This document shows positions 1-64,000 of a stretch of DNA of 64,000 nucleotides, piece by piece (the first letter of the stretch is position 1; every line of letters starts with the position of its first letter). Made by a program: the position numbers and the translations under genes. The notes under the pieces are model-generated. The model worked only from the letters and a program-made list of their open reading frames with translations. It searched no databases and was not told where the DNA came from. This DNA comes from Marsupella aquatica. Lineage: Eukaryota > Plantae > Marchantiophyta. Location of the stretch: assembly GCA_973895155.1 (NCBI GenBank), contig OZ316897.1, positions 20,736,260-20,800,259 on the forward strand, read 5' to 3'.

Positions 1-67
1 CTAGACGGAAAAGTGGATAGCAGTACTATGAACAAAAGCAGCGAATTTGGGTTGGGACAAAACTAAC

Positions 68-2593
68 CAAGCGTAGCTCAGCAACACGTCGCTCCAGGAT
101 ACGTTTTTCACTCTGCACCTGGGCCTCCTGTTGGGTCCACAAACTAGTAAGTTTATGATAGCCCAGGAAAGGAAATCCGCATGAATATACACTGGACTAG
201 TAACAAAGTGAGGCAGTATAACAGCTTTGAAGACCCCAGTTAAGGGGACGAGTGTATAGCGCATGCCTTTATATAGGCTTCTGTGAGCCGTTTATGTAAA
301 AGACTATTCTCCTCCTGTTGTGATATTGCAGTTCTGAGGGCCACTTCCTGGACAACAATATTTAAAATGAGCACAAGCTTGGCTTGATTAGCCTCTGGTA
401 GACTCCCAATTTCGTAAAAGATTGGCGACAGGTGAAGGCGTTACAGACAATCAAAGACGTTGGTTAAAAAAAATCGCAACGTAAACATTGAGATTGCAAT
501 TACAGTTTAGCTAGAAACCGCACCTGCTCGTGGTATAAATTGTGGTTGTCATTCAAATCTGAGGGCTGATACATGTTGTGATTGGCATTGCCGTCTGAGG
601 GAAGTTGAGGTAAAACCTGACCACTGCTTTGTGCCCTTGTTTCTAGTTCTGGATCCCGGCGACGGCTAAATTGACAAGCACAAATAATATTACGCTCAGT
701 AAACACGGTCGAAAATGAAATGTATCTATATCACAAACAAGATGTTAGGTTGTCAACGTTGGTAGATACTTACGCATGAGTTGGAGACATAGACCGCGAG
801 GACGGTGACGAGACACCGCTACTGTTTGTGTCAACGATAGGATGTAAGAGGGGGGGCCCGCCACGATGGTGATTTTTGGTTCCACCATTGGTCCCATTCA
901 TCGCACTACTTGAATGACTATGCTGCACTGGCAGTGGCTGGCCACGAGGCCCACCGTTTTGATATTCCTGAGGTTGTCCAGCGGTAGGATGGATGATTAT
1001 TGAACTCTGCTCTTCCTGTAATCCTGGAACCGGATACCCTTCTCTATTACCACCACCCCGTGGAGTCGAAAAAAAATGCCCAGGCCTGTCAAAACCGGAT
1101 CTTGGAACACCTGGCCTGGACTGATACGGATCATGTGGTTGGTCATCTGTCGGCCTTGGCACTCCTTGCTGGTCCATTTTCTACTCATGGAAATCCAAAA
1201 CAATACAGACGTTACAATGCAAAGCATGTAATCAAGCCTCAGAGTAACATCTCCAAATCTCAAAATTCGTCCCACCCAAGATACCGCTATTGCCTGTGGA
1301 GTGGCAAAACTTCACAACAACTTTGAGCTTTCCTCTTACCTCCATTAAAACACAAAATATTCCACTTATTGGAAAATGTAATAAATGTGATTCCAGATAA
1401 TGCATAACAACAAGCCTACAATTTCAGATATGACAGCAGGCTCCGAAGACTTGAAGTGTGGGAGAGCAAACAGACAATCGCTACAGAAAACGCCCCAGAG
1501 ATAGAGATTAAGCCACATTGGGCATTCCCAGTATTAAATCTACAATCATCGAAGAAAATTGGGATCACAAGCTGAGACTCACACTATTTTGGAGTTCCCA
1601 CTCGGTGACCCTTAGAGCAGATCTCAAGTGTTCATTTTCCTCCATCTACACAGACCACGACGACTCCTGAGCTCGAGTTCATTCATGGGGCTACTCCACA
1701 GACTCACAAGTCAGATACAAGAAAAGGCTCCTATCGGAAAAGTGCAGCTCTCGGTCCAACGTGGAGAACAGATAGCATAAATGGTTCGTTGGCCTACCGA
1801 CGAATGTAACATGACCGCGAAGGCCGAGTACCAAATTCTTGACATCTATTCCATGTGGCTTTGCTCACAACAACCACATCTCCGAATGTCGATATCAGGC
1901 AACGATTTTGCCCTCGCTGCCACTGAAGTAAGCCAAAACAAAAGGGAATGGCAGGATAGTGGGGATACTTTCGCCCCAACTTACGACTCAAGTGAACTTT
2001 GGCGATTTCCAACCATCTATCCATATCGCATATCTCTTGTTCCAACTTGCCTAATCATGAACACCCCAAAACCTTTGGGTGTATTTCCGCCAAGTGGCAC
2101 GGAAGATGACTGACAAGGAAGAGACAGGGACTATAGAATGGAAAAAGAAATTCAAAATAAGGAGAGCATTGCATGTTCGGAACTCTTGCCTTCGATCCTC
2201 AGTTTATTTACTTTAAACTTCAAGAGTGCAAGGGACCTCACAATACAATACCAATGCCGGAGGGAGCTGGAAACCACGAAACCTTACTTGGTTACGGATG
2301 GCGTACTCTGCGGCCTCGATAACGTGAACAAGCTCCTTCACCTGGCGCTGTGCCGGCATACTCAAGGCCGAATTCGGTGGAGCTTGCGCCAGTTCCAGTG
2401 CTCCCGTTTTCTCAGTCAGATCCATCTTTCCCGCAGGACTATGATTGTTTACATTATTCGCCGCGCGTGGAGAATGGTCATTTGAAGCAGCCCTGTTAGC
2501 CCGTCTCTCGTACAAAGGCGAGCTGGGCACCGTAGACAAGCGAGGTTCATTGAAATTCCGAGGAAATTCCGGCTGCGGTGCGGCAAACGCCAT
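68..2593 (-). CDS. Plant coiled-coil protein, At5g23490/At5g08440-like; 5' part only, gene continues off the left edge
   Basis: Phase-consistent exons 2593-2288, 1645-1583, 1180-774, 665-524, 347-267, 127-68; next acceptor AG at positions 2-1. Spliced peptide ELVHVIEAAEYAIRNQ|MEENEHLRSAL..SPSSRSMSP..EAYIK|EAQVQSEKRILERRVAELRL resembles this family as recalled (VEAAE..I..QVEEN; EAQI..EK.VLE.RIA.MRL). Confidence 0.8.
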
Positions 2594-4720
2594 GAGCCCT
2601 TCACCCCCTTATTCTAGCTCTCTTGCTGCGGCAAATTCTGTACCTGTTGAACCAAACCATTCGCTCCACACTATCACCTACATACCTCCCTGCTAAACTA
2701 GTATTTGCGCCCCAGCTACGTCTGCTGCTCAATCAGCTAATCGAATCCAATCCGAGAGCGTCCTCACTTAACCAAATGCATGCCAGTAGCTCCAATTGGG
2801 ACGACCACCAGCGATGGAGAAGGAATGGCTGGATAAAAAAACCAAACCTGAGAAACAAAGCCTCTGTATCAGTAATTATAAGACCGCCCCCTCGTGCTGA
2901 CGACACATTTCCCAGAGTTCTCTCAGACACTGCCAAACATTTCAAATCCCGTACTGCCAAAATCTTCCCTACTTTTGAATCTCTCGATGTGTCCGGCTGA
3001 CCTCTGCACGACTAGCTCAACATCAACATGCTCCGCGAATTGGAGAACCAGCGCATGGACAATGGACAACATCAAAAAGCGTTACGGGTACGCTGCAATA
3101 AAGTCCACTTTTAACTACATCCGCAAAGAGGGGAACATTCACGAGCGCTCTTCCGCAACAGGAGTGGTCGGAAACATTTTCATCACAGATAATATGATCC
3201 ATCCCTCAGTCGGTATAAGAGTGATTAAACAAAACACACGAACCTTCCCAACCCCTACCTCACCTTCCCCTGCCCCCCTCTGTGCGACATCCACGCCCGA
3301 TACATGGCAGGGCCCGGTTGGCGTGCCCCGAAAATGAGAAAAAACACGAACCCCGCTGCAGCCATAGACGTAGAGAAGGCTGATGCGGCCTCGAGACAAC
3401 TCACTTACTGAGAATCCATGCATCGAACGATATGCACACCCACGACCGCAGAAAAGGGACCTGAACACGCACATTCCCATCATAGCTGACCAACAACTTC
3501 CTGACTTTGGACGAGCAGAACATGAAGATGCGTTCCCGAGCTAGTGAGGGCCCTAGAGAAACCATAGTTCCATCTTCCTTCCTTCCGTCTGTCTGACTGT
3601 CTGTCTGTCTGTCTGCAGGGACAAATACTGGGTGAAAGAGGCAAACAGAGGGTGCCATGCTTATTGTGGGGGGACTAATGTAGCATATGTGATAAGGGGT
3701 AATGTTTGGATGCGAGTCTCACAACGGGCTACAAGCTTGGATCTGACTACACACCATATGCGATAACTTCTACAACAAGAGATAGCAAACCAGACAAACT
3801 TCTGAGATAGTCAATCAATGCTGACGAAATAAATGACGAAGGAAAGAAAAAGACCCCTCAGCTCCTATGTAGTTGCAATGACAAACTCCAGAAGTAGAAC
3901 CGAACAGGAAATCAATCGACCCAAAGGCCACAAAACCGCTAAATCAATCACACAACAAAAGTTGCACTCCCTTCTTGGGCCGGAAACCACCGAAACAAAC
4001 TAACATGCCATGCACCCATTGGCTTTCAGATCGTCAACTCACATTTGAAGCAGTCCTGGACACCTCCACCACAATCTCGAGATGAATACACAGAACCCGT
4101 TCTACCTCTGAAGCTTTCAAGGCGTGTCATTCTTTCTATATCAAGGGCACTGTTCGCAGTCTTACGAAAAACACTCGGAGAACCAATTTCGATGATACAG
4201 CCCCAACACAGGTTGCAGAAAGGTAGCAACAAAGACATCTTCATGTCGAAAAAACCCTAGACTCCAACAGATGACAACGCATACATTCTAGATCAAGCAC
4301 TATTGTCCCGCAGACCGCAGAAAAGCCTCTCTCGAATGACCACTTCCACTCCAGCACATACGAACGCGGGAAGCCCACCTGAACTGGGAAAAATGGGTGA
4401 ACGGCACCGGGAAGTTCTCGAATCTCTCAAACAGCACTCGCTATGGTCTCCGATCGAGATCCACACCTGAGTTGCAGCCGTCTGCAACGCAGCAACGGAT
4501 CCGAGTCCAGTACCGACAATCGTAGCTGGAATTGCTGCCATCTCCAGCGACAACAACAAGAGCTCCAGCGAAATGGTAACTTCGCAACCCCTACTCCACC
4601 TCTGCTCCTCCCGAGCTCGTCTTGGCAGAATGCAAAGCCTCGTTGCTGGGCCCTGTCTCTTGCGACTACTACTGTAGTCTTTCGCTAATTAAGTTCAGCC
4701 CTTTTTAGCAATCACATTCC
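2594..4720 (-). promoter_or_regulatory. Probable long spliced 5'UTR of the coiled-coil gene, containing uORFs
   Basis: Donors GTATGC (4284) and GTAAGT (3408); acceptors ..ccctgcag (~3612) and ..gtgcag (3004); in-frame stop just upstream of ATG 2593; (CAGA)n tract near 3590-3612. The transcription start is a guess. Confidence 0.5.
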
Positions 4721-4809
4721 GCCGTGCAGCCACTGTTTTCCTCGTTCACCAACCGAGGTGGTTGCGAACTTGCGATTCCTCTGTACCATTGACGAAGGCG
4801 GATAGGCGA

Positions 4810-6340
4810 TGGTAACCGGTACACTGAAGGGGCGAACCCACAGGAAAACCAGTCTCCCTTCGGTTATGTATAGAGTACGAACCCATAGGAAACCAGTTTG
4901 AACCAGTCTGCCCTTCCCTTATGTATAGCCTAATCTCTTTGGTCTGAGGTTACTAGAGTAGCTTGTTTGCTGAATTTTCAGTTCAGATTTATCATGGGGG
5001 CCCAAAAATGACTCCAAATCTTTGTTCTGCGCATACTATTTTGCTCATATTATTTTGTGCATATGATTCTCCAAAATACACTGTACAATACTAAAGAGAG
5101 GCATTTGTAAGAGTTAGGCTTTTGTGACCAAACCTCTTAGTTTGGTCACGGGCCTGGTGTATAAGATATGTGTATAAGGTAATTACGGTGTATAGGGAAA
5201 TATAGGTTTGGTCTGGGGTTACTAGTGTATAAGATATGTGTATAAGGTAATTACGTATAGGGAAATATAGGTTTGGTCTGGGGTTACTAGCCTATGTATA
5301 AGGTAATGACGATGTATAGGTAATGACTGTTTGGTCTGGGGTTACTAACTTGTGTATAAGGTAATGATTGTTTGGTGTGGGGTTACTAGCCCGTGTATAA
5401 GGTAATGACGGTGTATAGGGTAATGATTGTTTGGTCTGGGTTACTAGCCTGTAACCCTATGACAAGAAAGTGAACAAATGTTGACTGGCGGCAGCCAGAA
5501 AGTTTTTCTGAGCTTTGCGGGAACAGGTTTCAGACTAGAACCCCAACCCAAACAGTCTTTATCATAAGTAATACATGTAATGGAAAAAAGATTACCAAGT
5601 AAGACTTTCTGGGCACAGGGTTATGGAAATGGTAGCACCTAGACAGTAGTAAAGGTTACACACCAATGACCTTTCTTCCAGACATGATTTACTGGAGATC
5701 TGCCTGAGGCTGTTAATATCTCATACAAGCAGAAGGGGAGCTTGAAGAGCAAACGGGCAGTGGTAACCAGTGAGTACACTCAAGGGCAGACAGGTCTAAC
5801 CCATTGAAAACCAGTCCGCCCTTCAGTTATCAGTTAGTTGGAGCCCATATTACCCCCCTCACAGCCCCTGGGTTACAAAATGTCAAACCTCCTTGTGATT
5901 CTTTGAAAAAACTATGAGTAAAGCAAAGCACTGTTGTAGGCTTTACAGGGTATAATCAAGAGAGGCATTCTTCTAGAGAGCTTGAAGCACAGGGTGAACA
6001 AAAGCCAAAAGCAGAAGAAGTTGTATCTTAGGTGAAGGGCTGACAATCACTGGAAACGGTCTAAGCAATGATATGGTACATAAGCATCAGCATGGGAGAG
6101 TGTTCCTATTCTACACACGTAAGAGACACCGTTTTAGTGAGCTTAAAGCATATGGTAGACAAGAGACAAAAGCACAAGACAATGTAGCTTGAATGAAGGC
6201 AACAATGACTAGTAGACTGAAGGGTAGACGGGCCTACCCATAGGAAAGCAGTCCACCCTTTCATTAGCTTTCGTCCTGGTTTACAGCCCATAACCCCTTA
6301 ACTAACCCCCTCCTTGTGAATCTTGAAAAAAAGTTGTGTA
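4810..6340. repeat. Degenerate minisatellite plus recurring hairpin module (transposon-derived)
   Basis: About 5 tandem units built from TGTATAAGGTAAT..TTTGGTCTGGGGTTACTAG (5155-5450), an inverted copy at ~5535-5570, and an ACCCAT/CAGGAAA(A)CCAGTC.GCCCTTC-like motif at ~4836, 4880, 5798 and 6236. Confidence 0.75.
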
Positions 6341-6569
6341 AAGACTCAAGGGTGGTATTACATGAGTTTGGGGTGGTTGTACCTCTTTTATTCTCTCAGA
6401 GGTTAAATCTGGACCATAAATTGAGTGAAAATGGCTGCAGTTGGCTTACAAAAACTCAGGGTCTAATCAAGTATGGTGTTACATGGCAAGCAGTGGGCCC
6501 AAGGAAATGTCTAAGTGCATTGTTTATTTTGTCTAGAATTTTGGACAAACTATTGTAAGTGGTTCAAAC

Positions 6570-6856
6570 CTCGGGGGGTTGACTATCAACAATCTTAGGA
6601 ACCACGTGCGATCCAAAATAGGTATTTTTCATATAAATTAGCTAAATTTTTAAAAAGCGTAGGAAGCAAAAGAAGGTATTATAAACCTATGTTTGTAGAA
6701 TATTCTCTAATATATACCTTTTATAAAGTAAAATAGGTCATTTGTATTGAAAATAGAGAATATTTTTAGAATATTCCCATAATAAAATAGGTGTGTTTAT
6801 ATTAGGCTAGGATCGCACGTGGTACCCCAAAATATACACTAAGTTAACCCCCCGAG
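6570..6856. mobile_element. MITE, 287 bp, with 15-bp TIRs and 8-bp TSD
   Basis: TIRs CTCGGGGGGTTGACT / AGTTAACCCCCCGAG (1 mismatch); GTTCAAAC directly flanks both ends (6562-6569, 6857-6864); inner inverted repeat ACCACGTGCGATCC / GGATCGCACGTGGT; AT-rich core. Confidence 0.85.
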
Positions 6857-8856
6857 GTTCAAACTTTTTCAAACTTTGTCTCCTTCATTCATTGAATTTT
6901 CATTTATTAAGGGTGGTTTTCCAAGACTTTGGGGACACTTGTGACTTTTTTTCACTAAAGCAAACTATAGTGTCACTTCTTGCTGTAAAGATGTACTCCA
7001 AACCAAAAATCTTTTCAAAAGAACTTTGATAAGTGCAAATCCTTTGAATGAAGGAGTTTGGACCACCTATGGAGTTGGTCCAAAATTCTAGGCCAAGCAA
7101 GTACTCCACAGCAGTGTTTACTAGGGCTCACTCCTTGCCCAATTTATATTGGTAGACGCCTGAATGGGGTGCCTAGTTCTCTTAAAGAAAATTGCAATTG
7201 TTTCCACTCATTTTACGGTCCAGATTTAAATCTCCGAGCCTTACAATCAAACCCCAATTTCTAACCAAATTGCAAACTTGAGCCAAATAAATCAAGGAAG
7301 TGTGGAGATGGGAATGAAACTGGGAATCATGGGAAAGTAGAAATTGGATGGGGATTGGGATTGCAAGTATCAAAATTGGAAGGTGAGCCAGAATGGGCTA
7401 GCAGAATCAAATTGAATACAACAGACAAGAGAAGCAAAACTGTGAGAAAGGGCATATTGTTGCAGTTGATTTCATTGCCCCTAGTGTCCTTGTGCTGCAC
7501 CCCCTGTATACTTGGTGTACAACATAATAAAGTCACTTGCTTTTAAGTTTAAAAACATATATGGTCCCTAAGATCTAGAGATATGAATGGGACCTTTTTG
7601 TTAGTCAAAGCCTCACATCAAATTATAACATAAATTTGATGTGAGGTTCACGTTGGATCTTACCCTGGCTGGGGCTTGGGTGGTATCTTTGGCATACAAA
7701 GTCAGTACAATGCATGCAGCCTGGCTGAGGGGTTAGCACGAGAGGCCTACAGAGATATAAAGAGATTGATAGTTCTCGTAGGATTGCAAAAACTCTCCAG
7801 AACATTCAATCTGAGGACTGTCTTCTACTCCTTCTTGAATAGCAACAAGTCAAGATCTATATGTGCAATACAATGTCAAAGTAAGAAGTATTGAGGAGCT
7901 CTCTATCCAAACAACTCATCTCACAGTTCTTGTAAACTAACACAATATATACTCTTTGGTTGGTTTTCAACCAAAGAAACATTGGGCACTGAAGAAAAGG
8001 TATACATTTGCATCCCTGCCAAGTTGGCTTACCTCATCCCTTGGGGCATGTTTTAGGATTGGATTTTATGACCTATGGTTTACTTTTTGGATTAGATATC
8101 CTAAGTTAAAAGTGTTCTTGTTTTAGGAGTCCAAAAAGAATTGTTTGAGTGCATTGATTTGATGATCAAACACATATGAGGAATTAGTACCAGGCAAAGC
8201 TCAAATGAATTGTAATGAAACAATTTAGTGGAAATATCTAAGAGGCAGAGAAGAGATGTGTATCACCACAATTGAACAACAAATTCAAATAGTAATCAGC
8301 ATGTTTTGAATCCTTGGGATCAAAAGACATTAATTTCAATGAAAAAATGACAAACCAGTTGACTAGACTTCAACCTAGATCACTTTTCAAATTTTTGGAT
8401 TGGTTGTAATCTTCTTTATCATTCAACAGTATCTATGTTTGAATCCAAAATCCAACATAGGATATATAGCAATTTTCATGAGAATTTGGGGTCCACATTC
8501 TATCATATTTTGAATTAAATGCTCTCCCTGCTGCCTTGGAAAAGAATATTGCAAGATTCCTAATGTTCATTCTAATGCAATCGCTGGTCACTGAAGCTAA
8601 GAGTAGTTACAATTTCTAATTCAAGAAGATTCAAGAAGATTCAAGAACAAGTTGTAAGTTCTTGAATTTCTCCCTACTTGTTCTTGAACTAAATTGTCAT
8701 AAAGAAAGTTGCACAAGATTTGTAATATTCGGATAAGCTAATGATCGCTAATTTTGTTGCTGCGAAGGTACAGTATATGTTTTAAGATCCTATACTCACT
8801 TCAGCTTCTCAGAAGCTGGGGACATGTTAAATATGATCTAATGTAAAGCTGGGGCA

Positions 8857-9339
8857 ATGTCACAATCTAATTATCATCAACATCTAGTGCACTCGAGAAG
8901 GGCTTCAGGACAGTCCAATCAGAAGGAAGAATATAGGTTCATTCAACTACCTGAGCTTAATTCACATGCTTTATCTGGACAAGAAAGTGATTTCTCAAGA
9001 CAAATGGATACAGCAAAGGAGGAATTGTCCAATTTTAGAGACAAAATGAATCAGTGGAAAGAAATTTACAATAGAGAGATGGGAAAGACTAGAGCAGAGC
9101 TTGCTAGCTTGACTCCTAGATTGTTAGGTTTGGGACTAGCTGCAAAAATCCACAATCTCAGCAATGTCACCAGCAGTCGACTTAGCACACCAAATTCTGG
9201 CACACCTTTCACCACAAGTCGATGTAGCACACCTTTCTACACCCCAGGTTGTGCCACACCAACATCACGGAGTTGGCGAGGCATGCCTTATTGCAGAACA
9301 CCAAGTTGTGAGACACCAGTTCCAGATTCAGATAATTAA
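8857..9339 (+). other. Orphan 160-aa ORF with a coiled-coil-like stretch and Thr-Pro repeat tail; possibly a TE ORF remnant
   Basis: Uninterrupted ATG ORF inside decayed AT-rich DNA; no recognisable domain. Confidence 0.3.
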
Positions 9340-10559
9340 TCATAAGAATTTTGTGGTGATTTGAAATATTCCACCTACCCTTATAGTTTAGACTTGTCCA
9401 GCAATTCGTCATTCATTTGTTTAAGCCATATAGGCACTTGGGACGTACAATCATTTGAGTACTGTAGGTAACTAATGAAAATTGAATCAAGTACAGCTCA
9501 TTCTTTTTCATTCCCCATTACATCCTCTTGGTTGGTTTTCTAACTTGTAATCATAGATATGAAGGCTCTTATCTCAACGTCAACTTAAGTAGAGGTCAAT
9601 TACTTCTCACTGTACTCTCTTTTTGTATGGTAACCACTGACAAATGCCTCCATAACCTAAGTGTATCAGTGTGCTAAAACCTGAACTCATAGATGAGGTT
9701 TGTGACAAAATTCTTTGTGGACATCCCAATTGTTTGTAGCCTCATGCTGAACAAGATTCAAGAAGTTAGGTCAATGGAAGAGGTCTATTCATCTAAAAAA
9801 TGTCCTCATACATTGTTTCTCTTTCAATCATCTTTTGAGAATATTCTCCAATAAACTAAAAAAAACCTCAAAATTGATAAGCCAGCTGGAATCTAGAATC
9901 TTGCGCTCTTCAATAAGCTCTTGACATTTCTGTTATCAGCACCTAAACATCAGATGAATCAAAGTCCCCTACACAAACCAGTGCAAGAAAACCCACCTGA
10001 GCTTGTTTCTACCATTATGATTCAGTGGTCTGATTAATATATTGGTATTTAATGGCTGTATAATGAACAATGTGAGGGAGGTTTCCACATCACACATGGG
10101 AGAGGGGTTTTCAGAGGAAAAGAAAATTCTACACCATCCTGTAGTTAGGATGTGTGTAAATACATGGAAACTGGCACTACCCATTTACTCTCAAGGCAGT
10201 GCTATGAACTGAAAGTTGTCTCATTCGGCTCTAGTGCCCTTGTGGCAGTTTCAGCCCCTATCCAAGTCCGATAAGTTCAATTGAGAGATGACGTTGCTAG
10301 TTAAATCTATGTCAAGTTAATACACCAGAAAGTAAACCAATATAATATATTTATGATGTACAAATCAAATGATTTGAATGATAGATGTCTTGGTTGATGT
10401 TTTGACTGTATAACTAACGTAGATTTAACATGAGGTCTCAACTCACCATGGATCCATGCATAAATAAAGGTCAACTGACCCCAATTTGGCCACATTCCAT
10501 ACAAGTCTACTACAGTAGTTAACTTTTGGGGAAGTATGCACAGAATGACAGAAACAGCC

Positions 10560-11240
10560 TCCAAGCACCAATGAAGTTAGAATATCGAGATGTAAGAAAA
10601 AGGCACTGTCTGTCTCGTGACTTGTGACATGGTCCCAAGTGTTGCACATGCTGTATATTACACTCGCACAGAACAATCCCAGAGGGGAAGACACAATCCC
10701 AGAGGCACGAGACCTAATGAAGGGGAGAAAAAACAGCAATATGGTCCCCTCCAAGATCATGCATGGAAGACAAAGGGTCTTCTTTACACACTAATTACAT
10801 GGCTTGACAAGGCAGAATGCTGCTGTAAAGAGAGTGCGAGCTAAGTCTGTTGGGCACGGACTCCCAAACACTGATAAGGCCAGAATATGGAGGTGTATGC
10901 AAGGCAGTCGTGACTCATGACATGGTCCCAAGTGGTCACATGCTCACTCCAAAGTCATGCATGGCAGACAACTGAGCAGTCCTTACAGATTGGTTACATG
11001 TCTTGGCACGGCACATTACCACTGTAAAGTGCATGCGCTCAGGAACTTGGACACAGACTCCCAAACACGGATACGCTTAGAAATGTGGAGATGTAAGTAA
11101 AGGTACTCGTGACATGGCATGGTCCCAAGTGTTGTGCATGCTCGCTCCAAAATCATGCATGGCAGAACGAATGCCATTCCTTACACACATTGCTTCCATG
11201 GCTTGACATGGGACGATACTGCTGTAAAGAGCGAGCGCGT
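10560..11240. repeat. Three degenerate direct copies of a ~200-290 bp unit
   Basis: Core TCGTGAC....CATGGTCCCAAGTG....CATGCT at ~10615, 10908, 11107; GACTCCCAAACAC at ~10860 and ~11056. Confidence 0.75.
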
Positions 11241-13329
11241 GCAGTAAGAAAGGAAGTACGGTAACGTACTTTACAGTACTTGACATATAGTACTTAACAC
11301 GATACGTACCGTACCTGTGAGTAGACAAGACAGAATACATTCGAATCTTTTTGGGGGCACAGCACCGAAAAGTGCTTCATTAAAGAGTACAATGGCCTCT
11401 TCCTAAGTACGCACCCCACAAATACAAACCCTGGTTAATTGCAAAGCGTCAGGTTCTTCCCTATATTTCTGACCATTGTGCACTTTTTCTGCACTTTCTG
11501 TAGTGCACAGAGGTCCCCATTGAATGACAGGTATTTAAGTGCAAAACTTCTTTAAGGGTACATGTACATTAATGGGTAAGACCTCAAATTCCTCTGTGCA
11601 ACTGTTATAGATAAGTGCAAACCATTTTTGTAAAGAGTTAATGTTGCAGTTACAAGATATTGACGGGGGGTTTACAATAGGGATATACCATCCAATAGAC
11701 GGATTAGAGAATGCACTACAGTAGATTCCTACTTCCATATGAGATGACAAGGTCTCTCATGTGACAAGTGACATAGGGAACAGGAATTGCTAAAGGTGGA
11801 GGCACTCTAGCAGCAAAAAGAGTCATCATGTTACTTACCTACAGAGTGCAGTCTTAAAATGTTTGCTTATCAGGTAGTGCAAACTTAGTAGCTGCAATGC
11901 CCTGAGTGTTCCAGGGAGTGTGCGCTTAAAAAGACTAGATGGTGAACCCCAACAAGAAAAGGAACAGGCATGATCCATAAGCGGAGCAAGAGTCAAATAC
12001 AGCAGGTTAGCGAGATAAATAAACTACTATTGAAATTTTGGGACAATTGTTTTTTGGGGGGCGATGGGGACAAAATTTAAGCATTTTAACAGACAATATG
12101 AATATCTTAAGCATTATTTTAACAGAAAAAACTGACATGTCAATTTTGGCAGTTCTTAAAAAGTAAAAATGTATAATGTAGAGAAATTCGTTCTGGCATT
12201 GCACCAATTTGATGTATTTTTAAAAAGCTTTAAGCGCATGTGCGAACCTGATCATTCTACTGTACACTTCAGAGTTTGACTTCAGGTCAGGAAGGGTTTG
12301 AATCTCGTGTGAGAAGAACATTATAATCAAAGGCTCACCTAACTCAAGCCTTGTACAGTAGGCTTTTGTACTTTGAAGTAAGGCACACTAAAGGCTCCAA
12401 GGCTCACAAAACATTATTTTTTATATGTCAACATTACCTAAACAATCCTGTCATTTTTCCAGTAACTGACTTTAGATGATATCTAATTCATAACTGAGTG
12501 TTAAAAATATCAACAAGAAAACTTGAGTGTAGAAAATTTGGCTTATTTTGTTCTATTTTTTTTGAAGAATGGCAACAATGCACCCAGTGTGTACTGCATA
12601 GACTCCTAGGGTGAAGATCAGAGAGGGGCATGAAGAAAAGCAAAACCCAAGGACCACACAACCACCAAATGCCGCAGCACTAGCAGTGTCTCACAGGATA
12701 ACCAACTAATTTGTTTTGGCTGAGAATGGATCAGGGTCAGCCACCTATGAACCTACACGTGATGAGTCCAACAACTAATTCTATAGATGGGGTGAGTGGT
12801 CCAATCACACCAGATCAGGGAGTAATATAGCTAGTAGATCTATGATGCCAGGAAAATTAGAAACGTTTCTTGTTGTAGTCATGTGCACACACATTTGTTG
12901 TTATGGTAGTTGCCTCTCCAATAAAAGACATCTGATCTGCAAGAGCGCCATGGAAGGTGATAGTGACCTTGTACCAAATATTAAGGTGAAAGACCCAGCA
13001 CACTTGTCATGTGTATGCAAATGAGTCACATCTCTGGGGCAGTCCTCTCTAAAGCAAAGGCTCAACCCACGGTGTAGGGTGGCAGGAAGGGTTATTCTCA
13101 AGATACATACTCCCTAGCTATGCTGATGTGACAAACCAGCCTCTCTAGAAGGGTGCATACAAAATGACATTGTTCTAGCCTTTTGGTTGGGTGGCTAAGG
13201 TTTGGTCATTCAAACTTGAAAGAAAAGATAAAATCCCTAATTTGACTTCAGTTTCACTGGCTTAGGTGCTCAGATGCTTTCTTAGGAACAGAATAATCAA
13301 TCACTTGAAAAAATTACATCTGATGACTG

Positions 13330-13930
13330 TGTGTTGTTAACCAAAAAATGTGGTTCAGTCGGTCTCCCAATCCCCCATTTTTAGAGGCAACTTTGAACTA
13401 TGGAGACCATCAAGCCGATCTATGTCCAAAGGGGGTACAAATGCTACAAAATCATCATAACCATGATTCACCTTATCCTAGGGAACTTAAAGCCCTCATG
13501 GACACACACGTTTCTCGGGACTACCCGGATGGACACAACCATGTGACACTGTAAGAAGAATCTCCAATTACACCTAACAAACGGATTGCCATCTTTCATT
13601 AACGAAACAAAACCTTGCTTTAGACCTTATGGTTGAGCTAGACGGTCACCACATCCTTGCAAGGAGGAAAAAGTGTCTGGACTACCAGAAGAATCAATTG
13701 AATATCGATTGGTCCTGGTCACATACCTCCTTACAAATCACTTTGGGATTACAATCAAAAAGTTTGTTACACGAGGAAAAAATGAAATTCAAGTTGTGTC
13801 TATATGGATTATGTGTGTCTATCGGGGCTTTCTTCCAAACGTTTGTGTCCATGAGTACTTTAAGTTCCCTTATCCAACTATTAACTGGTTCATACCGTAA
13901 AGCATCAAAGGACACCGTTGACAGATAAAC
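13330..13930 (+). mobile_element. Possible decayed LINE ORF2 fragment
   Basis: Frame-broken peptide CVLLTKKCGSVGLPIPHF resembles the plant LINE post-RT motif (C.PK..GGLG); many stops. Confidence 0.3.
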
Positions 13931-16900
13931 GGTACCAACATTGAGGTTATCCACCGCCCATCTTCTATAGATGGGGCGTACTGTACTGCTATTTCCCCCG
14001 TACTGTACTGCTATTTTCCCCACCCCTCCCCCAGTCCCCCACCAAAAAGGGAAACAGCGAGCCTCCAATGGAAAATAGCACAATGTGTCCAAGAAAAGGT
14101 AAATTGGTCAGAATCCAAAAGTTGCATGCGTTTTATATTATTTTGTTTTCTGACAGAAGTCGGTGGTTGGTGGTCCACACTTATTAGGGTATTGTCTTAA
14201 ATTGCAAACTGGATTTTTGATTCGTACGGAGTTAGTGCTAACCTGCCACGATCGGCCACTTTAGTGTTAATACGAAATACAAGGTGTAAAAGTTGATTGG
14301 GGTTGAATAGACACTTCCTTTCATTTGGGTGTGAAATTGATTTTCAATTGAGCAAAAAATGAAAACTCTATTCAGCAAAGTATATATATCAGTGCAAACG
14401 AACAAAAATGTCCAATGGGGAGACAGGGTCCCAAACGCAAGCAACCATGAACTAAAGGGAGGGGAAAAGGCCCAGAGTAGACCAAGAGGCCCAACAAGCC
14501 AAGGGGTCCCCCAAATAGACTTAAACTTCTGACAAAATGCCCGGATAGACCAGCACAGTCCAATGGGACTGCAAAACTTCATTTGTTGGTCAAAAGTGAT
14601 CTGGTCCATCCTCGTTGCAAGGGTCATGATAGTAATCCATCTGAGCATCTCAAAGTGAGAGTGTTATCCAATGAAAATCAAGTTAAATAGTTCTATCAAG
14701 TTTACAATCCCCAGAATTCGGTCCATTGTAAATTTAGTTGTTTTCAATATCATCAACATTTAAGTGAGGGATGTTGGGCTGAGATTTTGAATCTCCAACT
14801 TGTGGCAAGAGGGAGAGGCATTATGGGATTATGGGTTGAGTCTCTAACTATATCTTAAGGATTTCTTAAGGATTTCACCTGCTTTTGACTACACATTAAC
14901 ACAAATGGGATATTATGGCTAGACAAATGGAAGCAGACATATATGAAGGACAAAAAGTTGTAGTTGTCTCCTCCAGAAGTTGTCTCCATGCCTATAATTG
15001 TGTCTGAATAGGACGTTTCAAAGTTCAGAAAATCCTTATGGCTGAAAATTTCTGGGACATAAGATTTTTACGGGATGTGTATTTAGGTAGCCCGTAGGGA
15101 GTTATGTCCTGGCCATAAAAAGTTATATGTCCTTGCTCGTATCTCCTTGCGTTGTTTTGACATGCCCTAGTGTCTCCTACCAGAAGTTGTAGTTGTCTCC
15201 TATAAAAACCATGACAGGATATGCCATCTGGTGATTGGTTGAGGTGTGAGGAAATGGGCGACTACCTGATGTATGTTCTGTATTCAGTCCAAAAGTCTCC
15301 TGATATCTCCTGTCTTTTTTAATATATGGAAATTGATTTCCAAAGCAAATTCTCCTGACATGAAACTCGTTTGCAAACGTTATGTTGTTCTTTTGAATTT
15401 CCACTCAGAATTGGCGTAAAGCAATAAATGAGATATTGACCAATTATTGTAAAGTTGTTACGCTAGGGTCTACTGAAATCATTGGCCCCTCTTGAGTGGG
15501 TTTTCAAAAATGTCTCCTCTAGGTTGAATATTATGCTAGCAAATGTGAAAAGTGGAAAACCACAAACAATCATTAAATACAAGACCTATACTCAATATTT
15601 TAATTTGGTGTGTGGGCAAGATCTACTTCAACGGCCCCCCAACAAGAGGGCACAAAGGAACACCAAACAGTCCTGAGTGGCTCAAAAGCTCAAATAGCTC
15701 AAGAATCAGCTTGTTTATCAACTATAGCACCTCTAATTCTGGCTCAAAGTCTGGCAAGAACTAAAGGCCCACAATCCTACCTCAAAATTGGAAAGAAGAC
15801 CTGTTGTCTTGGCTCACAACAGCTACAATTTCATTCTTGAAACTGGTCAACTTGTTTATCACTATAACATCTCCAATCCTGGCTCACAGTCTGGCAAAGG
15901 AAAGCCTACAATCCACTGTGTACAAGCTATGTGAAGCACCTAGTGTAACTCCTTCAACGCTCTACAGTTTTATTTGTCACTCAAACCATTCATTTACTAT
16001 AGGAATCCCCAGCTGATATGAATAAACTGGCCCTAACTGAGCACATGTGATTTGCATTCTTATTTGAGAGGTGCTTTTTTCTAGACTGTAAACTATAAGA
16101 GCAAACTATTGGATGATTTCATCACCTTGGGAGCAGATGTAATGTGCCCACAAATTGTTCCTCATTTGAAGTACGTGCGTTGTCTTCCAGTTGCGTGGAA
16201 GTTGTCACGCTTTTCAACTCACACTATCAGGGGTTGTTGGGGGGTGCTGCGGTTCCTGACAATCATGTTTGTTCTCTGCGTGCTTATAATAAATTTGGTT
16301 CTAGTTACCTCGTTGAAAGATAAAAACAAGTGTTTCGGGATAAGCCTTTCAACTCACTGTAGTGGAGTTGTCTGGGCCATTTTGTACCCTAGATGGAGGG
16401 GGATTTGGTAGGCCATGATTAAGGATGCTTTATAAGTAGAAGTAGGGAAACACCACGTTTTTGGTGCTGTGGTTCCTGGTTTGGCATATTTGGGTGGGGG
16501 GTTCCTGTTCGTTTGCTGTGTGGGTAGCTAGCTGGCTTTCACCTGAATCTTGGTTTGAATGCCCTGGGTGATGGTTACCTTTCCATTAAAAAAACATCCT
16601 TAGATCAAAGCAGAGATGGGTCCTCCTTGGGGTGTGAGACCATCCTTGGCATCCTCAGATCTACAATACTGTAGGGCAATAGCAGCATCAAGGCAAACTT
16701 GGGGATCCTGGCCTCTTGATGACAGCTTGATGAGCACCTCCAAGTGATGTAGGCAGTAGGCCAGGTCCTTGGAATACCGAAGTGCTATCACCTTTCGCCC
16801 CTTCATGAAACATTCATTATATTTCAGTCATATCATATCATTCATGTCATGAATTACTGTAGGCCAGAATAATATTCTCCCTGTTTTCATTTATGAATGA

Positions 16901-17149
16901 CTGTAGGCCAGATAATATGCTCCCTGTTTCCATTCTATAATTTAAAAAAATAAAAAATCTGAATAGCCAGTGGTAACACCAGGATGCTTATAATATTTTA
17001 ACATTTACAAGAAAATTTAGAGGTTTTCCAAGGACCCAATGATATTTGTTAGATGGGCCCAACATTTCAATATTTATTTATTTCTTGAGATGAGCTGGGA
17101 TGGCTCTAAGTTTGTTATGTGCCCCAACAGAAACAGGTGCAGAGTCGTT

Positions 17150-17430
17150 ATTTATTTCCCTTGAAAGACGGACTGAAAACATTAATAATGAAACGGGTAG
17201 TCTTCTAGCTCATTGGACGTCTGAAGAGTCACCCCACCAAAAAGCCCTGTCCACCATATACGGTGGGCATGCAAAGACCCTTGCGTGCCTTAGTGTAACG
17301 TGTGGGGGAATCATTTTTATGCCAAAAGGTCCTTTTCATTGGTTACATTGAAGATTGTCTGTGATGCCAACATAATTGTATGATATCTTGCTATTATGAC
17401 GGGTCCAAAAGGACCTTTCCCTGAGATCCA
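17150..17430 (-). mobile_element. Possible decayed LINE ORF2 fragment
   Basis: Minus-strand peptide RKGLCMPTVYGGQGF resembles LC.PK..GGLG of plant LINEs; interrupted by stops. Confidence 0.3.
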
Positions 17431-18432
17431 TTGAACACTCTACGCGGATATTTGTAGACTGTCTTTATCCTGTAGTGTTTATAGACATTGCACAAGAACC
17501 CAAACCTTTTTGTGGGCTAAATGTGAATTATTGATTGATAGGCGGGAAAGCTGAGAGTGACTAGTTAAGATTGCCGCGATCAGTAGGACTTGCTTTATTG
17601 AGTTTTCGCCTGAATGCCCGAGCTTTGCTCATGAATTCCTGCACTTTGCTCATGAATTCCTGCACTTTGCTCATGCATGGATGGTGAGTACAGGTCCCTG
17701 TGCCCATTTCCAGTTCCAGCTTTGCCCCCAAGTCATGGTCTAGAGACTTCACTGTGGACTGTAGTCCCATCCCAGCTTTTGATCGCACTTTGTATAGAGA
17801 GATAGATCATACCAGCTGATTGTTGTGCTCTTGGTGAGTGCCCATGCCCATGTTCTGAAAGCTTCACTCTTGGCGGTTGGCCCTTACGGTATCTTATAAT
17901 TGTGCTTGATCAGATTTCTTCTAATTGTCTCGTTTTATTTTGAAAAGTTTTGTGTAATTATTTGTCTGTACTTATGTTGCGCAAATACCCTGAGAGCCAT
18001 GGAAGGGCAGTGCGGAATTAGTGAGGACGTTAATTGGAACCACACATAGCCCACAGATCACTTAGAAATTCATTCCTCTCAAATGCTTTGCAGTGTCACC
18101 AAGCACTACAGTACTATGGGCTGGGCCCGGTAACATTGTTGTTATAAGAGTGTGTTTCTTTCTCTTGCTTTTCTATGCTTCTCCCTAAACCCCAAACTAT
18201 GTTGAAAAGAAAAACTAGGTAGCTTTATCTGTGATCTGCAAGTGAGATATACAAGTACACAGCCTGACACATAGCTCAAGGAGAAAGCAACATATTGTTA
18301 AAGTGCCTTTGAACAAGCCATGCAACTACACTAGCTTGCTCACATAGGAAACCCTGGTTTGCAATTTAGTGTATTTTAGTAATTTTTTCCTCTCAGTTGC
18401 ACGCCTAAAGCTCCAAATCATTGGAACTAAAC

Positions 18433-19268
18433 CTTGGCCATGGCCCAAGAAAGGACTCAACTAGGCCCAGCAGCATCTTCTCGACTTGATGGACTGCAAA
18501 GATATATGGATTCAGGATTTGACCAGGCCCTTTGGACAGTCGGCTGTCATAAATTCAAAAACCCGTACTCCACAGAAGTCCTTGTTGGGTCCGCCTCCGA
18601 CTCACAAAGCGCCGCTACTTGAATCTGGGTGCCAAAAAATCTACAACATGTTAATTTTTGATAAACTCAAAAAACCGAATTAGATGATGAAATGCAATAT
18701 GCTTGAGGTGATCATTGTTTGGTGTGATCTGGTAAGCTCAAGCCACCTACTGAAGAAAACCCAGACTCTTTGGACATTTCCTTACACACAATCTTATATG
18801 GTCAAAAATCTACACTTGGGAACTTTTTACAAGTCATTTGTTTAACAGAACCATAATATTTTAAGTTTCACTTGAAAGCTGTTAACTTATTCAAAGATAG
18901 TAGCTACATTAGCTCAATTTTGGTTTGAAGTGTTGTCTAGACCTAAAGAAAAGTGCACAATTGTAGATTACAGTTTGTAAATAAGAAATGTTTGAGTATA
19001 TAGGATTGAGTGTTGGAGGTAATCCAACCTGCATGAGTGTTGGTAGGTAGCTTGAACTCACAAGATCACACCAAACTATTTTCAGCGAGATTTTCAGCTC
19101 AAACATGACTCATTTAGTCATCCGATTAAATATTGAAGTTTATGAAAAATTAACATTTGGTTGCTTGTGTGGGCCTGGTCTGAATCCATCGTTGTGGTCC
19201 ATCAAGTCCAGAAGATGCAAGTGTGAAGAGGGGCCTGGTTAAGTTCTTTCTAGCCCCGGCTTGGCCAT
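18433..19268. mobile_element. Foldback / long-TIR non-autonomous DNA transposon (~840 bp), degenerate
   Basis: Left arm (~18433-18810) matches the reverse complement of the right arm (~18985-19268) in several blocks: GCATCTTCT.GACTTGATGGAC, ATGTTAATTTTT.ATAAACT, GTTTGGTGTGATCT.GT..G.TCAAGC.ACCTAC. Confidence 0.75.
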
Positions 19269-20589
19269 CTTACTTAAAAAGCAGGAACAGAAGCTAGAGT
19301 GCAATCTAGGCTTCTAGAATGAAGCCCTAGACTATAACTCCAATAAAGACACATACTCTTATTGAAGACAAACAAAAATTATGGTGCAAGAAAAAGATGG
19401 GGCAAAGATAAAAGGGAAGTAATGCAATATTCTTATTTTTTGGTGGATTGTTTTTTGGTTTTCATCTCAAGGGGGCAGGGGAAGGAATCTAAATTTGGGG
19501 TGGGAGTGAAAATGGGATTGGGGTATGTCGTTTGTTTATCAAAAGGTTACTACTTATATTTTCACTACTTTACAACCAATACCATTTTAATTGTATCACA
19601 GGGATGTGGAGGGACCCTATTTAGACTTCATCTCATCGGAAAGGAGTAGATTCATTTTCACTCCCGGAAATTCACTTTTTATCAAGTCTACCGACTATCT
19701 CACCCTTCACTGCTTTTGATCAAGTCCTATAGACTGCACTCTCTACCTTCCTCTTGGTCTCTAGTGGAGTGTTGTCACCACTCCTCTGGCTCACAAGGCC
19801 GACCAGACCTTGCAAACTTCTCTTAAGAATCCACTTGGTGGGTCCTTTCACAAAAAACACACCAAAACGGCTACGGGAAGAACATAACTATGAGAGAAAA
19901 GAAATCATAACATGCAACAAAATTGGGAGAGTCAAATTGAATACATATCTTTTGGTGAACAACATATTAACACATTGCATGAGTAACCCGGCCTCCTGCC
20001 GTCTACTCAACTCCTATCTCACTAGGACAATGATACTTCTCACCTCACTACTAACTCCAGATGACTTCCCTCTCTACGCTACAAGCTAACACTCTCCATC
20101 CAGACTAGACTGAGTTCCCCCCTTGCACCTACCCGGGGCTGCCCTTAAATACAAAAAAACACACCAAAGCACACAAGCCCTACAAGGGTGAGGCAACCAC
20201 TACCCTCAAAATCTAACTTACATGCGGCACACACATGTGTCACCAACCAATCTTATCCTAAGTGAGACCGACAGTGCCTTCGACGGTGCCCACTATCACT
20301 CCGCTAAACAAGGACTCACTTGAGTCCACCACTTCCTATCCAATCTATCTACCTTGTCTACCAGCATCAATCCTCTTGATTGCCACCACCGGTCTGCAGT
20401 AAAAGGTCAAAAATAAAATTTTCTCAGAATTCACTTCTGAAAAATATCCGAGGAATCCTGCTCTTCCTGGTCACGGCTCCGTAAACGGCACACAAAACAA
20501 AGGGCAAACAACCAAGATATGATCATTTAAGTTTTTACGGTAATTAGGGTACCGCCCCCTCCATTTCGTTTGTACAACACCAGGGAGCC

Positions 20590-20870
20590 CCTACTTTGGA
20601 AAACATGGATCACGGATCCCCGTATGTGCTGCTACTTCTTCTTTCCCTTGGAAAGCCAGGACCTTCTGCAATACGGACGTCTGTACGACCTCAAAACTCT
20701 CGCATTCTAAAAAACAATGTGATCCATTGTATCTCCTCCATCTTAGCTTCGTTTTGGTTGTGTGACACGTCATTAGATTTGGCTCGGAGAGCTCTTTCCA
20801 ACAATCCTGTAAACTCCTGTTTCTAAGATGGTCAACAATTTGATGTTCATATAACCAGGGTCCATACACA
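20590..20870 (-). mobile_element. Decayed LINE ORF2 C-terminal zinc-binding (zf-RVT-like) fragment
   Basis: Across a frameshift the minus strand reads DTMDH..FLEC, matching the ET.DH.F..C zinc motif at the end of plant LINE ORF2. Confidence 0.4.
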
Positions 20871-22119
20871 CATTGAAAGCAAACACAATAGGGAAAGGGT
20901 TTAGGATTTAGGAATGGGTGAGAACCCCACTAGTGAGAAAAGAGAAAAAGGGAAGGAAGAAAGTGTGGGGGCCCCTTCTACGGTGTGGGGGCCCCTTCTA
21001 CGGAGTGGGGAAGGGAAAATGTGGGAGCCCGACAAATTGTGAAGGGGAGGAGAGCAAAAACATGTGAGTACCACACAAAAGATGAAAGGGGAAAAAGGAA
21101 CACAAGTGTGGGAACCTCTTCCTTCTAAGGGGCCTCCCACCATCACTACTCCTAGATTGCCTAATTTTGCCATTTTACAGGCATTGAGGTTCCTCAAGAT
21201 TTTGTTGTTGATAAAGACCTTAACTCAACTTGGGAACCACAATTTTGCATGGGACTCATTATGGGCTTCAAAATGAATCCAAACATGACCATGTTTGGAA
21301 GAGTACTAGTGCAACAACGTCTGTTTGAAGTTTCAATATTTTCTATATTTTGGTCATTCTTCCCGTTTTTCTCCTTATGTGGAGCCTCTGGCTAGCCCCC
21401 ACCCATCCAAGATGCCCACACCTTGGCCTCCAAGTCCTTGGGCTGCCTTTTGACCTCCATGTAACCCCTCAATGGCTCCATTGTCATCCATCATTGCCCG
21501 ACACCCCTCTCAACTCCAACCTCTGGTTGTCGCATCAATTTATTAGAACTAACAAAAATAAAAAGTTTAAAAATCCAAGTACTTTTGCTACAGTTACTTG
21601 TCTATCTACTTATATACATAATTATATGTCATCACTAAGTTACTATTGGGTTTGGGGCCCTGTCACAGGGTGGGGCAAGTTTTTCAAAGGGTTTATTATG
21701 CAATAAACCCATGCCTCATCTGAGCAGCGTCAAAATTTCTATCACAGATAAATCCTACTTCCTTTTCTTATAAATAATCAAATGAAGAAAGGAACCTAAC
21801 ACGAGCACAAAAATGAGAAAAAAGTAAATAGAGGCCAAAAATTGTGAGTGTTTGATAAATTGCAGTGTGAATTTTCAGCTATTTAGGCTTCATAAACTAA
21901 TTGTTAGCCATGGAACTTTTTATGCTTGACCTTCCTCTTGATGGAGAAAACTTTCAAGTGGGTGTTTCATTTTGTCTTTTGATACATGAGTCTTATTACA
22001 CTAGAGAATATATTTTGTCGACAATTTGTTGTCCTCGAGTTGTCCTCACCTCTATTGACTTTCAAAGAATGGGTAGTCATAGCTACTTGGTCATAAGACG
22101 GATTAAGAAGAGGCTGTTG

Positions 22120-22560
22120 GTTTGAGGGCCTCTAATCAAACAAAGTCCTCTTAGTGCTTAGCATTCTGAGCCGGATTCTAAGCTCTACCAGGGTTTCTCA
22201 ATTTATAGAGGAGTAGGGCTAACCTTTAGTTCCTTCCCTTGCCTTAGTGTGGGACTCTCAGGCTTTTGGCTTTTTGGTCTTTCTGAAGTTTTTCCCATGC
22301 TTTCTTCCATTTTTGGGGTCTGGTGAAGTCCTTTCTAGCCCTTGGCCATTGGTTGTATTACGGATTGAGCACATGCGTTTGGTTCAAGGGCCCTCTAGTA
22401 AGACAAATTCCATTTGGTGACACTCATATACCTTTTGAGCTTTACCAGGTTTTCAGTTTATAGAGGAGTATAGCTTTAGTTCCGTTGGCTTGCCTTATTA
22501 GTGTGGGACTCTCAGGGTTCTGGTTTTTTGGTCTTTCTCAAGTTTTTTGCATGTTCTCAT
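22120..22560. repeat. Degenerate ~260-bp tandem duplication
   Basis: TTTATAGAGGAGTA and TTAGTGTGGGACTCTCAGG occur at ~22202/22244 and ~22457/22498. Confidence 0.7.
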
Positions 22561-23849
22561 TCATGTATGGGGTCTTTTGTCTTTGGGATCTTGTCTCCCT
22601 ATTTGGCTCTTTTTTCTCTCTAGTAGTGTGATACATATCATTGGGCCAGGATCCATTATGATAATAATGTTTTGCTTACCCTTGGTTGCACATGGAAGCT
22701 CCAAAATAATTGGAACCAAACCTTGTACCTACTGGAAATAGAAAAGAACGGGAAAGAGAATGATGTGTACCAAGATGAGAAGACCAGGCAACCGTCCACA
22801 ACCCGGAGCAAGGGACCCTCCACATTGCATCTACACAATGCAATATACAATCCCATTAGTTCTTTCTCATTACTGATCCCCATGGGAAGTACCCTCCAAA
22901 ATCTGTGCGGTCACATCATCAATTTTTGTCACAATCAAGAATGTATATGCTTGCAGTTGTAAACAGATAAGATTGTTCAAGTTTGACACAAGTCCAAACC
23001 TAAAAATTCAAAAGTAAATTTTAAACAACAAATAACAGGGGGAACAAATTCAGGCAATGGACAATGAGCACAACAGTCCCAAGATAAGGTTGACGCTGTC
23101 AGATTCATTTTTTATCAATGGATGGGATAATGTGCTGATGATTAACTTTCATGGTGTGCTCTTTGTTTTTATGGTCTGTTTATTGAACATTGACCATTAT
23201 GGCAGGACGCCTCCTTGGCCATTAGCTTATGGCGACATTGTTTTCCTAGCCATGAGATGGGAGTAAATGAGCCAGTGTGCACCTTTGCCATGCCCAACAT
23301 TTGAGTATCCCTGCAACTGGTACACTCCTTGCGATCAAGTTGTCAGGTCAATTTGTGGACTCACCATGTCTAACTGCCTGACCATCTCACCAATGCTCGA
23401 CAACACTTGTGCTCAACATCACTTGCTATCCATAATTCTCTGCAGTGCACACACACATTGGGCTATTATTAGTTGCACATATAAGAGCAAGGCTGCAAGG
23501 GTAACCCTTAGCTCTCATTCTGCACATTGATGGGCATGAGTGTCGGGGTGAGCTCCACTTTTTTTAGTCACTATTCACTGCTGGCAAGAATGAACAATAG
23601 CCGGGCACGAAGAGGGGCCTTTTTACATGGGCATGTGTGGTTTAAAACACCACTGTCCATTACAAAACCTAGATACAACAGACCTACATACACCAGGTTT
23701 CTCCATACTTAGTACCTTTTTCCTGAAATTGTGGAGCAAAGTTTCACACTAAAGGAGTGCAATATGAAAAAGGGAAAAGGCTGACACTTCTAGTTTTATC
23801 TGGCCAGTGGTGGTTACAACTTACTAGCCATGACAAAAACCTGGTTTCA

Positions 23850-24575
23850 CTATAAATAGTATCATTTCCAGAATTTGTAGAGCATTATGGGAGGAGAGAG
23901 GACAACATAAATAGTATATAATTTCCAGAATTTGTAGAGCAATATGGGAGGAGAGAGGACAGCATAAACACTATCAGGAGGACTTTATAAGACGTTGGGG
24001 GCACTTGGGATTTTTTTTCACCAAAGCAAACTGGGGTGCCATTGCACACACTAAATATAATGTAGGGGGCTAAAAGCATTTTTTGAATCCTTTTATTGCC
24101 CCCAAGGTCTTGTAAAGCCAAGTGCAGCCAATGGTGCCAAATTATTTGACTAAAAGACAGATTGAGGACCCACTCCACCAGAATGTCACCTAATCTTTGG
24201 CTAAAGTCTTTGTAGATGTGAGAAGAGAATGTCTTATGAAGGACTTGTGGGTCCCTTTTTAATGCAAATGACTTAAAATAGAAATGGACCAAGCTGCCAG
24301 AAGAAGAGACCACCAAGAGAGGTGGTCTAAAATCTAGGACAAAAGAGTGCTCCACATAAGCAAACATTGGGCCCTATTGCATTCCATGTAAGATTGGTAA
24401 TAGGTTGGGTTGAAAGTGCCCCCAACTTTTTGTAAAGTGAACAGCAATAGTTTCTCTCAAATGGATGGCTCTGATCAGATTTTGGAGACAAAATTAATAT
24501 GAAAACTGCCCCCCAAGGTCTTGTAAAGCCTCATTTCCAGAAGTTGTAGAGCAATATGGGACGAGAGAGGAGAGG
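23850..24575. repeat. 57-bp tandem repeat plus displaced copies within a decayed TE related to 6900-7110
   Basis: ATTTCCAGAATTTGTAGAGCA.TATGGGAGGAGAGAGG twice in tandem and again at ~24533; CCCCAAGGTCTTGTAAAGCC at ~24100 and ~24511. Confidence 0.65.
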
Positions 24576-25949
24576 AATCAGAGTAAAATGAAAGAGGGAG
24601 AAGGATTGGACACTTCCCCCCTTTTATATGGCTAATTAGTTCGTGGACCCCCTAGTCACATTTTTTAGGCCTTGTTTGAGTAAGAATAATATATGTGATA
24701 TTAGCTTTAGCTCAAGTTGTGTGAGTCTATAATGGTCCAAAATGATCTGGTAACACACATTATTATGCTGAGATAATTTTACAAATTTTAGTGAAAATAT
24801 AAGATAAATGACCTCATCCAAATGTGATTTTGCAAGTCTTCACAATGACAAAAAAAATGAGTACTTTTAGCTTGAGTTTTGAGAGGCTAATATGGTTCAT
24901 AATGCTCTGCTAAGATATATGAGATATTTTAGCTAATTTTAGAACATTAATAAACCCAAGGCTCAGTTTTTTTTTAGTTAGTTGATTTGGGCATTGGATG
25001 ACACTATATTCGACCACTAAAGTGCCATGGGCACTTTGAGTTGAGAAAACTACTTTCTCAAGTTCAATTGAGAAGACTGCTTTTCTCAACAACGAACCCT
25101 AAGCTTTCTATTGTTGAGCCCTGTTAATTTGTAAAAGATTTGTCAATGTACTTTCAAATAATTGAAAATTCTAGAAATCTCTAGAATTGTGAAATCTGAT
25201 TCACACTTTGGCTAGTTTCAGACTTGTGAAATTCTGATTTATCACAAGTAGTTGTCAAACTCAGGCCTTTTCGTTACATGCAACCAAATTCTCAAGAGAA
25301 TCAATAGTCAATTCGTGACAAGTCCATTTGAAACCAGATCAATGTTTGATCAAATGAATTGTACCAATTCATTGAGTTCAAGTTCCGACCATGGCAGTTT
25401 GCTTGAATTGCAAAAGGAATGAAATATTACTCCATGTGCTAGTTATCTGTTAACAAGGAAGTTATCAAATTAGTTATTAATCATTATTTATTATATGAAT
25501 TTTTTTTCAAATCTTTGAATTTATTTTTAAAATTAGATACATAACTAAAACGGTTACATAGTGACAATTTTACCCATCTTGCTCTTTGTAGTTCTAAACT
25601 TTTATATTTCTTTTTACGGCATGGCGTCCCAAAATTTACATGCAAATTGATGTAAACACGAATGAAAATTGTAATATTTATAAAATTGAAGAGTCTTGTT
25701 TATTATAATTGTTGTTAACATGGCAAACTAGGGTGCCAGGAATTTTGGAAGTGACCTCTCATGGGTCCGTAACTAATGTAATGGTGGTTTAAAAGGAAAT
25801 GAATATAGTCGACCTATTGGAGTCCAGGGCTTATAAACTCTAGGGGTACCCGCTTCCAAAGAACTTTGTTTGGATTCTCCCTCTTCTCGCTCCCTCCCAA
25901 AACCTCCGTGAGCTCTAAGCAAGCCTTTCGTCTCCGCTGCTTGCTTACA

Positions 25950-26040
25950 TCTAGGTTTTGCTCGAAGCTTTGCTCGACCTTGCTCGAGGGTTTGTATCAA
26001 AGCTTGACTGTGCTCGACTTTGCTCGAGGGTTTGTATTGA
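25950..26040 (+). repeat. Short TGCTCGA-based tandem repeat in the eIF3g leader
   Basis: Five TGCTCGA copies and two TTGCTCGAGGGTTTGTAT copies; TATA-like TATAAA at ~25832; telo-box-like TAGGGTTT at ~26113. Confidence 0.7.
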
Positions 26041-26161
26041 GAGTTCTATTTGGCGGTGGGAAAACGTGGATGGAGGTTGTGATACAAGAGAGCAAGAACA
26101 GGATCGAGATTCTAGGGTTTTGCGACGATTGTTGAGTTTGGAGGAACGGTGAAGAGGCGAA

Positions 26162-27034
26162 ATGGCAGGAAGGAGGGATTTTCGGTGGGGAGATGAAGCG
26201 GATGAGGACGAGGGGATCGAGGGAGTCCTTCCCCCGACGCAGGTGATCGGGCCTGACGAGAAGGGAGTGAAAATCGTCATCGAATGGAGGAAGAAGGAGG
26301 ATGGTGTGAAAGTGAAGGTGACGACCACGATCCGGGTGAAGAAACAGATGAAGAAGCTTAATCCGGCCACGATCCGGAGGCGGGGCCTGAAGAAGTTCGG
26401 TGATGCGTTGGGGCAGAACTCGTCGGAGAACCTCACGGTGGTCTCCACGGAGGAGATCTTCCTCGAGAGGACCCGCCGCGATGGGCAGAGTGGCTCCAAG
26501 CAGGAGGAGAAGGGCGCCGATCTTGCGTCGCTGGGTAATGCCTCGCTCATCGTTTGTAGGACTTGCGGAAAGAAGGGCGACCATTGGACCTCGAAGTGCC
26601 CGTTCAAGGAGCTGGCGGCCTCGAGAGGGTTCTCTTTGGGAGACAAACCACCAGCTGATGATGATATTTCGGGACTGTCAAGCGGCCCGCCGGGAGCCGG
26701 AGGGAAGGGCTCTTATGTACCTCCCAGCATGCGAGGCGGCGGGAAAGGAGATGGAGAGAGTATGCGGAAAGGACGGGATGACAACTCAATTAGGGTCACC
26801 AATTTGTCCGAGGATACCAGAGAAGAGGACTTGCAAGAGCTCTTCCGGCCGTTCGGCCCCATTTCTCGAATATATGTGGCGTTCGATCGCGACACCGGGC
26901 TGAGCCGTGGGTTCGCTTTCATCAATTTCGTCAATAGGGACGATGCGGTGCGTGGTATCACCAAGCTCGACGGCTATGGCTACGATAATCTGATTTTGCG
27001 TGTGGAGTGGGCCACTCCCAGGTCGGACAGATAG
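26162..27034 (+). CDS. eIF3g: Eukaryotic translation initiation factor 3 subunit G; CDS has no introns
   Basis: 290-aa ORF with N-terminal WGD, zinc knuckle CRTCGKKGDHWTSKCP, YVPPSMR and C-terminal RRM (IRVTNLSEDTRE; SRGFAFINF; GYGYDNLILRVEWA). Confidence 0.97.
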   Translation: MAGRRDFRWGDEADEDEGIEGVLPPTQVIGPDEKGVKIVIEWRKKEDGVKVKVTTTIRVKKQMKKLNPATIRRRGLKKFGDALGQNSSENLTVVSTEEIFLERTRRDGQSGSKQEEKGADLASLGNASLIVCRTCGKKGDHWTSKCPFKELAASRGFSLGDKPPADDDISGLSSGPPGAGGKGSYVPPSMRGGGKGDGESMRKGRDDNSIRVTNLSEDTREEDLQELFRPFGPISRIYVAFDRDTGLSRGFAFINFVNRDDAVRGITKLDGYGYDNLILRVEWATPRSDR

Positions 27035-29413
27035 ATAGAGAGCGGATTTGGATGCTCGTTGTGGAGCTGTCGCAGATGGAAAAATATGAGTTAGCGTTGC
27101 TCCTTTTGCTAAACCTAAATTTCCAGGGAAGAGAGGATGAAGCCCCCGGAAGGTAAGTGTGCGCAACGAGGCAATTTGGTGAGAGCCCTTTTCTGAAACC
27201 CCTGACCTAATTGCAAAACGGAGTACTAGTACTGGCGGAGGGGTAATAGTAACCCTTTTGTATTGCCGCAATTGTAAGCACATCTTCAAGGCCCGAAACG
27301 CTCCTAGCACATGATCATGTTGGTGGCAGACACGCGGAAACCAAGGATGGCGGAGAAGTAGAATCAGAGGAGACAGAAGAGTTAGGAATGACAGAGGATA
27401 GGCTTCCCTGTTTTTTTATCAATTGCCAATTGTAAAGTTGGGGTTTCAAGTTTTGACTACAAAAGTTTCATTTACGGAATAAGCATCGTTTGTAGTACGT
27501 GCACCGTCATACTTGGTTCTGGTTGACTCCAGTGTATACTTTTTTTTGTGGTCATTTTGAGAGGGAGTTTTAGATGCTTTGCAGAATGCACCTCAAAATT
27601 GGAAGCAAGTTTGAAACATGTGCCGAGTGAGTCGATCGATAGACTCCTAAAGTCAGTCACTATGAGTGTATTCAGTCGTTCTCACGAGCCCCTGGTATTG
27701 TCTATCTCGAATGAAATCGGGCTCCCTCTCTGCGAAATTCGTAAAATAATCTGCCACGTAGCCGTTATGTATACATTCCGCACAACTAAGCTCATTCTTA
27801 ACAATCACTCAATACACTGGTCTCTTCAGTTGTCACCATGGCTGCATCTCTCATTTTTGTTGCGGCAGTTGCGCTTCTTCGAGATTCAACGACAGATAAT
27901 CACCTCAACTAGTAGGCACGGACCTCAGATAATATTTCAAAGACTCATAGAATTCGACTACCCAGTTGGGTAATTCTAGCATCCTTGCATTGACATATTC
28001 CCTTAACCATCCGGAGCCGTGACCAATGCTGATCATCTGCATAATTGCGTACATCTTCTCGATCTTTGAGAAGATTGCTCGCTGGACTCTTTAACTGTGA
28101 AAGGTCGGGCTGCATTACACTATAGTAACTCATTTAACAGTTGTATCTAGAAGATAGCCTGTGTGTTGAAGCAGATCTAATTTTCTATCTTTTGACTCGA
28201 AACATTTCTTGAAATTCTGGTCTTCTCTTTCCTCATCTTCGTGCAGAGGCCATTCTTTTCAAAGAGAAGGAATACTTGGAACTTTACAATGGTGTCTTCA
28301 TATGTTTGAAAGAGTAAGAGAATTTTTTTTTAGATGGAAAGAATACGTTATTCTGCAGTCAAAGGGTGGGTGAAATTTATAACTCGTCTTGCGGACAAAA
28401 TCTCGCTCATATTCATTGGAAATAAAGACCGACGTTATCAACTAACTTCTGACACTCGTTCCAATTTGGAGGTTGGAATGCGTCATTATCAGTTTTCTAC
28501 GTCAAATCGTGAACACCAATCACTAGTCAGAACTAGAGCAATTATTGCACAACCCCGGCGACGCCAATCAAAACCGATCAAATATGGCTCTCAAAGCTGT
28601 ATCTGACCATGCTGAGAAGTAGTAAACTCATTTACATGCCTGGTCGAGAGCATTGGGTAAATTCAGTGACACACGAGAGGACAATAATGAACAGGATCGC
28701 ATGAAGGTCTATGAACAATTTATCCAGAGGGAGTAACTCATTCCCAACAAAATCGATGAAACGCCATACCAAATGAGTATCACAATACTCAGAACAACCT
28801 TTCAAAGAGGCAAGCGAAGAACGTAATAATATTGATGTCCGCAATTACTGATAGTACCACGGTGTGTGACCACCGGCTGATTATTTGACCGCTCCAGACA
28901 ATAACGGCGGAAACAATCTGTACAGGGAGCCCAGGACAAAAAGCTAACTGTTCTCTCATGTCAATTCACTACCTGCTTCCTCTGCTTACTTAAAAGTAAG
29001 CCCTCCTCAGGATGCAGAAAATTGGAAGAAGAACCGAGTCTTCACAATCTTCATTCCGTCCCTCATCCGTTATCATCAATCCTTCACCCGATGACTCTAT
29101 ATCAGGCATGTGAGGCTGATAAGCTTCAAATCGAGATCAATGTCGTGTAGAGATCTCCTTGACCTTCTATATATCGAATCAGTCCCCATTGACAGAAGTT
29201 ACCACCATCTCCTTGGGGCAAACAACCTCAAATACTGGGCCGCCATTTTTCCTGCTGTTTGCCGCCATTTTTCCTGCTGTTTTCATTATTCCTGTTATAA
29301 CTTAAATTTCTTCGTATGGCGGGACCGTACAGTACAGTACCGCAGTGGCAGAGACGAACGGAAGGAGAAAGTCTCCATGACTTGATGGACCCAGTCGTCC
29401 TTCGCTTTGCTGC

Positions 29414-31876
29414 TCACTCCTCTTCTTCGTCCCACACATTGGCTAGTTCATCAGGCTCCCGCTGATTAGCACCAACATGCTCCCGGCGCCGTTGCTTTGC
29501 CTTTACTTTCTTCACATACTTGCCGGCCTTCTTTTTCTTCTCCAGAGACCTCGCCTGCAATGCCGCAAAATCAAAGAAATTCACTTACATATTCATGGGT
29601 AGGTGCATAGATTTCAAAGCTTTTCATTTCCATGATGAACTCCTCCTTGCCAGCCCCAACGGAAAACCTTATAATGCAAATTCATTGAAAGGGAAGGAGG
29701 CCGGGCAGCGGATGAATCTTCAAAATTCGACTCAAAAGCCATGAATATCCTGGTAAGAAAGGGGAAGCACCCTTGGTTAGACTCAGGGAGGAAAGTTGAA
29801 ATTGTACCAAGTTCGGAGAGACATAGAAGGGATTCTCATAAAGCGTCTGTCCGCCGAAACTTCCACTGAAGATCTTGATCGGATTCAGACAAAACCTTGG
29901 CCCCACCTACAGACCGTTACATTTCTTGACTGTCAGTTTCAGCTCTCAAAGAGTGAGAATCCAATGGTCTACAGTATCTAACAATGTCACTGAGATCCAC
30001 AGGATCATCCGTGTGGTTGACCCGACATCCATGTTTCAAAGACGGGCCCATATGGACATAGGGATCGACCTATGAAAAAGAATATTTCCAAATCTAGGCG
30101 ATCGACGGATGTACCTCAATGAGAGTCATTTTCTCCAACGAAGGCTTATCTATCTTGTTCAGGTTGTCAGTGCCATATTGAGTCGGAGCTATCTGTGTGG
30201 AAGCGACAGTAGGGAATTGCCTGTTAGTGTCACGATTTGACGTAGAAAACTGCAGTAAGCGACATGGCAGCATGGGTGGAAAGTTTGTCCTCACCTGGTA
30301 GTTGCGGAACCAAATATGATTATCGACGACGGAAAAGGCGAACACATGGTCAAAAAAGGGCTTCGACTTCCGGTGGTCTTTGGGAGTGCAGTAAACCTGC
30401 AGGTTATGACAAGACTATCAGCCGTCTGAAAACATGTCCCCCACTCGTTGGCTTGCATAATCTAGGGTGGGTAATGAAACCCTGTGTAAAGTTGAAGATC
30501 CTGAACTAAAAGGACCAGAAATCAAATTCACCATTACCTGCAGAAGGAGCTCTTTCAACACTTGAAGATGGGGTTGCTCATCAAAGACAGATGAGAATGT
30601 GAGAATTGGACGGGAGCCCTTGAGGTGATTTCCTGTCAGCTTGAGCTCAGCCATCGTATGCACTGCACCACAAGTACAGGACTTTCAGCAAATGTCATTT
30701 CTTCACTGGCCAGAGAATGACATCTCCAAACTACCAGGTGTATTCAGAAATCAGAAACCTCCACTGCTCAACTGAGCAATTCTTCTCAAACATTCTTGGA
30801 TTTGCAAGGGAGAGGCCATTCGGATATGAACCTGATTGCAAAGTCCTACTAAGAAATCATAAAATTCCAATGACTACAAGTAGAGGAATCTTGTCCATAA
30901 AGTATAGGACATGCAAGGGGAAAGCCATTGGGGTTTGGTCTGGATTACAAACCTCCGCTAAGTAAGAATTTGGCAGATGGACCAGAAGGGGCCTTTGAAA
31001 TCCACATGTATAGATCCTTCTTTTTCCTGCACTGCGCTCATTGAAAGCCAGAGAGGCACATGAATTTCGATTTAAACACAAAACCCTAAACCCTTATGCC
31101 ACTCCCACCCACAGCAAATACACATCGCCTTAATTCGGGCTGAAAATCATCGGCTCATCTCGTACCGAAGGTCCGAGGAATGCCACATCAAAGCCCAATA
31201 AATTCGAACCGTAGATTTCAAAATTGGAAAGCCCGAAGCACCGCCGTCACTCCAATACTCCACCACTGAAGGTCCTGCACCGAATCCACATACCTCAAAA
31301 AGAAGACAGCTCGAGCACCCTTTCAAATCGGCCAGCTCATTCAAGGTGGCTGCCTTGTTATCCTTGCATTGGACCTTGACGTCCCTCTTGCTGTGAGGTA
31401 ACAACGCCGCCATATCCATCATGAGGTGCCGATACCTGCGTCAGTCTCCACACACTTCAAAATCTGCAGCAACATTCTCAATTCTTGTGCTCCGGCCCAA
31501 GTTGGAGGACGAATTCGAAGGACAACAGCAGACCAAAAACAGCTGAACACCAAAGAAGAAGAAGAAGAACAAAAACATCCAGAGGCACAAACAGAGGCCA
31601 AATGGGAAAACGATGAGTATGATGCGCGTGGGGAGTGAATTACCGGAACGTGATACGACGGGAGCAGAGAATGAGAGTCTTCTCCTTGTTTCGAAACCTG
31701 GGAGCTTTAGCGTCGTCGGCTTGTGCATTCTTGTTCGCGTCACCATTCTCATGACCCGCAGATGCTCCTCCTTCTCCTTCGCCACCGGACAGCAGCTTCA
31801 GAAGAGAGCGCTTGCGGGGGGGCTCCAGGGGCAGTGGGGGAGTCTCCGCCACGACCATCTTCCGCTTCTGCCCCAT
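29414..31876 (-). CDS. BRX1: Ribosome biogenesis protein BRX1 (Brix domain), 8 exons
   Basis: Exons about 31876-31644, 31435-31294, 31031-30953, 30662-30538, ~30395-30295, 30192-30115, 29906-29808, ~29554-29414, all GT-AG. Motifs RYRHLM, HTMAELKLTGNHLKGSRP, HIWFRNYQ, EVGPRFCLNPIKIF. Confidence 0.95.
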
Positions 31877-32014
31877 CGCGTGTGCTTGCTTGCTTGCTTG
31901 CTTGCTTTCACTCCGCCCCTGCTGATTTGTGCAATGGTCTCGAGCAATATCGATTGAAATGATGAAATTAGTGCGGATTGTAGGAAAGGAAGAGAAGGAA
32001 TTGACGAGAAAAGA

Positions 32015-32032
32015 GTCTTAAACCCTAAACCC
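32015..32032. promoter_or_regulatory. Telo-box AAACCCTAA upstream of BRX1
   Basis: AAACCCTAAACCC at ~32020 and another copy at ~31082 in an intron; telo-boxes are typical of plant ribosome-biogenesis and translation genes. Confidence 0.55.
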
Positions 32033-32610
32033 AGGCTGCGGATTCTTTCTCCTTCGCGAAAAGCTCAGTTCCTGAGAGTCAGCGACGACGGAAGGGTTTA
32101 TACAGTTACTGTACTTCTACTGTAGGACGGCCTTCTTTACACGTTACACCCTTGTAATGCCACTACACTACCTGTTATAGGGCATCTCAAAAGTGGGTCA
32201 TTAGTGAAAGTTATAAATTTGTGATATATGTCATAACTCTGGTTATGGGACCCTCTTCTAGAATTTAAAAATGGGAGGAGCAACATTGACTTGCCCCATA
32301 AAGCAGGAGTTACGACCTCACCTGTCTCATAGCATATATTGCTTTTACCTCTATTCTTGATCAGCTGCTGTCTCAAATGCAGTAGCAACTCATCATGTCA
32401 GAAGAACATCCCACGTGCATTCAGTCGTGGCTTTCCGGACTTTTGGATTCCTTGATTTTTGGATTTGCGCCTAAAGTTGCAGGAAAGTTATGGGTTAAGT
32501 GTTGAACCCACAGGTAGCCAACCATTGGCTCCCATAACTTTGCAAGAATTCTCATAATACTTGAGTTATGGGAAACCCTTATCTTACTAACTCCAAGCTT
32601 TGAGACGCCC

Positions 32611-33160
32611 TATTGTAGTTCCATACATTTTCAAGGTAAGATGGCCTTCTTTACATGTTACACCCATGTAATGAAGCTTCTGACATTACTATTGCAGCTT
32701 TATACATTTTCAAGGTAAGATGGCCTTCTTTACACACTACATCAGTGTAAATAGAACTACTATTGTAGCTGTATACATTTTCATAGTAACACTGCCTTCC
32801 TTGCACATTACACCAATGTAAAGAAGCTTCTGGCACTACTCTTGTAGTTTCATACATTTTCACCGATTGATAGCCTTCTTCAGACAACCCATGTAACGAG
32901 GCTTCTGACACTACTCTTGTAGTTCCACAAATTTACATGGCAAGATGGCCTTCTTTACACAAGACACCCATGTAATGAAGCTTCTGGCACTGCCCTTGTA
33001 GTTTCATACATTTTCACCGTTTGATGGCCTTCTTTACGCAAACCATGTAATGAGGCTTCTGACACTACTACTCTACTCTTGTAATCCACACATTTACATG
33101 GGAAGAAGGCCTTCTTTACACAAGACACCCATGTAAAGAAGCTTCTAACACTACTCTTGA
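32611..33160. repeat. Tandem satellite, ~7 units of ~71-83 bp
   Basis: Units start near 32611, 32690, 32761, 32840, 32915, 32994, 33077; consensus TTGTAGTT.CATACATTTTCA..GATGGCCTTCTTTACAC..CACCCATGTAATGAAGCTTCTGACACTAC; partial copy at ~32125. Confidence 0.9.
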
Positions 33161-33876
33161 CTTTTGACCAATGGACCCAGCTTTGGGATTCACGAGCATG
33201 CCCCACGCTACAGTAATTGGGATAGTGGTTGTAATATTCCCACATATCTATGCAGTGATGTAGTAGCCGACCCATAGAAAATACGCACGGGACGTTTGTT
33301 CAATTTCTTGTGACCAAAGCACTCCCTAATCTCGTTATTCTTGTAATTTTCCTGTGCGCATGGAGGTCAGTGCCACAGATGAAGTAAAACGTGTAGGTTC
33401 AGAGCACACCAACATGGCGTAGGATTTTGTGGGGGTGGGGGTGGGGGTTGGGCCGAAGTACTAGACAATTCCCTGCCATACAAAAGATAGAAATAAAGGT
33501 CTGATTTAGACACCATTCTTGTTTAACTTGAGATAATCAAATGGGGGTTCTTTCCAGGTTGCCACTTTGGCTTTGGAGAATACAGTTCCCTCCACCTCCT
33601 CACATTATGGTCACCCTATTGAATTCATGGCTCTCAGGCCAGCATCGCTCGTTGAATCTTGATCATTAAAATTGGACCGACTCTGAGGCTTCTTTCTGGA
33701 CGATCTTCCCCTCTGGGTGCATTTTCTTCGAGCTTACTCTTGCTTGCAAGCACCAAGTAATCGGTACTGTATTGAAAACAAAGAACCGGCGTTTACTGAA
33801 GATGACTTCTTGAAGACTCTCTTTTCGATGCAGCTTCTGAGGATTAACTTTCTTGGCCATGGGCAATATTTCACGA

Positions 33877-36800
33877 TTAAACCTGTAATTGTGAGAAGCT
33901 CAAGTCAAGTCCTAGCTGTGCACCTGGACAGGATGTGAACGAGTCTTCCTGTAAATTTGTGTCAGCCATTCTTCGCTTCACAGCTGGAAGCCTACAAGCT
34001 GACCGACATGTTAGACCAAGGCCAAAGAACAGAGGTTCAAGGCCCTGTTCACCCAACAGACTAAATCCACAGACTCCATAATACGAATGTAACAGGTCAG
34101 GATATCCCACTCGTGGAAACTTGGAGAACCCACCCCACTGCAAGCAAGGACACAAAAGTACAAACACATCCATGAGAAGTATATCCAATTTTCTTTCTCT
34201 TACCAAAAGCTAAGAGCAGAAATGTAGTGTCACATGAGTGATGATAATGACCAGAAGTTCAATTAAATTTCGAGGTGAGATCTCTAGGAAGGGGAACCAA
34301 CCGCAATATACAGGAGAATTACCTTGCTCTGTGAGGACAATAAGAAAGCCCGGAGTGCTTTTTCATCACATAGGTGATCCATGCCAAACATTCTTAGAGC
34401 ACCTCCAATCCTGAGGCAGATTTGCGAAAGAAATAGATCCAAGAGTCAGTTTCAAGTCACGGCTAAACCTTTTTGTGGACAAAATTGCGTTGTGCATTTG
34501 CAATGAGATCAGAAATGTACCAGAAGGCATAGCAAGTGTCAGCTGGTTTATTTGGTCTGCCTTGGAAGCCACCGCTTTTCGTCTGTCTCTGCAAGGAGAT
34601 AAGAGAGAAACAAAATTATCCAATTAGGCTACGAAAGTATTAATCAAAACAAAAAGTTCTATAACGGCAGGTAAAAGAAACAGCTCACGTACGAAGACGA
34701 TGATCGCTTGAAAGTGTAAAATATCTCATATGCATCCCTAGGACAATACACCCTTAGAGAAGACAGCTTTCCTGGACTAACCTTCACGCACCAGTCCAAT
34801 GCACTCTGCAAATTGATGAGAGAAGCCAATGGCAAAGTGGGTGGCCACTCAGGATCAAATTGTGTAATCAGCCACAGTGCAGACAATCCACAATATGTCG
34901 CCCCTCCTTAAAGACAGATCCAATCACTAGTCAGTTGTAGAGCCGGTTTCATCAATTCGGCAAGTAAAAAAAAACAAAAAAAAACGGCAGGTTACTCGGG
35001 AGGAAGGTAGTTTCCAATGCAGCTCTTAAAAAAACGGTATTTCTAACGGTTCGAAGTGATGACCAGATCACAGATATTTCAGTTCAAAGTCTATCACAGG
35101 CTGTGTCAGCAGCAACCACTTCGGCAATATATGACTCCAAGTTGTCACTATATTGCAGACTGTACCGAAAACTGTTGATGTTCACAGAGCGACCTTGGCA
35201 TAGACGTCTACGATTTCTCGTAAGGTTATTATTTGGCCTGAACGTGTCTCGGTAGAGGGATTTCTAGGTCTAAAGTTTATTTTCCTTGCTGGACGACAGG
35301 CAGGAAAATGTCTCTTTGAATAGCCATGACACGAGTGGGTGCTTCTTTCTTCCTAGAAAAGACCAAAAGAGCAGCACTTTGAAGGAGTCTGCCTGTGAAA
35401 TTGGCCTGGAGACTGCGAAAAGATAGAATGCGACGCGGTCCACGGTAGTTAGAAAGATTTGTTCGAACATGAAGATAATTCCTTGGAGTAATACCTTTAG
35501 CATGTTACTTTTAACTCACTAGATAAACAAACTTTTCATTAACAACGGTGATGATGGACTCCATGGACTGTACCCATGCCTATACAGATCTTGTGTTGTA
35601 AAAGAGCTCACCATGACACTCCAATCCTGGTGACAATCCGAAGCCTCCCTCATATGACTGCAACCAAACGCCAGATTAAGATAAGTTAAGTGACAGTTAA
35701 GGCTCAAAGCAACGAGCCTTGAAACAAAAAGATGGATGAATCGCCCTAATCCTCGGAACATGTAGTTTTGCCAGCTTCAAACCTGACTCTTGATGATATA
35801 GTCGACTGCTTTTTGTCGATCCATACCAGTCCAATCATCCAGCATTGTGCAAATGGCAGCTGGTCCATTAAAAAGAAACAAGTAAATACGGCTGCTGCTC
35901 TCAGTGGACCAGACGAGGAAATTACAGTGACTTGTCAATACTTGCTCGAGAGGGAATCCTAACGTGAAAATAAAAAACCAGCGAAGTTGTTCGGAAACAT
36001 TCTCCTCGAACTTAAGATTAATGCAAGGAGACTCCGAACATGTGCAAATAGACATTAATTATTTACCTGCACAGAAAACAAACCTCAAATCTGTCTGTTT
36101 GTCCATATGTATGGCAGAAAAGCTGCCAAATTACGTATTTCTTGAGTCAGTCATCCTAGCAACATTTCGACATAATGTCCACAGTGAACCAGCATGTGAA
36201 TATTGTGTCAATAGAAAAATTGGTGACAAGGGTACTAAACATAGCAACCTAAATCACACAGGAGCAGAATTGCTTCTGATCCAAATCAGGAAGGAATTTT
36301 CACCTGCCATCTGTTTGCTGAAGTGCTCTCATAGACTTCAAGATGGCTCCTCTAGATACCCTTGAGAAGTCATCACCCAAAACGGTAAGAATGGCTAACG
36401 CTGAGTACGTCATTGCTAGGTGACCCCCATCATAGAGCAAAGGTTGAGCCTGCTCATGCACAAGACAATAAGTATCATGAGCTTTTTTTTTCCGTTATCT
36501 TCCTGGGTTTCCCTCGGTGCCATCCTTTAGCAAACGAGAAACCTAATTTGTTGCTGCCAATGTGGTCAAGGCATCGTTCCTTGCCAGATATTTGTCATTC
36601 TCCACACAGTCAAGGAACAAAAACACTGCGTCAAAAAAATTCGTCTGAGCAAATGGAACCGAACAGTGAAATGACGACCGAAACAGCTTTTCAAATATCC
36701 TTTAGATGTTAAACTGAAGTATGAAAATTCCATCCATTACTATGAGCCTCAGCTACTGACAATATTCAGCAACATTGACACCGTTTTTGGTAATATTGAG

Positions 36801-38075
36801 CTCCAGTGCATACAAAATTGCAAATCAATAGGCATGGCTTTTGTGAATCCATCAATTGGACCAAGCCACGTTAGCTCGGTAATGATGGGTGGTGAAGGTA
36901 AGCATCGTACCCCATTAGGACTGAAAGCTATGCCAATCGAAGGTGAACCCCGAAAACCAAACGAAATATCTGCATCAATAAATAGTACCAGAGAGTCAAT
37001 GAGGAAGAAAGTTACGCTCGCTAAGCTCACCGGTCTTTTCTTTCTTACAAAAGTGAACTGCAATTGACTCCTTGTGTGGGATCCAGTCAAGGTTTGCGCA
37101 CCATCAGACTGAGCTGGAGAATTGGAAGAGTCATCGGCAGACAATGGGAGCACCTGCAGTCCATATACCCACGCAATCGTGTCTTCCACAGCGACCTAGA
37201 ATTCCAACGGATTGTGCCCAACATGATAAGACGTCTGGTTCGGTACATACTAGGCATTCTGCAATTGCTTGGTCCACACAAAGTATGTACTAGGCAGCAA
37301 GTAAGTATCATTAATACGCAGACAAAGCAGTCCATCTCATCAACAGGAAGAGACACTCTTCAACAGGTTAGGGTTCACTGGACTGTTGTTAAAAAACAAT
37401 GAAGTTCGGAACTGTTTCGAAATAACTTAAAATTCCAAGGGCCTTTGCGAGGTAAGAGATACAAGAGCCAAGAAGAAAGCTGGCGAAATAGTCATCGGTT
37501 TGCAAGGTGCGAATCATCACCATACGATCCAATCACCCCTGAGCAAACTATTGGCAAAAAGGAATCCCTTGGAAGAAATGCACAAAATCAACGAGGGACG
37601 AGTAGTTTGTGTAGCTCCTGACCTGATACATAGAGCGAAGCCAGTGGACGGTAGAGATAACATAACAAGATGTGCCATGCGATCTTGGGGTAACAACTAT
37701 AACGAGCTCAATTGCTCAGCCTTGTACCATTATCAAGGATAATTTCATCAACCATCCAAAATTTTGTTGGTCTGAGAAGAATCTGAGCGAAATCATTGAA
37801 AGAAGTGGAGAAAGTGGGGTAGTCGTCGAGTTTGTTAAGCTCATAACCTGATCCAAAGAGCTCAGAATGTCGAGAGCGGAGATGACAAAATATGCCAAAG
37901 ACATACGGCTGCTTTCCTCGTTGCTGTAGGCTCCGGGAAGTTCCTGCAACATCCAATTGAAATACTGCAGGTGCATATCTCGTTGAAACTTGGGCTGCTG
38001 CTCATCCTGATCCTGTTCCTGATCCTGATCCTGATCCCGGCTGCTGCTATTGTCGTCGCTGCTGCTGTCGCTCAT
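33877..38075 (-). CDS. GGB: Geranylgeranyl transferase type-I beta subunit, ~11 exons
   Basis: Spliced motifs SLAYFVISALDIL, FGFRGS, GHLAMTYSALAIL, DLRFVFCAAAIC, SYEGGFG..PGLECHGGATYC, GFQGRPNKPADTCYAFW, GGFSKFP..PDLLHSYYG; all introns GT-AG. Confidence 0.95.
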
Positions 38076-38904
38076 TATGAAACGTTGTCCAGACTTCTCT
38101 CCGAATGATGGGAGACGGGAAAGAAGAAACCGTCAAAAGGTTTCGAAAACTGCATTAAAGTGGGGGTCGTGTGAAAGTGTCCTCCCTCCCACTCCGTATA
38201 AAGTAATTGGAGACTCTTTACTTGCAAGAAACCAATGAAAGCGTGTCGCTAACTAAGACGAGCGAAATCCAGACCACCTAGGGTTGGGGACGGTGTAGTG
38301 ATGAGGAGTATCCACTCGAAACGGTGATCTCTCTCTTCGTACCTATAGTAGTGTTCAGTCTATCATCCTTGCAATTTATAATTCTCTTAACATTCGCAAG
38401 CTCCCTTTTGCCTCTCGGACTCTGTGTCCCTTGCCCTATAAAGGAGTCCATGCACTTGCCAATTGACTCACATCAATTCTCTCGTCACAAAATCCAAAGT
38501 CTTGCCACTGAAGAGGGCCCCCCTTCCCGAACCACCTCCCTTATCCATTCTGGCTCTTCGTGTGATGCCTTTGAAATGTGACTTAGCTTCTGGAGAGGAG
38601 CATCGCTTCTGTTTGCGTTTGGTTGTTTCACCGTAGCAATGGAGTCACAGGGGGGAAGAAGCCCCACAGAGAAGCGTCCAACGTTGTCGAGATTTGACCC
38701 GAGAGATGGGTCTCTTGTCCGAGCTCAAAACTGATCGGCGCATACAGGAATTCGTTGTGTTGATTTTGCTTTTGGGTGCTTTCCACTCAGGTCATTTGAA
38801 GATCATGAAAGTGGTTTTCCGTAGACTACAATTGGGCCCTTCCTTTGAGCTATCTTTTATGGATTCACGTCTGTTTATGTCCTTTTCTGGTGTTCTCTAA
38901 TCTG

Positions 38905-39215
38905 TCTGCTGACATCTGAAGAGCATCTCCATCCGACAATTATTGCGATGGCTCTGATTTGTTTTTGGTGCGTATGATACAAAATGCTTTATGATCCTTG
39001 AGAACGAGAACTCTTCGCTGGACATCTGAAGAGTGTCGTCATCCCGCATTTGTGATTTTGTGTGGGAGATATATGGTACAAAAATGCTTAATGAATCTTG
39101 AGAAAGAATACTGTTCGCTGGACATTTGAACAGTGTCGTCATTCGACGATTTAAATATTTCTTTCCTTGGAAGACATGGTACAAGAAGCTGTATGATTCT
39201 TGGCTCACGAACTCA
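38905..39215. repeat. Three degenerate ~100-110 bp tandem units
   Basis: GACAT.TGAA.AG..TC at ~38911, 39022, 39121, each followed by a TACAA.A..GCT..ATGA..CTTG-like block. Confidence 0.65.
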
Positions 39216-39949
39216 CTGCCTGTAAAGTTTTTACAAGCACCAGCCTCCTTTGACGTGCTACTCATAAAGCCATGAGAATGTGACTACAGTTATTGTAGCG
39301 TGTCCCGTCCTTCATTTGGCTGAGACACCTTACCAATGCGTTACAAACTCGGCATCAGTAGAGGCCCCTACTCTGAGCTGTCTGTTGCACAACATCTTCC
39401 AATCTAAATTTATTGATTCTATTTGACTTCAGATCATGATAATGTTTTGTTCGAAGAACTTGCCTCAAGTTTTGAGCTTCATCAGTTCAAATGTTTCCGG
39501 TTCCATTGGGCTGCTACATTAAGTTGAGAGTGTGCAGTGAATTGACCTTCAAGGCATTTATGAAAATAGTTCAGTGGGGACATCACAATAATGTTGGGGG
39601 GGGGAGTACAGTAGCTGGATTTAAAACTGAGTATTTCAATGTTCGAGGCATGGTCCCAATTGGATAAATAGCCCTCTCAACTCCGAGAAGAGACACGAAA
39701 GACACCTAAACAGAAAGGGCAAAAGTCTCCCTAGTGCTATCAATTCCAGATACAGGTTCTGAGCTTTAATTTCTACATGAAGATATCAAAAATCAAACTG
39801 GATTAACAAGTTTTCTAAATCTCATTCGTCTCCAGATCTAGTCATTCATGATCAGAAACGTACAAAGCTAGCAAACGAAGGAAACTTAATTCTCAATTGG
39901 ACGAAAGTCCATTCAAACCTCAGCTGCAGCATCTAAAACAAGATGGATA

Positions 39950-41839
39950 TTAATATCTGCAAAATCAACAGTCTGGATCAAGGTAATGTCCTCAAACGTT
40001 GATCTCTCCCTCTGTGAATCCAGAACCTTCGTTGCCAACATCTTTTCCTACGCGTCGCAAATTGAGTCACACCGAAGACTTTGCTCTGTTGGCCGTATAT
40101 CTTCCCAATTGCTTGGAAAGTTCTTGGGCTTCAATTTGTGCTGCTTGGTACTTGCTGAGTAGCAGAGGAGCTCGGTGATAAACGCTTATCTACACAAGGA
40201 TCTGGCAACCGAATTGCCGGATGAAACACCTCGTTGTCATCGACTCTGAATTTATCATCTCCATTGTACTTTCAGAGGTTTTCAAACCTGGAGTCCAAGC
40301 TGGTATTCTCCGTGCTCACTCAAAGGGTCTATCACAAGCATGATGGGGATTGAGGCAGATCAGCCCGTACGCGAGAATGGAGTGAAGGTGCAAGTATGTT
40401 TAAGAAGTGCCAAAGAAGATTCCTGAGGGGGGGTTTGAAAGGACTTCTACGAGCTCTGGTCAACAGAAGATCATGCTAGTGTATCCCCTCTACAGCTCGA
40501 TTATCCTCATTTCCATAATTTGGTTCCTTTTTGGGGACTTTCAGTTAGGACTTCACCCGTCTTTCCAACTTGAATAATTTGACTTCCATTCTCTTTCCTA
40601 AAGGCTCCAGTCCTCGGCCCATATCTAATACCTCTTGAAGGGCTGGTGGATTCCTCCTCACTGAATAACTCCGTGATTATTCCCCTGCATCCTCCGCATC
40701 TATACTCACTTGGCAAGGTGATCCATCTCCATCCTTTTGAGGTTGATCATCTACATGCCCATTTCGACGGCCTTGATCAGCGGGAGGGTACTCCGTCATC
40801 ATTCGATCTTTGATAAGCTCTTCAAGAATAATTCCTGCAGGGACCCAACAAGAAGCAGGCAAGGCATGTGTCAGTCTAACTGTTCAATTGAGAGATCGTA
40901 ACAGATGGAGACGATCCAGAATACTGATAGACTCGTTTCGTTGTAAATTTTGCGCTGAATGTCTCCCCTCATACGGAATGCCTCAATTGGAAGAGTAAAA
41001 TATTTTCAGCAATCAGTATCTATCTGGTCTATATGCAAGCAACTCAAACCTAAACATTCTAAACTACACAACCAAATGTTGCAGACAACCTTGAATAGGA
41101 ATTTAGATTCGATCCAAGTCCTTGTATCAGTCTAAATAAAATCCGTAGCCAAACTTGACAATATCAAGCCTTAATAATCTTGACTAGAATCGCTTGAAGA
41201 GAGGCAGCTAGAAGGCAGGAATCTCCCTCAATCCAGTAAAAAACGTCTCAGAGTTGGCACAAACCTATTGTTCGAAGAGACACTGGCGTTAGACAAGAAG
41301 CGAGAGATTCCTCTCCAGTATTGTTCAACCGCACTTCCGCCAGTTGCTTCAGAGATACCATCAAATCCTGCAAAAAACACCGAGTTATTTTTGTTCGCAA
41401 ATAGAGGTAACAGGAGTTGTGGGTTATTGAATTCTCAACCGTAACCCCTCAGAAGCATGAGCTGCAACGTGTGAAGTGGCACGTCTTTGCCCGAAGTTCC
41501 CTCCTCCAAGCCAATGTTAACGTTTGTGGCAGGATATTGAAAATAAGTCGACATCACATCCTTTCTAGGGATTGAAATAAGAACTGGTGGTAGTCGGAGA
41601 GTTACCAAATGTGGTCCTTTGAGTGAAGCAGCCCACAAACCAATCGCACTACTCATATCCACCACATCTCCTCGCTTCCTCTTCTTCCCTCTCCCGTTAA
41701 CCAAAGAGCGAGGACCTTCATCCGCTACTCTAGTTGGCTTGCTCGTCATCTCTTCCTCCCCCTCCTCCTCCTCCTCATCATCATCAGATTCCGAGGCCCT
41801 ATACTCGGAATCGGACTCTCTCTGTCGTCGGCTCGACAT
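39950..41839 (-). CDS. Uncharacterised spliced gene or pseudogene; 3' extent uncertain
   Basis: ATG ORF 41839-41435 with acidic tract SDDDEEEEEGEEE and basic GRGKKRKRG; downstream candidate exons with good acceptors (tttttgcag ~41370, ccctgcag ~40836, gtgtag ~40190) and donor GTGAGT ~40709. Full phase chain not resolved. Confidence 0.35.
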
Positions 41840-42509
41840 TGCTCACAGAATGCTAAGCCCTGGTCTCTTCCGAAACAAACAGCAAGTCACTCACGAAGAA
41901 ATTCTCTCGACATATTTATCCAGAGGCGAATTATCATCTTCGGTCGAATGACGAACAAATACGAATGTCATCAAGTGCAGAGGCGCCCTTTCATCTGTGG
42001 TCGAATGACAGCCGAATGGAAGTTCTCGGAAGTCACCGCTCAACAACAACAAACCTCGACATGGCCAGTCCTTGCCACGGATATGCCCCTGAGAAATGAT
42101 CAGCCCTTCGTTCGTACTAAAACAGACGTTCAGACAGACGAACAGATGCTTCAGGAGAAACGAAATGGACTCAGATTTCGGTCGAGACTAGAGCTCAGGT
42201 CCAGGAGAAGCCTGTCAGGCCTGATCTTAAAACGATCACATTTCGAGGGTAAAGCTTTACAACCCTAAACCGTCAATTCCAGCTCCATTACCGCAGGCGA
42301 GAAGACAGCAGTCCGCTTCGAACATAATATTCGTTAAGCTCCAGGGAACACTTCAAACCAGTCTTCGATCACCTCCGTCGAGAAGAAGCCAGAACCGTAG
42401 TCTCAGCTTCAAACAGACAAGTTCTTTCAGCTCCAAGTAACGATTTCCTCGCACCACAGAACCGTCTCACTTCTTGCCCGATCATCATACCACAAGCGAA
42501 ACGACGGTA

Positions 42510-43280
42510 GAGCCTAAGTTCGCAAACTCTGGAAAGAAATAACCAGAACGGGAAGAAATTGGAAAGTCGGAATATGAGAACGTAGGCACCCTAATCGGAG
42601 GATTGAGAGAGAGCACAAGACAAACAACGAAGATCCTTTGGTTTGCTACTTCGGCGGATTTGTAGTCTAGATCGGTACACTTGTCAAATGCTGCGAGAAC
42701 ACGTTCAATGTGTTATTGAGGGGAGTGCAAATAACACAGGCGAACGGAATGCTTTTTGAAGGATCCTCCGTTCCGTTAGACAGAGCCTAAGATCGCAAAC
42801 TCTGGAAAGCAAGAATCACAACAGGAAGAAAATTGAAGATCGGAAAACGACAACATAGGCAGAAATTCGGGAGATTGAGATGGAGCACAAGACAAACGAC
42901 GAAGATCCTTTGGTTTACTAATTTGGTTTGCAGTCTAGATCGGTAAAATTGTCGCAGCCAGAACACGTTCATGAGTTATTGAGGGGAGTGAAAATAACAC
43001 AGGCGAACCGAAGGCTTTTTGAAGGATCCTCAGTTCCGTTAGACAGAGCCTAAGATCGCAAACTCTGGAAAGCAAGAATCACAACAGGAAGAAAATTGAA
43101 AATCGGAATATGAGAACGTAGGCAGAAATTCGGAAGATTACGATAGAGCCAAAGAAAAACGACGAAGATCCTTGGGTTTACTAATTTGGCGGATTCTGTA
43201 TTCTAGATCAGTGGAATTGTCGAATTGTCGAACGCAGCGAAAGAAGGTTAATGTGTTGAGAGGGGGGAGATCGATTCGTC
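42510..43280. repeat. Tandem triplication of a ~265-bp unit
   Basis: AGAGCCTAAG.TCGCAAACTCTGGAAAG at ~42510, 42782, 43045; units end in a purine tract (TGAGGGGAG / GAGGGGGGAG). Confidence 0.9.
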
Positions 43281-43717
43281 AATTTGAAGGATCCATACAT
43301 AGATTAGTTTGGTAGGGGCCGCGCGAACGGTGATGTTTGTGCTGAGGACAGAGATCGATTCCTTTGTTTATGAGTCATTTTGAAGGACCCTTGGTTTGGT
43401 TTTAGTTTGGTGGGGGCCGCGCGAACGCGAGCCCCCGCTATCACAAATTATGACGTGCATTTTCCCCTTAGGGAAATGCTAGGACTGGCCCAATCGAAGT
43501 GCAATGAGAGAGCTGATCCTAGACCATCCCCCTTGTGGATCAGGGATAGATCCCGCCCAGGTAAGTATGCTGTAACTGAGTGAGCATTGGCATTTTGTAC
43601 TGGATTTCCTGCGGCTCGGAACAGCGGAGTCCATCACTTATGGGTTTTTCCTGAGACCAGCGCGGCTGCAGCCCTCGACTGCAGAGAGCAGAACGACTGT
43701 TCGTCTTCGGGTACAGT

Positions 43718-44240
43718 GGGCAGTTCGGGTACCTGCCCGGAAAATAAAGCCTTTAGAGGCCGTCAACCGGCAAGTCGGCACCCAGACTCTCCCGGTCCCG
43801 GCCCTTGTTCCTCACTTCACCCCCTTCCCCCCGGCCCCATCCCTCGGTCTCCCACCCCTTTTTACTCCCCTGGTCCCAGCCCCGGCCCCTTCCACCAGTC
43901 CCGGCTTGAGTTGAACTCCCCTCCCCCCCCCGGTCCCCATCCCCCGTCTCCCCCCTTTACGCACACGCCCGGCCCAGCCCGGAGTTTAGGGTTAGGCCAG
44001 GTTGGCAGGGAGGAGGGGAGGAGGCTGGGTCTGGGTGTGGGGCAGGGCTGGGTCCGGGGAGGGGTAGGGCTGCAGGGTCCGGGATGAGGCTTTTGAGGGA
44101 ATGGTTCGGGCCAGGCCGGGGAATAATCGGGAATATCCGGCAAATAGAGCCATTTTCATCCGACAAATGATGAGTTTACGTGCCGGGCAACTCGGCAACT
44201 TGCCCATAACTTCAAACCGGGGGGGGGGGGGGGGGGGGGC
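43718..44240. mobile_element. GC-rich foldback/MITE-like element followed by a G21 run
   Basis: Imperfect terminal IR GGGCAGTTCGGGTACCTGCCCGG / CCGGGCAACTCGGCAACTTGCCC; C-rich left arm complementary to G-rich right arm; poly-G 44219-44239; no clear TSD. Confidence 0.5.
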
Positions 44241-46350
44241 AATAGGGGCGTACACACGGGCTAATCATTGCTAAGTAGCATTGATTAGCCTCGATATTGC
44301 TTTTCATCGCCCCTACTGCCCGCTCAGTCTTGATCATCTCACTGGTATTAAAGGACACTTACACCTAACATCATTTACTTTCAACAGTGCTATGCAATAC
44401 ACAGGCATTGGCTTTCTCATTTATGCTTGATAACACCTCAACTAAAACAATATTACTATAACAATACTCCTAAGCCTATCCCAGATTCTGTCTCAGGATT
44501 GAAAATGAGAAGAAACTCTCCGGTAATAGCTATTCATGTCGGTTGGAGCTTCTATGCACATTGGTTCTGCCAGGTAATACAAATAGAGGGCATGGTGAAT
44601 GAAAGTTATGTCGGCTCCAGATAATTGAAGGGTTCTCATTGTTTGACCATGTATCTCGAATAGAAGAAACAGGTCAGGATTCGGATAGGATCCACGGTAT
44701 TGCAAGTTTGATTTGAGGTGCTTTGCGTCCTGCTTTGCATTTTGGTCATGTTGCCTAGAATTGATTTGCTTTGCTTTGCTCTGTCTTGCCTTACTTTTTG
44801 CTCCTATTTTGCGTCTTGAATCGATTGTGTCCTATGTCATTCTTTTGCATCCTTTGAAGGTCTCACAATGCAAGAAACAAATTTCAATTTCCCCTCTTCT
44901 CTGAATAACACCCTAAAGTGCTTGGAATGATTAGAAATATTTTGAGAATAACTTTCAAATGAGGCTAACATTACCAGATTTAGTCAAGTATTAAAGAGAT
45001 TTTAAATTTCTGCATTGCTCCCTCATATCTCAATAAAGCCTTTAGGGCTTGGCAGTCTTAGGTGAGTTTGATTTAGAAGAATTTTTTGAATGAGCCTAAC
45101 GTTGCTAGATCGAGTCGAGATCACTGATTCTGGACTTCTCTGTCATTTTTTCATAGCCTGGCTATGTTTTTGGCATGGAACTTCCTCACGAAGCCATTGG
45201 GATGACTGATAGAACAGGAAGTTACTTACATCCAAAAACCTACTGTAGCTGTTCTATGTGGGGAGTTCAAGAGGTTGGCTGGTTTACTCAGTACATGGGA
45301 GTTGTCAAGTCCAACGTTGAGGTCCATATATTGGGGCATAAACTTCTCTCTACCGTAGACCAGACAGAAACAGTATCGTAAGCTTACTTAACCTTCCAAT
45401 GTACAGCTTCTTTGAAAAATTTCCAGCTGGTATGATAATTATTCGTATGAGTGGGTCAATATATTGTTTTGAATCCTCGTGGTCTAGAACATGCAAGTCA
45501 AGAACGCTGCTCGACTGCTGCGGGGTTTCCCTCTCTCCTGCCAAAATGACGTTTGCTGAAACGAAGTAGGGGATTTGATGTGTTCTCCTGGTTTCGTTGG
45601 CGGCAATTATTAGACATGGCAACAAGATGTAGTCAGCTTGACTTGCCTTCAAACACTTGGAGTATGGATCGAAGACTAAGGTTCTCCGATCCGGCCTCAC
45701 GAGGTAGCCGTGCATACCTGAGAAATCGGAAATGGCCAGGTCGACTTCAGGAGAGACCCGGCCGCCTGTTTGGATGCGTTTCTTGAAACTAAGTATGTAA
45801 AATTGGACTGATACACGTTACTGAACCTCGTCAATGAGTGACCGACCAGGAGTAATCGAGTCTTGGCAAGCGCGATTTCCTCCGCGCACCACACTTGTCG
45901 CTATCCCAATTCTCATTTACGAGTTGAACAAATCAAACTAGGTCTGATCTTCCCAATGGCTTTTGGTACAGACGGTTTAGAACGGTAGACTGATTCTTGC
46001 GAACCTCCCAGCTAAACACTAATTGAGACCACGAGGTTCGGGTTTTACGGCATCAACCATTCTACTACTAACTTTATTCATTCTCTGGCCATTTTATCTA
46101 ATACATTCACTACGACATAGATACAGAACACCATGAGCGCTACACCTTTCATAGACTATTATGATCATGATGTACACTAGGAAGCGTCTACAGCGCGCGT
46201 TAGGTGCACAAAGCTCCGTTTATGCACTTTTCACGTGTTTATTTTATCTGTTGGAAACTTTAATAATTTTGTCGTCTCTTCAGAAGCCACGGCGGCACGG
46301 AACCCTTGTTGCCGTGATGGCGGAAAAAAGTGAAGTTTACGAAGTCCGAA

Positions 46351-47495
46351 ATGGGCGACGAGCTCGAGCGAGCCCGACCTTCCAACCAAGCGAAGTGCCT
46401 CACGCTTGTCAATTCACCAGAAGGCATGACCCAGCCCAGACAAGACAAGACCGGGTCTTCTCGGCCGGCGGAATCCCAGGAGGAAGGTTGAGAGCTGCGG
46501 AGCCTTCCTCCGAACCGTTGTCCTCGCTTGTTGACTTTGCCCAACCGACTTGCCTTTCTCTAAAAGGGACTGCACTCCTCAGCCACCGATTTCAATGTCA
46601 CCAACCCGACCGTGGACGACTTTACTTTCAGGGGGTTCCGCAACCCTCAGACGTTAGGAAAGGGAGTAGCGGCGCCCACTGGAGCCCCCATCAGAGGACT
46701 CAGCGGGCTGGGCCTTGCAGCTGTGCTCTTCGAGTTCGGCGCAGAGTCACAGATTGATCCCCATACTCATCCTCGCGCAACCGAAGTATTCTACGTTCTT
46801 TCAGGTATTGTTCAGAAACATTCGCTATGACAACGCACGTAATCGAAGCCGTGGGCATGTCAATATAATCAGGATCAATGGGTTTTCCTTTCATTAGAAT
46901 TTTTCAGTTTCTTTGATCGATTTACCATATCAACCTGCTTGCTTCATTTCATATAAGCAAATTCCTGTATCTTCGTTCAAACTGAAAGGACCCGAGGCTC
47001 TTCAGTAGTCGCGTTTAGCGTTAAATTTCCTGCAGCTCATTTTCATTACAGTCCTCACATGATGTGACGAGGTGCTTAGCTACGTCCAATCATGATTTTA
47101 CAGAATCCTGGCTTTTTCCATGATGATTATAATGGAGACTGACTTCGTGTTTCTTATGTTGTACTTTGAATTCAGGGGCGCTTGACGTGGGATTTGTTGA
47201 TACCACAAACGAGCTATTCGAGACAACCGTGCAGGCGGGCGATATCTTTGTGTTCCCCAAGGGTACCTTGCACTGGCAGCGCAATAATGGTAAGGGACCG
47301 GCTTCAGGCTTCTCTGCGCTCTCCAGTGAGAACCCCGGAACCCTCCTGATTGCCAAAGCTCTCTTCACCGCCGGTGGCAAAGGTCTCCCCGACAACGTTC
47401 TCAGCACGGCCTTCGGCATCAATGCCAACAACCAGCAAATAGACAAGGTCAAGCAGTCCGTTGCCACCAGGAACAATGTCACCTTAACCTGGTAG
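46351..47495 (+). CDS. Germin-like (cupin) protein; first exon uncertain
   Basis: Exons 46583-46804 and 47176-47495 give TDF..DDFTF..PHTHPRATEVFYVLSG|ALDVGFVDT..GDIFVFPKGTLHWQ with the germin metal ligands intact; phase-compatible candidate exon 1 at 46351-46486. Confidence 0.85.
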
Positions 47496-47991
47496 TGCAA
47501 TCTTGTCGATGTTACACAATTGACGAATGGGCATCCGTCTTGAGCATTGATTGAAAGACGGATTCGCAGAGTGTAGTGAAGCTTTCTGAGACGCACTTGT
47601 TCAAACATGGGGGCACTACATTCCCGTATATTCACGTAGTTTCAAGCCTGAATTTATTATGAAAATGCCATCTTAGCTAGACCGACCAGGGATCCACGAA
47701 TTCCCCAATCCAAGCAGTACTTCGCATTCATTAATGTGAGGCTGCTGCCGGTAACGTGGCATTATTCTGTATCAAATAATGGAGGTTGCACTCAGATGTC
47801 TGCACCTTATCGACATTGTCTTTTATTAATTTGAAGAACTTTCATTTCAGCATTTGTCTTGAATATGTCACATATGTATATGTGTGGAAATGCGTCTCCG
47901 CGAGCTATCTCTGCGCTTTCACTGTGAAAAGCCTCGTACAGCTCAGGAGTAGACAGCATGTGAGGACTCTGAAGCTTCACGACACAGAAGT

Positions 47992-50700
47992 CTACGCGTA
48001 CTCTGGGACAGTGCAACAAACACCGAGTACTTCTTTCAGATCAGGATGATCTCCCACATGCTCGTCCTTTCGTGCATAAAGCACGTCCTGTCCTTTGAAG
48101 ACGTAAAGGCCACCCTACACAAGCCAGCATTCACAGAATTGATTATTTCCTTCAAAGGTACTGCAAAGGTGATAAAGTATATGATTGAGTGGCTCAAGAA
48201 ATAGTCGTTTTCAAAAGACCCGAGAAAATGATGTTATAATCCTGTACCTGTAGGTATTATTATCTACTAACATTGATGAACTCAAGACCTGCTTTCAAAC
48301 GATACTTGATCCCTAAGGTGAATGATCATACAATATTATGTCTCATTCTGTCAAGGACTTATTAGTAATTGGTCCCTTAGACAGCAGTTCTCACAAGAAT
48401 ATCTGAAGGAGTTATTGTTCTTCTAACTACTCAAGGAGGATACCAAAACTCCCACTAAATTCAGATAATATACATGTGAGCACAAGTTAAGAGACTTGTT
48501 TGACCAATCCAGAGCGACGAGTTATCTGCTGATGTTTAGTTCAATCCTACCATGAAATTAACTAGCTCACCCGTATCCTCAACACATTGCAAGGTCTAAG
48601 GACAGGTGAGGAAGACATATTCTCAGAAACAACATGTATTTTCTTAATTAAATCCTTGCAACTGAAAGAGGAGATCATGGCTACCGGAACTAATACTATA
48701 TTAGGCAGCTTACAGCAACAGAAAATTCAGCACCCATGAGGTGCCAGAAATTGCCTGGGCAATTTGCACAGCCCCGCACCAGTACACTATCTATCTACCT
48801 ACATATTGAGATGATGTGATACTTTCGTACCTGTTGCATGATTCCTGTCTTATCATCCGGTACAGAGATTTGATACCCATTAGACAAAACGTTTCGAATA
48901 GAGCCCAAGCTGGCCGTAAGTTTGGGGATCTGCACTCCACGACATGGCAATGTCAAAGATTTTGCTTGAGAATAGATTACACCTGATCGAACAGATTTCC
49001 TTGAGCATAAGGAAATGGGCATCTCAACTGAACATATATGGTTGAGGCAGGATGGACATTTTCTCGTCAAAATGGTGTCTCTGTTACGTACCAGCTAGGG
49101 CAATTTGATAAATCTAGGATACACATTCACTAAACAACAAGCAAAGAATTCTAGATACTAATTATGCACAATCAAACAAGGGATTCAGTAGCTTCGCAAG
49201 GCAAAAATATATTATTTCCTGTTCTTGCAGCTACTCGCAGGAAAGGCAATCTCACCGGGGATTTCTTCGGGAAGAAGAATGTGCCAGCATCGCCAAGCAA
49301 CTCAAGCGCTCTGTATGCCTTCATTCACACAACGTGACGATGACGTCCCAGTGACATTTGACAACCAATAGCCCCAACAAATTGGAGCGTTAGAGAGATT
49401 GAAACTATTTATACAGCAATTGAATTAATTGATTCCATATGAACCACGAAGGTATAAGAGTCTGTGCTTGCCGATGCCGTCTAGCGTACCTTTCTGTCGT
49501 CGTCACAGTACAGGCAGTCGATGGGGAAATTGACCTGCGAGACAGCAGAGGACCATAAACTATCAGAATACCAACGATGTCGATTGCTGCGCTCATGAAT
49601 GCCGATTGCGAGTCCAAATTGATCATTTAAACGAGATCAGAGACCTTTTCTGCCATGAGTTGTGCTTTGTCTGGCTTGCCGACACCAATTGTGATCAACT
49701 TCACACCCGCCGCATCCATTGTGGGTTTGGCATCCCTCAGCTGCCCCGCAAACTCCCAGCTACAGTTTTAGAAATAATATATCACAAAGTTTAGTTTCCA
49801 CACCGCGTTCGTGAAAAGTGCAAATTGTGTAAAGATGATAGGATCTACCCTCCGGCAAAGAACTGAGGAAATGCTTCAATTTGAGAGGGGAATCCATTAT
49901 TCTATTTACACTGATGGGTTTTGCCTCACCAAAATACACATCCGAAATGCCGCACGAAGGCAACCAAGGCCATTCCCTGTCACCAAGCACCACGCACGAC
50001 ACTTCTTAGAAATGGTGACAAAACTTCAACAAGGGTGCTGACGAGCCATTCATTGCCTTGCATGCGGCAAAACATGAAATCAGTGAAAATTCAATCCGCT
50101 GGACCAGAATTGGGACACGGGGTCAATCAAAAGTTGCAAGTCGTCAGATCACACACCAGAGAAGATAAAGATGCGTAGCCAGCCAGCAAGACAGTTGATG
50201 ATGAAACGCAATGAGGAACAACATTGCTTTGAAATTATAGAACACCCGGAAGAGTGAGTAATATGAACGGAAACTTCTTTGTTTTGAAATTTGAGAAGAA
50301 CAACAGAGAAAAATGGATGAGGAGCGAGTACATTTTGCTGGTCCCACAAGTCCTGAAACAGCACCGGCTTGCCTTCTGCGGCCGTGTAAATTGTGATCGG
50401 TGCAATACTCTCAGCCGCAGAATCACTTCCTGAGTAGAGAGTCGTAGTTGCTGAGCCGGCGTCTTGAACTGTCGTGGCTCTGGCGGCAGCAAATCTCCTG
50501 TTGCTCGCTGACAAAGAAAGAGAACTGAAATTTCGAGTATGAGAAGGGGCAGACAAGGTCTGTGGAGAAAGTGAACCCCTCACACGACGCTTATCATCAG
50601 CTCGGACAAAACTCTTAGACTGCCCGGCACAACCAACCGGGAGTCTCGCCGGGAGTGTCAAGACTCCCTTCTTCACACTTGATGCAAAAATTCTCTCCAT
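47992..50700 (-). CDS. Thioredoxin-like AAED1 / peroxiredoxin-like 2 (AhpC-TSA_2) protein, probably plastid-targeted
   Basis: Ser/Arg-rich N-terminus, then spliced VLFQDLWDQQN|GMALVAFVRHFGCVFC|WEFA..GVKLITIGVG..|..QQ|GGLYVFKG..DEHVGDHP; CxxC motif CVFC. Confidence 0.9.
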
Positions 50701-51878
50701 CGTCTAGTCTCGTTCTGATTGTTCTGAGTCAGCTGGACCAGATGGATGCCTTCAGCATTCAACCATAGCTCCAACCGTCGAAAATGTATATTCCTACCCT
50801 TCAATCTGTCACAATGTTTTAGCTGATAATTATGATGGACAGATGGTTGATTCAGAAGACGAATTCCTCTCCTCACGAATTGAGTGCCCTCTGACAATTA
50901 ACTCCCTGTTCGTCCCTTTGCTGACCGAAGAGTTATGAGTTGAAATCGAGGTCCGTTTGTTAGTTCTTATCTCAATGTCGGGCCGGTTGTTATGTGATAC
51001 TCTTCCTGGCGATGAGCGCTAGCTTTCGGGTGTTATATTGGGTGATATGAGTTTGAACCGTGATTAATTTGTGGTCTCAAGAATGTCTCGTCTGTCGATG
51101 AGTTTGCATTGTCGACGTGCCTTCATGAAAACCATCCAAGCGAGACTTTGCTTTACAGTACAATAATCACGAACATTCTCGGTGGGGCCAGTGTGTTTTT
51201 AATTAGCTCTTTTCCTCCTATTTCTTACCCTATAAGTGAGCTGGCTTCACTAGTACCTAAACAACACGGAAAACAATTACCAAATTTGTCACCTTCATTG
51301 TTCTTTTGAGATCCCGGGTGCCAGATCCAGATCCGTCTGGTAGCAGCTGCTTCGAGGTTCCTTGAGTTTTCTCCAGGTAATTATTCTAGCTCTGCACCAA
51401 TCGGCCCGAGTTCGCATGTTTATGCTATGTTGAGACGATCGTGTTTACTCTCGCTCTTCCCACCCGCTCCCGTTTCGACATTGTAGAGTCCTGGGCGGAG
51501 AGATCGAGAGGGAAGTATAGATCCCGAGGCAGCTGACGCTGTCGTTGGTGTTGAAAGACTAAAATCCAACGCATATGTGTCGGCCTTGCAGACATCTGTC
51601 GCTTTCTAAGTAAATTGGACTCGATGAACATCTGCATTCGCGTCGCTTCCATGTTGCAAAACTAGTGACATAACACCTGTGAGCAAATCAGCTTTCAATG
51701 AGATAGATTTAGGGCTGGAGCTCAAGCAGAAAATACGATGAAAGTCAGGGATTTGGTGTAGTGCCATTTGCCTCTGTCATTTTGCAGTGTTTCTCGAAGA
51801 TCCTTTTCGGGGCAGGGAGCATTACCAGGTTTTGAGAAACTATATTACGTAATTGTAAAGTTGCAGACAATCCGAAAA

Positions 51879-53338
51879 ATGTTCGCTCGAGCTGGTAGAC
51901 TAGCGATTGCTGCCTCGCGCAGGCAATTGCGCGTATTGGAGCGTCGAGTGGCAGTCCCTACTACTGGGTTTGCTCCTGATTGGACATCAGCATCGCCTTT
52001 GTGCATGAGGAGGTTGGTCTAGCAACATATTAGTGGGGAATGGTTGTGTATTGACACAAGCATGGACTTTTGGCTTCTTTCTGTTGGACTTGGAGTTCTT
52101 ACTCTGCTGTTTTCTTCGCAATTGAGAAAGGTTTTCTGATGAACAGGAATGCCTAACGTGGTTGGTGTTGCTGGACGTCGTAGAGACAATGCACGGAGTA
52201 TGACCACGGATGTTGGAGGCTACCCCGCAAATGAGGAGCGCAGGCGCCGCCTTAACAGGTAGAACCTCTGAGCCGGTCTCTTTCCGTCGCAATGCAGCTT
52301 ATTCCAATCAACCGATTTGGTGGTCTCTCTTACAGTTGCCAGTTCCTTTCGAAATGTACCGATTTGGTAGCTTCTTGGCGGTGACTTCAATTTACAATTC
52401 TGTACTGGTGGTTTATGTGTCGGGATGTATCTTCTTCGACGTCTGTTGACATCCAGAGTCCTCGACTTGCTCTTTAAGCTGGAACTCACAATTGTGGAGC
52501 TTACGCAGGATATTGTATAGGAGTAGGCAGCGTGGTTATCTTGAGCTTGATCTACTGCTTGGCAAGTGGGCCACTGATAACATCGAGCAGCTAGATGAGA
52601 AAGGGCTAGGAGCACTTGTTGAAGTTTTGGAGGAGGTAATTAAACCTGTTCGTCCACATTTTAGGGCATGTCTTTAGACTTTCGGCAATAGTGATGGTCT
52701 TTGTGATCAGTGCCATCAGGCGTCCATTGAAATGGTGAACACACGACAAGGTGTACGTTGTCTTGTCGTTACCAAAGTTTTATTTCCTGTGACCAACTCT
52801 CGTTAATGTATCAATCTGACACTTCTGGTTGTATCAAGCCTCTTATTAGTTCGATTTCTTGGCAGTTTTGAAAGTTGCTAATCACTTCTGCCAAATTGGA
52901 CACTCAATCTGCAAGTTGATCTGCTGTCTTGAACAATTTTGAAACTGGAAACAACTTTTGGTTACACTATTGCAGGAGAATCCTGATTTACTAAGTTGGA
53001 TCACTGGTCAAATCGAGGCACCAGAAAATATCGCGAGGAATCCAGTGCGTATTCTAGTCAACCTTGAGTTTCTTATTTCTGTCTTACATCAATTTGATTT
53101 TCATTATTAGTACAGAGTGCCCTTTTACAATTATGCGGACGGGCAGTGAACAACTCTGAAAGCCAGTGGTTCGGTCATGTCGAGTTGTCTACAGGTCTTT
53201 TCTGCAATTCACAAAGAAGTGTCTGAGAGGCTGAAAAATCACTCGTCAACAGCGACCAGGGCACAACCAGGTCAGCCTTGGGTTCGTGGTTGGGATGATA
53301 ACAGGAAGGTTGGCGGCCCTCAAGTTGGAAATCAATAA
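51879..53338 (+). CDS. SDHAF2: Succinate dehydrogenase assembly factor 2, mitochondrial
   Basis: Arg-rich presequence; RILYRSRQRGYLELDLLLGKW, ENPDL..WITGQ, PWVRGWDD, GPQVGNQ*; 5 exons, exon-2 acceptor inferred at ~52183. Confidence 0.93.
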
Positions 53339-54488
53339 ATGGAGCAGGTATAATAATTCTAATCGTGCAATTATGCACGGTACAATTTTCTGAACCGGCG
53401 GGACCAAACCGAACAATTCTCCTTGACGTGAAACCCTCCATTTTGACAGCATATTGATTGTTGATGCCTTCAGTGAAACCCTTGTAAAGCCGTTGTAATT
53501 CCGAGCTTGATTCTCCGTCCTCACACTGAGAAAGGAGCAGGACCGGAAGTTCATTTGATTCAGCTCAAATTGAAGCGCAACCATTTCCCCCCTTTCTTGG
53601 CAGATGGATATATGCTTCGCTTGGTACAATCCTAGATGGCATGATAGATCCAGTGACATGAGGACCTGATGTTGTAGTTGATCAATCAGACGGCTTGTGT
53701 TCTCCAGTTCTAGAAAAGCCCAGCTAGGGGACTGATGACTTGTGGGCCATGCACCCCGTAGTTTTTACAGTATTATAGGTCTATCGATTCATGAGCTCAA
53801 ATAGTTTTTACATCGAGAACGAGGCTGTGACGCATTGTCTAGGGTTCTGTTACAGAATCGGAGGATGCCTCTTACTTGGTTTCCTTGAGCATTGCTGTGG
53901 GTAAAGGTACTCTAATTTACGAACTAAAATTCTGGACAGGGCTCACATATCTGCTTGGCTGAGAATTGGAGGAGAAGACTAGATCATTATAGCAAGTGGG
54001 AAGTTTTCACATACGGATTTAATTTGTACATTTTCTCATAAGGATGACCTACTTATCGAGCAGACAAATAGATTGAAGTTCGTAGCTTAAGGACGTACTC
54101 GCGGAAAACATCTTCAGAGGCTGAATTGATCGAATCGAATGTGTTGACCAAGGAATATTGAGGCAAGTTGATCAAATCCACGATGCAGAAGAGTGAATGA
54201 GAGGTGATTCGAAATTGGGAGGGCCGTGCCATGAAAATGAGACTTTATCTTCCTCATATGCAGTGGAGTACGTTTAGACGCTACAAATTCGAAGCGACGA
54301 TTAGTCTGGAGAGAGAAAACGTCGGCCTTGGGTGAGATCCTTCAATTCCGAACAAGAATTTGTTTGGCCCCGATGGCTTAGCAAACATTGGTGGAGAAAA
54401 GAAAACGATAGAAATCAAGAGTAGTACATTTGGGCAGTTGATCAGCCAGAGGGGGGACAAGTACTAGCAGAGTGCTGCCTGTATCTGC

Positions 54489-54893
54489 TTGAAAGAAGAT
54501 ACACATTGAGCGATAAGAAAATCATGGACCTCTCAGCCTGAGGAACAGAGGAGGATGCAGTAGCGCTGATGAAGTCAGCAATCTAGGCTCTCGAACTTCC
54601 AGCAATTCAGTGACGTGGAAAGATTGATCATTGTAAATTGATACAATGATACAAGTTCGACCTAGGCTGGAAACGAGGCATCTCGAAAATTGAAGGAAGA
54701 TACACATTGAGCGATAAGAAAATCACGGACCTCTCAGCCTGAGGAACAGAGGAGGATGCTGTAGCGCTGATGAACTCAGCAATCTCGGCTCTCTAACTTC
54801 CAGCAATTCAGTGACGTGGGAAGAATGATCATTGTAAATTGATACAACGATACAAGTTCGACCTAGGCATTATGGAAATGAGGCATCTCGAAA
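54489..54893. repeat. Near-identical ~201-bp tandem duplication
   Basis: GAAGATACACATTGAGCGATAAGAAAATCA at 54495 and 54696 with high identity throughout. Confidence 0.9.
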
Positions 54894-55039
54894 CTTAGTC
54901 CAAGATGTCATCTCTTAGTTGACATATTGGTATGTTTTATCTTCATCCGCGAGATCTCACGAATACTTCAATCACATACTTGGTGGCAGCCTTGGAGCAT
55001 AATAGACACGATGCGGGTTTTGCTTCAGATCCTGGCCGA

Positions 55040-56770
55040 ACTATCATGCATAACGGAGGAGATGAGAATTGTACCGAACAAAAAACCAATTTACCTGCTG
55101 GGCTGTGAGAGATTTTTGCCAATTTGAGTGCGGTGGGGAAACTTGTATAACAGAACGGCGATTGATGTTCGACACAATCAACCTGGCTGCACTTCTTATA
55201 CGTCTTTGGTGTTCAGATATTTGATGTGCTGAAGGGTATCGATATTTGGACACCCACCTTCCAGATTAAATTGACAAACTGGCTTGACGAGGTATTATGT
55301 CAAGTTAGGCCCCAGATCAACCAGAATGATTTCTGCCATTCAAATCCAGAGTTTTATTGCAGAACAAAAGGTATCGTCACTTGCTCCTCGTTCATAATGA
55401 TCCCCGGATCTCAACCTGTGAGTTGTCTTCGTTACGCTTACAAACTATCGACAGCAACCCAACACTATCACACACAGGGCAGGGTTTCCGGCTTACGAAC
55501 TCTTGAAGACCTTGTTCACAACCCTTTGCCACATAGTAGCTAGGTGTAAACGCCGGTAACGTCATTCTCAATTCTCAATTTTGAACTTCATCAAACTTAA
55601 AAGCGGAGTGTGTGGGAATAATTCCAGCGAAGGTCTTCGAGGCTAAGGGTTGAACAAATCCATGAGAAATTCAAGGACCTCAAGGTAAGGTTTCCTTTGC
55701 CACATAGTAGCTAGGTGTAAACGCCGGTAACGTCATTCTCAATTCTCAATTTTGAACTTCATCAAACTTAAAAGCGGAGTGTGTGGGAATAATTCCAGCG
55801 AAGGTCTTCGAGGCTAAGGGTTGAACAAATCCATGAGAAATTCAACGACCTCAAGGTAAGGTTTCCTTCGCTGACCTCCAGTATCAAAACTTCATCAATG
55901 TAGCGACAGGACCGATAACTGTGTGGCAAAAGCTTCAATTCCATTACCTCAACTACGAAATTCAAAACGAAAAGTTGTGGTGCTTCAGACGGAAGATTGC
56001 CTAATGAAGATCGCTTCTTTACTTCAGTCAAATCTTTTCAGTCACTAGTAGAGTATATGTTCAAAGTTCATCGAATTCAAAAATCATGATACAAGGATCT
56101 GGCCACTCAACCGAAAGAATGTTGAAGAACGAGGAACGTCACGAGCTATTCCAGTGAATTTTCCTCGTCCCCTGACATTCTACTGGAGATACCCTGGGAG
56201 AGTAAGTTCCGCCTCCAAGCAGAGGCTCCCGAATTAGGTTGGCCCTCCGTCTCAGGGTTTCACCTCCGTAGGGAAAGGGATGAAACAAATCTCTAGGTCC
56301 ATCTAAGAGGACAACAACTCTTGCGAGCAGAGGGAGATGAAACGTTATCGAACAGTAGTAATTCTTCGCCAGCATCTCTGACTGGTAGATATAGGCGGCA
56401 AAACTTTCACGCTAGTACCTGTCATTCGGTGGCCGTTGTTATGCTTTCAAATGGCTCTACTAAATTACCCTTAACAGAAGATACTTCGTGAGTTCATATG
56501 CTACTCCTCAATTCTTCCAAACGGACTAGACAAACTGACCATACCTTCCACTCCGTAACGCCGCCTGAATCCCCGAACTCACCAATCCCGTCCAACCAAA
56601 GGGTGGAGGTTTTTCCCAAGAGCGGCCTGCTCAAAAAGGAAATTGGGCCCCTCAGACAGGGTAGCTGTAATCTCCTCAGGTTTGAATGAGGGCCAATTTC
56701 TCTTCCGTAAGGGTCTGATAAATCGACTCGAATTGTAAGAATCTAATACGGTCTGCGCCAAACTCAAGTT
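55040..56770 (-). pseudogene. Possible decayed F-box-type gene fragments
   Basis: Broken frames ICSTLSLEDLRW, CDSVGLLSIV and YLLFCN loosely resemble plant F-box / F-box-associated segments; weak. Confidence 0.2.
55523..55868. repeat. Near-perfect 171-bp tandem duplication
   Basis: CCTTTGCCACATAGTAGCTAGG at 55523 and 55694; only a couple of differences visible. Confidence 0.92.
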
Positions 56771-56853
56771 TCTCTACAATTCTGAACAGTCAGAAGTTCT
56801 ATGACCTTGATTTGAAGGTCTAAATGACGTTCACACACATGGGTATGTACCCC

Positions 56854-58251
56854 TTATTCGATCTTTGAGTCCCGGTTGTACGACATGTTTACAGTGTGAT
56901 CGAGATGGGTTTTGATCGCTGCAATGTAGCCCGCAACGTCCTTGTAATCAACGCTGTACTTCTCACACAAGCGGGCAATAATCGGTTGCAGCTTCGGGAG
57001 ATGACAATGATTAACAATCGGGAACAAATGATGTTCAATCTGGTAGTTCAATCCCCCACTGAAGATGAAGCAGAATTTGTTTCTCACCCCAAAATTCTGG
57101 GCAGTGACCACCTGGTGTTTGAACCAATCCTTATCCTCAGCATGCGCAGCATCGGGGGTCAGGTGGTTGATCTGTGTGTTCATCATGAACAAAAAAGAAA
57201 ACCAGAGGTATGGAATAATGGCGAATGCAAAGCACCGAATCCACGAGTCAAAAACAAAAAATGGCCAACTATGAACCACTACAACTGTAGCAACACGTCC
57301 AAATATATGCATGGCAAGCCTCATCCCGCTGATCTCTTTCATGGGGACAGTTTCATTGTAGACTTTAGACATCAGCATCGAGAGGTCTTCCATCGTGGTC
57401 ATACCAAACTCAACGGCGACAGACCACCGAATGAAAGTGAATCTCGCATGTCTTTGCTTCTCGTGATTAGGAACCCACTCCACGCTCTTGTGCTCTCTTT
57501 TCGTCCAGTAATGGTGCAGCAAATCTGGATCCCGGTCTCCAATATTCGGATAACTGTGGTGTCCAATGTTGTGTTGATGGTACCATGTGAAAGGGCTTGA
57601 GAAGTGGGGCCAGACGTAGGGGACGAAAGCGTTCACTCTCCAATTATGGTGCAGGGAAAAGTGTGCGGCATCATGAAATGTGTTCACTCCCACGACCCAC
57701 ACGCTGAGTGGAAGCAGGAAAAGGGAGGCCCATTCACCACGCAGAAAGCTGATAGTTGCGTAAAGAAACAAGACGGCCATGATGGCTATCTCTAACCATC
57801 GTGATGGCGTGGCTTTCGTTGCTTCACGGATCGAAATACCTCTTCGTTTGGCTTCGATCTCGAAGTACTCCTTGACTTGGAATCGGACAGCTTCCCCGAA
57901 CTCGCTCTTCCAAATGAACTGGTGTTCGGGAATGCCATGCTGCTCTTCGAGAGTCAAGTACGCCTGTGATTGAGTCTCGCTCACCTCATACTTCTCCAAA
58001 ATTGCGTCAAGAATCTTCCGGTGGGTGAATGGATGGTGGCTCTCGAACATCACTGTCCCATCTCTGCTCGCAGCCAGCCCCAAAGCTACAGGGCCCCCGG
58101 GATGCAGCTTCTCGAAATCCGTCAGGTCATACCATTTATTGTGAATCTTTGTCACGAGCCTGCCTTTCGGCAACGTGTTCTCTAGGCTCCCCCTGTGCTT
58201 AGTGCTCACATGCCGGCCCTTCGGCTGCACGGTGGTCGTTGAAGAATGCAT
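56854..58251 (-). CDS. Cytochrome b5-fused front-end fatty acid desaturase (delta5/delta4-like His boxes)
   Basis: HPGG heme motif and His boxes HDAAH, QHNIGHH, QIEHH in one uninterrupted ORF; first in-frame ATG at 58251 (listed ORF starts at TTG 58293); TATA-like element ~58515 on the minus strand. Confidence 0.93.
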   Translation of the reverse strand: MHSSTTTVQPKGRHVSTKHRGSLENTLPKGRLVTKIHNKWYDLTDFEKLHPGGPVALGLAASRDGTVMFESHHPFTHRKILDAILEKYEVSETQSQAYLTLEEQHGIPEHQFIWKSEFGEAVRFQVKEYFEIEAKRRGISIREATKATPSRWLEIAIMAVLFLYATISFLRGEWASLFLLPLSVWVVGVNTFHDAAHFSLHHNWRVNAFVPYVWPHFSSPFTWYHQHNIGHHSYPNIGDRDPDLLHHYWTKREHKSVEWVPNHEKQRHARFTFIRWSVAVEFGMTTMEDLSMLMSKVYNETVPMKEISGMRLAMHIFGRVATVVVVHSWPFFVFDSWIRCFAFAIIPYLWFSFLFMMNTQINHLTPDAAHAEDKDWFKHQVVTAQNFGVRNKFCFIFSGGLNYQIEHHLFPIVNHCHLPKLQPIIARLCEKYSVDYKDVAGYIAAIKTHLDHTVNMSYNRDSKIE

Positions 58252-59735
58252 TGCGGAAACAATGAACCACCAAGCCAATCCAAATCCAACCAACGACTGT
58301 GTTGGTCCAAATGACGACTAACCACTCTGTACTTCGACTGTACTCACGAGTGCCGCTCGCCACCACCCAATTCAGATTCGGGTTCCTCGTTCCTACTCCT
58401 GCTCCAAAATAAATGCGTTCTCAACGATTACAGTTGCTTCACCAATCTCCTCTTCAGCTTCAGAGGATTCAAACATTCAGACTAAAGTTGCTTCACCAAG
58501 CTTCAAACGAGAATATATAGACCCACGATCAACTATTACATTCTGCGCAAGTGGAGTGGAGTTCAAGCCGCCAGCACTGTGATCGAGAAGACCCACAAGC
58601 TTCGATCACACGAGTCGTCATGTTACATCATGAGAGCTTCCCAGAATTGGAATCCAAATTTGGATCCTCTGCTGCTCCAACCGATTCCCTACGGCCACCT
58701 CGCAGAACGAGCAAACTTGACGACCACTCCAGACGTACAAAGCAGAATTCTGCGCGCTACGGTGGCGATTCGCGCCTTCTTTTCTCGCGTGTGCGTCATC
58801 CGATCGCTTTGCAACATTGTCGAATTAAATGATAGATGACTGCGCTGGCAGACTTCACATCCTCACCAAGTCAGCAACGCGTTCGTTGCTTTGCTGTCCT
58901 TGACAAAACACAACTACTGGACTGTGATTGACAATCACTCTCTACCGGGGGGCCGTGCAACAAACAGATAGTAACGTTGAATTGCTGGCTTTTTAAATGA
59001 ATTTCAATCGGTTTTTCTGGAGGGAAAGCCGAACAAACCGACTGCAATGCGAAGCCGATGAGGGATTGTGGAATCAGAGAAGTTTTACTTCTAATTGAAT
59101 CGTCCAGACTTTCGAGACCGATGACGCAGAGTGGAAATCAGGGTGATTCTTAAGGAAATTTTCTTTTTCGCGAGCTGACCAATTTACCTTGTTAAAATGA
59201 TGGAGAAGAGGCTAAGAATACTTGTTATCAACTTTCCCTCGATGACGGTCAGGTCTCCCTAGATTACGTTAAATGTAATCATCAAATTCTGGCTATGATT
59301 CGAAGAAAAAGAATAGTTGCTAATTTCGCCAAATGTTGTGAATACATGTCATGTCATTGAAGTATAATTTGGCTGATTTTCGCCACCAAAGCAAAGCTAT
59401 GGAGTGTGGGCCTACCACTATAAGGTACGAACGAATGCCACGTTTAATTTTTCCCACATCCTGGCCCGGTAAAGAATTTGCCGCAGGATCTCTACCGGTA
59501 CTAGAACTTGATGGGCTCCACTCGCGGCGGCTTTTTTCTCAAGCAAGGTGCGGGCCCAACTGAAATCTTTTGTGAGGTGGTGGGCGCTTTCATTGGCAAC
59601 GCTCTCTGATCCATAGATCATTCTTTTAATACTTTGAATAGTGTAGAATAACTTGTGTTTCATACACTAGTCAATGTGAATCAAATAAAATATATTTTAT
59701 TTTGAACAAGTCAAAATATGTATATCTTTTCACTT

Positions 59736-60042
59736 GTTTTCTTTTTCCTGGTTTAGTGTTTATTCCTTTCGACCTCTTTTTCTTTTTCCTGGTTTGGTGT
59801 TTATTCCTTTGGACCTCTTTTTCTTTTTCCTTTCATGGTACTTTGTTTACTGATTTATAAATTTTGGTTGAAGTTATATCTTAGAACGGGAGAGCTCATT
59901 TCAGTGTCGTCGCTTCCCTCGTTGTCAACAAGAAGTGATACACGACGAGTTGGATCGCATCGGCTCGAGCTCATTTCAGTGTCGTCGCTTCCCTCGTTGT
60001 CAACAAGAAGTGATACACGACGAGTTGGATCGCATCGGCTCG
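59736..60042. repeat. 41-bp tandem repeat (59736-59830) and perfect 75-bp tandem duplication (59892-60042)
   Basis: TCTTTTTCCTGGTTT at 59740 and 59781; GAGCTCATTTCAGTGTCGTCG at 59892 and 59967. Confidence 0.9.
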
Positions 60043-61037
60043 GCTCGGCCTCGAAGGATTCTGTTGTTGGTGAGTTGTGGGTAGTTATGCTTTCACTTCC
60101 TTGTCTTTGTTTCATTGCTGCTGGCTGGTCCTGCTCCTTATTCATGCTTCTTCGTCACTGTTCGTAGTCGTGACTCTTCGCGTTATGGGGTCAATCATCT
60201 TGTGCACGTTTTTCCGCTTCTAGATCTTGTCTGCGTTCGTTTTCGGTAATTCTTCGATCAATCTGTATCGTGTACTCTCGTCTCTAGGTCGCTTCGTCGA
60301 CGGCTTTCTGCCCGACTCGTTCCCTTTCAGTTTCTCCACTCTCGTGTGTCGATAGTTTTTTGTGGCCTGTGGTTTCGATTCTGGCTGTTAGCCATGTATC
60401 CCTTCCGTCGGATTCGACACCCCTTTACTTGTTTGTCCGTGTACTTCCCTTAGGAGAAAGTAGCGCGGCTAGAATTACGTTCTCTGTGTTGTTTTCTAGA
60501 TCTTTGCGTCTGTTATTTTCTGGAGCATTCTTCTGTGCCATCGAAGCTCACACAAAGGGTAGTGTAGACTTGCTGGATTTCTCAGGGACCCCCTGTTTCG
60601 CTATAGTTGACTCGATACTGCGATCACTTTTATGACTTGATCTGCCATCTTTGCTCTGATCAGAGCACTTGGATGGTATTACTACTTGTGGTTCGTAAGT
60701 GGGAATTCATGGCGACCCGACAGTTCAGCTGCTGTGACGCCCACACTCTTCGTGCTATCCTTGTACCAAACTGACGACGGGTTTCCTCCGGAGCTTGTCT
60801 TGTGATCCGCCGCACACAACGTATCATGGCTGTCGTAGCTCCCGAGACTTGTAGTTCACTTATCGTTCTCCTCAGTCCTCTTGTTGTTACGCTTTTGCTG
60901 TTCGTCTATTTGCATGCTCATGAAAGGATGAAGGAAATGAGAGAGTTGCTCTTTAGTCTGTCAAAGTCCAATGTTCTGTTTCGTGGTGATGGTGCTTTGT
61001 TTATGGTTGATTTAGTGTTAAGGACAAGCTTCACATG

Positions 61038-61360
61038 TGTTGGAATTGTCAAGAGCATGGTCCGGCTACGAATTGAACCTAGGACCTCCTGCGTATATTC
61101 TACCTCCCGTGTATATTGTATGCTCTACCACTGAACATTCATCAGTTGAGTGTGGTTCATTTCTAGCACCCTCCCTTGAGCCACACTCGCCACAAGTGAA
61201 ACTCCTGATCTTTGGCTCTGATATCATGTTGGATTTGTCAACAACATGGATTGGCTAGGAATGGATTGGCTAGGAATTAAACCTAGGAACTCCTGTGTAC
61301 ATTGTAGTGCTCAATGATGCATGTATCCTTCATCAGTTTGAGTGTGGTTCATTTCCAACA
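61038..61360 (-). mobile_element. Complete TRIM (miniature non-autonomous LTR retrotransposon) with tRNA-derived LTRs
   Basis: On the minus strand: 5' LTR 61360-61227 (TGTTGGAAATG..TCCAACA), PBS TGATATCAGAGCCA 61226-61213, PPT AAGGGAGGG 61177-61169, 3' LTR 61168-61038 (TGCTAGAAATG..TTCCAACA). TSD ACATG at 61033-61037 and 61361-61365. Confidence 0.9.
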
Positions 61361-63140
61361 ACATGTGTTACAAGTGTCATTGATGGTGGCGTGCTCCGAT
61401 GGAAGTAGATGGACCTGGCAGTCTAGCCACAGTCCAATTGCGATAATGGGCTTGACAACTGCCTCTACAATTGTAGACAACGTCACTTATCAGGTTCTTA
61501 CCATAAAGACCTTTTGTACTGATGTCTTGATTGTACAGATTCAAGATGGACCACACTGACAAGAGGAAGGATGAGAAAGGTTGCTTCCATCGAGGCCTCA
61601 ATGCATGGTGAGTTGCCGATGTCACCTACAACTCTGCCTCATAAATAGAACCGTGCTTGTATGAATGGCCCTGCCAAAGCTAACCTTTCTCCACTGGATT
61701 GAAGTGCATTGTGCAGTGAAAACCCACCATTGACGCCAATCCTTTCGTTGCAGTTGCCATCCATGGCTCCTTCTTCGTCCACTGTATGAGTGGGAGCTAA
61801 CATTGCTCCACTCGAAGATGTAACCCACTATCATGGCTCTTATTTCTCACACATCTGAGACCCAGAAACACTAAAAGTCGGGAAATTCGTTGGGAAGTAG
61901 TTGGGAATCGTTCGATGCGTTGGGTGTTGATTTGTACATCAATCCCGTGCTCTAGGCGGTTTAACATATTCTTTCTAAGGATAGAATTTCGTTTCCGTTT
62001 TCACTGGCAGGGGTCTTCACTACATCGGAGCACGAGTGAGGCTGCGCCTGCTTTCATTTGCTCTTTATCAAATTCGAAATTGGAACCTCTTAGCCAAAGC
62101 TTGGGCAGGCAGTAGCAAGTCCCTTTCTAGGTGCTATGCGAGGCTGTTGGAGTCTTTAGCCAGGCACGATGAACCCATCGAAGTCGATGGACGCCGAAAT
62201 TTTATCCAGTGTAGTTGTGCTGACCACTTCGCTTATTCTTGCGATTTTAAATTCCAAAGTCTCGGACCCTTGGCCTCTTCACCCTATCAATCCCGTGAGT
62301 ATTTTATCTTTTCACTCATTCTTGTGGCACCTTCCGCTCTGAAATACTTCTACAATGGAAATCAGAAACGCTAGCTTTCTCCAAGAGAAGACTCCTCTAC
62401 AGATTTGCTGTATGCGTGACTTTCTTATGTTGGTTTGGTGGCAGCAGCATCGGCCAATCCTTGAATCCCAAACTGAAAGCTGAAATCGACAAACTGTAAA
62501 TCGACATAAGACGGATTTCAAGAAGTCGAACAAAGTTCACAGGGAACCTTTCCAAACCTCACGGGTGAACACATGTACCCCACGGGTGAAAGATCACAGC
62601 TTTTGAAACTTCGCCAGACTACAACCGTTCTCGGCCTCAAGTGACATGATTTTATTATACTCATATAAATAAACTAGCGCCCTCTAAGACAAATTACTAA
62701 CACTAACCAGAGGATGGGACGTAGAATGCAAAGTTCTCTTGTAGAACATTTCTGCACATGAATTCAAGACAAGCTATAAATATGACTTTTGTCCTTTGCA
62801 TCGTTTCCCAATCAGTGATAGGATCTCCGTGTAATTTCTCCACTTGTGGGTTCGTAAGTAGAGTACAGCATAGTAACTAGCTTCATGGTTACTACCCTTT
62901 CGTGGTTGCTGGCTAGACGGATTCCGCCCACAACTTTGTTTCTTGGCTATACTATCCCACAATACCTTCAAATCCTGCACGGCAGGCATCCACCCATCGG
63001 GTCGAGAATTGAGGAACTAGCCTGCTGAAGCGGTTCCATCAATTGAGTGAACCGAAATTTTGGCGTGACATTTTCATCATTTAGACTACTTATGCCCAGC
63101 GATTCATCAAGAGATCTGAAGAATCTCTCGGCCCTGGAAT

Positions 63141-64000
63141 TCAAGGGCCAGTAAGTTTAAGCCTCTTCGCAATGCCTGCAGTGTACTTTCCCTGATGGAA
63201 AGCTTGCTCCAACTCCAGCTTGGTAGGTTTTCTTGTCCCATCTCCAGCAAAGGTGCCGGCTCCGTATGGAGACCCACCCTTCAGTGCACTGATCTCGAAC
63301 ATGCCCGCTCCGAAGGTGTACCCAATGGGCACAAACATCATTCCGTGATGCGTAAGCTGTGTAATTGCAGTCAACCTGCCCCACAAATTGCATTAAAACT
63401 TTTCTATTAGAAGAGTCTCGACACATTATTCCACAAACAAGGGAACCAAATCCCTGCTCACTTCCATCTGTCAACTCCAGCTTCGACCCAAAAAAACATT
63501 TCACCGGGGTTCAAGTTCGGCTCCAGAGTGTCAATTTTACTAGATGGAACTTATCAAGGTTAGGAGTCACATTGCATAAATCCGTAACATTTCACTTCGA
63601 TTGATTTGTTGTCATTTCTCTGATTTGCTTCAAGGAGCTAATTGAGACACCAAAACGCTCTGGACAATTTTTAAACCAAGCGACCGTCACGACAACAACT
63701 CAGCTTCGTCGAGTAGGGATCAGAAAACGAAATCTGGCACTCACGCCTTCTTGACTGACCAGGCCACGCAATGGACTGTGGAAGAGGAGCTGGAAGTGAG
63801 GCACGGTAATAGAATCTACAGTAGCTATGTTAAGAGATCGGCAAGAACAGTCCACGTTGGAAAGGAAGGACCAGAAAACTCACGCGGTGGTCTCTTGGCC
63901 GCCTCCCTGTGATCCAGTGGAGTAGAAGAGGCCGGCCGGTTTCCCTGCCAAAGCCTGTGTGCGCCACAGCCCACCGGTGGCATCGAAGAAAGCTTTGAAC
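63141..64000 (-). CDS. Flavodoxin-like NAD(P)H:quinone oxidoreductase (FQR1/WrbA family), last two exons
   Basis: [39 protein letters not shown]| (exon ends 63884) spliced to [36 protein letters not shown] (63375-63141). Confidence 0.95.

What the first reader, a model, noticed from the sequence alone, without database searches (positions are those of the whole stretch)
61038..61360. 323-bp LTR retroelement whose LTRs are built around a tRNA-like Pol III module
Seen: two related LTRs of 134 and 131 bp with TG..CA ends, a perfect 5-bp TSD (ACATG), a PBS one base off the initiator-Met consensus TGGTATCAGAGC, a PPT, and only 58 bp of internal sequence. The 3' LTR contains a D-arm/A-box (GTTC-AGTGGTA-GAGC), a TATACAC anticodon-loop-like segment with a short internal duplication, a T-arm/B-box (GGTTCAATTC) and a ..GGACCA end. 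The 5' LTR has the perfect T stem CTAGG-TTTAATT-CCTAG but a decayed A-box. Known: Cassandra TRIMs carry 5S rRNA in their LTRs, and I recall tRNA-bearing TRIMs being named Helenus, so the architecture may not be new even if this family is. Inference: a Pol III-transcribed parasite mobilised by an iMet-primed autonomous LTR element; LTR divergence suggests an old insertion.
Basis: partly seen in the sequence, partly recalled or inferred. Interest (0 to 1): 0.85.

Follow-up and report, generated by a model that had tools for sequence, protein, structure and literature searches.

The report
Liverwort mini-retrotransposon with tRNA-derived ends
This is a decayed copy of a multi-copy, protein-free mini-retrotransposon in a liverwort, whose terminal repeats carry a tRNA-like stretch that likely serves as the family's RNA polymerase III promoter; it fits the already described Helenus group and would extend that group to bryophytes.

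Summary
The structure is real: minus strand, LTRs of 134 and 131 bp, 58-bp internal part with PBS and PPT, ACATG on both sides. The host is a liverwort, nearest Calypogeia. Contigs of four public runs show an interspersed family with sharp ends at 61038 and 61360; most other copies have the canonical PBS, and some carry a complete box A that both LTRs here have lost. This copy alone is not a significant tRNA match (best hit of the window, CM E=0.53, HMM E=0.038), and the 'TATACAC anticodon' lies in a local duplication. It meets the operational definition of Helenus (Kojima 2024), whose only plant record is Selaginella; none of that paper's families matches it. A 12-bp inverted repeat encloses the PPT, and similar stems can be read in published Helenus. 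Pol III transcription and the Copia partner are inferred, not shown. Verdict: new family of a known kind, in a new host lineage.

The parts
61033..61037 (.). Target-site duplication, left copy (ACATG)
   Evidence: sequence
61361..61365 (.). Target-site duplication, right copy (ACATG)
   Evidence: sequence; a contig of run X2 joins left flank to right flank without the element, but the letters at the join were not displayed
61227..61360 (-). 5' LTR, 134 bp, TG..CA; box A and the 5' acceptor strand deleted (19 nt), box B damaged
   Evidence: comparison with two X2 contigs table 5c (by eye); loose ends of diverse flanks at 61360 in 3 of 4 runs
61270..61286 (-). T-arm of the 5' LTR: perfect 5-bp stem, loop TTTAATT
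   Evidence: rank 6 of 10 hits of the tRNA model, 8.4 bits, E=3.5
61247..61276 (-). Perfect 15-bp tandem duplication in the 5' LTR
61215..61226 (-). Primer-binding site, one base off TGGTATCAGAGC (initiator-Met type; the isotype label is recalled)
   Evidence: other copies carry the canonical base at 61224 in 74-85% of laid depth in all 4 runs
61177..61188 (-). Internal arm of a 12-bp inverted repeat (11 of 12 complementary) that encloses the PPT and the start of the 3' LTR
   Evidence: I4; 4 other such repeats in 64 kb; 9 contigs of X1 and X2 match up to 61187 and then run on differently
61169..61177 (-). Polypurine tract AAGGGAGGG abutting the 3' LTR
61038..61168 (-). 3' LTR, 131 bp, TG..CA
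   Evidence: loose ends of diverse flanks at exactly 61038 in 4 of 4 runs
61148..61159 (-). U3 arm of the inverted repeat around the PPT
   Evidence: I4; folds as the main stem
61058..61136 (-). tRNA-like module of the 3' LTR: D-arm with partial box A (61122-61136), variable loop AGGTC, T-arm with intact box B (61066-61082), acceptor-like 3' strand ending CCA (61058-61065)
   Evidence: best window hit of an E. coli tRNA HMM (61070-61095, E=0.038) and of a tRNA covariance model (61066-61136, 11.1 bits, E=0.53)
61085..61120 (-). 18-bp tandem duplication (15 of 18 alike) in the anticodon-arm region, specific to this LTR
   Evidence: D3; single in the 5' LTR and in the X2 contigs table 5c

Best explanation
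This is an old, damaged copy of an interspersed liverwort TRIM family of the Helenus kind, whose intact members likely use a tRNA-derived internal promoter (boxes A and B) in the 5' LTR to make an RNA polymerase III transcript that an autonomous LTR retrotransposon, likely a Copia, would reverse-transcribe and integrate. Shown: LTR-PBS-PPT-LTR anatomy, 5-bp TSD, many other copies with the same ends, canonical PBS and complete box A in other copies, no coding capacity. Inferred: Pol III starts at the tRNA 5' end about 50 nt into the 5' LTR and, finding no T4 run in the element, reads through PBS, internal part, PPT and into the 3' LTR, so that the tRNA module is the R region for the first strand transfer; initiator-Met tRNA primes minus-strand synthesis; the PPT primes the plus strand; the U3 is restored from the 3' LTR; integrase makes the 5-bp duplication. 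A 12-bp stem between the internal part and U3 would put the PPT and LTR start in a loop and may be the signal read by the partner's Gag or RNase H (speculative). This copy is likely dead: its 5' LTR has no box A and a damaged box B, and its PBS is mutated. The module is a promoter relic, not a working tRNA.
For: Anatomy. Family: depth over the 3' LTR and internal part is 794-986 against about 20 in most flank bins in X1, with the same peak in X2-X4; loose ends fall at exactly 61038 (7, 9, 8, 5 contigs) and 61360 (8, 12, 13 contigs in X1-X3) with flank agreement of only 0.44-0.49, i.e. different insertion sites. Box A: a loose-end consensus of 7 X3 contigs at 61312 reads, on the element's strand, TAGCTCAGTGG running into GAGCAC, which holds both box A motifs that PMC10886601 names (TRGCY, YGG); one X4 contig and two X2 contigs show variants of it. 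Box B GGTTC is intact in the 3' LTR. Independent tRNA profiles from 24 E. coli tRNAs rank the 3' LTR first in the window. No T4 run in the element on its sense strand. Published parallel: Helenus-1_SMo, 325 bp, LTR 120, internal 85, 5-bp TSD, same PBS type; fungal Helenus with 5-bp TSDs are tied to Copia.
Against: This copy does not reach significance as a tRNA: no Rfam tRNA hit at E<=10, CM E=0.53, ARAGORN calls it only at a threshold where 9 other window sites are also called, and a two-box score ranks it 4th in the window. The evidence for intact box A comes from 30-40-letter fragments, not from whole copies. Unlike Helenus-1_SMo and many published Helenus (by eye), the LTR has no T-run after the tRNA part, and the next T4 lies 1.6 kb from the 5' LTR's module, so no terminator is identified. 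The PPT stem is not significant on the RNA strand (z -1.0). TSDs of other copies were not seen.
Confidence: 0.75

Rival explanations
1. An ordinary Pol II-transcribed TRIM (or deletion derivative of an autonomous Copia) whose LTR once captured a tRNA-derived SINE head or tRNA gene that is now a passenger; boxes A and B are not used for transposition.
For: Both LTRs of this copy lost box A by separate deletions; no terminator is visible; some related contigs share the LTR start and PPT arm but run on with another internal sequence, and one has the canonical PBS beside a different LTR end (table 7), so longer relatives may exist. Pol III activity is unvalidated for all Helenus (PMC10886601).
Against: The U3 upstream of the module is only about 50 nt, with no room for a usual Pol II promoter; other copies keep both boxes while the anticodon arm has decayed (16 nt, no 5-bp stem), the pattern expected of promoter retention (by eye); the deletions here are later damage, since LTRs are identical at insertion.
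Confidence: 0.15
2. Two neighbouring tRNA-derived SINE copies or tRNA pseudogenes that mimic LTRs by chance.
For: The two repeats differ by 15% and by four indels; the right flank resembles the LTR end over 14 more bases (D5), so the TSD could be part of a local similarity.
Against: TG..CA ends, a PBS and a PPT exactly at the inner borders, family borders at exactly 61038 and 61360, the internal part as repeated as the LTRs, and a contig that joins the two flanks without the element.
Confidence: 0.03
3. The family spreads working tRNA genes (for example tRNA-Val, from TATACAC).
For: D-arm, variable loop, T-arm and a CCA-like end lie in tRNA order; a few published Helenus can fold as tRNAs.
Against: No ARAGORN or Rfam call; TATACAC belongs to a private duplication; the anticodon arm in the 5' LTR and in the X2 contigs is 16 nt without a stem; acceptor strands pair at 5 of 7 positions at best (by eye).
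Confidence: 0.04

Closest known systems
Helenus-1_SMo (Selaginella moellendorffii; Kojima 2024, PMC10886601)
   Same: Size (325 vs 323 bp), 5-bp TSD, PBS starting TGGTATC, purine tract abutting the LTR, LTR ends TGTTAGAA..TTCCAACA (the majority letter at 61166 in other copies), same box A, GGAGGTCCT variable-loop/T-stem start, tRNA module close to the LTR's 3' end, and a stem between the internal 3' end and U3 around the PPT (all by eye). The T-stem differs by paired changes that keep the pairing.
   Different: U3, U5, anticodon arm and internal part are not alignable by eye; internal 58 vs 85 bp; intact LTR about 138 vs 120 bp; SMo has a T4 run in U5, this family shows none; host is a liverwort, not a lycophyte. 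No computed alignment was made.
Helenus-1_AmAr (basidiomycete Amylostereum areolatum)
   Same: The only other of 2 supplement entries holding GGAGGTCCT; similar tRNA module; TGTT..AACA ends; a partial PPT-enclosing stem (by eye).
   Different: Much longer U3, different PBS, T-rich U5. A 10-base internal match unique in the supplement covers a position where 86-98% of the depth of other liverwort copies has another base (61191), so it is weak evidence. Bivalve Helenus have a similar module too, so much of the likeness is generic.
Cassandra TRIMs (PMC7215508 passages; PMC10886601)
   Same: Non-coding TRIM with a Pol III promoter in each LTR and the PBS TGGTATCAGAGC.
   Different: Cassandra carries 5S rRNA (boxes A and C); no 5S match here. 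Cassandra is larger (565-860 bp), reported from ferns and seed plants, and its Pol III transcription has been shown.
tRNA-derived SINEs (SINE2)
   Same: tRNA head with boxes A and B; proposed source of Helenus modules.
   Different: No poly-A or simple-repeat tail, has LTRs, PBS, PPT and a fixed 5-bp TSD; integrase route rather than target-primed reverse transcription.

Membership tests
TRIM | Under 1000 bp, two direct terminal repeats with TG..CA, no protein coding | tested here: met
   323 bp; only short chance frames cross it
TRIM | PBS after the 5' LTR and PPT before the 3' LTR | tested here: met
   canonical PBS base in 74-85% of depth of other copies
TRIM | Interspersed copies with fixed ends | tested here: met
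   depth peak and loose ends at 61038 and 61360 with unrelated flanks, 4 runs of 2 studies; X1 may be the window's source
Helenus | 5-bp TSD (plant and fungal members) | tested here: met
   ACATG for this copy; TSDs of other copies could not be read
Helenus | Box B motif GGTTC in the LTR | tested here: met
   intact in the 3' LTR (61075-61079), one change in the 5' LTR
Helenus | Box A motifs TRGCY and YGG in the LTR | tested here: met
   met at family level in fragments of other copies (7 X3 contigs; variants in 1 X4 and 2 X2 contigs); in this copy only YGG survives, in the 3' LTR
Helenus | LTR sequence recognisably similar to tRNA by profile search | tested here: inconclusive
   rank 1 in 64 kb by HMM (E=0.038) and CM (E=0.53); no Rfam hit; only the damaged copy could be scored, with bacterial tRNA models
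Helenus | Identity with a catalogued family | tested here: not met
   motif searches of the paper's supplement found no entry with this LTR start, box A context or exact PBS 12-mer (line breaks can hide a motif); only one plant family is listed. Repbase itself was not available
TRIMp3 | Transcription by RNA polymerase III from the LTR | not testable with these tools
   needs RNA end mapping; also unshown for published Helenus
Helenus (Copia-dependent branch) | Autonomous partner sharing PBS, PPT or internal ends | not testable with these tools
   no whole genome held; no second PBS next to an LTR end in the window
Cassandra / Ajax | 5S rRNA-derived sequence in the LTR | tested here: not met
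   no 5S match in Rfam scans

The most novel reading that the evidence does not exclude
The liverwort family and Selaginella Helenus-1_SMo descend from one tRNA-promoter TRIM lineage that predates the split of bryophytes and vascular plants (older than Cassandra), or that was exchanged between plants and basidiomycete fungi; and the stem that loops out the PPT and LTR start, readable here and in lycophyte, rust-fungal and fish Helenus but not discussed in the main text of the describing paper, is the cis-signal by which these LTR-unrelated parasites are recognised by an autonomous partner.
Probability: 0.3. Interest if true: 0.6.

Novelty: new member of a known kind. Interest (0 to 1): 0.36.

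Why it matters
Helenus had one plant record, in a lycophyte, and an earlier survey found no TRIMs in the moss Physcomitrella (PMC4717578 passage). A liverwort family with tens of copies or more makes plant tRNA-promoter TRIMs a group rather than a one-off and lets one test single ancient origin against repeated SINE capture or transfer from fungi, using the many bryophyte genomes now public. At about 330 bp it is also near the small end of known Helenus (311-1263 bp), a good minimal substrate for asking which signals a non-autonomous LTR element needs; the stem around the PPT is a concrete candidate. It may also inflate tRNA pseudogene counts in liverwort annotations. It does not change the known mechanism.

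Tried and rejected
No whole genome is held, so copies could not be fetched, aligned or checked for TSDs. Collection scans for relatives: JGI metagenomes, pattern of T-arm plus PBS, 0 loci; 22-base module motif, 1 locus, L001, unrelated outside the motif and without LTR features by eye; prokaryote genomes 0; viral contigs 11 loci, 9 of 11 holding phage tRNA genes by ARAGORN, 2 with none, not examined further. Sequencing runs: no RNA holder listed. Earlier scan findings: none in 3 look-ups. Exact look-up of two window proteins: 0 of 2. ARAGORN at lowered thresholds does not single out the module (10 calls at 85%, the module among the last three to appear). The first HMM (E=0.0015) included phage tRNAs picked by a motif of the element and was set aside for the E. 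coli-only model (24 tRNAs; 13 long tRNAs and 16 phage ones dropped). Folding of the module or of the predicted transcript is not better than shuffles (z -0.2 to -1.0); only the antisense strand of the PPT stem is (z -4.0 RNA, -3.3 DNA). Joints that 'go back' were considered as tandem arrays and rejected: LTR-to-LTR mismapping explains them. A fungal link through a shared internal 10-mer was weakened (see Closest known systems). Assigning a parent tRNA isotype was not possible.

Full report
Observation. The element lies on the minus strand at 61038-61360. It has a 134-bp 5' LTR (61227-61360), 58 internal bases and a 131-bp 3' LTR (61038-61168), and ACATG on both sides. The two LTRs align with score 79 against at most -15 in 1000 shuffles. 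In four gap-free blocks they differ at 14 of 96 bases (K2P 0.16). The 5' LTR has a perfect 15-bp tandem duplication and the 3' LTR an 18-bp one. The PBS starts directly after the 5' LTR and is one base off TGGTATCAGAGC; the PPT abuts the 3' LTR. There is no second copy in the window. The element is intergenic, between a desaturase-like gene (frame 56854-58317) and a flavodoxin-like exon near 63141 (both labels recalled from motifs, not tested).

Host. The eIF3G protein of the window is 95% identical to a Calypogeia fissa protein, 84-86% to Riccia and Marchantia and 68% to Selaginella. In a tree of 31 rows (the window protein, the top 26 hits and 4 picked outgroups out of 120 listed) it groups with Calypogeia (99/96) inside a liverwort clade (99/95). 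The host is a liverwort, likely a leafy one; this rests on one gene.

Family. No genome is held, so I laid the contigs of four public runs (2 studies; X1 may be the window's source) on 60000-62500 at 80% likeness (144, 280, 262 and 101 contigs laid). Summed depth in X1 is about 20 in most flank bins and 794-986 over the 3' LTR and internal part; X2-X4 show the same peak. Loose ends fall at exactly 61038 in all four runs and at 61360 in three (61358 in X4), with flank agreement of 0.44-0.49, which means many different insertion sites. Depth ratios in X1 (about 59 at 61197, 124 at 61166) suggest tens of internal parts and about a hundred LTR ends, but the tool warns that this is no copy number. 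Most laid contigs are under 95% alike, and many of the 15 joints shown (of 48) are internal deletions, so the family is largely old. Contigs without differences bridge the left junction in X1-X3 and the right junction in all four runs, so the insertion is not an assembly artefact.

What other copies show. At 61224 the canonical PBS base has 74-85% of the depth in each run; at 61166 the LTR starts TGTTAG in 94-97%. Seven X3 contigs match the 5' LTR up to 61312 and then continue with a complete box A (TAGCTCAGTGG on the element's strand) preceded by a G-rich acceptor-like strand; one X4 contig and two X2 contigs show variants. Against the two X2 contigs the 5' LTR lacks 19 bases; the 3' LTR lacks about 23; correcting each LTR for its deletion and duplication gives about 138 bp both times (arithmetic by eye; 24 of 289 loose-end rows and 12 of 58 between-letter rows were displayed). 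Those contigs have a single anticodon-arm segment of 16 bases without a stem, so TATACAC is not a family anticodon. One 164-base X2 contig (depth 98) runs from the left flank into the right flank without the element (joint 61051 to 61392; loose end). It is about 90% alike on the right, so it is a paralogue or diverged haplotype, and the letters at the TSD were not displayed. An X3 contig that shares a variant with it has another left neighbour, so the flank is itself a low-copy repeat.

tRNA-likeness. ARAGORN finds nothing at default and is uninformative at lowered thresholds. Rfam gives no tRNA or 5S hit at E up to 10 or at gathering. An HMM from 24 E. coli tRNAs ranks 61070-61095 first in the window, E=0.038; a simple two-box score ranks the 3' LTR fourth. 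A covariance model from the same 24 tRNAs ranks 61066-61136 first of 10 hits, 11.1 bits, E=0.53, aligning D-arm, variable loop and T-arm in register, with the 5' LTR's T-arm sixth. So the damaged copy is only suggestive by itself; the case rests on it together with the intact box A in other copies.

A further feature. A 12-bp inverted repeat (61148-61159 and 61177-61188, 11 of 12) encloses the PPT and the first 9 bases of the 3' LTR. Four other such repeats occur in 64 kb, about 0.02 per element length. It is the main stem of the local fold but not beyond shuffles on the RNA strand (z -1.0), while the antisense strand is (z -4.0 as RNA, -3.3 as DNA). Nine contigs of X1 and X2 share the internal part only up to 61187, the end of the arm. 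By eye, the published Helenus-1_SMo has a longer stem of the same kind, the zebrafish LTR-11_DR group a 13-bp one, and rust-fungal and Amylostereum families weaker ones; several bivalve families show none that I could see. The main text of PMC10886601 does not mention it. Its function is speculation.

Mechanism. Shown: anatomy, TSD, multicopy family, boxes A and B at family level. Inferred from the known LTR cycle and from Cassandra: Pol III initiation at the tRNA 5' end within the 5' LTR, read-through (no T4 in the element), the tRNA module as R region, initiator-Met priming, PPT priming, integration in trans. A Copia partner is likely because 5-bp TSDs and this PBS type tie fungal Helenus to Copia, but plant Gypsy elements also use this primer and TSD length (recalled). 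No terminator was identified. This copy is likely inactive.

Literature. PMC10886601 (whole main text; supplement passages, and part 5 of 11; figures not seen) defines Helenus as TRIMs under 1000 bp with tRNA-derived LTR sequence and lists Selaginella moellendorffii as the only plant. It does not say whether liverwort genomes were searched; Marchantia does not occur in its supplement. Passages only: PMC13570524 and PMC12859917 merely cite Helenus; PMC4717578 found TRIMs in Selaginella but not Physcomitrella and does not name Marchantia; PMC7215508 gives Cassandra's PBS, range and fold; PMC6934838 describes internal hairpins in bivalve TRIMs; PMC12131699 had no whole-word hit. Eight library searches (listings only) showed no liverwort or other bryophyte Helenus. 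The library lacks most subscription papers and Repbase, where such a family could already be filed.

Verdict. A real element, correctly read by the first stage in its anatomy and in its guess at Helenus. It is a new family of a known kind, in a host lineage from which I found no report. Whether it shares an ancestor with the Selaginella family is open: ends, PBS, size, module and PPT stem agree, but these are partly generic and the other parts do not align by eye. Interest 0.36.

Noticed in passing
window 61361-61379 vs 61033-61051: The flank after the right TSD resembles the LTR's end for 14 more bases (16 of 19 with the TSD, D5), and an X3 contig starts matching at 61368 with another left neighbour: the element may have inserted at the end of an older repeat, or prefers look-alike targets.
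   Followed up: partly
window 61148-61188: Inverted repeat enclosing the PPT; similar stems readable by eye in several published Helenus.
   Followed up: partly
runs X1, X2, X4 laid on 61187-61213: Related contigs share the LTR start, PPT and stem arm but have another internal sequence; one has the canonical PBS beside a different LTR end: sister subfamilies or longer relatives.
   Followed up: no
window 43410-43568 (-): U1 snRNA gene, 130.8 bits, followed downstream by a 263-bp tandem repeat of 2.5 copies at 42509-43189.
   Followed up: no
window 56854-58317 (-): Intronless 487-codon frame that looks like a cytochrome b5-fused front-end fatty-acid desaturase (HPGG and histidine boxes; label recalled, not tested).
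   Followed up: no
window 26153-27034 (+): Intronless eIF3G gene, used here to place the host among liverworts.
   Followed up: yes
window 32613-33159, 54489-54893, 55523-55868, 59892-60046: Tandem repeats of 79 bp x7, 201 bp x2, 171 bp x2 (99% alike) and 75 bp x2.
   Followed up: no
L001:980-1070 (-): Metagenome contig with a tRNA-head-like stretch sharing 22 bases with the module but no LTR features; probably an unrelated SINE fragment.
   Followed up: partly
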